Origin: Octopus sinensis
Taxonomy: Eukaryota
Reading direction: 5' to 3'
Assembly (NCBI RefSeq): GCF_006345805.1
Contig: NC_043010.1
Span: forward strand, 11,904,001-11,968,000
DNA length: 64,000 nt
Shown here: piece after piece, positions 1 through 64,000 of the stretch
Layout of the letters: each line of letters starts with the position of its first letter
How positions within the stretch are numbered: position 1 is the first letter of the stretch
Position numbers and translations under genes: made by a program
The notes under the pieces: generated by a model
The model's input: the letters and a program-made list of their open reading frames with translations, nothing else
Database searches by the model: none
Told to the model about the DNA's origin: nothing

Positions 1-686
1 TAATGTGCGAAGAATAATTTCAGGCTGAAGGCACTTCTGCTTTTGGACAATGCGCCTGGCCATCCTTCAAATCTCAATTCTCACTCTAAATATGCATACT
101 TGCTGAAGTTGCTTTCATTCCACCAAACACAATTTCACTACTGTATCCTATGGGTGGAGGTGCAATGGCCCAGTGGTTAGGGCAGCGGACTCGAGGTCAT
201 AGGATCGCGGTTTCGATTCCCAGACCGGGCGTTGTGAGTGTTTATTGAGCGAAAACACCTAAAGCTCCACGAGGCTCCGGCAGGGGATGGTGGTGATCCC
301 TGCTGTACTCTTTCACCACAACTTTCTCTCACTCTTACTTCCTGTTTCTGTTGTACCTGTATTTCAAGGGGCCGGCCTTGTCATTCTCTGTGTCACGCTG
401 AATATCCCCGAGAACTACGTTAAGGGTGCACGTGTCTGTGGAGTGCTCAGCCACTTACACGTTAATTTCACGAGCAGGCTGTTCCGTTGATTCGGATCAA
501 CCGGAACCCTCGTCGTCGTAACCGACGGAGTGCTTCCATCCACTTTATCCTATGGATCAAAGAGTTCTATTTGTTTCAAAGGCATATTATCTAAGAAAAA
601 CTGTTGATTACAATTATTAATGATAAATATCAGTCTGTCAAAAGTTCTGGAAAAATTGCAACATTGTGCAAGCAATAAAAAAATAT
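1..686 (+). mobile_element. Tigger/pogo-type (DDE_1) transposase relic, frameshifted, interrupted by SINE A
   Basis: Manual translation gives KNNFRLKALLLLDNAPGHP (10-66), EVAFIPPNTISLLYPM|DQRVLFVSKAYYLRKT across the SINE, and FWKNCNIVQAIK (645-680). These match the Tigger motifs LLLLDNAPGHP, FLPPNTTSLLQPMDQG and FKAYYLR. Confidence 0.85.
155..545 (+). mobile_element. tRNA-derived SINE, family A (full length)
   Basis: A-box TGGCCCAGTGG and B-box GGTTTCGATTCCC; 10-bp TSD TATCCTATGG at 144-153 and 546-555; paralogs at 26564 and 58599. Confidence 0.9.
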
Positions 687-1271
687 TGTTGTATTTAGGA
701 ATGGTCATTTTGCCAGTTTAGCCAATAAAAACACACGCACTATATATTTGGTATTACTCTCTTTACTCTTTTACTTGTTTCGGTCATTTGACTGCGACCA
801 TGCTGGAGCACCGCCTTTAATCGAGCAACTCAACCCCGGGACTTATTCTTTTGTACTTATTCTATCGGTCTCTTTTGCCGAACCGCTAAGTAACGGGGAC
901 ATAAACACACCAGCATCAGTTGTCAAGCAATGCTAGGGGGACAAACACAGACACACAAACACACACACACGCATATATATATATACATATATACGACGGG
1001 CTTCTTTCAGTTTCCGTCTACCAAATCCACTCACAAGGCATTGGTCGGCCCGAGGCTATAGTAGAAGACACTTGCCCAAGGTGCTACTTACCACACAGCC
1101 ACTTCTGTGCCTATTACTTTGCTTCAGTGTTATTTATTTTTTACATTAATCTTAATCTTATTTTGCCCAGAGTTTTTTCGTCACACTCCTGTGAAGCAAA
1201 GTAACACCAAATATATTGTGCATGTGTTTTTATTGGCTAAACTGGCAAAATGACCCTTCCTAAATACAACA
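687..1271. mobile_element. Fold-back/MITE-like element with ~80-bp terminal inverted repeats, interrupted by SINE B
   Basis: 687-758 plus 1119-1126 is the reverse complement of 1192-1271; ~65-bp spacer. Confidence 0.75.
759..1111 (-). mobile_element. SINE family B (tRNA head, CORE-like CTTGGGCAAGT domain, (GTAAAAGA)n tail); B-box segment deleted
   Basis: Near-identical to many other copies in the window; 7-bp TSD TATTACT at 752-758 and 1112-1118. Confidence 0.9.
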
Positions 1272-1528
1272 ACATCTGTTTGAACACACGATTTCACATA
1301 AAAAAATCTTGCAAAACAAATATATAAACGTAATAAAAAAATATTAATCCTTTAACATTTAAACTGGCTATATCTGGCCCAGATATTCTACCTGTTTTAT
1401 ACTCAAACCAGCCAGATCTGGTTTCTCACGTCAGCCCTACAAATGTCATTCTAAAAATATACAATCACAAAGTTTCCCTCTTCAAATGCCCCTGATCCTC
1501 TCATAATTCCTTGTCTTGTGAATTACAT

Positions 1529-1823
1529 GGTGACTCGGCCAGTGCTGGTGCCATGTAAAAAGCATCCAGTCCACAGTGTAAAGTGGTTGGCATTTGGAAG
1601 GGCACCCAGCTGTAAAAATCATGCCAAAACTAACCTCACTTGTGCTAGTGCTGCATTAAAAGCACCGAGTCCACCCTGCAGAGTGATTGGTATTAGGAAG
1701 GGCATCTACCCATAAAAACGCTGACAAAACAGACACAGTAGCAGAGGGTAGTTTTACTACCCAGCTCCAGTGAACCGTCCAATCATGCATGCATGGAAGA
1801 TGGACATTAAATGATGATGATGA
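1529..1823 (+). mobile_element. SINE-like family D, old copy, (GAT)n tail
   Basis: Shares GGAAGGGCAYCCAGCTGTA and ...TTAAATGATGATG 3' end with 15550, 23288 and 61320. Confidence 0.7.
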
Positions 1824-1882
1824 TCATCATCATCATCCTCAACATCATCAAAACATCAGATAATGTATGCAAACAAATGTAT

Positions 1883-2044
1883 GCGACAAAAATATTTTGA
1901 CAAATTAAATTTAAATGTTGAAGTGAATCTAACGGTTTTTGTGTGTTTCTTAAATGGCTTATAAACACGTTCCACGCTGCAATTGTTTTCGTTCCAGCAC
2001 ACGATCTCAGATCAAGTCACTCGCTATGCAAGTACATTTCCGTA
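1883..2044. repeat. Dispersed repeat H (~160 bp)
   Basis: Highly similar to 39834-39993. Confidence 0.8.
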
Positions 2045-2557
2045 AAGATAATGTATAATTAATTCAAAACAATGTGATTGAATAAGCATTACATTTGTCA
2101 AAATAATCTGAATGCTAACGGATTAAAAACGCCTGTGATAAAGTTAAACATATATGTTTGGATAAATGTGTATCCAAATGCATTTAAAAAGAAAGTCTAG
2201 TCACAGTATGGGATTTAGACATAAGCTAAACTAGCAACAGATTAAAGTCTCATAATCTGCACGATTCAATGATAATCAAAAGAGGTATCTATGTTTTTAA
2301 CTTATTTGGAATCTTTTTGTGTTTCGGTTTTTAAACAAGCAGCCTCTTCGCTTTATATGTACTTTAGAGACTCAGCAAGACTAAACCTGATACAGATTAA
2401 AAGATGAGACATTTTCAGTCACCCGTAACCTTGTACAAATGGTACATCATGTAAGATTCAAAGAAGCTGATGCTAATGATATTCAGGATTTTTTGCATGT
2501 GGTAATAAGACCTTCATCTATGAAGACTTTTAGGATTTAACAGACTCACCAATGTCT

Positions 2558-2969
2558 TACTCTTTTACTCTTTCTCTCTCTTTTACTTGTTTCAGTCATT
2601 TGACTGTGGCCATGCTGGAGCACCGCCTTTAGTCGAACAAATCGACCCCAGGACTTATTCCTTGTAAGCCCAGTACTTATTCTATCGCTCTCTTTTGCTG
2701 AACCGCTAAGTGACGGTGACGTAAACACACCAGCATCGGTTGTCAAGCAATGCTAGGGGGACAAACACGGACACACAAACATACACACACATACATATAT
2801 ATATACGATGGGCTTCTTTCAGTTTCCATCTACCAAATCCACTCACAAGGCTTTGGTCGCCCCGAGGCTATAGTAGAAGACACTTGCCCAAGATGCCACA
2901 CAGTGGGACTAAACCCAGAACCATGTGGTTGGTAAGCAAGCTACTTACCACACAGCCACTCCTGCGCCT
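2558..2969 (-). mobile_element. SINE family B, full length
   Basis: Runs from tail TACTCTTTTACTC to head ...CCACTCCTGCGCCT. Confidence 0.9.
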
Positions 2970-3456
2970 ATATGGAAGAAAACATTTCTCAGAATTAGTT
3001 TTGATAACAGCATTTTTATATATATATAAAAGCACTAGCGAAATAATTTGGAATGACTTTCAGAAAGATATCCAGATTTTGATTGATGGATGAAATCAAG
3101 AACCCCATTTTCATGTCAACCTGCATGAAATCCCTCCTGGTTCAATAATACAAGCTGTTTTAAAGTAATCTAAATTTAAAACCTTCATCAATATTTTATG
3201 CTAATTTTTGTTCTAAACACCAGCTAAATAATGGAAATGTTCTATATTTTCAGAACTACTTGAAGCAAAGATAGAATATTCCAACAGAAATGTGGTAACG
3301 AAAGTACTTGAAGAGCTGTAATGGAGGCACTGAATTACTATGAGAAAGGTTCAGAGCCAGATGTACCATATTCAAGATTTTTCATTTCTTATTTTTGTGT
3401 TGTATAAACAAAAAAAGTGTGTATATTTTGAGATTGAATTACAAATTATTTTTATC

Positions 3457-3570
3457 GGCTGTGTGGTAAGTAGCTTGCTTACAAACCACATAGTTCCAGG
3501 TTCAGTCCCACTGTGTGGCACCTTGGACAAATGTCTTCTACTATAGCCTCGGGCCAATCAAAGCCTTGTG
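3457..3570 (+). mobile_element. SINE family B, head/CORE part only
   Basis: GGCTGTGTGGTAAGTAGCTTGC...GGTTCAGTCCC...CCTTGGACAAATGTCTTC. Confidence 0.8.
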
Positions 3571-3650
3571 CTTGCAGGAAAATAACACATGCTTACAAAT
3601 ATCACTTGATGTTACTCAAATGCTCACACACACACACACACACACATATC

Positions 3651-3910
3651 AATTTACTCTCCGCAAAATATCCCAAATTTTATTTAATTTGCTTTGCAGG
3701 AAGGACTGTTTCAACGAAGTTGCGTCTTGTTCTTGCCTTCGAAACACAGAGTAGATGAAACAGGGACAACTGAAGAAGGAGAATATTCCTTGTGTTGTAT
3801 GTCTTGTTTCTCTGTTTTTTTTTCGTTTCTATCTTTTTGTTTTTATGTTTTCCTTTCTCATTGTGTTCCACGTTTTTTTTTTTTGATGTCCTGTACCCAT
3901 ATATGCATGT
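3651..3910 (+). repeat. Microsatellite-associated dispersed repeat F
   Basis: Similar to 10611-10884; contains CTTCGAAAC...ACTGAAGAAGG and ends GTCCTGTACCCATATATGCATG running into a TA microsatellite. Confidence 0.75.
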
Positions 3911-3984
3911 ATATATATACATATATATGTAGGTATGTACATATATGTATGTATACATACATATATTTATATATTATTATATAT

Positions 3985-4019
<35 letters not shown>

Positions 4020-4929
4020 CACACACACACACACATACATTAAAAAGCATACATTAAATACAGACCAGATTATTACTCAGACTAACTAGATCAACTTACT
4101 AAAATCCAACATCCTACACATGGGAGATGTAATCCAAGTAAATCCAGCAAAATCCTGTTTGCCCATCTTTTATATTATCCATATACACACACACATACAT
4201 GCATATAAATATGTGTGTAAGTGTGTGTATGTGTGTGTGTGTGTGTGTAAACATTTTTTCTTGTAAAAGTTTAATAAACATTTATACTACTATAAGTTGT
4301 TGGTAATTCTTCAGTTTAACATTAACACACAGATATATAAATTGTCACATTTTTATTTTTATTTTTATTTTTTTTAGGCATTTTCTGTTTGGATAAAGGA
4401 AAGATTAAATAAATCTAATAAAACCACATTTAGAAAACAATTATCACCAAATAAAATACCAACCATATCTTGCACAAAATTCAAAAAGACTATTTAGGGT
4501 AAATTTAGGTGTTAAAATAGAACAGCCATGAATGAGTTTTTATGCTAAGTAGTGCTGTGTTGTGATTGTGGTTTGTTTAACATTAGATCTGAAAGGAAAC
4601 TTGTTGTGTTCTGTTCTCATCAAAGCTAAGATCTATCGTTGTCAATACCTTAAGTACATTGAGGTTTAGCTACATATGTAAATATATATGCCATAAATGT
4701 TATATCTACTCTTTTCTTCTATTCCTTTCTCAATTCCTTACTCTCTCTCTCTCTCAATATTTCTCTCGCTTTCTCTTATCTAGTAATAAAAATTTGTTTA
4801 GTTCAGCCAGAGAAATTGTTGTTAGTGAGACATCTTTAGGTGAAGAAATGAATAGTTGGATATACGTAAGTACATACATATGAATAAATAAAGAAGTGAA
4901 CAGAAAGAAAGACAGATATACACGCATGC

Positions 4930-4930
4930 A

Positions 4931-4965
<35 letters not shown>

Positions 4966-5290
4966 AGAGAGAGAGAAAGAGAGAGAGGGGGAGACAGAAA
5001 GAGAAGGAGAGAGAGAGAAAGAGAGGAAGAGAGAGAAAAAGGGGGAAAGAGAGAAAGAGAGGGAGAGAGAGAAAGAGAAGGAGGGAGAGAAAAAGGGAGA
5101 AAGAGAGAAAGAGAGGGAGAGAGAAAGAGTGGGTGAGAGAGAAAGAGAGGGGAGAGAGAAAGAGAGGGAGAGAAAGAAAGAGAGGGAATGAGAGAAAGAG
5201 AGGGAGAGAGAGAAAGAGAGGGAGAGAGAGATAGAGAGGGGAAGAGAGAAAGAGAGAGAGAGAGAGAGAAAGAGATAAATAGATAGATAA
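4930..5290. repeat. (GT)n plus complex (GA)-rich microsatellite/minisatellite
   Basis: Directly visible; source of the ERER/SLSL pseudo-ORFs. Confidence 0.95.
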
Positions 5291-5299
5291 GCTGACAGA

Positions 5300-5870
5300 T
5301 AGTCACCTTCCTTTTCTCTATTTTCCTAAATGACATGTTCACCACACACAACTCTTTCTCATCACAAAACTCCAACAGCATCCATCCTTCTAAATTTCTC
5401 TCCCTAATTCCGTTTCCCCTATGCACACCCTCAAAGCCCTGGATCCATTTCCCAGCATTTTCATTAAAATCACCCAAGGCCCAAATCAGTTCATCTACCT
5501 TTTTGTAAATCATCAAAGAACCACCCTTTCTCAGCGATCCCTCTTCCACGTTGCAGGCCACACCCATAAATGACCCTCACCAATTCTTCCTCAAATGCTA
5601 ACACTACTGTCACCACTGTCACTCCTGACCTCCACCACCTTCTCACAGATTTTTTCCTTCACCAAAACTCCCACTCCTCCAGGCCCAACCACCACAACTT
5701 GTACCTTCTTCCCTTGAAACCCCCACAAATCTAGTAACCTGGCCCCTCCACCTAGCCTCCTGCACACAGCACACATCCACCTTCCTCTTCCTCAATTCAT
5801 CACATACCCCAGTTCCCTTTCCATGCAGACTGCCCACATTCCAACTTCTCAACCTCACCCCAAGTTTCTC
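5300..5870 (-). mobile_element. RTE-clade LINE, AP-endonuclease region, degenerate
   Basis: Frames give LRSWNVGSLHGK...VDVCCVQEARWRG, GVGVLVKEK and GDFNENAGK...HRGNGIRERNLEGWMLLEFCDEKELCVVN, typical of the RTE endonuclease. Confidence 0.85.
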
Positions 5871-6248
5871 CTCAGTCCTTCAGCCACCATAAGACAAGTC
5901 ATGCTTACACAACCCAGGATGAGGGTTTGCGCCTTCCTTTTTGAGGTAGGTAGGTGCAGCCCACCCCAACTTTTGAGCTGGCTGGTGCCCATTCTTCTTT
6001 GCTATCATGAGGCTTTCTTGGAGCTGGAGTTTATTCGGGAGCATGCCCTTGCTTACCCCTAACCTAAGTTTCTGGACATGTGTTGTCTTGAGACCAAGGC
6101 CTGTACCATGATTTTTAAGAAATGTGGTGGAAAACTAGCTCAGGAATGCAGGGACACTACTCTCTGAGACCCCTTTCAGAGCCCCTTCCCTATGTAATAT
6201 ATATATATATAACATATACACACACACACACACACACACATATATAAA

Positions 6249-6462
6249 GGTGGCGAGCTGGCAGACTCGTTAGCACGCCGGGCGAAATGCGTAGCCGTAT
6301 TTCGTCTGCCGTTACGTTCTGAGTTCAAATTCTGCCAAGGTCGACTTTGCCTTTCATCCTTTCGGAGTCGATAAATTAAGTACCAGTTACGCCCTGGGGT
6401 CGATATAATCGACTTAATCCCTTTGTCCTCTCTGTGTTTAGCCCCTTGTGGGCAGTAGTGAA

Positions 6463-6465
<3 letters not shown>
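6249..6465 (+). mobile_element. SINE family E (tRNA-like head with GAGTTCAAATTC B-box, central GTCGACTTTGCCTTTCATCCTTTCGG domain)
   Basis: Multiple copies in the window; flanked by ACATATATA. Confidence 0.9.
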
Positions 6466-6499
<34 letters not shown>

Positions 6500-7164
6500 T
6501 GGTGGCTCTGACACTCGGGCTGTTCAGGCTTAGCCCAAGTATAAATTTACTAAAGTGAACATGTATTTGCAAGCTGATTTAATATCTGCCAACACTGGCT
6601 TCAACTATATGATCGCAGCCAATAACTTGGGCTCCTTATATTGAGCCTGGTCACAGGTCATTAATTTTCATTCAGCGTCTGGTGGTCGTCTTAGAGGTGT
6701 CCTGTGTCAAAAACTATCATTTATAGCAGGCATTCTTTCACCATCGTACACATGTACCTGACTAGGGATCAGAAGTTACAGCCTGAGTTGTTGTTATCTA
6801 TAATCGTAAAAATTATAAGTAATTCAAATTCAATGTTTCCTTGAAGCAATAAATTTCTATAGAGATTAGGATTTAAATTCTAATCTATGAATAGTTACCT
6901 TTCTAAAATATTTTTAAAGGAACAAAAAAATAATCTAGCAATTCGGGCTAATCCAAACAAGCCTGGTAGGTTTAAAAACCTGACTGACATCTCTTGTCAA
7001 GAATACAGGTGACAGTCAGAACACCGATGTTTGTTGTGCACTCCGCTGTCGATATTTGATTGCTGCTATTCTGTGCGCCTGTGTGAAGATCAGTTGTGTT
7101 TTGCAGGGTTGCTTTATTTTTGCCTTTAACTTAGAAATCTAGAAAGACATTTTTTTATTTTTTA

Positions 7165-7551
7165 TACTTGTTTCAGTCATTTGACTGCGGCCATGCTGGA
7201 GCACCGCCTTTAATCAAGCAACTCGACCCCGAGACTTATTCTTTTGTAAGCCCAGTACTTATTCTATCACTCTCTTTTGCCGAACCGCTAAGTAACGGGG
7301 ACATAAATACACCAGCATCGGTTGTCAAGCAATGCTAGGGGGACAAACACACACACGCATATATATATATATATATATACATATATACGACAGGCTTCTT
7401 TCAGTTTCCGTCTACCAAATCCACTCACAAGGCTTTGGTCAGCCCGAGACTATAGTAGAAGATACTTGCCCAAGATGCCATGCAGTGGGACTGAACCCGG
7501 GACCATGTGGTTGGTAAACAAGCTACTTACCACACAGCCACTCCTGCGCCT
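7165..7551 (-). mobile_element. SINE family B, full length
   Basis: Matches family consensus. Confidence 0.9.
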
Positions 7552-7987
7552 ATAGTGCTAAGTATAAAAAAATAAATAAGCCATTTGGAGCTAGAAATAA
7601 AGCAGAAAAGCCTGAAATTCTTCAAGCAGGCATGTGTCTTATGCGAAATCTGGGATAAGCCCGAGTGTTACTGATGACCTGGAGTTATCTCTGATGTGTG
7701 CATGCACGTGTGTGTGTGTATAAAATAACGAAGGCTGCTATACACAATATAAAACCATAAAGGAAGAATTCAGTTGTCACTAATTGTGATTGACAGTGCA
7801 GGGTAGCACCTATATTGCTAGAAATAACAGCAATGTCGCAGGAAGCATATGTCTATGCACTAACAGGGAAGACAACTGGCCCACAGCAAACAAGATCATG
7901 ATACTGATCTAGTCTCACTTAGAATTAAAGACGTCACTGGTGATTACTCCATCGCTGGATGGTTTGGCTACATTCCAACTGTCCGTA

Positions 7988-8351
7988 TTACTTTATTTTA
8001 CTTACTTTTTGTTTCAGTCATGTGACTGTGGCCATGCTGGAGCACCGCCTTTAGTCGAGCAAATCGACCCCGGGACTTATTCTTTGTAAGCCTAGTACTT
8101 ATTCTATCAAGCTCTTTTGCCGAACCGCTAAGTTACGGGGATGTAAACACACCAGCATCGGTTGTCAAGCAATGTTGGTGGGACAAACGCAGACACACAA
8201 ACATATACACACACATACATATATATATATATAAATATATACGACGGGCTTCTTTCAGTTTCCGCCTACCAAATCCACACACAAGGCTTTGGTCAGCCCG
8301 AGGCTATAGTAGAAGACACTTGCCCAAGATGCCACGCAGTGGGACTGAACC
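7988..8351 (-). mobile_element. SINE family B, 5'-truncated
   Basis: Ends at GGGACTGAACC; head missing. Confidence 0.9.
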
Positions 8352-8536
8352 AGTATACAGTATTTACCATATAAATCAGTGACTGATTCAGCAAAATGGT
8401 AAAGGGAAAATTATAAAATAACAAAGGTGGCTATATGCAATATAAAACCAAAAGGAAAAGTTCAGTTGTCACAAATTGTGAATGACAGTGTAGGGTAGCA
8501 CCTACATTGCTAGAAATAAGAGCTAAACAGCTTTAT

Positions 8537-8950
8537 GATGGCGATCTGGCAGAAACGTTAGCACGCCGGGCGAAATGCTTAGCGGTATTTCGTCTGCAGC
8601 TACGTTCCCAGTTCAAATTCCGCCAAGGTCGACTTTACCTTTCATCCTTTCAGCATCGATTAAGCAAGTACCAGTTATGCACTGGGGTTGATATAATCGA
8701 CTTAATCCATTTATCTGCCCTTGTTTGTCCCTTCTGTGTTCAGCCACTTGTGGGTAGTAAAGAAATAGGTATTTCGTCTGCAGCTACGTTCTGAGTTCAA
8801 ATTCTGCCGAGGTCGACTTTGCCCTTCATCCTTTCGGGGTCGATAAATTAAGTACCAGTTATGCACTGGGGTCGATATAATCGACTTAATCCGTTTGTCT
8901 GTCCTTGTTTGTTCCCTCTATGTTTAGCCTCTTGTAGGCAGTAATGAAAT
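8537..8950 (+). mobile_element. SINE family E, head + two tandem bodies
   Basis: Junction AAAGAAATAGG|TATTTCGTCTG near 8768; 17-bp TSD TAGAAATAAGAGCTAAA at 8511-8527 and 8951-8967. Confidence 0.9.
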
Positions 8951-9259
8951 TAGAAATAAGAGCTAAAAGCGCTTGTAGCCACAAGAAGCACAGGTCTATA
9001 TAAACAGAGATAGGTAGCCAAATCAAGTAATAGAGCACACATGATATGTGTTTTGATGTTTAAATATTTGTATGAACAGATTCTGATTCGGTGATGCTTA
9101 CCATGAAGTTTCATAGATGTGTGATTTAGTCTTTCTTGGTCTTTTGGATACTTACTTCTGAGTAGGAAACATCTCCCAAAAAGATATGGCATGTTTTCAT
9201 GCCACTGAAACTTCCGAGTGATGCATCTCGGATTCAAACTGCTAATGCCACAATATTAG

Positions 9260-9349
9260 TAATATATATATATATATATATATAATATATATATATATAT
9301 ACACACAAACCTTTAAATATATATATGCACACATATATATATATATATC

Positions 9350-9381
<32 letters not shown>

Positions 9382-9607
9382 ACACACACACATTTATATA
9401 TATATACACATACTTATATGCATATATATTTAAATATATATATGCACACATATATATATTAAATGGATGGGAGGGTGTATGTATATATACATATATACAC
9501 ATGCACACATACATACACATGCACACACAGACACACAAATACATATACGGATACATACTTATATATATATATACATATATATTATACATATATATATATA
9601 CACATAT

Positions 9608-9681
<74 letters not shown>

Positions 9682-9724
9682 GTATATATATATATATGTA
9701 TATGTATATGTATGTATATCTATA

Positions 9725-9758
<34 letters not shown>

Positions 9759-9790
9759 TATATATATATTGATGCATACATTCATACATA
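9260..9790. repeat. (TA)n/(CA)n compound microsatellite
   Basis: Directly visible. Confidence 0.95.
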
Positions 9791-10437
9791 TATTTTGTGA
9801 CCTGAGGCACATATTCACTTACGCAAAAATTTTTTTGTATGCATTTATTTTTTTATCTGTCTGCATTTTTCCTCGTTCTGTCCATTCTTTCTCGCACTCA
9901 TTTATTGCGTCAAGCTAAGAACCCGCTCTATCTCATGCCTACCCTTTTTCTTCCCCTACTCTCTCTCTCTTTCTCACATGCACTTATACATGCACACACA
10001 GATTTCTTATATTCATCTTTTGCAGGCCGATTTAATCTACCCTCTGAGTCACAGTGATTCATCCTTACAATTCTCGATATTGCAAGGCTGAGCTTTGACA
10101 GAATGATCAATGAGGGAGCCATTTCAAATCTTGCTTATAACTGAGAAATCTTTCTTTATTTTTATTTTTTTCATCTTTATTAATCTTTTCCCTGAAACAG
10201 AAATACTTAAGAAAAATTGCTTCAGACCACAGCACAAAATCTCTAAACCTGTTATATTTTTTGAAAGAATCTTTGGTTAAGCTATATTCCAAACACCATC
10301 GTAATGATGACAAAGTTAGTTTTTCCTTTTCTAAATCCAATCCCTTCGTATTCTTGTTTATTTTCACAATAATTCAAAGCACAAAAGCTATGTCTTTCGT
10401 TAGAGATACAAAAGGTGTGTCCCACCTCTTTCTGTCC

Positions 10438-10485
<48 letters not shown>

Positions 10486-10542
10486 TTCTAAATATATATA
10501 TACTTGGAAATGGATGTGCGGTGTTCAATCATATAATAATAT

Positions 10543-10585
<43 letters not shown>

Positions 10586-10610
10586 CGTTACTGTCCTGTT
10601 TTTGTTACCA

Positions 10611-10884
10611 TTTTTACCCCTCCGCAAAAAGATCTCAAATTTCATTTAATTTGTTTTTCGCGGGAAGGAAAGTTTCTATCGAAGATGCGTATCACCTTCA
10701 CCTTCGAAACGCAGAGTAGATGAAACCATGGCGACTGAAGAAGGGGAATTTTCCTTGTGTTATTTGTCCTGTACTCTATTTTTTTGTTGTTTAAGAAAAA
10801 TGTCCAGTTCTTTGGTTTTGTGTTTATGTTTTTGTTTCTCATTGTGTTCGACGTTTTTTTGGTGTCCTGTACCCATATATGCAT
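10611..10884 (+). repeat. Repeat F copy
   Basis: Similar to 3651-3910. Confidence 0.75.
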
Positions 10885-11010
10885 GTATATATACATGTAG
10901 AGGTAGGTACGTACATATATATATATATATGCATATGTTTTATTTATTAGTTTATTATATGTGCATATACATACCTATATGTACATACTTACATATATAT
11001 GTATATACAT

Positions 11011-11188
11011 ATGCATATATGGGTACAGGACGTCATAAAATGTAAACAACATGAAATATGAAATACGAAAACATGGAATACAAACTTTTTTGTGAACAAC
11101 GAAAGAAACAAACGGAAAACAAGACAAGTAACATAAAGAACACCCCTTCATCAGTTGTCGGCTGTTTTTCTACTCCTCATTTCAAGCA
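11011..11188 (-). repeat. Diverged repeat F copy in inverted orientation
   Basis: 11011-11031 is the exact reverse complement of 10864-10884; the minus strand also carries CAACTGATGAAGGGG and TTGAAAT..GAGTAG. Confidence 0.65.
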
Positions 11189-11983
11189 ACTCTTTCTTCC
11201 TGTAGTGGAGTTAGTCTAGAACTATGATTCCTTAAGTGGATTTCAAGGAACCTTACTATACTATGGAAAGTTTGTTAGCTTCATGAAATAAGATGACTTT
11301 TGAAAAAATTTAAGATTTCATTTTGTAAAGCAATGGAATTCACTGGTTTCTAAATAAGCTGATATAATTTTCTATTTTTTGTTAATGTGAGTATCTGAAA
11401 TAATTTTATTTATTTCATTTAGGGTCATATTAAAATTAGGATGATCAGAGTTCTTAGTAAAATACAGGAACAGGTTCGGTGACTTTACTGAAAATCATTT
11501 AAGAACTCCATGAGGAAATATGCATGTGAGTAGATCTACTGGGGTGGGTTGTGCCCAAGGTTTTCTGAAGCCTGCTTAGACTACCACAATCAATGCTGCT
11601 AATGTTCCTTTCGATTGGCTGTTAGCAACTTCATCATCATTTCCTCCTCCTCATCTAAGCTTTCTGCCTGGCATGCTAAAGATTCTGCTAGCTTGCCACC
11701 TTCAGCAGCTTATGTAATGTCCAAAATTTATGAAAACAAGACATTTGTCCTACAGAGCCAGAGCCAGTTTCAGCCAGGTTGGTAACGAAAGGGTTAACTC
11801 AAAGCTGGAATCATGACAGATGCTTCTACTTTGGTTCAGAGTAGAACTGGGAACAAGAGTGTCAAAGAATTGGTTCCACACTCCTCAGAACCCTGGAACT
11901 TCTGTACCATGTCTCCACAACCGGATGCAATTTAAAGTTATACACAGGACAGGATGTGTAATGTTCCTAACATGAAAAAAAAA

Positions 11984-12325
11984 TTACTTACTCTTTTACT
12001 CTTTTACTTGTTCCAGTCATTTGACTGTGGCCATGCTGGAGCACCACCTGTAGTCGAGCAAATCGACCCCAGGACTTATTCTTTGTAAGCCTAGTACTTA
12101 TTCTATCGGTCTCTTTTGCCAAACCGCTAAGTTACAGGGATGTAAACACACCAGCATCGGTTGTCAAGTGATGTTGGGGGGACAAACACAGACACACAAA
12201 CATATACACACACACATATATATATATATATATAACATATATATACGACGGGCTTCTTTCAGTTCCCGTCTACCAAATCCACTCACAAGGCTTTGGTCGG
12301 CCTGAAGCTATAGTAGAAGACACTT
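11984..12325 (-). mobile_element. SINE family B, 5'-truncated
   Basis: Matches consensus up to AGAAGACACTT. Confidence 0.9.
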
Positions 12326-12509
12326 AGAAAATAATTATACATTAAGGGAAAGTTAGGATAGTTCAATGGCTAATATCATTTTGGTCATTTCTGCAAATAC
12401 TGCTAGAGAACTCCAGATATGTTTCATTCTAGTTAAAGTTTCATTATACTTGCCCAAGTTGAAATGAGAGAAGAACAGCAAAGATTTACAATATTGTACA
12501 TGAATAAAG

Positions 12510-12830
12510 TGAAGGATTGTGGCTTAATGGTGAAGGTATTCAGCACACAATCACAGGGTCATGTGTTCAATTTCTGGTTGCATGTTGTGTCCTTGAGCAA
12601 GACACTTTATTTCATGTTACTCCAATCCATTCAGCTGGCAAAATGCGATGTGCCTGTAATTGAAAGGGCCAGCCTTGTCACATTCTGTGTCACGCTGAAT
12701 CTCCTTGGGAACTACGTTAAGGGTGAATGCATCTGTGAATTGCTCAGCCACTTGCACCCTAATTTCAAGAGCAGGTTGTTCTGTTGATCTGATCAAACGG
12801 AATACTGATCATCGTAACTGACAGAGTGCT
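12510..12830 (+). mobile_element. Older SINE (family J): tRNA-like/CORE-like head with a family-A 3' tail
   Basis: CCTTGAGCAAGACACTTTATTTCATGTT followed by GGGCCAGCCTTGTCACATTCTGTGTCACGCTGAATC (A tail); paralog at 40043-40343. Confidence 0.7.
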
Positions 12831-13124
12831 AGTAGTACTGTAGTACATGAGTAAACCTTGAAAATTTAGTATATTCAAGAGAATAAATCACTTGAGTTAA
12901 CAACTCAGAAATGCCACTTGCCTGAAAAATATTACATAAGTCTGATATATCATATATTTAATGGAGTAAGCATCAGATACTTAATTAGAAATAATTACAT
13001 AACGAGGAAAAGGCAACATTAAATCAATGACTAACATTATTTTGATAAAATAGTAATTACTATATTATCTAATTACTATTATTATCTACTATATTATCAA
13101 TGGCTAATATTATTTTGATAAGAT

Positions 13125-13310
13125 AGTAAGCTGGTAGAATACTTGGCAGCATTTTATTTTCTTTATGTTCTGAGTTCAAGTTCTGCTGAGATCAACTTTG
13201 CTTTTCATCCTTCTGGGGGGTCAATAAATTAAGTAACAGTTGAACACTGGAGCTAATGTAAGCGACTTACTCCCTTTCATGAACTTACTGGCCTTGTGTC
13301 CAAATTTGAA
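13125..13310 (+). mobile_element. Old family-E-related SINE
   Basis: TTCTGAGTTCAAGTTCTGCTGAGATCAACTTTGCTTTTCATCCTT. Confidence 0.7.
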
Positions 13311-13353
13311 ATTAATATTATTTTGATAATTCCAGCAAGTAGTATAAGACAAT

Positions 13354-13393
13354 ATTTGGCATGTTTTGGTTTCATTAAACCTCTTCAGTGAAG
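13354..13393 (-). ncRNA. Degenerate minimal type I hammerhead-ribozyme motif
   Basis: Minus strand CTTCA-CTGAAGA-GGTTT-AATG-AAACC-AAAAC-AT-GCC: intact CUGANGA and perfect 5-bp stem II, but G12 and U16.1 substituted. Confidence 0.5.
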
Positions 13394-14104
13394 CAAAGAT
13401 GTAACTGCGCTTGCTAAAGTAGTGATGAGAGAATCATTAAGTAGATATACAGTGTCATAAAGTTAGGACTCCACTGGAAGAAGATGGAGCACTTTTCAGA
13501 TTTTTTCCCTAAGTCTGTCTGTAAACAATGAGATAATCTTTAACAAGATAAGCTAAATCATATTGTTTATCTCCATCATCTCAGACTTATATCCTTTCTC
13601 TAATGGCTGAGATACTGATTAAAAGATTATGTTGTTGTGTGTCAGTGTTTTATTTATTTATTCATTTATTCATTATCTTAACTGTTTTGTGTTTTGTGTG
13701 GTTTTGTGTGTGTCTGACTTAACAGCAGTGTAGAAGGGTGCAAACAACATATATAAATGCTTAGAAGTACACTTGTGCATGTGTGTGTGTGTGTATCTGT
13801 AAGTGTATACAGATGGATAAATAGATAGACAGACAGCCAGGTAGGTAGGCAGGTAGGTAGGTTGATAGGTAGGTAGGTAGGTAGGTAGGTAGGTAGGTAG
13901 GTATTTCTCTTTCTTACTCCCCCTCTCTCTCTCTCTCACTGTCTTTATTTCTCTCTTCATTTCTTTTTCTCTCTCTCCTTTTCTCCACCCACTTTCTCTC
14001 TCTCTCTCCCTATCTCTCTTCCTCAATGTCTTCCTCTCTCATTAAATACTATAGATGAAAACTTATGGGGGTCTCCCATCAAACTAATCAATATAGGTAG
14101 GCAG

Positions 14105-14242
14105 GTTGGTAGATAGATACATATATACATAAGATAGATAGATAGACAGACGGACGGACGGACAGACAGACAGACAGACATACAGACAAACAGACAGACA
14201 GACAGTTAGATAGACAGATAGATAGACAGACAGACAGTTAGG

Positions 14243-14325
<83 letters not shown>

Positions 14326-14330
14326 CTGGC
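14105..14330. repeat. (GATA)n/(GACA)n microsatellite
   Basis: Directly visible. Confidence 0.95.
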
Positions 14331-15549
14331 AGACAGGGTGGAGAGAGAGGGGAGGAAATGAGGAAAGAGGGATGGATGAATTATATAGGGGTGAATAAGG
14401 CAATGTTACTGCTGCCTGAAACCAGTTTAATGGTGTTTATTGAGGCAAGATAAATTTCAATGATAACTTCCTACTTGCTAAGTATACTATCTTGTAGACA
14501 AAACAAGAGAGTAATGGAGATACAAAGAGGGGAAGGTAGAGGCGGGAAAGAGATGGAGAGGCAGGAGAGATAGAGAGAGAGAGAGATTGGTGGAGAGTAG
14601 GGGAAGTGAAGAGGAACAAAAATGTGACAGAAGGAGACGAGACGATGTTGTGACAAAATGAATTGGAAGAGAGAGATGGAGGAAATGCTGAGATACAGAT
14701 ACAGATTAGATTGTGTGAAGTAGGGTAAGCAGTTAAGAGAAATTAAGAGAGAGAGAGAGAGAAGGAGAGCAAAAGAGGGAGAGAGAGAGAAGGAGAGCAA
14801 AAGAGGGAGAGAGAAAAAGAGGGTAAGAAAATAAAAGAGTGAGAAAAAGGAGAGAGAAGTGAGAAAGCTGTTCAGCTCTTATTTAGCATTTCAATGGCGT
14901 TCCACCCTTGACCATTTTTATAATTTTGCATAACACCAGACTATATATATTGATCAATGTCTTCTTCCCCTTTAAGACCATAATAATTGGTTTGAAGAAT
15001 ATTTACTGCTATTTCTTGCAGGTTTTCACAACCAGGTGGAGGCTCCCTTCTTGATTCAAACTAATGGAATACAAACAAGAGAGAATGTGGTACCAAAAGA
15101 GAGAAATGGAAAGGCTTCAGTCTTTCCAGTGTTTTATCCGATACTGGACAATTATTCAATCCTTTGTGATAGAATAATGTTAACTGAAGGTGAATGGCTT
15201 CATGGTTAAGGTGTGGGAATCAAGATCATGAGGCTATGGTTTCCATTCCCAGACCAGGTGCAACACTGTGTTCTTGAACAAAACACCATATTTCTCCTTG
15301 TTCCGGTTTAGACTAGGCAAAATGAGTATCAATAACAGCTTGGGTTTGACCCTGTAAGGGACTAGCATCAGATTAAGGTAGGAGGAGGATGGTACTGTAC
15401 TCTTCTGGTCATTTCTAGACCATGGAAATGGAGACCAGGATAATATCAACCAAAAAAAAAAAAAAAAAAATTAAAATAACAACGTGTTCCTGTAGTGTCA
15501 TGACAGATCCAGGACTTAAGAAGAAGGATGTTGACTAAAACCAATTTTC

Positions 15550-15877
15550 CGGCTTCCGTGCCGGTGGCACGTAAAAGGCACCATCCGAATCATGGCCGAT
15601 GGCAGTGCCGCCTCGACTGGCTTTCGTGCCGGTAGCACGTAAAATGCACCAATCCGATTATGGCCGTTGCCAGCCTCGCATGGCACCTGTGCAGGTGGCA
15701 CGTAAAAAGCACCCACTACACTCACGGAATGGTTGGCGTTGGGAAGGGCATCCAGCTGTAGAAACACTGCCAGATCAGACTGGAGCCTGGTGCAGCCTTC
15801 TGGCCTCCCAGATCCCCGGTCGAACCGTCCAACCCCTGCTAGCATGAACGGATGTTAAACGATGATGATGATGATGA
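15550..15877 (+). mobile_element. SINE-like family D with internal GTGGCACGTAAAA sub-repeats and (GAT)n tail
   Basis: Three sub-repeats followed by the conserved 3' end. Confidence 0.8.
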
Positions 15878-15970
15878 CATCTGAATATATTTATTCACTA
15901 CAGTGAACAATTTTTGAATGATTCTGACTTAAAAGGGTTTTACAAGACCCAAACATGGATTGTCAGAGGA

Positions 15971-16185
15971 TACTCTTTTATTCTTTTACTTGTTTCAGTC
16001 ATTTGACTGTGGCCATGCTGGAGCACTGCCTTTACTCGAGCAAATTGACTCCAGGACTTATTCTTTGTAAGCCTAGTACTTATTCTATCGGTCTTGCTTG
16101 CCAAACCGCTAAGTTACGGGGACGTAAACACACCAGCATCGGTTGTCAAGTGATGTTGGGGGGAGAAAAACACGGACACACAAAC

Positions 16186-16216
<31 letters not shown>

Positions 16217-16387
16217 CATATATACGACGGGCTTCTTTCAGTTTCTCTCTACCAAATCCACTCACAAGGCTTTGGTCGGCCCGAGGCTATAGTAGAAGAC
16301 ACTTGCCCAAGGTGCCACACAGTGGGTCTGAACCCGGAACCATGTGGTTAGTAAACAAGCTACTTACAACACAGCCACTCCTACGCC
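15971..16387 (-). mobile_element. SINE family B, full length, flanked by 85-bp direct repeats
   Basis: 15881-15965 and 16388-16472 differ at about 7 of 85 positions. Confidence 0.9.
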
Positions 16388-16812
16388 CTGAATAAATTTA
16401 TTCACTACAGGGAACAATTTTTAAATGAATCAGACTTAAAAGGTTTTTACAAGACCCAAACATGGATTGCCATGGGATATATTACAATAACACAATTTTC
16501 TTTCTGGCAGCACCAACACCTAACTTGTAATACCAGAAAAAACTTGCATTTGTCTAGTTTACTTTAGTGAGGCTAACATATGTTAGTTTGTCTTTCTTTG
16601 AATATGTTGCATTTCACACGCACACGCACACACACACACATACACACACACACGCGCGTACTTTTCCATAATGGTATGTCAACTTTGGAGGTCTTGCTTC
16701 TTGTGATTATCTCCCCTTTTCAAGTGGAGCTAGAAAATCTCAGTGAATCAAGAATCTATACTGTATGGTATTTAATACATCTATATTTGTCTATGCACAT
16801 ACACACACACAC

Positions 16813-16846
<34 letters not shown>

Positions 16847-16862
16847 CACACACACAGAGGAG

Positions 16863-17390
<528 letters not shown>

Positions 17391-18109
17391 TAGGTGAATG
17401 AATTATCCTATGTTTATTATCAGTATGGAAGATGAGAAGATTGCATAATGCACCCTTTATTCCTTCGGAATGAAAATATGCTGTCTTCGAAACATGTGTC
17501 GAGAGTAAAGGAATTTTGTTAACATCTTCGTTCGACTCCATTCTTTCATTTATTTATATATATATATATACATATATATATACATATATATATACACCAC
17601 ACACACACACATTGCTTGGAGATGCATGATGTATTTCATAAATATGCCTAGTTAAAGTATCATAAATGTATGAAACTATAAGTGGCTCTTACATTTGTGT
17701 ATTAAATTGATATTTATCTCTCACAAAATGGAGTTCTTGTTTTGTTGATTCTACCTATATTGGCTCTATAAAATGTGTGTGTGTGTGTGTGACACACAAA
17801 ATCCACTCACAAGGCTTTGGTTACCCACGGATTATAGTACAAGTAACTTGCCAAGGTGCCACACAGTGGCTTGTTTTTATGACTGGGGAAGAAGTTTCTC
17901 AACCATGTAGCCCACATCAGACAGAATTTGTGAAGACAGATTTTCTCCAACCAGATGCCCTCCCTTTCACCAATCCTCACTTGTTTCCAACCCATGCCAG
18001 CATGGAAGATGGATGTTAAATGATGATGATGATGAAGATGATGAAATTATTTTCTGAATATATATAATGGTTTCACATTTTGGCACACGGCCGGTAATTT
18101 CAGGAAAGC

Positions 18110-18281
18110 CAATAAGTTGATTGCATCAACCCCAGTATTCAACTGGTACTTATTTTATTGACCCTGAAAGGATGAAAGGGAAAGTCGACCTCAGCAGAAT
18201 TTGAACTCAGATCATACAGACAGGTGAAATGCAGCTAAGGATTTTGGTCAAAGTGCTAATAATTCTGTCAGCTTGCCGCCT
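18110..18281 (-). mobile_element. Old family-E-related SINE
   Basis: GAAAGGATGAAAGGGAAAGTCGACCTCAGCAGAATTTGAACTCAG. Confidence 0.75.
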
Positions 18282-18326
18282 TTCACTGATCATATATACA
18301 ATTACCATTTTAGAATATATGTTACT

Positions 18327-20569
18327 TATTTCTTTATTGCCCACAAGGGGCTAAACACAGAGGAAACCAACAAGGACAGACAAAAGGATTAAGTCGATTA
18401 TATCGACCCCAGTGCGTAACTGGTACTTAATTTATTGACCTCGAAAGGATGAAAGGCAAAGTCGACCTCGGCGGAATTTGAACTCACAATGTAATGGCAG
18501 ACAAAATACCTATTTCTTTACTACCCACAAGGGGCTAAACACAGAGAGGACAAACAAGGGCAGACAACCGGATTAAGTCGATTATATCGACCCCTGTGCA
18601 TAACTAGTACTTATTTAATCGACCCCGAAAGGATAAAAGGCAAAGTCAACCTCGGCAGAATTCAAACTCAGAATGTAATGGCAGACAAAATACCTATTTC
18701 TTTACTACCCACAAGGGCTTAAACACAGAGAGGACAAACAAGGACAGACAAACGGATTAAGTCGATTATATCGACCCCAGTGCATAACTAGTACTTATTT
18801 AATCGACCTCGAAAGGATGAAAGGCAAAGTCGACCTCGGCGGAAATCGAACTCAGAAAGTAATGGCAGACAAAATACCTATTTCTTTACTAACCACAAGG
18901 GGTTAAACACAGAGAGGACAAACAAGGACAGACAAACGGATTAAGTCGATTATATCAACCCCAGTGCATAACTAGTACTTATTTAATCGACCTCGAAAGG
19001 ATGAAAGGCAAAGTCGACCTCGGCGGAAATCGAACTCAGAATGTAATGGCAGACAAAATACCTATTTCTTTACTACCCACAAGGGGTTAAACACAGAGAG
19101 GACAAACAAGGACAGACAAATGGATTAAGTCGATTATATCGACCCCAGTGCATAACTAGTACTTAATTTATCGACCTCAAAAGGATGAAAGGCAAAGTCG
19201 ACCTCGGCAGAATTCAACTCAGAATGTAATGGCAACAAAATACCTATTTCTTTACTAACCACAAGGGGTTAACACAGAGAGGACAAACAAGGACAGACAA
19301 ACGGATTAATCGATTATATCGACCCCAGTGCATAACTAGTACTTCATTTATTGACCTCGAAAGGATGAAAGGCAAAGTCGACCTCGGCGGAATTCGAACT
19401 CACAATGTAATGGCAGACAAAATACCTATTTCTTTACTACCCACAAGGGGCTAAACACAGAGAGGACAAACAAGGGCAGACAACCGGATTAAGTCGATTA
19501 TATCGACCCCAGTGCATAACTAGTACTTATTTAATCGACCTCGAAAGGATGAAAGGCAAAGTCGACCTCGGCGGAAATCGAACTCAGAATGTAATGGCAG
19601 ACAAAATACCTATTTCTTTACTACCCACAAGGGGTTAAACACAGAGAGGACAAACAAGGACAGACAAACGGATTAAGTCGATTATATCGACCCCAGTGCA
19701 TAACTAGTACTTAATTTATCGACCTCAAAAGGATGAAAGGCAAAGTCGACCTCGGCAGAATTCAAACTCAGAATGTAATGGCAAACAAAATACCTATTTC
19801 TTTACTAACCACAAGGGGTTAAACACAGAGAGGACAAACAAGGACAGACAAACGGATTAAATCGATTATATCGACCCCAGTGCATAACTAGTACTTAATT
19901 TATTGACCTCGAAAGGATGAAAGGCAAAGTCGACCTCGGCGGAATTCGAACTCACAATGTAATGGCAGACAAAATACCTATTTCTTTACTACCCACAAGG
20001 GGCTAAACACAGAGAGGACAAACAAGGGCAGACAACCGGATTAAGTCGATTATATCGACCCCAGTGCATAACTAGTACTTATTTAATCGACCCCGAAAGG
20101 ATGAAAGGCAAAGTCAACCTCGGCAGAATTCAAACTCAGAATGTAATGGCAAACAAAATACCTATTTCTTTACTACCCACAAGGGGCTAAACACAGAGAG
20201 GACAAACAAGGACAGACAAACGGATTAAGTCGATTATATCGACCCCAGTGCATAACTAGTACTTATTTAATCGACCTCGAAAGGATGAAAGGCAAAGTCG
20301 ACCTCGGCGGAAATCGAACTCAGAATGTAATGGCAGACGAAATACCTATTTCTTTACTACCCACAAGGGGTTAAACACAGAGAGGACAAACGGATGAAGT
20401 CGATTAAATCGACCCCAGTGTGTAACTGGTACTTATCTAATCGACCCTGAAAGGAAGAAAGGCAAAGTCGACCTCGGCGGAATTTGAACTCTGAACATAA
20501 TGGCAGACAAAACACCGCTAAGCATTTCGCCCACCATGCAAATGATTCTGCAGATTGCTGCCATTTATA
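18327..20569 (-). repeat. Tandem array of SINE E: one head plus 12 body units of ~184 bp
   Basis: Unit starts at ~18325, 18509, 18693, 18877, 19061, 19243, 19425, 19609, 19793, 19977, 20161, 20345; head ends ~20562; 17-bp TSD TTAGAATATATGTTACT at 18310-18326 and 20570-20586. Confidence 0.95.
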
Positions 20570-21902
20570 TTAGAATATATGTTACTGAAGAAGTCTAAGC
20601 TTGAAACGTGTCCCTAGATTTTTTTTATAGTTGTCCCTAAGAACAAGATCTATTCCAGTCTACAATGTCTTTATTTCCTTGTAAAATTTGGTTGCTTGAT
20701 GTAATTGGAGTTAGCTCTCTTGCTTGCTGTTAAGGATTTAAAATTACACCAGAGGGAGTTTTTTTTATCTACTAATTGCATGCTTTAATCTCAGTTAATT
20801 ATAGCCTTATGACTCCCTATATTATGAACATGAGATTCTACTGCATGTGTTGTCTATTTTGTATGCATATCACTCTCTTAAAGTAGTTTCCCTTGTCCCT
20901 ATAACCAACCATAAAACAACTGGAAGAGCAGCTAATAGACTTTCTTGAGGGCACAGAAGGGAAATGCCTTCCTTACAATATGAACCCTTGACACTTGAGA
21001 TTTTAGTGTGATACTTTATCCAGTTAGTCATTTCACCTCTACTGCTTCTTTGTTATACATACTAAATGATTTGCAGAATACTTCATCCTAAGAATTGTCT
21101 CTCTTGACTCAGCCTCTACCCTCGGTTCCTAACTCACAGAGTGTGTGGGGGTGGCTGGTGGGGGGGGATGAAGAAGAGATTAATACTGTTTGCATGTTTA
21201 TCTTCTTTTCATTAGCTTCTAATACTCTCTATCAGTCTCTAATTATATTTCTCCCTCCAACCTACACCCTTTCCCCTCTTCTTCCCCTCTTATGTTTCTC
21301 TGTGTCCTCCTATAACATTACATTTCTCTTTCTTACCTTTTCTTTCTCTCTCTCTCTCTTTCACTGCCTTTATTTCTCTCTTCATTTCTTTTTCTCTCTC
21401 TCCTTTTCTCCACCCACTTTCTCTTTCTCTTTCTCTTCCTCACTGTCTTCCTCTCTCATTAAATACTGTTGATGAAAACTAATGGAGGTCTACCATCAAA
21501 CTAATCTATTTTATCTAAGAATATGTCAATGCTAATTAGCCACAATTCTCATAAGAAGTTTTAAGTTTCCATAAGAAAAATCCTCATAAAAACAGTCATA
21601 GAGCTTTTATTACCTGCCATAACAATCAAGACCCCCTGATATGGAGGCAGTTTACAATGAGGAAATTACTCTAATTACTATAATTCCTCAAATGCTTCAT
21701 TGATCTGCCCAGTATGGAAGGTCAACAGTGGTTAAAAGCATTGATAGTTTCTATGGTGTGCTCTTTTCATCCTCACACCACCACACTTCTCTGCCTATTA
21801 CTAATCATTACTGGAATGTGTTCAGAGTTTAGGAGCTTATTCTATATTTCAGAGAATGAAGAAATTGAGTAGAATTTCTCTTTCTGTATTGAAATATCTG
21901 TC

Positions 21903-22635
21903 CATATAGCATATATTTATAAATATATAAACCACTGTTATGGTTATTCAGCAATACCATCTGCATAGAAAACAATAGTTATGTTAATATTAGTATATGT
22001 AATGTTGCAAGCATTGATGAGTGTAATTAGAAATTGCTTATGTAGGGAAATTGTCTTTCAGCAAGTATGTTCAAGTCTATGCTTTGCTGAAGAGGTTTAA
22101 CAAGGCTTAAACATGTTTGGAGTTGTTTCCCATACTGCAAATATTTATAAGACATATGGCATATATTTATAAATATATAAATCACTATAATAGTTATTCA
22201 GCAATACCATCTGCATAGAAAACAATAGTTATGTTAATATTAGTATATGTAATGTTGCAAGCATTGAAAAGTCTAATTAGAAATTGCTTATGGAGGGAAA
22301 TTGTCTCTCAGCAAGTATGTTGAAGTCTATGCTTTGCTGAAGAGGTTTAACAAGGCTCAAACATGTTTGGAGTTGTTTTCCATACTGCAAATATTTATAA
22401 GGCGTATGGCATATATTTATAAATATATAAATCACTATAATAGTTATTCGGTAATGCCACCTGCATGGAAAACAATAGTTAATTTGATACTGACATATGT
22501 AATCTAGCAAACGTTAAAAAGTCTAATTAGAAATTGCGTATGTAGAGAAATTGTTTTTTAGTGAGTATGTTGAAGTCTATAGTTTGTGGAAGAGATTTAA
22601 TAAGGATTAGATACGTCTGGAATTGTTTCCCCTAT
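21903..22635 (+). repeat. Three tandem 250-bp units, each with a hammerhead-like relic
   Basis: Exact 250-bp period (GCTGAAGAGG at 22086 and 22336; diverged third copy at ~22586). Confidence 0.9.
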
Positions 22636-23287
22636 TTGTTGAAATGGTCAGAATATTTCATTTTTGTATTTGGCTTACAAGATTCTCGATGTGATCTTGT
22701 GTGGTTGAAATAGCTTTTGTTCTTTTCTAGGAGGGTCATTATGCTAACAATAAACACACATGCTGGTTCTATTTCACTTCTTTTACTACTCGTCAATTCA
22801 TTAATATGCAACCAATTAACTAACTGATTATTGATTAATGTTTCAATCCATCAATCACTCATGTAGATTTATGAAAGACCTTTCATCACTATTCAATGAT
22901 TTCCTGCATGACATAATTTTCTCCCTGCATAAGTATATTTCCTTTTTGCATTTGTTACACTTACTACATTAAATATGTTAACACCAACACAATGATAACC
23001 TGTATTGTCTTTGGAAGGATATAAGCTTAAAATAAGGGAAAAACACCTCTTAAAATTTAATCCCACAGCTTCCAGCTTAAGGAACTGTACTGCCCCAGGC
23101 TACTTTTCCTTATAGCTAAATAGACTCAAGCAATCCATTAGAATAAAGAGTCTGTTATCTCTGGCTTGTCAGGTAATTAATTATAGCTTCTCTTAATTTT
23201 TTCTATTAAAATTATAAAAAATTTTCTTTAACCTGATGGCCATATCTCTAACTTACTTCTTATATAGTTTTATTAATATTTAGTAGA

Positions 23288-23656
23288 CCCATGCTGGTGG
23301 CACGTAAAAAGCACCATTCAAACATGGCTGATGCCAGTGCTGCCTGACAGGCACCTGTGCCAGTGGCATGTAAAGTGCACCATTCGAGTATGGCCAATAC
23401 CAGTGTCACCTGATTTGCACATAAAAATTACCATTCAAGCGTGACTGATGTCAGTACCACCTGACTGGCTCCTATGCCGGTGGCACGTAAAAGCTCCCAC
23501 TACACTCTCGGAGTGGTTGGCATTAGGAAGAGTATGCAGCTGTAGAAACCTTGCCAAATCAGATTGGAGCCTGGTGCAGCCTCATGGTTTGCCAGTTCTC
23601 AGTCAAACTGTTCAACCCATGCCAGCATGGAAAGCGGACGTTAAACGACGATGATA
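23288..23656 (+). mobile_element. SINE-like family D, four internal sub-repeats
   Basis: Shared 3' end CCATGCCAGCATGGAAAGCGGACGTTAAACGACGATG. Confidence 0.8.
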
Positions 23657-23731
23657 ATAATGGTGAAGCAACAAAGTGACACACAGGCTGTTGTTTCTGC
23701 TAACTGTTAATAAAAATATACAGGAGTGGCT

Positions 23732-24144
23732 AGGCGCAGGAGTGGCTGTGTGGTAAGTAGCTTGTTTACCAGCCACATGGTTCCGGGTTCAATCCCACTG
23801 TGTGGCATCTTGGGCAAGTGTCTTCTACTATAGCCTTGGGCCAACCAAATCCTTGTGAGTGGATTTGGTATACGGAAACTGAAAGAAGCCCGTCGTATAT
23901 GTGTATATATATATGTATATGTGTGTGTGTGTGTTTGTGTGTCTGTGTTTGTCCCCCTAGCATTGCTTGACAACCGATGCTGGTGTGTTTATGTCCCCGT
24001 TACTTAGCGGTTTGGCAAAAGAGACCGATAGAATAAGTACTGGGCTTACAAAAAGAATAAGTCCTGGGGTCGAGTTGCTCGATTAAAAGTGGTGCTCCAG
24101 CATGGCCGCAGTCAAATGACTGAAACAAGTAAAAGAGTAAAGAG
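23732..24144 (+). mobile_element. SINE family B, full length
   Basis: AGGCGCAGGAGTGGCT head, preceded by an 11-bp duplicate CAGGAGTGGCT. Confidence 0.9.
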
Positions 24145-24269
24145 GGTATATACTCATATTTCGAGTTCTATTTTTCCTGTTTGAGTCACCATAATTAACT
24201 TATTATTTCACTAGCTTTCACTGCATTCCTCATAAATTCATTGCTATAAATTCATCCCGTAAAATTTGG

Positions 24270-24480
24270 TACTCTTTACTCTTTACTCTTTTACTTGTTT
24301 CAGTCATTTGACTGTGGCCGTGCTGGAGCACCGCCTTTAATCGAGCAACTCGACCCCGGGACTTATTCTTTTTGTGAGCCCAGTACTTATTCTATCGGTT
24401 TCTTTTGCTGAACCACTAAGTGACGGGGACGTAAACACAACAGCATCGGTTGTCAAGCAATGCTAGGGGGACAAACACAG

Positions 24481-24512
<32 letters not shown>

Positions 24513-24683
24513 CTATATACGACAGGCTTCTTTCAGTTTCCGTCTACCAAATCCACTCACAAGGCATTGGTCGGCCCAGGGCTATAGCAGAAGACACTTG
24601 CCCAAGATGCCACGCAGTGGGACTGAACCCGGAACCATGTGGTTGGTTAGCAAGCTACTTACCACACAGCCACTCCTGCGCCT
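24270..24683 (-). mobile_element. SINE family B, full length
   Basis: 10-bp TSD TTGGTACTCT at 24266-24275 and 24685-24694, overlapping the tail repeat. Confidence 0.9.
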
Positions 24684-25646
24684 ATTGGTACTCTAGATTC
24701 ATTGACTGATAATTTTATCACAAAGAATTGATACATCACTGGTAAATTCTCCATCATACATTTTATCTGCAGAATAAATACATCACTAAGCTTTATTTAA
24801 AGTCTTAAATCGTAGAGTAAATAAGTTGCACTTCTTTAACAATGAAAAAGAAATTTATTTGAAGCCAAAAAATTTCCCTCCTACAATCTCAGAAATTTTT
24901 AGAAATCTTTTTAAAAAAAGGCACAATCAGGAAACTAAGTAATAATCAAACAGTATATCTCTACTGCAGGAATTCCATAACCCAAAAAGAAGGATAAAGA
25001 TAACACTCTGAGAATTCAACACAGCATCAATGAATGTCAAAATTGCAAAATACTGGATTATTTAAGAGCCATTGCTTACAATTTGCCGTTTTTAAAATGC
25101 TTCTTCTTTCTTCTTATTTCATATAGAGTTATCTTTTATTTTATTGCATTTCTATTTTTTATATACTTTTTTGGCTTTAATATTTTTGAAGAGTAATTTT
25201 TTATTTACTTTTTTTGTTTTTTGGGGTTTCTTTTTTTTTTTTCATGTATATATTGAGAAAATTTGAGATTAATAATTTTGTTTTTGAACGTTCTTTCCAT
25301 TGCTAATGCAACATATTTACTTAATAAATACAAAATCTTTCGATAATGTCTTGCAATATATATTTACTCTACAGCTGAAAAGTATGATAATGTATTTACC
25401 AACAATTTCATATGGCATGATGATGAACTTACCAAAGACGGCATTAACTTTTGACAAAATTACCATGGTTAAAATTACAGGCTACGTATTTACAATAACG
25501 TAATTATTTGTGATAAGTTATATGATGGCCAATCATTGGGTTAGTGCTTCACTCCATGGAGGCAAATCTTCCTTTGATAGGAGGATATTTATCTCCCCTT
25601 GATAATTTCCCCAGAAGACTTGGTATTCAAGAGCTTAGGGAGCTAG

Positions 25647-25929
25647 ATATTCATAAATCATCTGTCCATCTACATAAATCATCTGTCCATATTCATAAAT
25701 CATCTGTCCATCAACATAAATCATCTGTCCATATTCATAAATCATATGTCCATATTCATAAATCATCTGTCCATCTACATAAATCATCTGTCCATATTCA
25801 TAAATCATCTGTCCATCAACATAAATCATCTGTCCATCTACATAAATCATCTGTCCATCAACATAAATCATCTGTCCATCTACATAAATCATCTGTCCAT
25901 ATTCATAAATCATCTGTCCATCTACATAA
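25647..25929. repeat. 21-bp minisatellite CATAAATCATCTGTCCAT(CTA/ATT/CAA), 13 units
   Basis: Directly visible; three variant unit types. Confidence 0.95.
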
Positions 25930-26075
25930 TATACTATTTCTGTAAGAGCTACATGAGTAGAGTACTCAGACATGCTCCCACCCCACCCCGTGCAGCCTGT
26001 CAGAAATTAGGGTAAAGGACAAGGGTAATGACTCCCTTCAGTCATGAATGACAATGGGATTGCATCTAGAAAGTT

Positions 26076-26196
26076 TGGGGTCGATAAATTAAGTACCAGT
26101 TACGCACTGAGGGGTCAATGTAATCAACTTAATCCCTTTGTCTGTCCTTGTTTGTCCCCTCTGTATGTAGTCTCTTATGGGCAGTAAAGAAATAAG
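26076..26196 (+). mobile_element. SINE family E, 3' half
   Basis: GGGGTCGATAAATTAAGTACC...AGTAAAGAAATAAG. Confidence 0.8.
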
Positions 26197-26563
26197 AAAG
26201 TTCCCCTCCAAGGCACAAGTCCAGACAAAGGTTGTTTACAGAAAACCAGCAATCTCCCTTCTCCACGCCACCGATGTTATCCAAGGGAAAGGTAAAGACC
26301 AGTACAGTTTCACACAAGTGATTTCACAACTCATTTCTACAGCTGAGTGAACAGAGTGAACTAAAGCAACATGAAATAAAGTATCTTGCTCAAAAACGCA
26401 ACATGCAGCCCAGTCCGGGTATTGAACTCACTATCTCATGACTGTGAGCCCAATGCTCTAACCACTGTGCCTATCTAAAATAACCATTAGCAAATAGACC
26501 AGCTCGATCCCCAAGCAAGATCAATCGATGCTATAGTGGCACTGACATACAAAGATACATACA

Positions 26564-26947
26564 GTAGGAGCACTCCGTCGGTTGCGACGATGAGGGTCCC
26601 AGCTGATCCAATCAACGGAACAGCTTGCTCGTGATATTAACGTGCAAGTGGCTGAGCACTCCACAGACACGTGTACCCTTAACGTAGTTCTTGAGGAGAT
26701 TCAGCGTGACACAGAGTGTGACAAGGCTGGCCCTTTGAAATACAGGTACAAGAGAAACAGGAAGAAAGAGCGAGAGAAAGTTGTGGAGAAAGAGTACAGC
26801 AGGGTTCACCACCACCCCCTGCCGGAGCCTCGTGGAGCTTTAGGTGTTTTCGCTCAATAAACACTTACAATGCCCGGTCTGGGAATTGAAACCGCGATCC
26901 TCCGACCGTGAGTCCGCTGCTCTAACCACTGGGCCATTGTGCCTCCA
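26564..26947 (-). mobile_element. SINE family A, full length
   Basis: 15-bp TSD ACAAAGATACATACA at 26549-26563 and 26949-26963. Confidence 0.9.
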
Positions 26948-26965
26948 CACAAAGATACATACATA

Positions 26966-27144
26966 AGTCGCTAGCCACTACACATTCTTTATTTTCTCTC
27001 CTTGTTTCTTTCTGTGTTACTTTCTGTGGAAGAGCATAGGCTCAAAACGTTAAATACTTTTTCATTTCCTGAGCATTATACTAATACAGCTGTTTGTTGT
27101 CTACACCACCTGTCTTTGTCTTTTGTTTTTTTGTGAATTCTCCC
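26966..27144 (+). mobile_element. Microsatellite-embedded element G1 with degenerate hammerhead motif (27020-27056)
   Basis: CTTT-CTGTGGA-A-GAGC-ATAG-GCTC-AAAAC-GTT-AAA; paralogs at 28736, 28896, 34165. Confidence 0.75.
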
Positions 27145-27318
27145 TATAAAATATATATATATATATACCGTAAATCCTCGAGTATAATCTGCATTTTTTT
27201 CCCAAAATTTAAAGGTCAAAATCCCTAGTGATTTATCCTATATTTCCTGCTTATCTCTACACAGTTAATAAAATCTGTCCTACAACTCTATCCTCAGACA
27301 TTCTAATCAAATATCCAT

Positions 27319-27496
27319 AGGCGCAGGAGTGGCTGCATGGTAAGTAGCTTGCTAAACAACCACATGGTTCCGGGTTCAGTCCCACTGCGTAGCATCTTGG
27401 GCAAGTGTCTTCTGCTATAGCCCCGGGCCGACCAATGCCTTGTGAGTGGATTTGGTAGACAGAAACTGAAAGAAGCCTGTCGTATATATGTATACC

Positions 27497-27531
<35 letters not shown>

Positions 27532-27756
27532 TTGTGTGTGTGTGTTTGTCCCCCTAGCATTGCTTGACAACCGATGCTGGTGTGTTTATGTCCCCGTCAC
27601 TTAGTGGTTCAGCAAAAGAACCGATAGAATAAGTAATGAGCTTACAAAGAATAAGTCCTGGGGTCGATTTGCTCTACTAAAGGCGGTGCACCAGCATGGC
27701 CACAGTCAAATGACTGAAACAAGTAAAAGAGAAAAAAGAGAAAGAGAAAGAGAGAG
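27319..27756 (+). mobile_element. SINE family B, full length
   Basis: Matches consensus. Confidence 0.9.
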
Positions 27757-28084
27757 CTGTAACCCTTCAATGAGATGTAATGAATTAACTTGGAGAAATT
27801 ATCTGATCCCTGAACTCTACACCCCATTGAATAACTTCATTCTGCAACTCTTTGGAGCCCCGTTTCAACCATCTGTGATCATAACTTATTTAGGTACTTC
27901 TTGGAAAATGGATTTCAGGTGGCAGAGAGTAATACAGCCTGCAGACACAGGTGGCTAGTTGTGATATATGTAGACTCCTGCCAGACAAATAAGCAACCCC
28001 TAAGGAAACAATACTAATGCAAGACATGGCTTGTAAGACGGTGACATTTGTTTATGACTTTATCTAAACAAGGAGACACAAACA

Positions 28085-28440
28085 CATGCACCATGCACAC
28101 ACACACACACATACACTCCTACACATACACTCACACACACACACACATATGCATACATACATACATACATACATACATACACACATACATACATACATGC
28201 ATACATACATACATGCATACATACACACATGCATACATACATACATACACACATACATACACACACACATACATACACACATACACACATTCATACATGC
28301 ATACATGCATACATACATACATTCCTGCATACATACATACATACATACATTCATACATACTTACATACATACACACATACATACATACACACACACATAC
28401 ACACACACATACATACACACATACACACATTCATACATAC

Positions 28441-28471
<31 letters not shown>

Positions 28472-28735
28472 CATACATACATGCATACATACATACATAC
28501 ACACACACATACACACACACATACACACATACATACATACATACATACATACATACAAACATAAAAACATACATACTTACATACAAACATACATACATAT
28601 ATACATACATACATACATACATACATACATACATGCATACATACATACATGCATACATACATACATACATACATACATACATACATGCATACATACATAC
28701 ATGCATACATACATACATACATACATACATACATA
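28085..28735. repeat. (CATA)n/(CA)n compound microsatellite
   Basis: Directly visible; source of the HTYI/MYVC pseudo-ORFs. Confidence 0.95.
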
Positions 28736-28868
28736 AATCGTTAGCCACTACACATTCTTTATTTTCTCTACTTGTTTCTTTCTGTGTTCCTTCCCGAGCG
28801 TTATACTAATACATCTGTTTGTTGTCTACACCACCTGTCTTTGTCTTTTGTTTTTTCGTGAATTCTCC
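28736..28868 (+). mobile_element. Element G1 copy lacking the hammerhead segment
   Basis: Aligns to 26966-27144 with ~45 bp missing between TTCCTTC and CCGAGCG. Confidence 0.75.
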
Positions 28869-28895
28869 TTATATATATATATATATATATATGTA

Positions 28896-29088
28896 TCATG
28901 TTAGATCGTTAGCTCCTACATGCATTTTTTTCTCTCCTTGTTTTTTTTCTGTGTATCTTTCTATCGAAGAGCGTAGGCTCGAAACGTAAAAGACTTGTTC
29001 TATTTCTATTCCTGAGCACCATACTAATACATTTGTTTGTTTGTACTCCACCTGGCTTCGTCCTTTGTTTATTTTCGAAACCTTCCTG
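28896..29088 (+). mobile_element. Element G1 copy with hammerhead-like motif (28956-28993)
   Basis: TCTTT-CTATCGA-A-GAGC-GTAG-GCTC-GAAAC-GTA-AAAGA. Confidence 0.75.
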
Positions 29089-29152
29089 TTATATATATAT
29101 GTATATGTATAAACTTCACATTAGTTCAAATATATTTGTGACATTTTTTATC

Positions 29153-29372
29153 CCCTTTAGTATTCGTATTATTCTATCAAAAATAACGTTTATTTATCCA
29201 CATTGTTTTGAATTAATCATGAATTACCTTGTAGCTTTGAGATTTTGATGAGGTAACTGTTAATTTTCAGAATGATATTGTAGGGCTATTGTAAGAGACC
29301 AGACCTAGCCAGTTTAAACATAAAACAGGTTGAATATTTTGGCCAGGTATGGCCGGTTGAACTGCTAAAGGA
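29153..29372. mobile_element. piggyBac-type MITE (family C), opposite orientation
   Basis: Reverse complement of 63226-63445; ends CTAAAGGA|TTAA. Confidence 0.75.
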
Positions 29373-29796
29373 TTAAAGGATTAAAGGCAATTTCACTGCA
29401 GTGAGAAACTTGTACATTCTGAGATGTAGATACAACAAGGCAAATAGAAGCCATGTCTAAATAAGCCTAGTTCTTTGAAGTTCTAAGTAAAATACTGATT
29501 TGGTGATTGGTGTGAATATGATCACTCAAACTGCATTAAAGTCAAGATCTTCTATCATTTTTGTTTCAGTTATTGGACTGCAACTATGCCTTGAAGGATT
29601 TAGTCGAATGAATCAACCTAAGTACTTATTTCTAAGTCTGCTATTCATTCTATCAGACTTGTTCTGCCCTCTAGCTTACAGGGATGTAAACAAACTAACA
29701 TTGGCTGTCAAGTAGTGGTGTGGGACACAAAGTCACACACACATACGCACATGCACACATGCCCACGCTTACATATGTGTGTATATATATAGACAG

Positions 29797-29857
<61 letters not shown>

Positions 29858-30222
29858 TGTTTCTTTATTAGCCACATAGGGCTGAACACAGAGGGGACAA
29901 ATTACAAAGTAGACCTTTTCTTTTTAGGGAGAAAGAAAAAGAAAAAAGAAGTGGGGTAGGTTTTCGATCAAAAGGGATCATAAAAAAAAAAACAATCAAT
30001 AGGGATCGTGTATCACAGAAATGTCATGATGCACAGTGTAAAGGGGGAAACAGATAAGGCTTATCCATGGAAAGAAAAGCCTATGGAAAAGACCACGGTA
30101 ACCTCAGTCAATAATGTCATATGTTAACACATTTAATTGCAAGTAAGTATCTCTCTGTTATAAATTTTCCGGGTTCATAGGATTATGCTCAAGGTGGCTT
30201 CATCATTCATATGTGCCATCCT

Positions 30223-30298
<76 letters not shown>

Positions 30299-30650
30299 TG
30301 TAGGTTTATATATATATATAATAGGCTTCTTTACAGTTTCCATCAACCAAATTTACTCTTATGATACTAGTTGACCTGAGAATGTTGTAGACATAGGCCC
30401 AAGTTGCTGTGCAGTGGAACTGAAATCAAAACCACATGGCTGCAAATATGAAGCTTCTCAATGACACAGCCATGCCTGGACTTATAGTTATAAATGATTA
30501 TTCTAAAATCATTTCTTCCTTGGGCCTTCATTAGTTCATTAGTCAGGACATATTTAGAATAAAAGACGAGAGACAATATATTTTAAATCTTTAATCTCAT
30601 TCATTAAAATTCTCCTATTTCACTCTGAGTAAATAAAAGCGAAAACATAC

Positions 30651-30807
30651 CTGGTATTTCTTCATAATGTTTTGTTGCATCATCTATTCGCCATCCATTT
30701 TCGCTGTCTCTTCGACTGCCTCCTCTTCTGTTAATTGTAGCTGTGCTATGAATTTCTCTAGCACCATCTTGATCAGAGGCTTGGGCTATATGTGGTGGTC
30801 TGCTCTC
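30651..30807 (-). CDS. Predicted second coding exon of the protocadherin (cytoplasmic tail: ESRPPHIAQ...WRIDDATKHYEEIP)
   Basis: Acceptor TTGTTTCCACAG|GAG and donor CCAG|GTATGT; 157 nt, open frame; phase 0 start matches the phase 0 end of the large exon; phase 1 end. Confidence 0.7.
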
Positions 30808-31144
30808 CTGTGGAAACAATATCTTTCTCATGTAAATTATGCAAGTTGGAATCATAAAGAGATGACAACATCTGAAGGTTATTAAAGTAGTGATAACGAA
30901 AGTAGCAAGCTGGTAGAATCATTAACACACCAGATGAAATGCTTTGCAGGATTTCTACCAGCTTGGTGTTCTGAGTTCAAATATCACCAAGGTAGACTTT
31001 GTCTTTTATCCTTTCAGGGTCGATAAAATATGTAGCAGTCAAGTACCGGGGTCAATGCAATTGATTTTCCCCCACCCCACAAAATATCCATGATGGAAGA
31101 TCAAGATAAATGGGGAAACCATGGAAACAGTCTTGGAACATCCT

Positions 31145-31915
31145 ATGGGACGACCTATGGCCTGTGGTCCTAGCCTTGGTTGAATTTTGAAGCTAATGTT
31201 GAATATGTTTGGGCAATGCTGGTGGTATATTCTCCACATCATGCAAATGATGTATAGCTCACAGCAGCGCTGGAGAGAATAGAGTTCCAATGCTTTAAGG
31301 CGGTCCCAATAATCAAGACCAGTCATACCCTTAATTTTTTAGTGAATGGTCTCTGGAATGATTCAATTTCCAAAATGTTTCACTTTGCATGGGGAGACCT
31401 CGGTGGGCAGCAATATTCAAGGTGTGGCTGTACAAAGGACAAGTAAAAAGGAGTGATGACATCTTGTTCTCTGGACCAGAACAGTTCTTAGGATCCAGGC
31501 GCTCATCTTTCAAGCTGTAGTGGCCTTATTGTTGATGTGGGTACTCCTGCTGAATTTGTTGTCAACAACTACTCCTTAGACTCTGATATATGGCTGACTT
31601 TGTCAAACGCTTAAAATCACAGTCATAGGCAGAGCAAAGTTCAGAGAAGTCCTACCTCTGCTGGCATCAAAGGGCCTCTCCCGCAGAGTGAAAGGCAGAT
31701 TATATGATGCCTGTGTGCAAACAGCTATGTTACACAGTAACAGCTGAGTTTGTTGTTAACAATTACTCCTTAGACTCTGATAATATGGTTGACTTTGTCA
31801 AACGCTTACTAAAGTCATGATGTATGACATCAGAGCTCGAACCTGATCCCAAGGCTTTAAGGATATCATTGATGTGGTGCAAGAGTTGTGTTAGACAATC
31901 CCTGCCACATCTACA
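31145..31915 (-). mobile_element. CR1-clade LINE ORF2 relic with large internal deletion
   Basis: Minus-strand GRDCLTQLLHHINDIL...DFSK(A)FDKV, GVVVDNKFSRSTHIN, FVQPHLEYCC..SPH, FTKKIKGMTGLDYWDRLKALELYSLQR. Confidence 0.85.
31614..31742 (+). mobile_element. Internal RTE reverse-transcriptase fragment flanked by 65-bp direct repeats
   Basis: IGRAKFREVLPLLASKGLSRRVKGRLYDACVQTAMLHS (31625-31738); repeats at 31549-31613 and 31743-31808. Confidence 0.8.
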
Positions 31916-31947
31916 ACTAATTATTCTACTGCATATATTTCACTAAG

Positions 31948-32177
31948 ACGGCTAGTTGGCAGAAACGTTAGCACGCCAGGCGAAATGCTTTGTGGTATCT
32001 TGTCCACTGCTGTGTTCTGAGTTCAAATTCCGCTGAGGTCGACTTTGCCTTTCATCCTTTCGGGGTCAATAAATTAAGTACTAGTTATGCACTGGAGTCG
32101 ATGTAATCGACTTAATCCCTTTGTCTGTCCTTGTTTGTCCCCTCTGTTTTTAGCCCCTTGTGGGTAGTAAAGAAATA
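31948..32177 (+). mobile_element. SINE family E, monomer
   Basis: 13-bp TSD ATATATTTCACTA at 31933-31945 and 32177-32189. Confidence 0.9.
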
Positions 32178-32380
32178 TATATTTCACTACATTCCACAAT
32201 TACCTTCCATATTCAAGGGATCATGTATTCAGTTTTTGCCTATCAACTTATTACACTATAGACATGTATTTCTTGCTGTAAGCAGAACAAATGGCAGAAA
32301 TAATTCTAAATTACTTGACTGAAAATTTAGAAGGCTGAAATGTGTTCATTCCTTCTCATGTCTATTCAAAAAATATTGTT

Positions 32381-32961
32381 CTTCAGGAATGCTCACAGCA
32401 GCCATATTCCTACCGCTCTATGTCACGCTGGTGAGACCCATATTGGAGTACGGGATTCAAGCCTCTTCTCCTTATCTCCTCAAAGACATACATCATCTTG
32501 AAAGAGTACAGAAGCTGGCTACCTGCATGGTTCTTGGTCTCAAGCATTTGTCTTATGAAGAAAGGCTGAAGACGCTCGACCTTTATTCTCTAGAAAAACG
32601 CAGACGCCGCGGTGATCTCATTCTTGCTCACAACATCATAAGCGGAAAGTGTAACCTCTCGAAAGAGCTGTTCTTCACTCCTGCTCCAGAACGTCGACTG
32701 TGGGGTCACTCCGAAAAGCTCTATCTGTGACGATTTCGTTTCAATCGAAGGAGAGGGGCTTTCTCCGTCCGGGTTGCAGATCCGTGGAATAAGCTGCCGG
32801 ACGAGACAGTGAAGATGCCGATGACCGCTCGGTTCAAAGTCTCCCTTGATCACAAATGGCCTGAACTCTTTGCATGAACACCACCCTGTACATAACTCCA
32901 TGTCCCCCTACATGTCCTTGCTTTTTGCTTTTTGAGCCAAAAAATTAACTTAACTTAACTT
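32381..32961 (+). mobile_element. 5'-truncated CR1-clade LINE 3' end with (AACTT)n tail
   Basis: LYVTLVRPILEYG...LERVQKLAT...LSYEERLKTLDLYSLEKRRRRGDLI; one in-frame TGA (32728-30), then RFRFNRRRGAFSVRVADPWNKLP to stop at 32877. Confidence 0.9.
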
Positions 32962-33178
32962 TTGTGGTGAATGTGAATAATAATACTTCTTATGCACATT
33001 TGTAGCTTTTGCATGGAATGTATCTGTTATGTTAAAAATGCACAGCTTTTGCATGAGCTAAGCCTGCTATCACTTGAAAACCTTTGGAAATATATGTAAC
33101 CTGTTTGTAAGATCATGTACACATGTGTAAATACGTCTATATTTTGGTAGTTTTAAATACATATACATTCACAACATT

Positions 33179-33610
33179 TACTCTTTTACTCTTTTACTCT
33201 TTTACTAGTTTCAGTCATTTGACTATGGCGCTACTGGAGCACTGCCTTTAGTTGAGAAAATCGACACCAGGACTTATTCTTTGTAAGCCTAGTACTTATT
33301 CTATCGGTCTCTTTTGCCGAACCGCTAAGTTACAGGGACGTAAACACACCAGCATCGGTTTTCAAGCGATGTTGGTGGGGGGGGGGGACAAACGCAGACA
33401 CACAAACATATACACACACATACATATATATATATATACATATATATATGATGGGCTTCTTTCAGTCTCCATCTACCAAATCCAATCACAAGGCTTTGGT
33501 CGGCCCGAGGCTATAGTGGAAGACACTTGCCTAAGGTGCCCCACAGTGGGACTGAACCCGGAAACTATGTGGTTGGTAAGCTAGCTACTTACCACACAAC
33601 CACTCCTGCA
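33179..33610 (-). mobile_element. SINE family B
   Basis: Matches consensus. Confidence 0.9.
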
Positions 33611-34164
33611 CATTTCAAGAATTATGAAGAGTACTCATTGTAAAAATATAACATTATGTAGAAATACAAGTGAGTTACTGACTACATGTAGCCCAATTTA
33701 AAAGTAATGAAACCTGTACAATATTTTAGGAATGGTAAATATAATTTCCATATTTTCTTGTTAATTTGGCATTTTTATTTACATCCTCGTGTACTCATTA
33801 GCAACTTTCATCATGAAGACATTTTCCAACAATACCTCCAATTGGAAAAAATTGAATATTCATGTGCACAAGCAAAAATGTTGTAATTATCACAAAGTTT
33901 AGTGAAACAGCACTCATTATTATTGCTGACTCAGGTACTTGAGTATTTATAAATATAAATATATGCATGTATATATGTACATACATACATACATACATAT
34001 ATGTGTATTTGTGTATGTGTGTATCTGGGTATGTATATTTATATGTGTGTATATATATATGTATGCATATGTATATATGTATATATATATATATGTACGT
34101 ATTTGTGTATGTATATATATATATATTTATATATATCTATACATATATATACACATATATAGAG

Positions 34165-34373
34165 AGAGTTCACGAAAAAAACAAAAGATGAAGACAGGTG
34201 GTGTACAAAACAAACAGATGTATTAGTATAATGCTCAGGAATAGAAAAAGTCTTTTACGTTTCGAGCCTACGCTCTTCTACAGAAAGGGACACAGAAAAA
34301 ACAAGGAGAGAAACAAGGAGAGAAAAAAGGAGAGAAAAAAATGTGTGTAGTGGCTAATGATCTATCATGGCAA
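34165..34373 (-). mobile_element. Element G1 copy with hammerhead-like motif (34251-34287)
   Basis: Minus strand CTTT-CTGTAGA-A-GAGC-GTAG-GCTC-GAAAC-GTA-AAAG; sits between TA microsatellites. Confidence 0.8.
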
Positions 34374-34722
34374 CTTATATGTATATACATATATATATAT
34401 ATATATATATGGATATATGCATTTATATGCATGTATATACATATACATATATATATATATTGTTAAAGTTTAGATAACCATCTAAGGGATAATAAATATC
34501 GAATATACTACTAGAGGTACACCTATTCATATCCAAATGCTTGCTGTTGCAAGGCAATAGTACAATTGAATAATAGGTATAAGTGGAGGCAAACAAAAGT
34601 TTATCTAGAATTTATAAGGCAAGGAAGAAAATAGAGAAGATATCCAGTTAACAAACATCATCAAGATCTATTTATTAATAACAATCATAGGAATAAATAA
34701 ATAAATAAATAAATACAACTCT

Positions 34723-34823
34723 AGTCTTACAGCTGTTTCTTCTTTGGGGGGTCCAGCATGCCAAAGTTGATACTTCATACAAAAATTATCCAAAAATTGA
34801 TCCCCAATGCTTCATCAGAGAGT
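34723..34823 (-). ncRNA. Type I hammerhead-ribozyme motif with long stem II loop
   Basis: Minus strand ACTCT-CTGATGA-A-GCATTGGGG..(~50 nt)..CCCCAAAGAA-GAAAC-AGCT-GTA-AGACT; palindromic stem III ACAGCTGT; base of stem II degenerate. Confidence 0.6.
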
Positions 34824-34924
34824 CCATAATGGTAAGAATTTAAAAAGTAAAAAAGTAGTCCAAGGTAATAACCAGAGGTTGTGAGATCACATCTTATTTC
34901 AATTGAATATCTTCTCCATTTTCG

Positions 34925-35071
34925 AGTGGTTGGCATTAGGAAGGGCATCCAGCTGTAGAAACACTGCCAGATCAGACTGGAGCCTGGTGCAGCCCCTGGC
35001 TTCCCAGACCCTGGTCGAACCGTCCAACCTGTGCTAGCGTGGAAAACGGACGTTAAATGATGACGATGATG
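34925..35071 (+). mobile_element. SINE-like family D, 3' part
   Basis: GTGGTTGGCATTAGGAAGGGCATCCAGCTGTAGAAAC...TTAAATGATGACGATG. Confidence 0.85.
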
Positions 35072-35101
35072 ATATATATATATATATTATATATATATAT
35101 A

Positions 35102-35497
<396 letters not shown>

Positions 35498-35846
35498 CAT
35501 AATACGCACACTTATATATGAATGTGTGTGTGTCAGTGTGTCTGTGCATGATTACGTCTATGTGCATATCAGTGTATTGAGTATCATCCATTTATATCAA
35601 TAAGGTAACTTAGCCAATCAATAAACAGAGATCAATAAAATATCCATCAGACAAAATTAAGTAATTGGTCCCAATTTGATTGACCGAAACTCTAGAAAGA
35701 AAATCCCCAATTTGGACTCGATCCAATACCTAAGACCAGCAAAAGACGTATGATTCTGGGTTTGGCATGGATTCATTATTAGAAAGCTGAAGGCTCAAAT
35801 TGGTACAGGTGACTGACAACATTTTGAATTTTATCAGGAGATCAAT

Positions 35847-36147
35847 TGTTTGTTCCTTCTAGAGCCATGCCTGGCTCATAAGGGCCAGTTTCCTGGTTTC
35901 TTGGTGTATAGTTTCCTCACCTGAACAGGACTCCAGTCCATTGCAGGTGAGCTGCAAGATGCTGGAGGAAAAAGTGAGAGAAAGTTGTGGCGAAAGAGTT
36001 AGCAGAGGTTCGCCATTACCTTCTGCCAGAGCCACGTGGAGCTTAGGTGTTTCGCTCATAAACACACACATTGTCCGGTCTGAGATTCGAACCCATGATC
36101 CCTCGACCGTGAGTCCACTGCTCTAACCACTAGGCCATGTGCCTCCA
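35847..36147 (-). mobile_element. SINE K: A-related head, CCTGCAATGGACTGG internal domain, ...GAGCCAGGCATGGCTC tail
   Basis: 12-bp TSD CAGGAGATCAAT at 35835-35846 and 36148-36159; paralog at 60533-61055. Confidence 0.85.
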
Positions 36148-36782
36148 CAGGAGATCAATGAAGAACTGGAATACAGAATTAACATATTATGTGGAGAATT
36201 TTGGCAATGGTCAATGTTAGAAGAGGAATATTTCAGTGAGATAGTCTGTCACCTTGTGCCTAACATTAGAAATAATTTTTTTTAGAAACAACAGGCCAAA
36301 ATCCAAGGTCCCCCAAAAATTGGTGATGGCCAGTATTATGAAAATAAAAAGGGATTATACAATGAAGTTCCTGAGTTTGAATAAATTGATATTTCATGAG
36401 AAAGAAGAGGAATCTATAACACTTTGAGAGTTTATACTCTTCCTGTGGTGTAGCTAAATAGTTAAAATGTGTACTACCCAGGGTGACCTTTGGTGTTTTC
36501 CCCATCCCACCCCCACTTTCTCAGGCCACAAAGCCTGTATGGGCTCAAAAGTATTACATCCATAAAAACATCACCCAGGGTGAATTGCTTCCCATTTTGC
36601 ATCACCACTAGCTGTGCTGCTGTCCTCTTCATCTAAACAAGAATAACTTAGCCTTTTAGTTCAAAAGAATCCCTATTTCAGATGAAAGGATGGTTCCACA
36701 GTATCCAATTCCTCTTTTTTCCTGGCATCTGAAGTTACCCAAATTCACAAACTTCCTTATATTTACCAATGATAACTTACCT

Positions 36783-37018
36783 ATTTCTTTATTACCCACA
36801 AGGGGCTAAACATAGAGGGGACAAACAAGGACAGACATAGGTATTAAGTCGATTACATCGACCCCAGTGCGTAACTGGTACTTAATCTATTGACCCCGAA
36901 AGGATGAAAGGTAAAGTCGACCTCGGCGGAATTTGAACTCACAACGTAACGGCAGACGAAATACAGCTAAGCATTTCACCTGACGTGCTAACGTTTCTGC
37001 CAGCTCTCTGCCTTTATA
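36783..37018 (-). mobile_element. SINE family E inserted at the protocadherin splice donor
   Basis: Full monomer; 18-bp TSD ACCAAT(G/A)ATAACTTACCT at 36765-36782 and 37019-37036. Confidence 0.9.
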
Positions 37019-37034
37019 ACCAATAATAACTTAC

Positions 37035-39410
37035 CTGTGTTGGTACCGGATGTCTTCGAGTAAGAGTGGCTATCGTCCAGTCACTAGGTAATTCAACCAC
37101 TGAGTAAAACGGTGCTGCTGCTGTATTATTTTCATTGGTACTTTCTTCTGGGACTCTTAGTAATGTTGTAGGGCTAGTAGCTTGATATATTAAATGCTTT
37201 GCATCAGGGTTAGTCTCATTCAACTGGTTCAGTCTTTGATCTCGAACCCTATTTGAGACATTTATATATCGAACTATACACACTGTAGCAGACACTACGA
37301 GAATTATTGAGAATATTACAGCTACAACTATTATTATTATTGATAAGTTTACATCAGATACTTTTTTGGACTGAGCCTGAACATTTGTCATTAATAAGGA
37401 GCTGTTACTGACACTCAATGTCAAGGATAAAGTAGTCATTGCCGACAGAGATGGTATGCCGCTGTCATTTACTGCTACAACAAGTCTGTATGTTGCTGCA
37501 TCATTTGGATAAACTTTACGTGAGAAGAGCAATACTCCAGAGTAAGGTTTCACCATGAACAACTGCTGTTCATTTCCTTCGAGTATTTGGTAATGAAGGA
37601 AAGCATTGCTTCCACTGTCTTTATCAGAAGCCTTTAGAACTGTGATTTCATTATCACTTTGCGGATGGTAGTGAACATCGAAGCTGAAAGGGTTCACTGT
37701 GGGAAAGTTAAAATACGGGGCATTATCATTTTTGTCCATTACTTCAACAATAACATCTACCGTGTCATTCAGTGGTGGGGTACCATTGTCTTTGGCAAGT
37801 ACATAGAATTGATAATGTTTTTGTTTTTCATAATCCAATAACTTTGTTGTTGTAATGAACCCAGCATTATTAATCTGAAACACTGGATCCTGTTTATTCT
37901 TACTCAGAATAGAGAACTCCAGTTGACCCCCAGGTCCCACATCTAAGTCAGTGGCAGTGACAAAGCCAACAGGATAGTTAGCTTTTTCGTTCTCATACAC
38001 CAGGAATTTATAAGCTTTTTTACTGAATTGTGGTCGGACATCATTAATGTCTTTTACTTGGATAAAGAAATGATTTTTTACCATCACCGAAAATAGGCCT
38101 TTATCCCGGCAGAAAACATCGATTTTATAATGATCAGTTGTCTCTCTATCAACAGGCTGTTTAATCACAATTTTATACTCTTTGGGGTTTAATTTTCTAA
38201 GTTCAAAATGGTTATGTTTCAGATGGCATTCAACATCTCCATTCTGTCCATCATCTTTATCAACAACTATAACATAAGCAATGAAACTTCCTACAGGAAT
38301 CCCTTCAGAAATGGTAACTGTATTCTTTATAAAGCTAGGAGCAAAACTAATGAGTATTTTTGGTGGAGTGTTGTATTGGTTCATAAACTTTACATTGACA
38401 ATAGCACTAGAAACTAATGGAATTTCTCCATTATCTTCGGCTGCAATAATCAATTTATAGTGTTCTTTTTTCTCTGAAGTGAAATTTTCATTCAGAAAAA
38501 TATCTCCTGTTTCATGATTAATTTTAAATAACTTTACATCAGGCTTCAACTTGTAAGTAATTTTGCCATTCCTTCCGGCATCTTTATCCGTTGCATGCAA
38601 TGTTATAATGGGCAATGAGGGCTTATGGGTATTTTTTACAGAAACATTATAGATTCCTTTTGAGAAATATGGCCAGTTGTCATTGACATCAATTACTGAT
38701 ATTTTAACGATTAAAACAGATTTCTTGGGTGGTGTACCACCATCGGTTGCTACAACTTCCAGCGTGTAAGATTCTTGAGTTTCTCTATCTAGTTCCCCTT
38801 CCAAGACAATTTCTATTATGTCAGCACCAACTTCCCTCTTTTGCACGAAGAGACCAAAATGAAGATCAGATTGTTTTCTTAATGTATATGTCAGTTGATT
38901 ATTTGGGCTTTCAATATCTCCGTCTATTGCATTAGGAATTGCTATTTTTCTTCCCTTTCCATCAGTCTCGGTAAAATTTAGATTCGTTTCATTACTTGGA
39001 AATGTTGGCTGATGATCATTAACATCTTTAATTAATACTTTAATCTTTAAGATTTTCTTAAATGATTCCCCTTGCTGAACTGCTACATTTAACAGTTGAA
39101 AACATTCTGTATTCTTGCTACAGAGATTCTCAGCATCAAGAGATGCAGTGGTATAGAGTTTCCCTGCTCTGGTTATATTGAATAGCGATGGAGTATCTAC
39201 CATAGTCTGTTGTAACTGGTTGAATGCAATTGAACCTAGGTTTTCAGTATCAAGTTCATTGGCAATATTAGAATCTGCTGCAATATCTCCAACGTAACTC
39301 GCAGAAGGTTTTTCTTCTTCAATGCTGTATGTAAGATCTATAGTTGCAGAACAACACCAAATAAATATCAAGAATATCTCAAAGGCAAACAACCAGATTT
39401 TACTAGACAT
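37035..39410 (-). CDS. Protocadherin, large exon: signal peptide, six cadherin repeats, TM, proximal cytoplasmic tail (792 codons)
   Basis: Intact ORF. The ORF-track start at 39428 is TTG; the first ATG is 39410 (MSSKIWLFAFEIFLIFIWCCSA). EC1 has a C-X5-C motif; linkers DVNDHQP, DVNDNWP, DINDVRP, DKNDNAP; TM LSIIIIVVAVIFSIILVVSATVCIV; donor CAG|GTAAGT at 37035/37034. No orthology-level symbol assigned. Confidence 0.95.
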
Positions 39411-39429
39411 AACTATTGGAATTACCAAA

Positions 39430-39462
39430 GTTTACCTGAAACAAAAGAGAAAAAAATAATTT
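39430..39462 (-). promoter_or_regulatory. Splice acceptor of the large protocadherin exon (implies an upstream non-coding exon)
   Basis: Minus strand TTTTTTCTCTTTTGTTTCAG|GTAAAC, 25 nt upstream of the ATG. Confidence 0.75.
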
Positions 39463-39833
39463 TATAACATAGGTAATAATAATAAGAAAATTATTGCTTT
39501 TGAAACAACAAATTGGGTGGCACTTCTCATATAAATAATTATACTTTCAAACTGGCATACAACAAGTTTGCAATGTGGCATAAAGTCATTTGACTCTGGA
39601 AATGGTAGAAGAAAAAGAAAAAAAATTCCTGTACAGATTCAAACTCAAGATATAAAAAGGAGTGAAAAAAATGAGTGAACATAACACCACAAGGCATTTT
39701 GTCCAGCAGACAAACAATTCTATCATTTGCTATCCTTCTCTTGCAAGTAAAAAAGTCAAAAGTCTGACAGTGCTATACAAGTTGTGTTTTATTATGAAGA
39801 AGTATTATTTTGAACAGGTCGTGGTCTCAAAGT

Positions 39834-39993
39834 GACGAAAATATTTTGACAAATTAAATTTAAATGTTGAAGTGAATCTAACGGTTTTTGTGTTTTTCTT
39901 AAATGGCTTATAAACACCTTCCACGCTGCAATTGTTTTTGTTCCAACACAAGATCTCAGATCAAGTCACTCGCTATGCAAGTACATCTCCGTA
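39834..39993. repeat. Dispersed repeat H
   Basis: Similar to 1883-2044. Confidence 0.8.
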
Positions 39994-40042
39994 ATAAAAA
40001 AGAAATTTATGGAATTGGAGAAAACGCTGTACCATATATATT

Positions 40043-40343
40043 GACACTCCATTGGTTATGACCATGAGGATTCCGGTTGATCCAATCAACTGAACAGTCT
40101 GCTTATGAAATTAACATGCAAACGCCGGCTGAGCATTCCACAATGTACACCCTTAACATAAGTTCTCAGGGTGTTTTAGCATGACACAGAATGTGACATG
40201 GTTAGCCTTTTGAAAAAAGGTATTACTCACATTTACTAGTTGAGTGAACTGGAGCAACATAAAATAAAGTGTCTTGCTCAAGGACAAAACACACCACCAG
40301 GAATCGAACTCATGACCTTATGACCATGAGCTGAATACCCTAA
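40043..40343 (-). mobile_element. Older SINE J (A-type tail), head interrupted by SINE E
   Basis: Reverse complement resembles 12510-12830. Confidence 0.7.
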
Positions 40344-40579
40344 CCTATTTCTTTACTACCCACAAGGGGCTAAACACAGAGGGGACAAACAAGGACAAAC
40401 AAATGGATCAAGTCAATTATATCGATCCCAGTGCATAACTGGTACTTAATTTATCAACCCCCCAAAAGGATGAAAGGCAAAGTTGACCTCGGCGAAATTT
40501 GAACTCATAATGTAACGGCAGACAAAAATACGGCTACGCATTTTGCCTGGCATGCTAACGTTTCTGCCAGCTCACCGCC
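40344..40579 (-). mobile_element. SINE family E, monomer
   Basis: 12-bp TSD TGAATACCCTAA at 40332-40343 and 40581-40592. Confidence 0.9.
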
Positions 40580-40734
40580 TTGAATACCCTAATCATTAAG
40601 GCACATGCATTAAGCACTTGACTGAAATAAGTACGAGAGGTTGATGAGATCAGCTGAAACCTTTTGAAGCCAGTGCTCCAGTATGACCACAATCTGCTGT
40701 CTGAAAGCAATAAAAGAACATGTATAGTGGAGTT

Positions 40735-41145
40735 TACTCTTTACTCTTTTACTTGTTTCAGTCATTTGACCGTGGCCATGCTGGAGCACCGCCTTTAGTC
40801 GAGCAAATCGACCCCGGGACTTATTCTTTGTAAGCCCAGTACTTATTCTATCGGTCTCTTTTGCCGAATAGCTAAGTGACGGGGACGTAAACACCCCAGC
40901 ATTGGTTGTCAAGCAATGCTAGGGGGACAAACACAGACACACAAACACACACACACACATACATATATATATACATATATACGACAGGCTTCTTTCAGTT
41001 TCCGTCTACCAAATCCACTCACAAGGCATTGGTCGGCCCGGGGCTATAGCAGAAGACACTTGCCCAAGGTGCCACGCAGTGGGACTGAACCCGGAACCAT
41101 GTGGCTGGTTAGCAAGCTACTTACCACACAGCCACTCCTGCGCCT
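40735..41145 (-). mobile_element. SINE family B, full length
   Basis: Matches consensus. Confidence 0.9.
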
Positions 41146-41439
41146 CTGTTATTAATCTCAATAATTCTCCATAAATTATGGAAAACAAATATATTGTGTC
41201 AATGGCATATGATTGGATTAATTTAAATATTATTTTGAAATGGTATAAAAAGAAGAAGACGAGTAAGAAGATTAAGGATATTAACAGAACTAAAGAGGTT
41301 TCAGAATAATGGTGAAGCAGCTTTGAATTTATACTGCGTCAGTGATTTTATTCTACAGTAGAATTAAAGAAAATTTTCTTTCAACAATGAAGTCATTACA
41401 TGCTTTCTATACAGAGATATCCAAAGTTCCAGTCACAAT

Positions 41440-41807
41440 TTTGCATACACACACACATACACACACACGTGCATGTGTGTGTGTGTATGTGTGTGTGTGG
41501 ATAAATATACATACAAACATACATGCAAACATACATACATATATATACACTGATATCACGCACAATCATATTCTGTTAAACCACACACACACCACACATG
41601 CATGCACACACATGAACGCACACACACATACACACGTACACACGCACATACACACATACACACACACAGAGGTAGATTAACACTATATTTTCTCTTTATT
41701 CCTTATGAGGATTCTGAGAGATTATAACCAATATGTCTTTATATATATATGTGTGTATATATATATATAAAAATATATATATATATATATATATATATGT
41801 GTATGTA

Positions 41808-41866
<59 letters not shown>

Positions 41867-41941
41867 GTGTGTGTGTGTGTATATATATGTATATATATAT
41901 GTGTGTGTATAATATATATTTGTGTATATATATTATTATAT

Positions 41942-41985
<44 letters not shown>

Positions 41986-42213
41986 CACACATACATATAT
42001 ATGTATGTATGTATGTACGTATGTATGTATATTTGTATGTATGTATGTATGTATGTATGTTTGTATGTATGTATGTATGTATGTATATTTCATTGTTATA
42101 ATTCATTGACAAAAGCAAGAGACGTAAGTGTTGGATGATAATTGGAAAGAATATGAAGGAGAAAGAATTGGCTGCATCAAAAAATTACTCGGTGCTATCT
42201 AAATAATTATATG

Positions 42214-42255
<42 letters not shown>

Positions 42256-43133
42256 ATTGTATGTTGATAGAGAGGATTATATCTTCATATATATATGTAG
42301 AGAGAGAGAGAGAGAGAGAGATAGAGAATCACATAGAGCGGTACACATAGATAGATAGATGTATTCATACAACATACTTTGTGTGTGGGTGGGTGTATTT
42401 TTATATATATATATATATATATATTATACATGTATATATTATATATTACTATATTATATATTATACATATATAATATAATATAATATATAATATATATAT
42501 ATATATAAAACACATATATATATATAAATATATAGAATAGATAGGTAGATAGATAGACAGATATACAAACATATATATAACACAAATATATAGATATTTA
42601 TGTATATATGTTATATATATATATGAGAGAGAGAGAGTAGAAGAGAGAGAGAGAGGACAGGAGAGAGAGAGAGGAGAGAGAAAGAAACAGAGAAAAGATA
42701 GATAGATATATGTATTTATATATATTATATATATTTTTTTTTTTTTTTTTTTGTAGTCAGTCATGACTAGTGGAGCTGGAGCACCGCCTTTAGAGTGGTG
42801 AAAGAGTAGCCATCACCACCTATGCCGGAGCTGTGAGAGTTTAGGTGTTTTCAATATAAACACACACAATCTGGGAATCGAAACCGCGATCTCTAAGTCC
42901 GCTGTAACCACGGGCCATTGCGCTCCATATCATATATATATATATATAGATATACAAATATATAGATAATAAATCTCTATATGTGCATGTTTAAATATAC
43001 ATAAATACACATGTGTATGATATATAGATAGATAGACAAACAGATAGATACATAGACTGATAGATAAATATAGATGTTCACATGCTATTGCATGCTCGTA
43101 AACAAGATTATTTCCTCGTGTGCACACTGCACT

Positions 43134-43171
<38 letters not shown>

Positions 43172-43491
43172 TGCACACATGCAATTTCATGCACATATGT
43201 ACATGTACGTAAAGTACATCTCGAGTAAATATTTGAGCAACTGTATATATTTTATTTAATGTACATAGTCAGTTTTGTTTTTGAGCGTCTTTGCATCCTG
43301 GTCATCTTTATATTTCAATATATTATCTCCTTAAATTTAAATTTATTTTCATATTTACTGAGCCCACTGCTCAAATGATTTACACAAAAAAAAAAAATAT
43401 CTTCATTATGCTCGTGAGATATTTATCGCGATAATTAAAATATACAATAGTAAAACATACATTATACAAAATATATATACATACTTTATTA

Positions 43492-43525
<34 letters not shown>

Positions 43526-44607
43526 TATGTATATATATGTGTATATATATACTTACACACACACATATATATATGCATATATATAATATATATGTATTTA
43601 TGTACATAACACATGTATGTATATATTATTTACTTATTTACGTGTGTTTTGTTTATATATATATAAATATATATACATTTATATTTATATAACATTTATA
43701 AATATATTTATCTATATACACATATATATGTGTATGTGAGTATATATATATATTTGTATAATGTATATAGTATGCATACGTGGTATACATATATATTTAG
43801 GTATATACATACATACACACACACACATATATATTTATATTTTATATACATATGTATGTGTTTTTATATATATATAGATATATATATATATATTATATAT
43901 ATAATATATATATATATATATTGTATATATATTTACACTCACACATATGTGAATGTGTATGCTTGTGTGCGTATGTAATTTAGTGCCGCGCATGTGTGTG
44001 TATGTGTGTATGTGTGTGTGTGTGTGTGTGCGTGTGTATTTATGTCAAAACTAATAAAACTGAAGCAATGAGCGGCTATACTAATTACAACAAAGACAAT
44101 CCTTATTGAAGTAAAATCTACAGAGATAATGGCAGGAAAGAAACAGGAATCTCTCCAAATCTGAAGACAAATTAACAAGACAAAATATTCGAAACATAAT
44201 TATAGAAAAATAGTGGAGCAGAGAAATGGTGTGAGTGGGTAGGGAGGGTGGGGACAAATAAAGACAGAGAAATTAGAAAAGTTCTGCGAAAGCAATAGAG
44301 AAACTAAGACAGGTGATATGAACTGGAATAAATCTTTTAAGTTTCCAAAACAAAACATCAATAGATATATATATTTTCCATATGATTGTAGTATTTTGGG
44401 GTCTTTTTGTTTTTGTTTTTTTTTTGTTTTTTTGGTGGAGGTGGATTTTTTTGCATCATTACCATCATCATCATCACCATCATCACCATCATCATCATCA
44501 GCATCACCATCATCATTATCACTATCATCAAATGTACTTGATTCTGAAAACTCAGTCAGCATCATTGCTTCCACCACCACCACCACCACCACCACCACCA
44601 CCACCAT

Positions 44608-44674
<67 letters not shown>

Positions 44675-44986
44675 AACGACAACAACAACAACCTAATAAA
44701 ACTTATCGTTGTTATCCTCCTTATGATTATCAGGGGCCACAACTATCATCTTTACTTTTGTCATCATCATCATCATCATAATCATCCCATCACCACCACC
44801 ACCACCACCACCAGCACCACCACCAACAACAACAACACTACCACCAACGGCACCATCACCACCACTGCTACCACCACTACTACAATCCGCATCAAGTTCA
44901 TCCTTCTCCTCTCTCAATTCCTCTTCATCCTTCTCTTCCCCCTGCTCTTCCACCTCCTCTTCCCCATCATCATCATCACCATCATC

Positions 44987-45035
<49 letters not shown>

Positions 45036-45872
45036 AAAGAACTCTGTGACTATTACTTTTGTAAACGACGCTTTGTATAAGAAATATGTTTTTGTTTTTT
45101 TTCTCTTTTTATCCGTTCTAGTCAGAAGATAATAAGATAGATAAATTAAAGTGACAGCAATCGTAGTAAGAGAAATCACATTTTGAAATGACAAAAGAAC
45201 AAACAAAAAAAATATATCAAAAAGAGAAGAAAAGGCATTAAAAAGCATTCGGGGGGGGGGAAGTTAACAAGGTATATATATAGACATTTTAGATATGATC
45301 TAGGAACAACCAGAAATAATGAACGGCATCCCCTTTTTTTATTTTGTCTTCCTCTTCCTTCTCCTCTCTACTTTCTTCTCCTCCAACATTCCGTCATCGT
45401 CATTCATCTTTCTATACCAACAAAGAGGTTTCCGCGTAGCTCCTTGACATGCAGAAATTTTTGCGGTCAAATTTTCTTGAGATTCGAACATATTGTTGCG
45501 AAAATTCCTGAATATGCAGAAGGTTTTTGCAGGAATGGTTATATGGTTAGGAAGCTCACCTTTGCAACCTCCTGGTTTTTGGGTTTTGTCATGCTGTACA
45601 GTACCTCGGGGCAAGTGTCTTCTATTGTAGTCCCTGACTGACCAATGCCATGTGAGTGGAGATAGCAGATGGAAACTGGAAGCCTTTTGCTTATACATAT
45701 ATGTATGTGTGTGTGTGTGTGTGTATACATACATACATAAATATACATATATATATACATACATATATTTATACCGATACCTATATATATAAAGAGAGAG
45801 AGAAAGAGAGAGAGAGAGGTGGATGGATGGATGGATGGATGGATGGATAGATAGATAGACAGATAGACAGAC

Positions 45873-45903
<31 letters not shown>

Positions 45904-45920
45904 TAGATAGAATGATAGAC

Positions 45921-45987
<67 letters not shown>

Positions 45988-45996
45988 ATGATAGAC

Positions 45997-46027
<31 letters not shown>

Positions 46028-46060
46028 ATGATAGACAGACAGATAGATAGAATGATAGAC

Positions 46061-46095
<35 letters not shown>

Positions 46096-46104
46096 ATGAT
46101 AGAC

Positions 46105-46143
<39 letters not shown>

Positions 46144-46185
46144 ATGATAGACAGATAGAATGATAGACAGATAGATAGATAGATT

Positions 46186-46243
<58 letters not shown>

Positions 46244-46250
46244 CAGACAG
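41440..46250. repeat. Microsatellite-dominated block: (TA)n, (CA)n, (TATG)n, (GA)n, trinucleotide mosaic at 44450-45035, (GATA)n with GATAGAAT interruptions at 45850-46250
   Basis: Directly visible. Confidence 0.9.
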
Positions 46251-46570
46251 CTATGCAAAATGACTGAAACTGTTTTTACTGCAAGCTTTATATCAGAGTG
46301 TCTTTCTCCTAGGTGAGCAACATTTTCCAAAGCTTTGCCATTCTTTATGTGAGTTCATGTGTTGCAGTACATTTGGTTGCATCTAGGGAGAGTCATTTTC
46401 TTATTGTGCATTATTATTTAACACATTCACTTGTTCAGTTTCCACTTATTTACTTCTTTATTTTTTTCTAAAGAAGTAAATCAGTGAAAAGTGAACTGTG
46501 TGTGTGTTAAATAACAATGCATAAAATGACTCTCTCCAGATACAACAAAATACATATATATATATATATA

Positions 46571-46773
46571 GTTAATCCAAACAAGAAGGCACAAAAAAAT
46601 ACAACAGCGCGAGGATGTGGAACAAATATAGTATTATTGGATGCTCAGGAAGGAAGGGAAGTTTTATGTTTCGAGCGGAGCTCTTCGTCGGAAATATAGG
46701 AGAAGGAAAGATCCAGAGAAGGGAAGACAGAGGAAAAAAAATCGCCCACGGTACACACACGGTCACATTTTGA
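46571..46773 (-). mobile_element. Microsatellite-embedded element G2 with hammerhead-like motif (46662-46694)
   Basis: Minus strand TTT-CCGACGA-A-GAGC-TCC-GCTC-GAAAC-ATA-AAA; paralog at 48254. Confidence 0.75.
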
Positions 46774-46802
46774 TACATATATATGTGTATATATATATAT
46801 AT

Positions 46803-46849
<47 letters not shown>

Positions 46850-47232
46850 ATATATATATATATGTATATATATAAATTCAAAGCAAAATATGGAACAAGA
46901 ACATAAAGGGCGACAACAAAACATTCAGGCTGTAGGTAATACAAAAAATGACAGGAAAAAACAAGGACAGGACATTCAGGACATCCAACCTAACATAGCA
47001 CCATATACTTGATGCTTAAATACATGCACATAGATCATATGAGATATGTTCCAGTCGCCTTAACAAATTATTCTCCCCCGCTGCAATTAGTGTTGAGGTT
47101 TTATGCACCAGAGACCCTGTGTGAGATGTTCCCTCTGGGCTAATAACACAGTATTTCATGTTCTAACACGGCACCCACTTTAAGTTTGTTATAGAGGTTG
47201 CTTTTTAGTATTAGTACTTCTGTCATGAATAA

Positions 47233-47300
<68 letters not shown>

Positions 47301-47660
47301 TGTGTGTATGTATGTATGTATGTATGTGTGTGTGTATATTTGTATGTATGTGTAAACTCATAATCTGTGTTTGTTCAATCTTACATTTATCCTCAAATTT
47401 AAAAAAAAAATGTTCAATGCAATTAGAATTGTGTTCTGTTAGTAAATTGATGTTTACGAAAAGTAGTAATATATACACGCATTCATTTAGTGGTTAGAAC
47501 AGATGTATGCAATATCTTTAAATTCAAATCAATTATGAAGGTTGTTTATTAAATATCAAAATTAGATTATTTAAACTATGTTGACAGATGATAAAATTCT
47601 GTCTCTCCCATGCTTTCTCCTTCCCTTTCACTCTCTCTCTTTCTCTCTTTCACTCTCACC

Positions 47661-47698
<38 letters not shown>

Positions 47699-47819
47699 CT
47701 CTATCTATCTATTTATCTGTCTAGCTATCTATCCCCAATCTTAGAAGGTATCAAGCAAGTATTTTAGTGAATAGTGGTTGCTTTAGTTTATATCAGAGAA
47801 TTTTTTCTTTCTTTCTTTC

Positions 47820-48016
47820 ACTGTATGTATATATGTGTGTATGTATGTATGCATGCTTGTATGTATGTATGTAAGTATGTGTATGTATTTATAACTGTGT
47901 ATGTATCTATGTGTTGGTATGTATGCATGTATGCTTGTATGAATGTGTATATGTATGTCAATATTCAGTTTTATGTAAGTCTTCTCATGCATATAGTTAC
48001 ATATCTAGACATGCTC

Positions 48017-48047
<31 letters not shown>

Positions 48048-48681
48048 TGTATGCATGCATGTATGTATGTATGCATGCATGTATGGATGTATGCATGCAT
48101 GCATGTATGTATGTATGTATGCATGCATGCATGTATGTATGTATGTATGTATGTATGTATGTATGTATGTATGTATGCATGCATGCATGCATGTATGTAT
48201 GTATGCATACATGTATGTATGTATGTATGCATGTATGTATGCATGTATGTAAAGTTAATCCAACATGAAAGCACAAAAAAACACAACAACGCGAGGACGT
48301 GGAACAAATATAGTATTATTGGACGCTCAGGAAAGAAGGAAACAAGGAGGGTTTAACCTTTTGAGCAGAGCTCTTCGTCGGAAACATAGGAGAAGGAAAG
48401 ATCCAGAGAAGGGAAGACAGAGGAAAAAAAAATCGCCAACGGTATACACGCGGTCACATTTTGAATGTATGTATGTATATAAGTATGTATGTATGTATGC
48501 ATGCATGTATGCATGCATGTATGTATGCATGTATGCATGTATGTATGCGTGTATGTATGTATGTGTGTATGTATGTATTTATGTATGTGTGTGTGTGTGT
48601 ATGTATGTATATGTATGTGTATGTGTGTATGCATGTATGTATGCATGCATGCATGCATGTGTGCGTGCGTGTGTATGTATG

Positions 48682-48714
<33 letters not shown>

Positions 48715-48730
48715 ATGTATGTATATGTGC
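47820..48730. repeat. (TATG)n/(CATG)n microsatellite field surrounding a G2 element
   Basis: Directly visible. Confidence 0.9.
48254..48464 (-). mobile_element. Element G2 copy with degenerate hammerhead-like motif (48351-48385)
   Basis: Minus strand GTTT-CCGACGA-A-GAGC-TCT-GCTC-AAAAG-GTT-AAAC. Confidence 0.75.
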
Positions 48731-49039
48731 AGATTTGCATGTTTTGTTTTATATATGTTTTCTCATGCATACAGTTGCATATCTAAACATGCTCATATAT
48801 ATTTAAATGATAAACTTTTGGAAAGTTTTACAGACTTTTACAGTTCCAGTGATGGATTGGATCTGTAGTCTTTGAATCAGATTTCTCCTTTCTGGGTTTT
48901 GATTGGTGACAGGGTGCACAGTAAAACCACCAAGAGTGAGTGACCCCTAGCTGTTGTTACAGCATCTTTCTAAGAAAGGGACTCTCAGATGTAAAACCTA
49001 TGCTTCCATATGATTACTGGTCATTTTGCTTCAACCTAT

Positions 49040-49205
49040 CATCATCATCATTTGACATCCTTTTTCAATGCTGGCATGGGTTGGATGGTTTAACAGAAAA
49101 CTGGTAAACTAGAGAGCTGGACCAGGTTTCAATCTGATTTGACCACAGCTTGATGCCCTTCCTAATGCCAACCACTCCAAGAATGTAGTGAATGCTTTTT
49201 ATGTG
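49040..49205 (-). mobile_element. SINE-like family D, old 3' part
   Basis: (CAT)n followed by ATGCTGGCATGGGTTGGATGG...GATGCCCTTCCTAATGCCAACCACTCC. Confidence 0.7.
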
Positions 49206-49549
49206 CCAAGAGTCAAAAAGTGGTATTTATGTTGCACAAATGTTTATCATTATAATCCAATGACATAGAGATGTTTCTCTGAGGTGATCTCATTTGTCAT
49301 TCCATGTACTGATAGTCATGTAGTGATGGAAGAATTGTGATATGTGCAGACCTAAGCAGTTGAAACCACACAGTAAGTTACTAATTTTGTGTGTCACCTA
49401 AGCTTCAAACCATGCAGGTTTGCAATGGAACAGAATAGCCATTTGAGGAGTCGTGAGCATAAAGTCAGAAAGGCTATTGACCATGAGGAAGCCCAAAGAA
49501 ATGACAACCATGTGTAGAACATGGAGCAATCACCATGTATGTATGTTTG

Positions 49550-49720
<171 letters not shown>

Positions 49721-49933
49721 TATACTTAATAATTAGGGTTCAGCAAAGATTTGCTTTACCACATACCGAAGTTAAGAAATAGCAGCCAAAAAGTTTACCA
49801 TGAAATGGTCCATTTTTCATGCCGAATTCTACTTGGTGAAATTATTGATTACTTCTTAATTAATTAATTTTACCCTTTGTTACTATATATATATATCTGT
49901 CTATCTATCTTCTATCTATTCATCTATCTATTC

Positions 49934-50131
49934 ATTGCTTGACAACCGATGCTGGTGTGTTTACATCCCCGTAACTTAGCGGTTCAGCAAAAGAGACCGA
50001 TACAATAAGTACTAGGCTTACAAAGAATAAGTACTGGGGTCGATTTGCTCGACTAAAGGCAGTACTCCAGCATGGCCACAGTCAAATGACTGAAACAAGC
50101 AAAAGAGTAAAAAAGTAAAAGAGTAAAAGAG
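49934..50131 (+). mobile_element. SINE family B, 3' half
   Basis: CATTGCTTGACAACCGATG through the (GTAAAAGA)n tail. Confidence 0.9.
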
Positions 50132-50417
50132 TATGAAGTGTGAAGCAGAGTTTTCCAGCCTAATGAATTTATCTTTTTTGAGTTACCTTCATTGAACGTG
50201 GCCTTTATTGATAAGGGACAGCTCATACTGTACCCACTTCCCTTCTCTATATACTTTCCTAATCTGCTTGAGATGATCTTGCACAGTGCTGCAAGGCTTA
50301 TCAAACCTCCAGAGAATAAGTCTCCAATGCTGTGGCACAGATCCTCTTCCAACAGCTTAGGCCAGTTTGTTTTTGCGTACCTAAATAACTCTACTGAAAC
50401 AAATACATTGAACTTAA

Positions 50418-50636
50418 CCCTTTAGTATTTAAACCGGCCATATCCGGCCAAAATAGTTAATCTGTTTTATGTTCAAACTAAACAGATCCAGGCTCTCACA
50501 CCTACCCTACAATGTTATTCTACATTAAGTAATTACACCATCAAGATCTTGAAGATATGAGATAATGCATGATTAATTCAAATTAATGGGAATCAATAGG
50601 CATTATGTTTGATTGAATAATCAGAACACTAAAGGG
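50418..50636. mobile_element. piggyBac-type MITE (family C), intact
   Basis: TTAA|CCCTTTAG...CTAAAGGG|TTAA; TTAA target duplication and CCC/GGG termini are piggyBac hallmarks. Confidence 0.85.
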
Positions 50637-51099
50637 TTAAACCAACCTTCCTTTCTTTCAATTCTTAAACCTTATTTTTCCTCATCTTTTCTCCTCCATT
50701 ATTTTTATTCTATTTATTTGTTTCTACGTTTATTCATTGATTTATTTATTATATCTTCAATTTTTTCACCGTGTGGTTTATTAATTCAAATACTATGGGA
50801 TAGTCAACTAAATTCTTTTAGGAAACAGATCTCGTTTTAGAAAGCAAAACTGTATAATATAATTCTCTTATTTTATCGTTTTACTTTTTTTTTTTTGCTT
50901 TTATTTTATTTATCTGTGTTGTATTCTTTCTCTGAATTCGTATTAATCTACAGTCATTGCTTCCTTAAAGCAATCCATATCTGCTGAATGCATTTATTGT
51001 CTGTGGGTATATAATGAGACTATTTGCTATTTGTAGCAGAGTTGATGCTACAAGATGTTCTGAAGAGTACTTTTTTAGTTATGTTACAACACAATTACA

Positions 51100-52002
51100 C
51101 AGGGTGTTCCAGAAGTCTTGCGCACATTTCAAGTCCTCATAACTGCTGGACTATGATTGGTAGTAAGATGAAACTGGTACCATATTAAAACTAAATTCAT
51201 TAAGTTTTTGTAATGCTAATGATTTTTTCCGATTTTTTCAGATCCAGTAATGGTGTTCACTCAACCAGAAAAGGCGTTCTGTGTCCTTGAATTTGCAAAA
51301 ACTGAATCATGGACACTTGTTCAACGTGTGATTCGCACAGAATTCCAAAATGAGGCACCAGAAATGAAGTCCATATTGAGATGGTATGGTAAATTCATGA
51401 AGGATGGGTGTTCATGCCCAGCTAATAGAACGGGACGACCCTCAACTTCAGATGATATGGTTGAGCGAGTTTGAACTGCCTTCGAGCAGAGCCCCCATAA
51501 ATAGATCAAAAGAGCCAGTAGGGACTTCATTTCCCAACAGGATGGGGCATCACCTCACTGGAGGAGACTCAGGGTTAGACAGTATCTGAACACAACACTG
51601 CCAGACAGATGGACTGGACGGTCTGGGCAAGATGATTGCATTCTCATGCCCTGGCTTCCCAGGTCTCCAGATCTCACACCCTGCGATTTTTTTTGTGGGC
51701 ATTCGTGAAAGGACTGGTCTATGTGCCTCCCCTTCCAAAAGATGTGGATGAACTGAAGGCCCAAATAACAAAAGCTGTTGCATCTATCGACAACACAATT
51801 TTGGAACGCGTTTGGCAAGAATTGGAATATCGGCTTGATGTGTGCCATGCGACCAACGGTGCTCACATTGAACATCTTTGAACCTTCCCTAAAAAAACTT
51901 GAATTTGCAAGCTTTCAGAATATATCAGATGCGTTTTTATGTCCTTAATAGTTTTCAACATATTCAATGTCAAAATGTGCCCAAGACTTCTGGAACACCC
52001 TG
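51100..52002 (+). mobile_element. Internally deleted Tc1/mariner element (rosa/DD41D-like group)
   Basis: 30-bp TIRs (51100-51129, 51973-52002, 1 mismatch) with TA on the right flank; N-terminal HTH ORF 51250-51474; QQDGASPHW...WLPRSPDLTPCD, then FLWAFVKGLVY...HIEHL in a shifted frame. Confidence 0.9.
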
Positions 52003-52020
52003 TATATATGAGTGAATATC

Positions 52021-52423
52021 TCTCTCTCTCTCTTTTACTTGTTTCAGTCATTTGACTGCGGCCATGCTGGAGCACCGCCTTTAGTCGAGCAAATCGCCCC
52101 CGGGACTTATTCTTTGTAAGCCCAGTACTTATTCTATCGGTCTCTTTTGCCAAACCGCTAAGTGACGGGGACATAAACACACCAGCATCAGTTGTCAAGC
52201 AATGCTAGGGGGACAAACACAGACACACAAACACACACACATATATATATACATATATACAACAGGCTTCTTTCAGTTTCCGTCTACCAAATCCACTCAC
52301 GAGATATTGGTCGGCCCGGGGCTATAGCAGAAGACACTTGCCCAAGATGCCACGCAGTGGGACTGAACCCGGAACCATGTGGTTGGTAAGCAAGCTACTT
52401 ATCACACAGCCACTCCTGCGCCT
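52021..52423 (-). mobile_element. SINE family B, full length
   Basis: Matches consensus. Confidence 0.9.
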
Positions 52424-52611
52424 ATATGTGTATATATATGATTGATTGATTGATTCTAGTTTCAGCTTATGAGCTGAGGCCATGCTGGGGCACCGCCATT
52501 TATTATGTGTGAAGGCTGATGTAGCATCAATTATACAACTTTTATGAAACTGCTATCAACAAATAGAATAAAAATCTATTCTCTCATTTTACTTCTCTCA
52601 TTTAATTAATT

Positions 52612-52645
52612 TATATGTATGTATGTATGTATGTATGTTTGTATG

Positions 52646-52679
<34 letters not shown>

Positions 52680-52861
52680 TGTATGTATGTATGTATGTAT
52701 GTATGTATGCATGCATGCATGCATGTATGTATGTATGTATGTATGTATGTATGTATATATGTATGTATGTATGTTTGTATGTATATATGTATGTATGTAT
52801 GTAAGTATGTATGTATGTATGTATGTATGTATGTATGTATATATGTATGTATGTTTGTATG

Positions 52862-52895
<34 letters not shown>

Positions 52896-53069
52896 TGTAT
52901 GTATGTATGTATGTATGCATGCATGCATGCATGTATGTATGTATGTATGTATGTATGTATGTATGTATATATGTATGTATGTATGTTTGTATGTATATAT
53001 GTATGTATGTATGTAAGTATGTATGTATGTATGTATGTATGTATGTATATATGTATGTATGTTTGTATG

Positions 53070-53100
<31 letters not shown>

Positions 53101-53395
53101 ATGTATGTATGTATGTATGTATGTAAGTATGTATGTATGATGTATGTATGTATGTATATATGTATGTATGTATGTTGTATGTATGTATGTCTGTATGTAT
53201 GTATGTGTGTATGTATGTAAGTATGTATGTATGTTGTATGTATGTATGTATGTATGGTATGTATGTATGAAGTATGTATGTATGTATGAATGTATGTATG
53301 TACGTACGTATGTATGTATGTATGTATGTATGAATGTATGTATGTATGTATGTATGTATGTATGTATGTATGTATGTATGTATGTATGTATGTAT
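52612..53395. repeat. (TATG)n compound microsatellite, ~780 bp
   Basis: Directly visible. Confidence 0.95.
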
Positions 53396-54597
53396 AAATA
53401 CAATGATGGATGATGTATATGCATGTGTGTATGTGTGTGTTCATGCATACTAACCTAGAAAAATTTACTGGATGGTTATGGCTGAAATGTCTTTGGCCAT
53501 AAGTTTGTTCAAAGTTAATATAAGGCTAAACAACATAAACAACAAATAGAATTCCTCCATAATACTTCCTATAAAAACCCTTCTTTGAATATTTTATATA
53601 TCCTTATGGCATACTGTGAATATCCACACTGTTCCAGAAGACACTGAGTGTACATGTTTACTAGATTTGCCTTCAGCATGAATAGGCTGATGTTGAATTA
53701 AAAATACCTACAAGAAACTGGATTTCCTCAGAAACAAAGATCAGAAGTAAAGTAAAATAACGCGGAATACATCACATTTAATCAATAGGTGAAAGAAAAC
53801 GAAACACAGCCATGTTTTAAATTATAAAACAAATATGAAAAATAGCTGTTAGATTCTAAAAAAAACCCCCAAAAAGTGAGGGAATTAAAAGTAGAATATG
53901 AATTAAAACAACAACAACACATTAATGCTCATTAAATTTAAGGTTATAGTGAAATAAAACAGCAAAACATGAAATTAAGAAAGAAAATAAATGTAAAATA
54001 GTGAAGGGAGCCCAGAACACGCATTTAATGAATGTAAATCCATAACCTAAAGGCAGACAGCAGAAAGATATTTTTAGTGTAAACATGCGTTAAAAGAAAA
54101 GTTTTTCAATTAAAAGTTTCTATATAAAAGAGCAGTAGCCAATTTCCAAATAGACATGGGAAAATGAACAACGAAAAAAAATGGTAAGCCAATTAAATGA
54201 ACGCTTGATACAAATGTTACACTTTTGAAAAAAATTTTTAAACAAATTTTTATTTTTATTAACTTATTTCTTTATTTGAAGCTAAAAATGATTTAAAGCT
54301 CGCCTGATAGGAACAGAGCTACAGTGAACTACAGAGACAAATTTGGATCCAAATGGAAAATATAATTAGACATCGTGGTTAACAGCTGAAAATATGGTAT
54401 ATGAAAGTATTCCAAGGTGAGGTGGAATACATCTAAAGCTAGTTAACTGTACATAAATCATTAGGGAACAGAAAAATAGAAGATAATATCACAAAATGTC
54501 TACCGTGATCTAATATGCATATTTGATATACAAATGGTCAAATGGTGAAACATACAGACCAAAGCTAGCCTTAGTTACATGTGTATATATATATACA

Positions 54598-54832
54598 CAG
54601 GGTGTCCCAAAGAGATGTACTCACTCTTTGACAGACGATTACTACTTTGCAGGAATGAGAGAGAGCATTAAATAATTCTATATGACAATAAATAATCGTT
54701 TCTACAACAATTTACTTTCCTGAATTTAATTAAACTTTTTAGGATTGCATGTATATCAATAAACATCTACTTGAACACAAAATGCATGAGTACTGGGAAG
54801 TCAAGGATTGAGTACATCTTTTTGGGACACCC

Positions 54833-54834
<2 letters not shown>
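54598..54834. mobile_element. Tc1/mariner-type MITE
   Basis: 26-bp TIRs CAGGGTGTCCCAAA(G/A)AGATGTACTCA at 54598-54623 and 54809-54834. Confidence 0.85.
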
Positions 54835-54880
<46 letters not shown>

Positions 54881-55159
54881 CTGAGAGAAACCCCTCATAT
54901 ATAATATGAGGGAGAGAGAGGTCTCTGTGTGCGTGTCTTTGTATCTGTGTTTGTACCTCCCCACCCACTGCTTGGCAACTAGTTTTAGTGTGTTTACATC
55001 CCTATAACTTAGTGGTTTGGTAAAAGAGATGGAATAAGTATCAGGCATCAGAAAATAATAAGTCTGCGGTTGATTCATTTGACTAAGACAAATTGTCCCA
55101 GGTGGTACCCCAGCATGACTACAGACTGCAGTCATGCTTGGGCACAACCTGGAACATAT

Positions 55160-55575
55160 TACTCTTTACTCTTTTACTCTTTTACTTGTTTCAGTCATTT
55201 GACTGCGGCCATGCTGGAGCACCGCCTTTAATCGAACCCAGGACTTATTCTTTGTAAGCTCAGTACTTATTCTATCGGTCTCTTTTTGCAGAACCGCTAA
55301 GTGACGGGGACATAAACACACCAGCATCGGTTGTCAAGCAATGCTAGGGGGACAAACACAGACACACAAACATATACACACACATACATACACATATATA
55401 TATACATATATCCGACAGGCTTCTTTCAGTTTCCGTCTACCAAATCCACTCACAAGGCATTGGTCGGCCCGAGGCTATAGCAGAAGACACTTGCCCAAGA
55501 TGCCACGCAGTGGGAATGAACCCGGAACCATGTGGTTGGTAAGCAAGCTACTTACCACACAGCCACTCCTGCGCC

Positions 55576-55576
<1 letters not shown>
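55160..55576 (-). mobile_element. SINE family B, full length
   Basis: Matches consensus. Confidence 0.9.
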
Positions 55577-55608
<32 letters not shown>

Positions 55609-56365
55609 GTAAAATTAAATAGAGAGATAAATGAGTTTGGATTAATATTTTTTGAGATATATAGAAATAGATTTTGCTAGTTGAACATAGAATGCACAGA
55701 ACTTGAATAAAATCCCATAAGGATTCTTATCTTTCTTTGATGCTTTCATGACTCTATCATTCCATTACTGTAGACTAATACTTTATTTTTTTTATTTTAT
55801 TGACACCCCGAAAGTACAAGAAACAAAGTTGGCTTTGGCAGGGTTTGAACTCAAGGAGGAGAGACTCAGAACAAATATTGCAAAGCATTCCAAAGAAACA
55901 TCTCTAACCCTAACCCTAACCCCAGCTTCGTTAGTTCACCACCTTCAGCTGACCATGCAAACCATACAATAAAATTCAAACGTGATACAGATTTGGGTGG
56001 AGATAAAAGTGCATAAGCAACCGTGATTAATATCATCTATATTTAACAAATATATTTCAACATCAAAGATGCGTTAATGTTATTTCAAACATTCCTGAAA
56101 CTGTAGCAGCATATCAGAATTCTTACTTTTATATCTAATTTCTTCTCTTCACTTTTCATTAACTGTTTAATTTTATTATATCCACAATGCAACACCCTGA
56201 GGATATAAAGTCTTTTTATCATCAATTCTGATGTTTTTTCGCTCAGAGAACCATCTTTTTGTACGAGTTTTTTTTTTTTAAAGGTAATCTTAGAAATGCA
56301 ACTTATTTAATTATTAAATAATTTTATTGAATTTTATTTATATATTTCTCTACTTTTTTTTTTTA

Positions 56366-56417
<52 letters not shown>

Positions 56418-56700
56418 AGTGTGTGTCCCCTTTATTTTCTTTTATTCTATTCATCTATATACAGATGACTACCAACATATTCTACTTTTTACCAAATATG
56501 GTATTTTGCTGATATAGGCATAGGCATGGTTGTGTGACTGAGAAGCTCACTTTGCAATCACGTGGTTTTGAGGTTCAGTCCTATTGTGCAGCGCCTCGTG
56601 CAAGTGTTTTCTACTACAACCCCAGGCTGACCAATGCCTGTAAGTGATTTTGGAAGTCAACTATATATCAATGTAAGTGAGTATATATAAATATATATAT

Positions 56701-56920
56701 AAATAAATATAAGAGAGTGGTCACTATATGGCTCACTCTAGCACCAGTTAATCCAAAAGGTTTCAACCACGAAAATACATGTTTCCCATGAAAGTCAGTA
56801 CGATTGTTAGCTAACAATCGTACTGACTTTCATGGGAAACATGTATTTTTGTGGTTGAAACCTTTTGGATTAACTGGTGCTAGAGTGAGCCATATAGTGA
56901 CCACTCTCTTATATTTATTT
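56701..56920. repeat. 220-bp spacerless palindrome
   Basis: Arms 56701-56810 and 56811-56920, 109/110 complementary, centre TTAG|CTAA. Confidence 0.95.
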
Positions 56921-57188
56921 TGTAAAAATATTATAATATGTTATAAAATATTATAATAATCCAGGTTTCTCGGAGCACTAGGCCACTTGGTGTTGAATAG
57001 ATATACTATTAAATTAGTATCTAATTCTCTCACCCTTATTAATTAATTATAAATATATATATATATATACAATAAATTCAGGGTGAATACTTGATAAATG
57101 TAAGCACCTGTATATGCCAGCTAGTGGCATAGGTGATAGGATATATGTATCAAATGAAATAAATGAAAAACAGGACACAAAGGATTTT

Positions 57189-57280
57189 GCGGTACATATG
57201 TTTCGGGTTTATAGAACAACTTATTCTTACATCAATGCATAATTGATATAATAGATAGATCAAAAACCTTCTTCAGCCGC
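57189..57280 (-). ncRNA. Type I hammerhead-ribozyme motif, near-canonical
   Basis: Minus strand GCGG-CTGAAGA-AGGTTT..(~53 nt)..AAACCC-GAAAC-ATAT-GTA-CCGC; stem I GCGG/CCGC, palindromic stem III ACATATGT, GUA triplet. Confidence 0.7.
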
Positions 57281-57591
57281 GTGCAATTGCTACACCAAAA
57301 ACTTGTATCACATTATAAAAGGTTTGAGAAAGAAACGAGTTTCATTGGGAAAGTATGTTTGTAAATCTTCATAGGTGTACATGGTATTATTGGAGTCCAA
57401 AACAAATCGTCCATACCGTTTTTACACTCGATATAGAATGAATACTGGGTAGATTACTTCATATTAGGGGAAGGAATTGGATGCTGAGAGAAGGAGGAAA
57501 GGAGGGAAAGGGGATGAAACTTTAATGAAGTTGGGATCACAAAAAAGAAAATATATATAAATGTAAATATAATTATAAAGGATAATAATAA

Positions 57592-57623
<32 letters not shown>

Positions 57624-57936
57624 TCATATGTATGTGCATGCATGCAGACATATGCACACATATGCATGCTGTCAGTATATATATTTACCATATAATTTTA
57701 TGGCTGATTTAGTGAAATGCTAATGTGAATATTAAAGATTAACATAAATAGCTAGACAATATAAAAACCAAAAAGGAAAAAGTTTTTGTGTGCGTTTGTA
57801 AATGTGTACCTATATATACATAACTATATATATGCATATATATATATATATATGTGTGTATGAATGTGTTTGAGCATGTGCATGTGTTTGTGTAGGTGCG
57901 TGTGTGCGTGTGTGTGTATGCATGTGTGTGTGGGTG

Positions 57937-58222
57937 TCATCATCATCATCATCATCGTTTAACATCCGCTTTCCATGCTAGCATGGGTTGGACGGTTCAA
58001 CTGGGATCTGGGAAGCCCGAAGGCTGCACCAGGCCAGTCAGATCTGGCAGTGTTTCTACAGCTGGATGCCCTTCCTAACGCCAACCACTCCGTGAGTGTA
58101 GTGGGTGCCACCAACACAGGTGCCAGACAAGGCTGGCGAACAGCCACACTCGGATGGTGTTTTTTATGTGCCACTGACACAGGTGCCAGACGAGGCTGGC
58201 GAACAGCGGCGAACGGCAGAAA
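57937..58222 (-). mobile_element. SINE-like family D
   Basis: (CAT)n then CGTTTAACATCCGCTTTCCATGCTAGCATGGG... Confidence 0.85.
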
Positions 58223-58225
58223 CAG

Positions 58226-58457
58226 GGCGGCGAGCTGGCAGAAACGTTAGCACGCCGGGCGAAATGCTTAGCGGTATTTCGTCTGCGTTACGTAGTGAGT
58301 TCAAATTCCGCCGAGGTCGACTTTGCCTTTCATCCTTTCGGGGTCGATAAATTAAGTACCAGTTACGCACTGGGGTTGATGTAATCGACTTAATACCTAT
58401 GTCTGTCATTGTTTGTCCGCTCTGTGTTTAGCCCCTTGTGGGTAGTAAAGAAATAGG
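58226..58457 (+). mobile_element. SINE family E, monomer, near consensus
   Basis: GGCGGCGAGCTGGCAGAAACG...AAAGAAATAGG. Confidence 0.9.
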
Positions 58458-58598
58458 TGTGTGTGTGTTTATATCAGTGTTTAGCTTGGGAGGCCCTCCC
58501 AGGTGCTAGTTCTTTGCTGGTGTAGCTCTCAAGCTCACTACACAACAACAAGTAGTGGACTTTGTAGTGGACTTTGTATCTTAGATGAACAATAAAAT

Positions 58599-58949
58599 GG
58601 ATGGAAGCACTCCGTCGGTTACGACAACAAGGTTTCCAGTTGATCCAAATCAATGGAACAGCCTTCTTGTGAAATTAACGTGTAAGTGGCTGAGCACTCC
58701 ACAGACACGTGTACCCTTAACATAGTTCTCGGGGATATTCAGCATGACACAGAGAGTGACAAGGCCGGCCCTTTGAAATACAGGTACAACAGAAACAGGA
58801 AGTAAGAGTGAGAGAAAGTTGTGGTGAAAGAGTACAGCAGGGATCACCACCATCCTCTGCCGGAGCCTCGTGGAGCTTTAGGTGTTTTCGCCCAATAAAC
58901 ACTCACAACGCGAGTCCGCTGCCTTAACCACTGGGCCATTGCGCCTCCA
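58599..58949 (-). mobile_element. SINE family A, B-box segment deleted
   Basis: 12-bp TSD GAACAATAAAAT at 58587-58598 and 58951-58962. Confidence 0.9.
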
Positions 58950-59955
58950 CGAACAATAAAATAACTACCTAAGTATTGGGCTCATACAATCAACTGGAAT
59001 AATCAAGTGGAATTCTTGATGGCAGTACCCAAATATGGCCACACCTCAATGACTGAAACCATTAGATGAGAAATAAATGAGGAATAGTATGATAAATTAA
59101 TAGACAGTCAAGATGGGGATAGTAACTTCTGTATAATGCAAACATTGCTACAGAAATTCTATAGTATGATACTAGTCCAATTATATGTTCCTGAATAAAT
59201 AAATATATTTTATAGTATGGTGATATTGATTTATCATTTTGATAGAAATAGAAGGTATAGTCAATTGAAATGGCTTCAGCACATGATTGACACTTATTTT
59301 ATTGAACTCAAGAGGATAAAAGTGCAACGCTAAGCTCAATAGGACTGGAAATCAGAACATAAAGGTATGTTGCTAAATACAGAAAAGGGATTTACTTTGG
59401 TACCTGGTAACATCATTGCTGTTATATTAATGCTTTGTGAGAATGTAAATATGTACTAATATGTAGTTAAGAAATTTGTTTCATAGTCAGGTTGTGGTTC
59501 TACATTCAACCTTACTGTGTGGCATGATGGGTACTTTATGGATACAAAACCATTGGTCACTCTATCTCTAGCCATATAATTCATTTCCTATATATATATA
59601 TATATATGTGTGTGTGTATTCATGAGTACAAATAGATATATATGTCTTGCAAACAACTTGCACTTGCAAGTGCTACCAGTTAAAAGCTCCGTATACCGGA
59701 AGCTAGCAAGTGTATGGGGTCATCAGGAGGGAATGCGTGCCATTTCGGGGCCTACCTCTCGACGGCATCAATGCGCACCGGCTCCCCTCACATGTATATC
59801 AATATAAACAAACTAACGTTTGTTTTTTTATAAATGTCAAAATGTGTATTGTATTTTACACATAAGATTTCAATTTTTTGAACGCAGAAATGCCATTAGA
59901 ACAGTGGAAATAGTGGGTAAATTAACCTTACAAAGCATAAAAATTTGTCAATAAA

Positions 59956-60025
59956 CAGCCATGGGACTTGAACTCACAACCTTGAAAGACTCTGGCTGAG
60001 TGCTTTACCATTAAGCTAAACTGCC
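59956..60025 (-). pseudogene. tRNA-like sequence (SINE head or tRNA pseudogene)
   Basis: Recognisable D arm (GCTTAATGGTAAAGC) and T arm (GTGAGTTCAAGTCCCAT); the anticodon arm does not fold properly. Confidence 0.55.
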
Positions 60026-60532
60026 TGCTGACAAATTTACCTGCAAATTTTAGATGCTATAAAGGTAAATGCACAACTATGTATGTATATAAAATAATAC
60101 ATGCGGCCTTTTAAAACCTAGCCAAACTCATGGGGCCGGTTTCCCGGTTTCAATGGCATATGTGTTCCCCAGCTGGATGGGATGCCACTCCATCACAGCG
60201 TTACTTGTTTTTGCCAGCTGAGTGGACTGGAGCAACGTGAAATGAAGTGTTTTGCTCAAGAACACGTGTTGCCCTGTCCAGGAATTGAAACCACAATCTT
60301 ACGATCATGGTGCTGACACCCTAACCACTAAGCTATGCACTTCCACAGGTATGTTTTCCTGAATCTTCATCTTCCACAGCTTCCAACTACCTTAAGTGAG
60401 CAGCACTTCTTTATTCAGCTGTCTTCATCCATCTGCAGCACATGACCAAACCAGTGCAGTCTCCTTTCTTGCACACAGCATATGATTACTCTTATACCCA
60501 ATATCTCTCTTAATTCACGAATGCTCTGTATT

Positions 60533-61055
60533 CCTTCTTGAGCCATGCCTGGCTCATAAGGGCCAGTTTCCCGGTTTCCTTGGCATATAGGTTCCCCACC
60601 TGGATGGGACGCAAGTCCATCGCAGGTATAGGCAGCGAGCTGGCAGAAACGTTAGCATGCTGGGCGAAATGCTTAGCGGTATTTCGTCTGCCGTTAGGTT
60701 GTGAGTTCAAATTCCGCCGAGGTCGACTTTGCCTTTCATCCTTTCAGGGTCGATAAATTAAGTACCAGTTATGCACTGGGGTCGATGTAATCGACTTAAT
60801 ACCTATGTCTGTCCTTGTTTGTCCCCTCTGTGTTTAGCCCCTTGTGGGTAATAAAGAAAAAGAAATAGGTATGCTGCAAGATGCAGGAGGAAAGAGTGAG
60901 AGAAAGTTATGGCAAAAGAGTCAGCAGAAGTTCACCATTACCTTCTGCCGGAGCCACGTGGAGCTTAGGTGTTTCGCTCATAAACACACACATCACCCAG
61001 TCTGAGATTTGAACCCGCGAGTCCGCTGCTCTAACCACTAGGCCATGTACCTCCA
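60533..61055 (-). mobile_element. SINE K interrupted by SINE E
   Basis: 10-bp TSD AATGCTCTGT at 60520-60529 and 61055-61064. Confidence 0.85.
60631..60869 (+). mobile_element. SINE family E nested in K
   Basis: AGGTAT on both sides (60624-29 and 60867-72). Confidence 0.9.
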
Positions 61056-61319
61056 ATGCTCTGTCACACATGCACACTGACATCACACATCTAGTGGAGC
61101 ATACCAGCTTCATTCCTCTCCAACTTTTGCGTGTCCTCCACATTCAGGGTCTACATTTCACTACCATACAGCATTGCTGTTCATACGCATGTATTACACA
61201 ATTTTCCCTTCACTTGTAGAGAGAAACCTTTGGTTGCCAACTGAGGTAAAAGCTATTGTCTTAAAAAAACAAATAGAAGAGTACATTGAAATATATATTC
61301 CGATCGTTAACAGCGTCAC

Positions 61320-61706
61320 ACTACTGGCACTCAAGCCCCATGCTAGTAGGGTATTAAGAGCACCATCCAAGCGTGATCGTTGCCAGAGCAGCTATCTGGC
61401 CTCTGTGCCGGTGGCACGTAAAAAACACCATTCAATCGGGATCGTTACCAGCATCACCTTACTGGCACCCGTGCCAGTGGCATGTGTAAAAGATTCGAGT
61501 GAGGTCATTGCCAGTGCCGCCTGACTGGTCCCATGCTGGTGGCACGTAAAAGCACCCACTACACTCTCGGAGTGGTTGGCGTTAGGAAGGGCATCCAGCT
61601 GTAGAAACTCAGCCAGATAAAGATTGAAGCCTGGTGCAGCCATCTGGTTCGCCAGTCCTCAGTCAAATCATCCAACCCATGCTAGCATGGAAAGCGGACG
61701 TTAAAC

Positions 61707-61747
<41 letters not shown>
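61320..61747 (+). mobile_element. SINE-like family D with sub-repeats and long (GAT)n tail
   Basis: Matches 15550 and 23288. Confidence 0.85.
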
Positions 61748-61749
<2 letters not shown>

Positions 61750-61836
61750 CCAAGATGTACCTAAAGAGATATGACAGCCTTGAATGAAATATTTTTAACT
61801 GAAGATCAGTGAATGTTGATCCAGGGTTAAAAAGCA

Positions 61837-62230
61837 TAAGTAGCTTGCTAACCAACCACATGGTTCCGGGTTCAGTCCCACTGCATGGCATCTTGGGCAA
61901 GTGTCTTCTGCTATAGCCCCGGGCTGACCAATGCCTTGTGAGTGGATTTGGTAGACGGAAACTGAAACAAGCCTGTCGTATATATGTATATATATATAAG
62001 TGTGTGTGTATATGTTTGTGTGTCTGTGTTTTTTCCCCTAGCATTGCTTGACAACCGATGCTGGTGTGTTTACGTCCCCGTCACTTAGCAGTTCGGCAAA
62101 AGAGACCGATAGAATAAGTACTGGGCTTACAAAGAATAAGTCCCGGGGTCATTTGCTCGACTAAAGGCGGTGCTCCAGCATGGCCGCAGTCAAATGACTG
62201 AAACAAGTAAGAGAGTAAAGAGAGAGAGTA
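61837..62230 (+). mobile_element. SINE family B, slightly 5'-truncated
   Basis: Matches consensus. Confidence 0.9.
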
Positions 62231-62973
62231 ACTATAACAACAACGACACCCATTACTGTGAAATGTTCTGTTTTAATGGCAAGCAATGTGTTTGCTAAAT
62301 AATAAATTGTCTGCCATTCTGTTATTCAACAAGTTACAAAGACAATGTGTCTGGCGTAATATAATAGAAAATTATTGTAAGATATATCAATTACTAAGTA
62401 ACAATGCAGGGAACTTTCTAGATGAGTCAATGAACTTCTTTATGAGCTATGATGGAACCATTTCTTCATCACTTGGCATTTATAAGCAGAAACCATATGA
62501 AGTTTTGTAGTTTAGCACAATAAAATTTTTACCATTAAGATGACATGTAGCATGAATTCAGTTTTGAAGTGCAAGTACTACAGAAGGGGACAGATATATG
62601 AATCAGCTAATTGGTTAGAGAAAAGAATCACCAAAGGATATTACCCAGGGATGCTATCTGCATGTAGAATAACAGTCAAATTAGGGCTACTGTACTTAAT
62701 TCAGGGAGAAAAAATTCTTTTCTAATTAATTTATTAATTAAAAATATTTATGTGATGAAAAGAAAAACATTGGCACAGTTTAGTTTGACTTTGGCAAGTA
62801 ATAGAGAAGAATGGCTGTAAGCAATCTTGAAATATATTTTGGCAGATAGGTCTATATAAATTACTTATGTCGAACTATGGACAAGGGAAAAATACTCAGG
62901 AATGTTGCCATCTATATATCATGCTTAGTTATTAATGACATGTAGGGACACGGTTTTTTCATTATTGGACCAT

Positions 62974-63151
62974 AATATACTATAAAGTATATTAAACGAT
63001 TTTTATAAGTCAATACTATGTTCTACTGTGTTAGCAGTGCATTTTACATCACTTGTTAAGGTTATCTCTACGGAATATTTGTAGAGCACTGCTAACACAG
63101 TAGAGCATGGTATTGAGTTATAAAAATGTTTAATATACTTTATAGTATATT
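62974..63151. repeat. Imperfect fold-back element, ~67-bp arms and ~45-bp spacer
   Basis: 62974-63040 is the approximate reverse complement of 63086-63151. Confidence 0.85.
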
Positions 63152-63225
63152 TTGTTTACATAATGGAATATCACGTCCCTACAAGTCATTAATATTTATG
63201 TATCAGCTTCCAGGAATGTGTTTAA

Positions 63226-63445
63226 CCCTTTAGCATTTAAACCGGCCATATCCGGCCAGAAGTATTCTGCCTGTTTTATGTTCAAACTGGCCAGATCTGG
63301 TCTCTCACACCAACCCTACAATATCGTTTTAAAAATTAGCAGCTACCTCATCAAAATCTCACAGCTACAAGATAATGTATGATTAGTTCGAAACAATGTG
63401 GATAAAAAGCATTAATTTTGGCAGAATAATGCGAACACTAAAGGG
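63226..63445. mobile_element. piggyBac-type MITE (family C), intact
   Basis: TTAA|CCCTTTAG...CTAAAGGG|TTAA. Confidence 0.85.
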
Positions 63446-64000
63446 TTAATATGTAAAATTGGTATATCCAATAATGTAACACAGCTGTATTTAGTGGCTA
63501 TTTAAGTAACATGTTCATAGATGATTAAGGTGTTAGATTGGTGCTGATGAAGGAGCAAAAATTTTCAAAATATGGCATATACGCCCATTACTCTTTTCCA
63601 TCTTTGATCTCATTGTTTATTTACATCTGATATCTCATATATGAAACATCATAGCAAAAGTCAATGACTATAATTTCTATAGAATATCTGTAGAAGTAAC
63701 CGAAACAAGTGATCATGCTTAATGTACACATGTTGATAGGCCAGTCACTGCAACATTTGTCCAGACATAGCATCTCATATCAACTTGCTGTGTTAAAAAC
63801 ACAGTATCAGAGTGAGACAGAAATTAGTCCCAGCAGTGACCAGTGAGAGTGCCAGATGTAGTTTGGCCTTTCTTCGACCCTTTTAATGGCATGTACTCAC
63901 AGGCAGTCTTGTGCTCTGATGAAAATTTATCATCTTTGATATAGGAAAAGGTAAACAGTGCCAAGGACTCCAAATTTGGCATCAAGATGTAGGACAAGAT

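What the first reader, a model, noticed from the sequence alone, without database searches (positions are those of the whole stretch)
36765..37036. SINE insertion duplicated the protocadherin 5' splice site, creating a competing distal donor
Seen: the 18-bp TSD contains AG|GTAAGT. The gene now has the native donor (CAG|GTAAGT, 37035/37034) and a second consensus donor (TAG|GTAAGT, 36781/36780) at the SINE's 3' end. Use of the distal site would exonise the SINE and read ...PTQVSYYWL-stop (TAA 37016-14), 233 nt upstream of the junction. Inference: the result is either NMD or a receptor lacking the HYEEIP exon, i.e. a TE-made splicing switch. The SINE is sense-oriented and has Pol III boxes.
Basis: partly seen in the sequence, partly recalled or inferred. 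Interest (0 to 1): 0.8.

Follow-up and report, generated by a model that had tools for sequence, protein, structure and literature searches.

The report
SINE insertion duplicated an octopus splice donor
In the East Asian common octopus, a short mobile element landed 17 bases into the first intron of a protocadherin gene and copied the exon-intron junction, leaving two near-identical splice donors 254 bases apart; this is real and lineage-specific, but nothing yet shows that the second donor is used.

Summary
The window is Octopus sinensis CM016872.1:11,904,001-11,968,000. On the minus strand, a 792-codon protocadherin exon ends at CAG|GTAAGT (37035/37034). A 231-bp sense-oriented SINE (37013-36783) follows. 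It is flanked by AGGTAAGTTATTATTGGT (37036-37019) and AGGTAAGTTATCATTGGT (36782-36765), which creates a second donor, TAG|GTAAGT (36781/36780).

O. bimaculoides and a third, unidentified octopus have the empty site, with one donor and no SINE. The insertion and its target-site duplication are therefore proven and derived.

One refinement: the family's own 3' tail can end in ...GAAATAGG. The first 3-4 bases of the "18-bp TSD" may therefore come from the SINE, giving a TSD of 14-18 bp.

The "splicing switch" is untested. Every annotated orthologue uses the native donor, including O. sinensis's own model and a transcriptome-derived O. vulgaris sequence. Exons 2-3 evolve no faster than exon 1. No RNA data could be reached.

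The Pol III boxes are weak: only a B-box-like motif was found. My best reading is a largely neutral intronic insertion with a silent or minor, unproductive second donor. This is a new member of a known kind, of moderate interest.

The parts
37035..39410 (-). Protocadherin coding exon 1: ATG at 39410-39408, 792 codons, with signal peptide, cadherin repeats, TM segment and proximal cytoplasmic tail.
   Evidence: Translation. Pfam Cadherin 8.5e-75 in 5 stretches. 100% identical to O. sinensis XP_029645230 (P0122).
37029..37037 (-). Native 5' splice site CAG|GTAAGT (exon ends at 37035).
   Evidence: Sequence. The junction PTQ|ESRPP is present in all orthologous proteins. Predicted U1 duplex -13.4 kcal/mol.
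37019..37036 (-). Upstream copy of the target-site duplication, AGGTAAGTTATTATTGGT. It carries one derived C>T change at intron position +10.
   Evidence: The ancestral state (C) is seen in O. bimaculoides L006.
37014..37018 (-). 5-nt junction filler TATAA between the TSD and the SINE 5' end. It supplies the TAA stop (37016-37014) of the read-through frame.
36783..37013 (-). SINE body, 231 bp, in the same orientation as the gene. It is 94.4% identical to the family consensus and has 9 private substitutions.
   Evidence: BLAST and alignment against other copies.
36928..36938 (-). B-box-like motif GTTCAAATTCC inside the SINE.
   Evidence: Motif scan, coordinates. No tRNA model match.
36788..36793 (-). 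AATAAA hexamer near the SINE 3' end (family consensus AGTAAA), 7 nt upstream of the second donor. It is a possible intronic poly(A) signal.
36765..36782 (-). Downstream copy of the target-site duplication, AGGTAAGTTATCATTGGT, identical to the ancestral site. The first 3-4 nt may instead be SINE tail.
36775..36783 (-). Second (SINE-end) 5' splice-site sequence TAG|GTAAGT, with the junction at 36781/36780.
   Evidence: Sequence. Predicted U1 duplex -11.3 kcal/mol.
30651..30807 (-). Coding exon 2 (ESRPP...KHYEEIP, 52 codons plus 1 nt), with acceptor ttccacag|G and donor CAG|gtatgt. Exon 3 lies about 48.6 kb further downstream, outside the window.
   Evidence: 97.5% identical to O. bimaculoides, against 91% for the flanking intron.

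Best explanation
After the O. sinensis lineage split from the O. bimaculoides lineage, a member of a young octopus SINE subfamily retrotransposed in sense orientation into intron 1 of this protocadherin gene. The presumed mechanism is LINE-mediated target-primed reverse transcription.

The staggered target cut spanned the last exon bases and the first 16 intron bases, so repair duplicated the 5' splice site. The SINE's own ...AAAUAGG(U) tail overlaps the AG|GT of the junction. The new site TAG|GTAAGT is therefore a composite of SINE tail and duplicated intron.

These structural steps are shown by the sequence comparisons. The functional outcome that follows is inference. The intact upstream donor still makes the functional mRNA (exon 1 to 30807). 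The downstream copy is a silent pseudo-site or a minor donor. Its product carries a stop 233 nt before the junction and a frameshift, so it would be unproductive and probably degraded. On this reading the element is essentially a neutral intronic insertion, not an evolved switch.
For: - Empty sites in two other octopus taxa, and a filled site in O. sinensis.
- TSDs of 12-13 bp at other copies, also validated by O. bimaculoides empty sites.
- Young copies (87-97% identity) occur only in the O. sinensis sequence. O. bimaculoides L006 has only 74-82% relatives. This matches the reported post-bimaculoides SINE expansion (PMC7656900).
- Copy c40580 ends GAAATAGG, with the AGG absent from its target. 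Five of 13 independent 3' ends read GAAAT|AGGT.
- Every annotated orthologue has the canonical junction: O. sinensis, O. vulgaris (including the transcriptome-derived QBA31140), O. bimaculoides and Argonauta hians.
- Exons 2-3 are intact. Their protein divergence is 2.38% against 2.40% for exon 1. Exon 2 is 97.5% identical at the DNA level, against 91% for the intron.
- The focal SINE has 3.9% private substitutions, so the gene has coexisted with the insertion for a substantial time.
- The native donor pairs slightly better with U1: -13.4 against -11.3 kcal/mol.
- Human F7 IVS7 gives a precedent: identical duplicated donors stay silent and only the most upstream one is used (PMC1557585).
- Three G-runs lie in the SINE downstream of the native donor. 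In vertebrates such runs favour an upstream donor; this point is from general knowledge.
Against: - No RNA-level data for O. sinensis could be reached, so use of the second donor is simply unmeasured.
- In vitro, substrates with two consensus donors 174 nt apart splice almost wholly from the intron-proximal one, which here would be the SINE-end site (PMC3413131).
- Both sites have a perfect GTAAGT, and both are about equally accessible in predicted structure.
- Gene models and transcriptome assemblies under-report NMD isoforms.
- It is not known whether O. vulgaris, the source of the transcript evidence, carries the SINE.
Confidence: 0.55

Rival explanations
1. One reading: the duplicated donor competes effectively with the native one. 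A sizeable or regulated share of transcripts would exonise the 254-nt TSD-plus-SINE segment, lowering protein output through NMD or yielding a receptor without the 84 C-terminal residues, which include the YEEIP motif. The insertion would then act as a splicing switch.
For: - Both donors are consensus GTAAGT with 8-9 U1 base pairs.
- At 254 nt apart, both can be occupied at once, and in vitro the intron-proximal site then wins (PMC3413131).
- The PTC geometry fits the 50-55-nt NMD rule.
- The lost tail carries a motif found in 56 of 120 cephalopod protocadherins, so its loss would matter functionally.
- SINE fragments are reported to be frequent in octopus brain transcripts (PMC9115989).
Against: - No transcript or protein record of this isoform exists.
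- All gene models are canonical.
- There is no sign of relaxed or altered constraint on exons 2-3.
- The insertion is a single lineage-specific event with no sequence hint of selection on it.
- The truncated protein is already available from simple intron read-through in the ancestral allele (VSYHW*), so the SINE adds no new coding capacity.
- EJC-type NMD has not been established in cephalopods (general knowledge).
Confidence: 0.25
2. Intronic polyadenylation: the SINE's AATAAA (36793-36788) and the GU-rich stretch about 40 nt downstream act as a premature poly(A) site. This would yield an unspliced short mRNA that ends in the intron and encodes ...PTQVSYYWL*, escaping NMD.
For: - This copy has the canonical AATAAA where the family consensus has AGTAAA.
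- GTTTGTG/TTTGGG lies downstream.
- SINEs are known to import poly(A) signals in dog 3'UTRs (PMC11699766; title and abstract only).
Against: - Two strong U1-binding sites flank the hexamer, one of them only 7 nt downstream. In vertebrates U1 bound nearby suppresses cleavage/polyadenylation (general knowledge).
- No such product is on record.
- This reading was not tested at the RNA level.
Confidence: 0.08
3. The downstream donor has taken over, following the intron-proximal rule. The O. sinensis gene would then mostly yield NMD substrates or a truncated protein, and the locus would be on its way to losing exons 2-3.
For: In vitro, two consensus donors favour the intron-proximal one (PMC3413131).
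Against: - Exons 2 and 3 are intact, with good splice sites and ordinary divergence, despite 3.9% private divergence in the SINE.
- O. sinensis gene models are canonical.
- The near-identical O. vulgaris gene yields a canonical transcript.
Confidence: 0.07
4. The SINE at this site is an assembly artefact, or a rare allele of the sequenced individual, rather than a fixed feature of the species.
For: The window and L007 are the same assembly (0 mismatches over 42,410 nt), so there is no independent confirmation. O. sinensis heterozygosity is reported at about 1.1% (PMC9795677).
Against: The insertion has clean TSDs with one post-insertion mismatch and 9 private substitutions. That indicates an old, genuine retrotransposition, not a mis-join. 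Many similar insertions distinguish O. sinensis from O. bimaculoides in the same region.
Confidence: 0.04

Closest known systems
Human F7 intron 7 37-bp minisatellite that repeats the exon 7 donor (Borensztajn et al. 2006, PMC1557585)
   Same: The authentic donor is followed by downstream copies of the same 5' splice-site sequence, created by duplication across the exon-intron boundary. This is a natural test of tandem-donor choice.
   Different: There the duplication is a 37-bp tandem repeat with 6-9 copies, and experiments show that only the first is used. Here a SINE's target-site duplication made a single extra copy 254 nt away, and its usage is unmeasured.
Canine merle PMEL SINE insertion (review PMC7349775)
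   Same: A SINE inserted at an intron-exon boundary, and its 15-bp target-site duplication includes the original splice site. Splice choice between the original site and a SINE-associated site decides whether the normal protein is made.
   Different: Merle affects the 3' splice site, the SINE is antisense, and the outcome depends on poly(A)-tail length with a proven phenotype. Here the 5' splice site is affected, the SINE is sense-oriented and has no poly(A) tail, and there are no phenotype or RNA data.
TE exonisation and AS-NMD (for example Alu exonisation in primates)
   Same: Part of a retroelement could become exonic through a splice site at its edge. The outcome would be a premature stop and probable decay.
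   Different: Classical Alu exonisation uses sites that arise by mutation inside antisense elements and creates cassette exons. Here the donor was ready-made at insertion (SINE tail plus duplicated intron), and it would extend exon 1 rather than create a new exon.
Octopus tRNA-derived / CORE-type SINEs (OK, OR1, OR2; Ohshima & Okada 1994, cited in PMC4758252)
   Same: An abundant short non-autonomous retroelement of octopus genomes with no poly(A) tail, TSDs and 5'-truncated copies. It expanded after the split from O. bimaculoides, as reported for O. vulgaris SINEs (PMC7656900).
   Different: I had no reference sequences, so identity with any named family is untested. The head is not recognised as a tRNA by Rfam or ARAGORN.

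Membership tests
SINE inserted by target-primed reverse transcription | Short, non-coding, dispersed multi-copy family | tested here: met
   231-bp consensus. The core motif occurs 18 times in 64 kb, against 0 expected. BLAST finds 25 HSPs in the window and more in L007.
SINE inserted by target-primed reverse transcription | Flanking target-site duplication | tested here: met
   18 bp (17/18 identical) at the focal copy. Other copies have 13, 12 and at least 9 bp.
SINE inserted by target-primed reverse transcription | Orthologous empty site in related taxa | tested here: met
   O. bimaculoides L006 and Logan contigs L001-L005 have a single copy of the target and no SINE. The same holds for copies c40580 and c31946.
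SINE inserted by target-primed reverse transcription | 5'-truncated copies retain the 3' end (this defines the orientation) | tested here: met
   Partial copies covering consensus positions 114-231, 119-231 and 189-230 all keep the AAAGAAAT end.
SINE inserted by target-primed reverse transcription | Internal Pol III promoter (A and B boxes) or a head derived from a small RNA | tested here: inconclusive
   Only a B-box-like GTTCAAATTCC was found. The best A-box candidates need 3 mismatches. Neither Rfam nor ARAGORN calls a tRNA in the focal copy, the youngest copy or the consensus.
SINE inserted by target-primed reverse transcription | 3' tail shared with a partner LINE | not tested
   No LINE reference was available. 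The Argonauta element shares the 3' 47 nt, which suggests a conserved 3' module.
TE-created alternative 5' splice site / exonisation | Consensus donor at the element's edge, in the sense of the host gene | tested here: met
   TAG|GTAAGT at 36781/36780. U1 duplex -11.3 kcal/mol, against -13.4 for the native site.
TE-created alternative 5' splice site / exonisation | Transcripts that actually use the site | not testable with these tools
   No product ending ...VSYYWL is on record. ORF look-ups across the junction found nothing. Homology searches with C-terminal queries were uninformative. The metagenome scan found no octopus DNA.
NMD-coupled unproductive splicing | Premature stop more than 50-55 nt upstream of a downstream exon junction | tested here: met
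   TAA at 37016-37014 lies 233 nt before 36781. Two downstream junctions follow. The extension is 254 nt (frameshift) with 5 in-frame stops.
NMD-coupled unproductive splicing | Isoform stabilised when NMD is blocked | not testable with these tools
   This needs an experiment.
Silent duplicated donors (F7 IVS7 type) | Only the most upstream of the identical donors is used | tested here: inconclusive
   All annotated and transcriptome-derived products use the upstream donor. Absence of the other junction was not measured.

The most novel reading that the evidence does not exclude
The SINE family's 3' tail (...AAAUAGGU) matches the AG|GU core of 5' splice sites. Microhomology-guided priming could therefore make exon-intron junctions preferred targets, and every such sense insertion would create a ready-made tandem donor. 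In this neuronal adhesion-receptor family, the extra donor would be used in a regulated way to shut off or truncate the receptor by removing the conserved YEEIP tail. That would be a TE-driven route to isoform control in octopus protocadherins, which lack the vertebrate variable/constant-exon system.
Probability: 0.08. Interest if true: 0.65.

Novelty: new member of a known kind. Interest (0 to 1): 0.35.

Why it matters
If the second donor is used, this would be a clean natural example of a transposon delivering a fully formed competing splice site at the moment of insertion. It sits in a gene family thought to underlie octopus neural wiring, and the ancestral (empty) allele is preserved in sister species for comparison.

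Even if the donor is silent, the locus is a useful in-vivo test outside vertebrates. It sets two rules for tandem strong donors against each other: upstream-first scanning and the intron-proximal preference.

As it stands, it is one lineage-specific intronic SINE among thousands, with no evidence of any effect.

Tried and rejected
**Attempts to reach RNA-level evidence**
- The exact-product look-up of the read-through ORF (...PTQVSYYWL, 798 aa) found nothing.
- Look-ups of two small ORFs that span the SINE/flank junction found nothing.
- Two homology searches with C-terminal queries behaved erratically. They missed even the identical annotated protein and gave no transcript fragments.

**Contigs that looked like transcripts but are not**
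- I first took Logan contigs L001-L005 for read-through transcripts.
- They run colinear with the genome through the acceptor 25 nt upstream of the ATG, end in microsatellites on both sides, and come in two haplotypes.
- I therefore treat them as genomic DNA and use them only as an empty-site allele.

**O. vulgaris DNA**
- It could not be fetched. The gene range is 198 kb and the second isoform is not on record.
- Whether the SINE is shared with O. vulgaris is therefore unknown.

**Widening the SINE sample**
- A metagenome scan for the SINE 3' end found no octopus DNA.
- A further O. sinensis locus (L009) added no 3' ends.
- The tail statistics therefore rest on 13 independent copies.

**Other checks that did not help**
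- Rfam at relaxed threshold over the whole window gave mostly microsatellite-driven false miRNA hits.
- tRNA ancestry of the SINE head was not detectable.
- Predicted RNA structure does not distinguish the two donors.
- A literature search on 'SINE' with word-start matching was swamped by 'sinensis'.
Full report
**1. What the window is**

The first 42,410 bases of the window are the exact reverse complement of locus L007 (0 mismatches). L007 was fetched from Octopus sinensis assembly GCA_006345805.1, chromosome record CM016872.1. The window therefore corresponds to CM016872.1:11,904,001-11,968,000.

**2. The gene**

The gene lies on the minus strand.
- Exon 1: an ORF from the ATG at 39410 to 37035 encodes 792 residues, with a signal peptide, cadherin repeats, a TM segment and about 100 cytoplasmic residues. 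Pfam gives Cadherin at 8.5e-75 in 5 stretches.
- Identity: the ORF is identical to the annotated O. sinensis protein XP_029645230 (P0122). It is 98% identical to O. bimaculoides XP_014768892 (P0001) and 80% identical to an Argonauta hians protein (P0002).
- Junctions: all of these proteins, and two O. vulgaris entries, read ...RRHPVPTQ|ESRPPHIAQ...KHYEEIP|ALRFP...GTNL.
- Exon map: tblastn places the three coding exons as follows. Exon 1 ends at 37035. Exon 2 is 30807-30651, with acceptor ttccacag|G and donor CAG|gtatgt. Exon 3 lies about 48.6 kb further downstream, outside the window.
- Intron 1 length: 6.2 kb in O. sinensis, 2.7 kb in O. bimaculoides and 0.87 kb in Argonauta.

**3. The observation**

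Reading the minus strand, the site has this order:

| Element | Sequence | Coordinates |
|---|---|---|
| Native donor | CAG\|GTAAGT | junction 37035/37034 |
| Upstream repeat | AGGTAAGTTATTATTGGT | 37036-37019 |
| Filler | TATAA | 37018-37014 |
| SINE body | 231 bp | 37013-36783 |
| Downstream repeat | AGGTAAGTTATCATTGGT | 36782-36765 |
| Second donor | TAG\|GTAAGT | junction 36781/36780 |

In the exon-1 frame, the intron reads VSYYWL and then TAA at 37016-37014, which is 233 nt before 36781. The would-be exon extension is 254 nt, so it shifts the frame, and it holds five in-frame stops. Every number in the finding checks.

**4. It is a real insertion, and derived**

The orthologous site in O. 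bimaculoides (L006) reads CACAG|GTAAGTTATCATTGGTAAATGTAAGGAAG..., with one donor and no SINE. Five Logan contigs from a third, unidentified octopus (L001-L005) read CACAG|GTAAGTTACTATTGGTAAATTTAAGG.... Their exon is 94% identical to the window.

Those contigs run colinear with the genome through an upstream acceptor, end in microsatellites and show two haplotypes. I therefore treat them as genomic DNA, not mRNA.

The downstream repeat in O. sinensis is identical to the ancestral sequence. The upstream repeat has one later C>T change at intron position +10.

The flanking intron is 91.0% identical between O. sinensis and O. bimaculoides. The focal SINE carries 9 private substitutions in 231 nt, or 3.9%. 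The insertion is therefore not recent and probably predates the O. sinensis/O. vulgaris split. That last point is inference, because O. vulgaris DNA could not be fetched.

**5. The element**

- Abundance: a 23-nt core motif occurs 18 times in the window, against 0 expected. BLAST finds full-length, dimeric, tandem and 5'-truncated copies.
- Orientation: truncated copies always keep the ...AAAGAAAT end. That fixes the orientation and confirms that the focal copy is in the gene's sense.
- Other TSDs: other copies have TSDs of 13, 12 and at least 9 bp. Two of these are validated by empty sites in O. bimaculoides.
- Age distribution: copies at 87-97% identity occur only in O. sinensis sequence, and O. 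bimaculoides L006 has only 74-82% relatives. This fits the reported SINE expansion after divergence from O. bimaculoides (PMC7656900).
- Pol III boxes: this claim is weak. There is a B-box-like GTTCAAATTCC (36938-36928), but no A box better than 3 mismatches. Neither Rfam nor ARAGORN calls a tRNA in the focal copy, the youngest copy or the consensus.

**6. A refinement of the TSD**

The 3' end of the family is heterogeneous.
- Copy c31946 ends exactly at GAAAT, followed by its 13-bp TSD.
- Copy c40580 ends GAAATAGG, and the O. bimaculoides empty site shows that AGG was not in the target.
- Of 13 independent 3' ends, 5 read GAAAT|AGGT. These include the focal copy and its two closest relatives, which share the diagnostic ATACCTATG.
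- In at least three of those five, (A)GGT is also present in the 5' flank.

The simplest reading is a microhomology between the SINE RNA tail ...AUAGG(U) and the target. At the focal site, AGG(T) could therefore come from either source, and the TSD is 14-18 bp. The second donor is thus a composite: positions -3 to about +2 can be supplied by the SINE, and +3 to +6 (AAGT) by the duplicated intron. With only 13 ends, I regard a true target preference for AG|GT junctions as an idea, not a result.

**7. Would the second donor be used?**

Both sites have GTAAGT. The predicted U1 5'-end duplex is -13.4 kcal/mol for the native site and -11.3 for the distal one, which has a U-G wobble at -3. Predicted local structure does not separate them.

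Published rules conflict.
- In human F7 intron 7, identical duplicated donors stay silent and only the most upstream one is used (PMC1557585).
[quoted passage not shown] Here that would be the SINE-end site.

Three G-runs in the SINE would favour the upstream donor in vertebrates. That point is general knowledge, not tested here.

Indirect evidence favours continued use of the native donor.
- The O. sinensis gene model is canonical.
- The O. vulgaris protein QBA31140 is also canonical. It differs from the O. sinensis protein at 1 of 876 residues and comes from a transcriptome assembly (PMC6339937).
- The 90%-identity cluster holds no truncated annotated isoform.
- O. sinensis/O. bimaculoides protein divergence is 2.40% in exon 1 and 2.38% in exons 2-3.

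None of this measures the minor isoform.

**8. What would be lost**

Distal-donor use, plain intron retention and intronic polyadenylation would all give the same protein: exon 1 plus VSYYWL. The ancestral allele already stops after VSYHW. The product lacks 84 residues, including HYEEIP. A Y[ED]E[IVL][PH] motif sits near the C-terminus of 56 of the 120 cephalopod protocadherins retrieved, so the tail is probably functional. Its resemblance to the pYEEI SH2-binding motif is from memory only.

This SINE copy also has a canonical AATAAA (36793-36788) where the family consensus has AGTAAA, which gives a third possible route to a short mRNA.

**9. Verdict**

- The structure is proven: a lineage-specific, sense-oriented SINE whose insertion duplicated the 5' splice site.
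- The most likely state, at confidence about 0.55, is that the native donor remains the working site. The copy would then be silent or a minor unproductive site.
- Splice sites caught inside a SINE's target-site duplication are known (merle PMEL, PMC7349775). Tandem duplicated donors are known too (F7). This is therefore a new member of a known kind.
- Interest is moderate. It lies mainly in the locus being a clean natural experiment with the ancestral allele at hand.

Noticed in passing
window 18323-20516 (- strand); also 8540-8950: A 12-unit tandem array of 184-bp repeats, 92% matching, built from positions 49-231 of the same SINE joined head-to-tail through ...GAAATAG|GTATTT. A dimer of the same kind lies at 8540-8950, and others lie in L007 beyond the window. 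This SINE family evidently seeds satellite-like arrays.
   Followed up: partly
L008 (Argonauta hians) 5380-5700: The orthologous intron 1 of Argonauta carries an independent, sense-oriented element that starts about 30 nt after the donor. It shares the last 47 nt of the octopus SINE (81% identity, E 1e-7). The inserted block is flanked by CAACTTATTATTT direct repeats. This is a second insertion of a related element just inside the same intron.
   Followed up: partly
window 30651-30668 (end of exon 2) and proteins P0001-P0120: The HYEEIP at the exon 2/3 junction belongs to a Y[ED]E[IVL][PH] motif, most often QYEEIPA. It is present near the C-terminus of 56 of 120 cephalopod protocadherin hits, at a median of 46 residues from the end. 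It looks like a family-wide cytoplasmic signalling motif.
   Followed up: partly
window 37411-37415 and 39411-39435 (- strand): An O. vulgaris model (P0123, CAI9732495) joins an internal AGT|GTCAGT (GT at 37412-37411) to exon 2, which deletes the TM segment and proximal tail. It also uses a strong acceptor (tttgtttcag|G) 25 nt upstream of the ATG. Whether that isoform is real was not checked.
   Followed up: no
L004 and L005, position about 2462: One haplotype of the unidentified third octopus has CAA|GTAAGT instead of CAG|GTAAGT at this donor. The G>A change at position -1 is synonymous. The same haplotype has a 1-bp deletion 22 nt into the intron, so the donor itself is polymorphic there.
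   Followed up: no
window 59953-60025 (- strand): There is an Rfam tRNA match at 30.5 bits, just above the gathering score of 29, which ARAGORN does not call. It is probably a tRNA pseudogene or the head of a different SINE.
   Followed up: no
window 30905-31067 (+ strand, antisense to the gene): An older relative of the SINE (75% identity) lies about 100 nt upstream of the exon 2 acceptor. A younger antisense copy at 31946-32176 is absent from O. bimaculoides. Much of the growth of intron 1 from 2.7 to 6.2 kb appears to be such insertions.
   Followed up: partly
window-wide, e.g. 28048-28809, 41400-42050, 47800-48700, 52600-53450: Long (TG/CA)n and (TA)n-type microsatellite tracts produce dozens of sub-threshold Rfam 'mir-297/mir-3149/mir-466' hits and spurious ORFs of 150-280 codons. 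These are composition artefacts, not genes.
   Followed up: no
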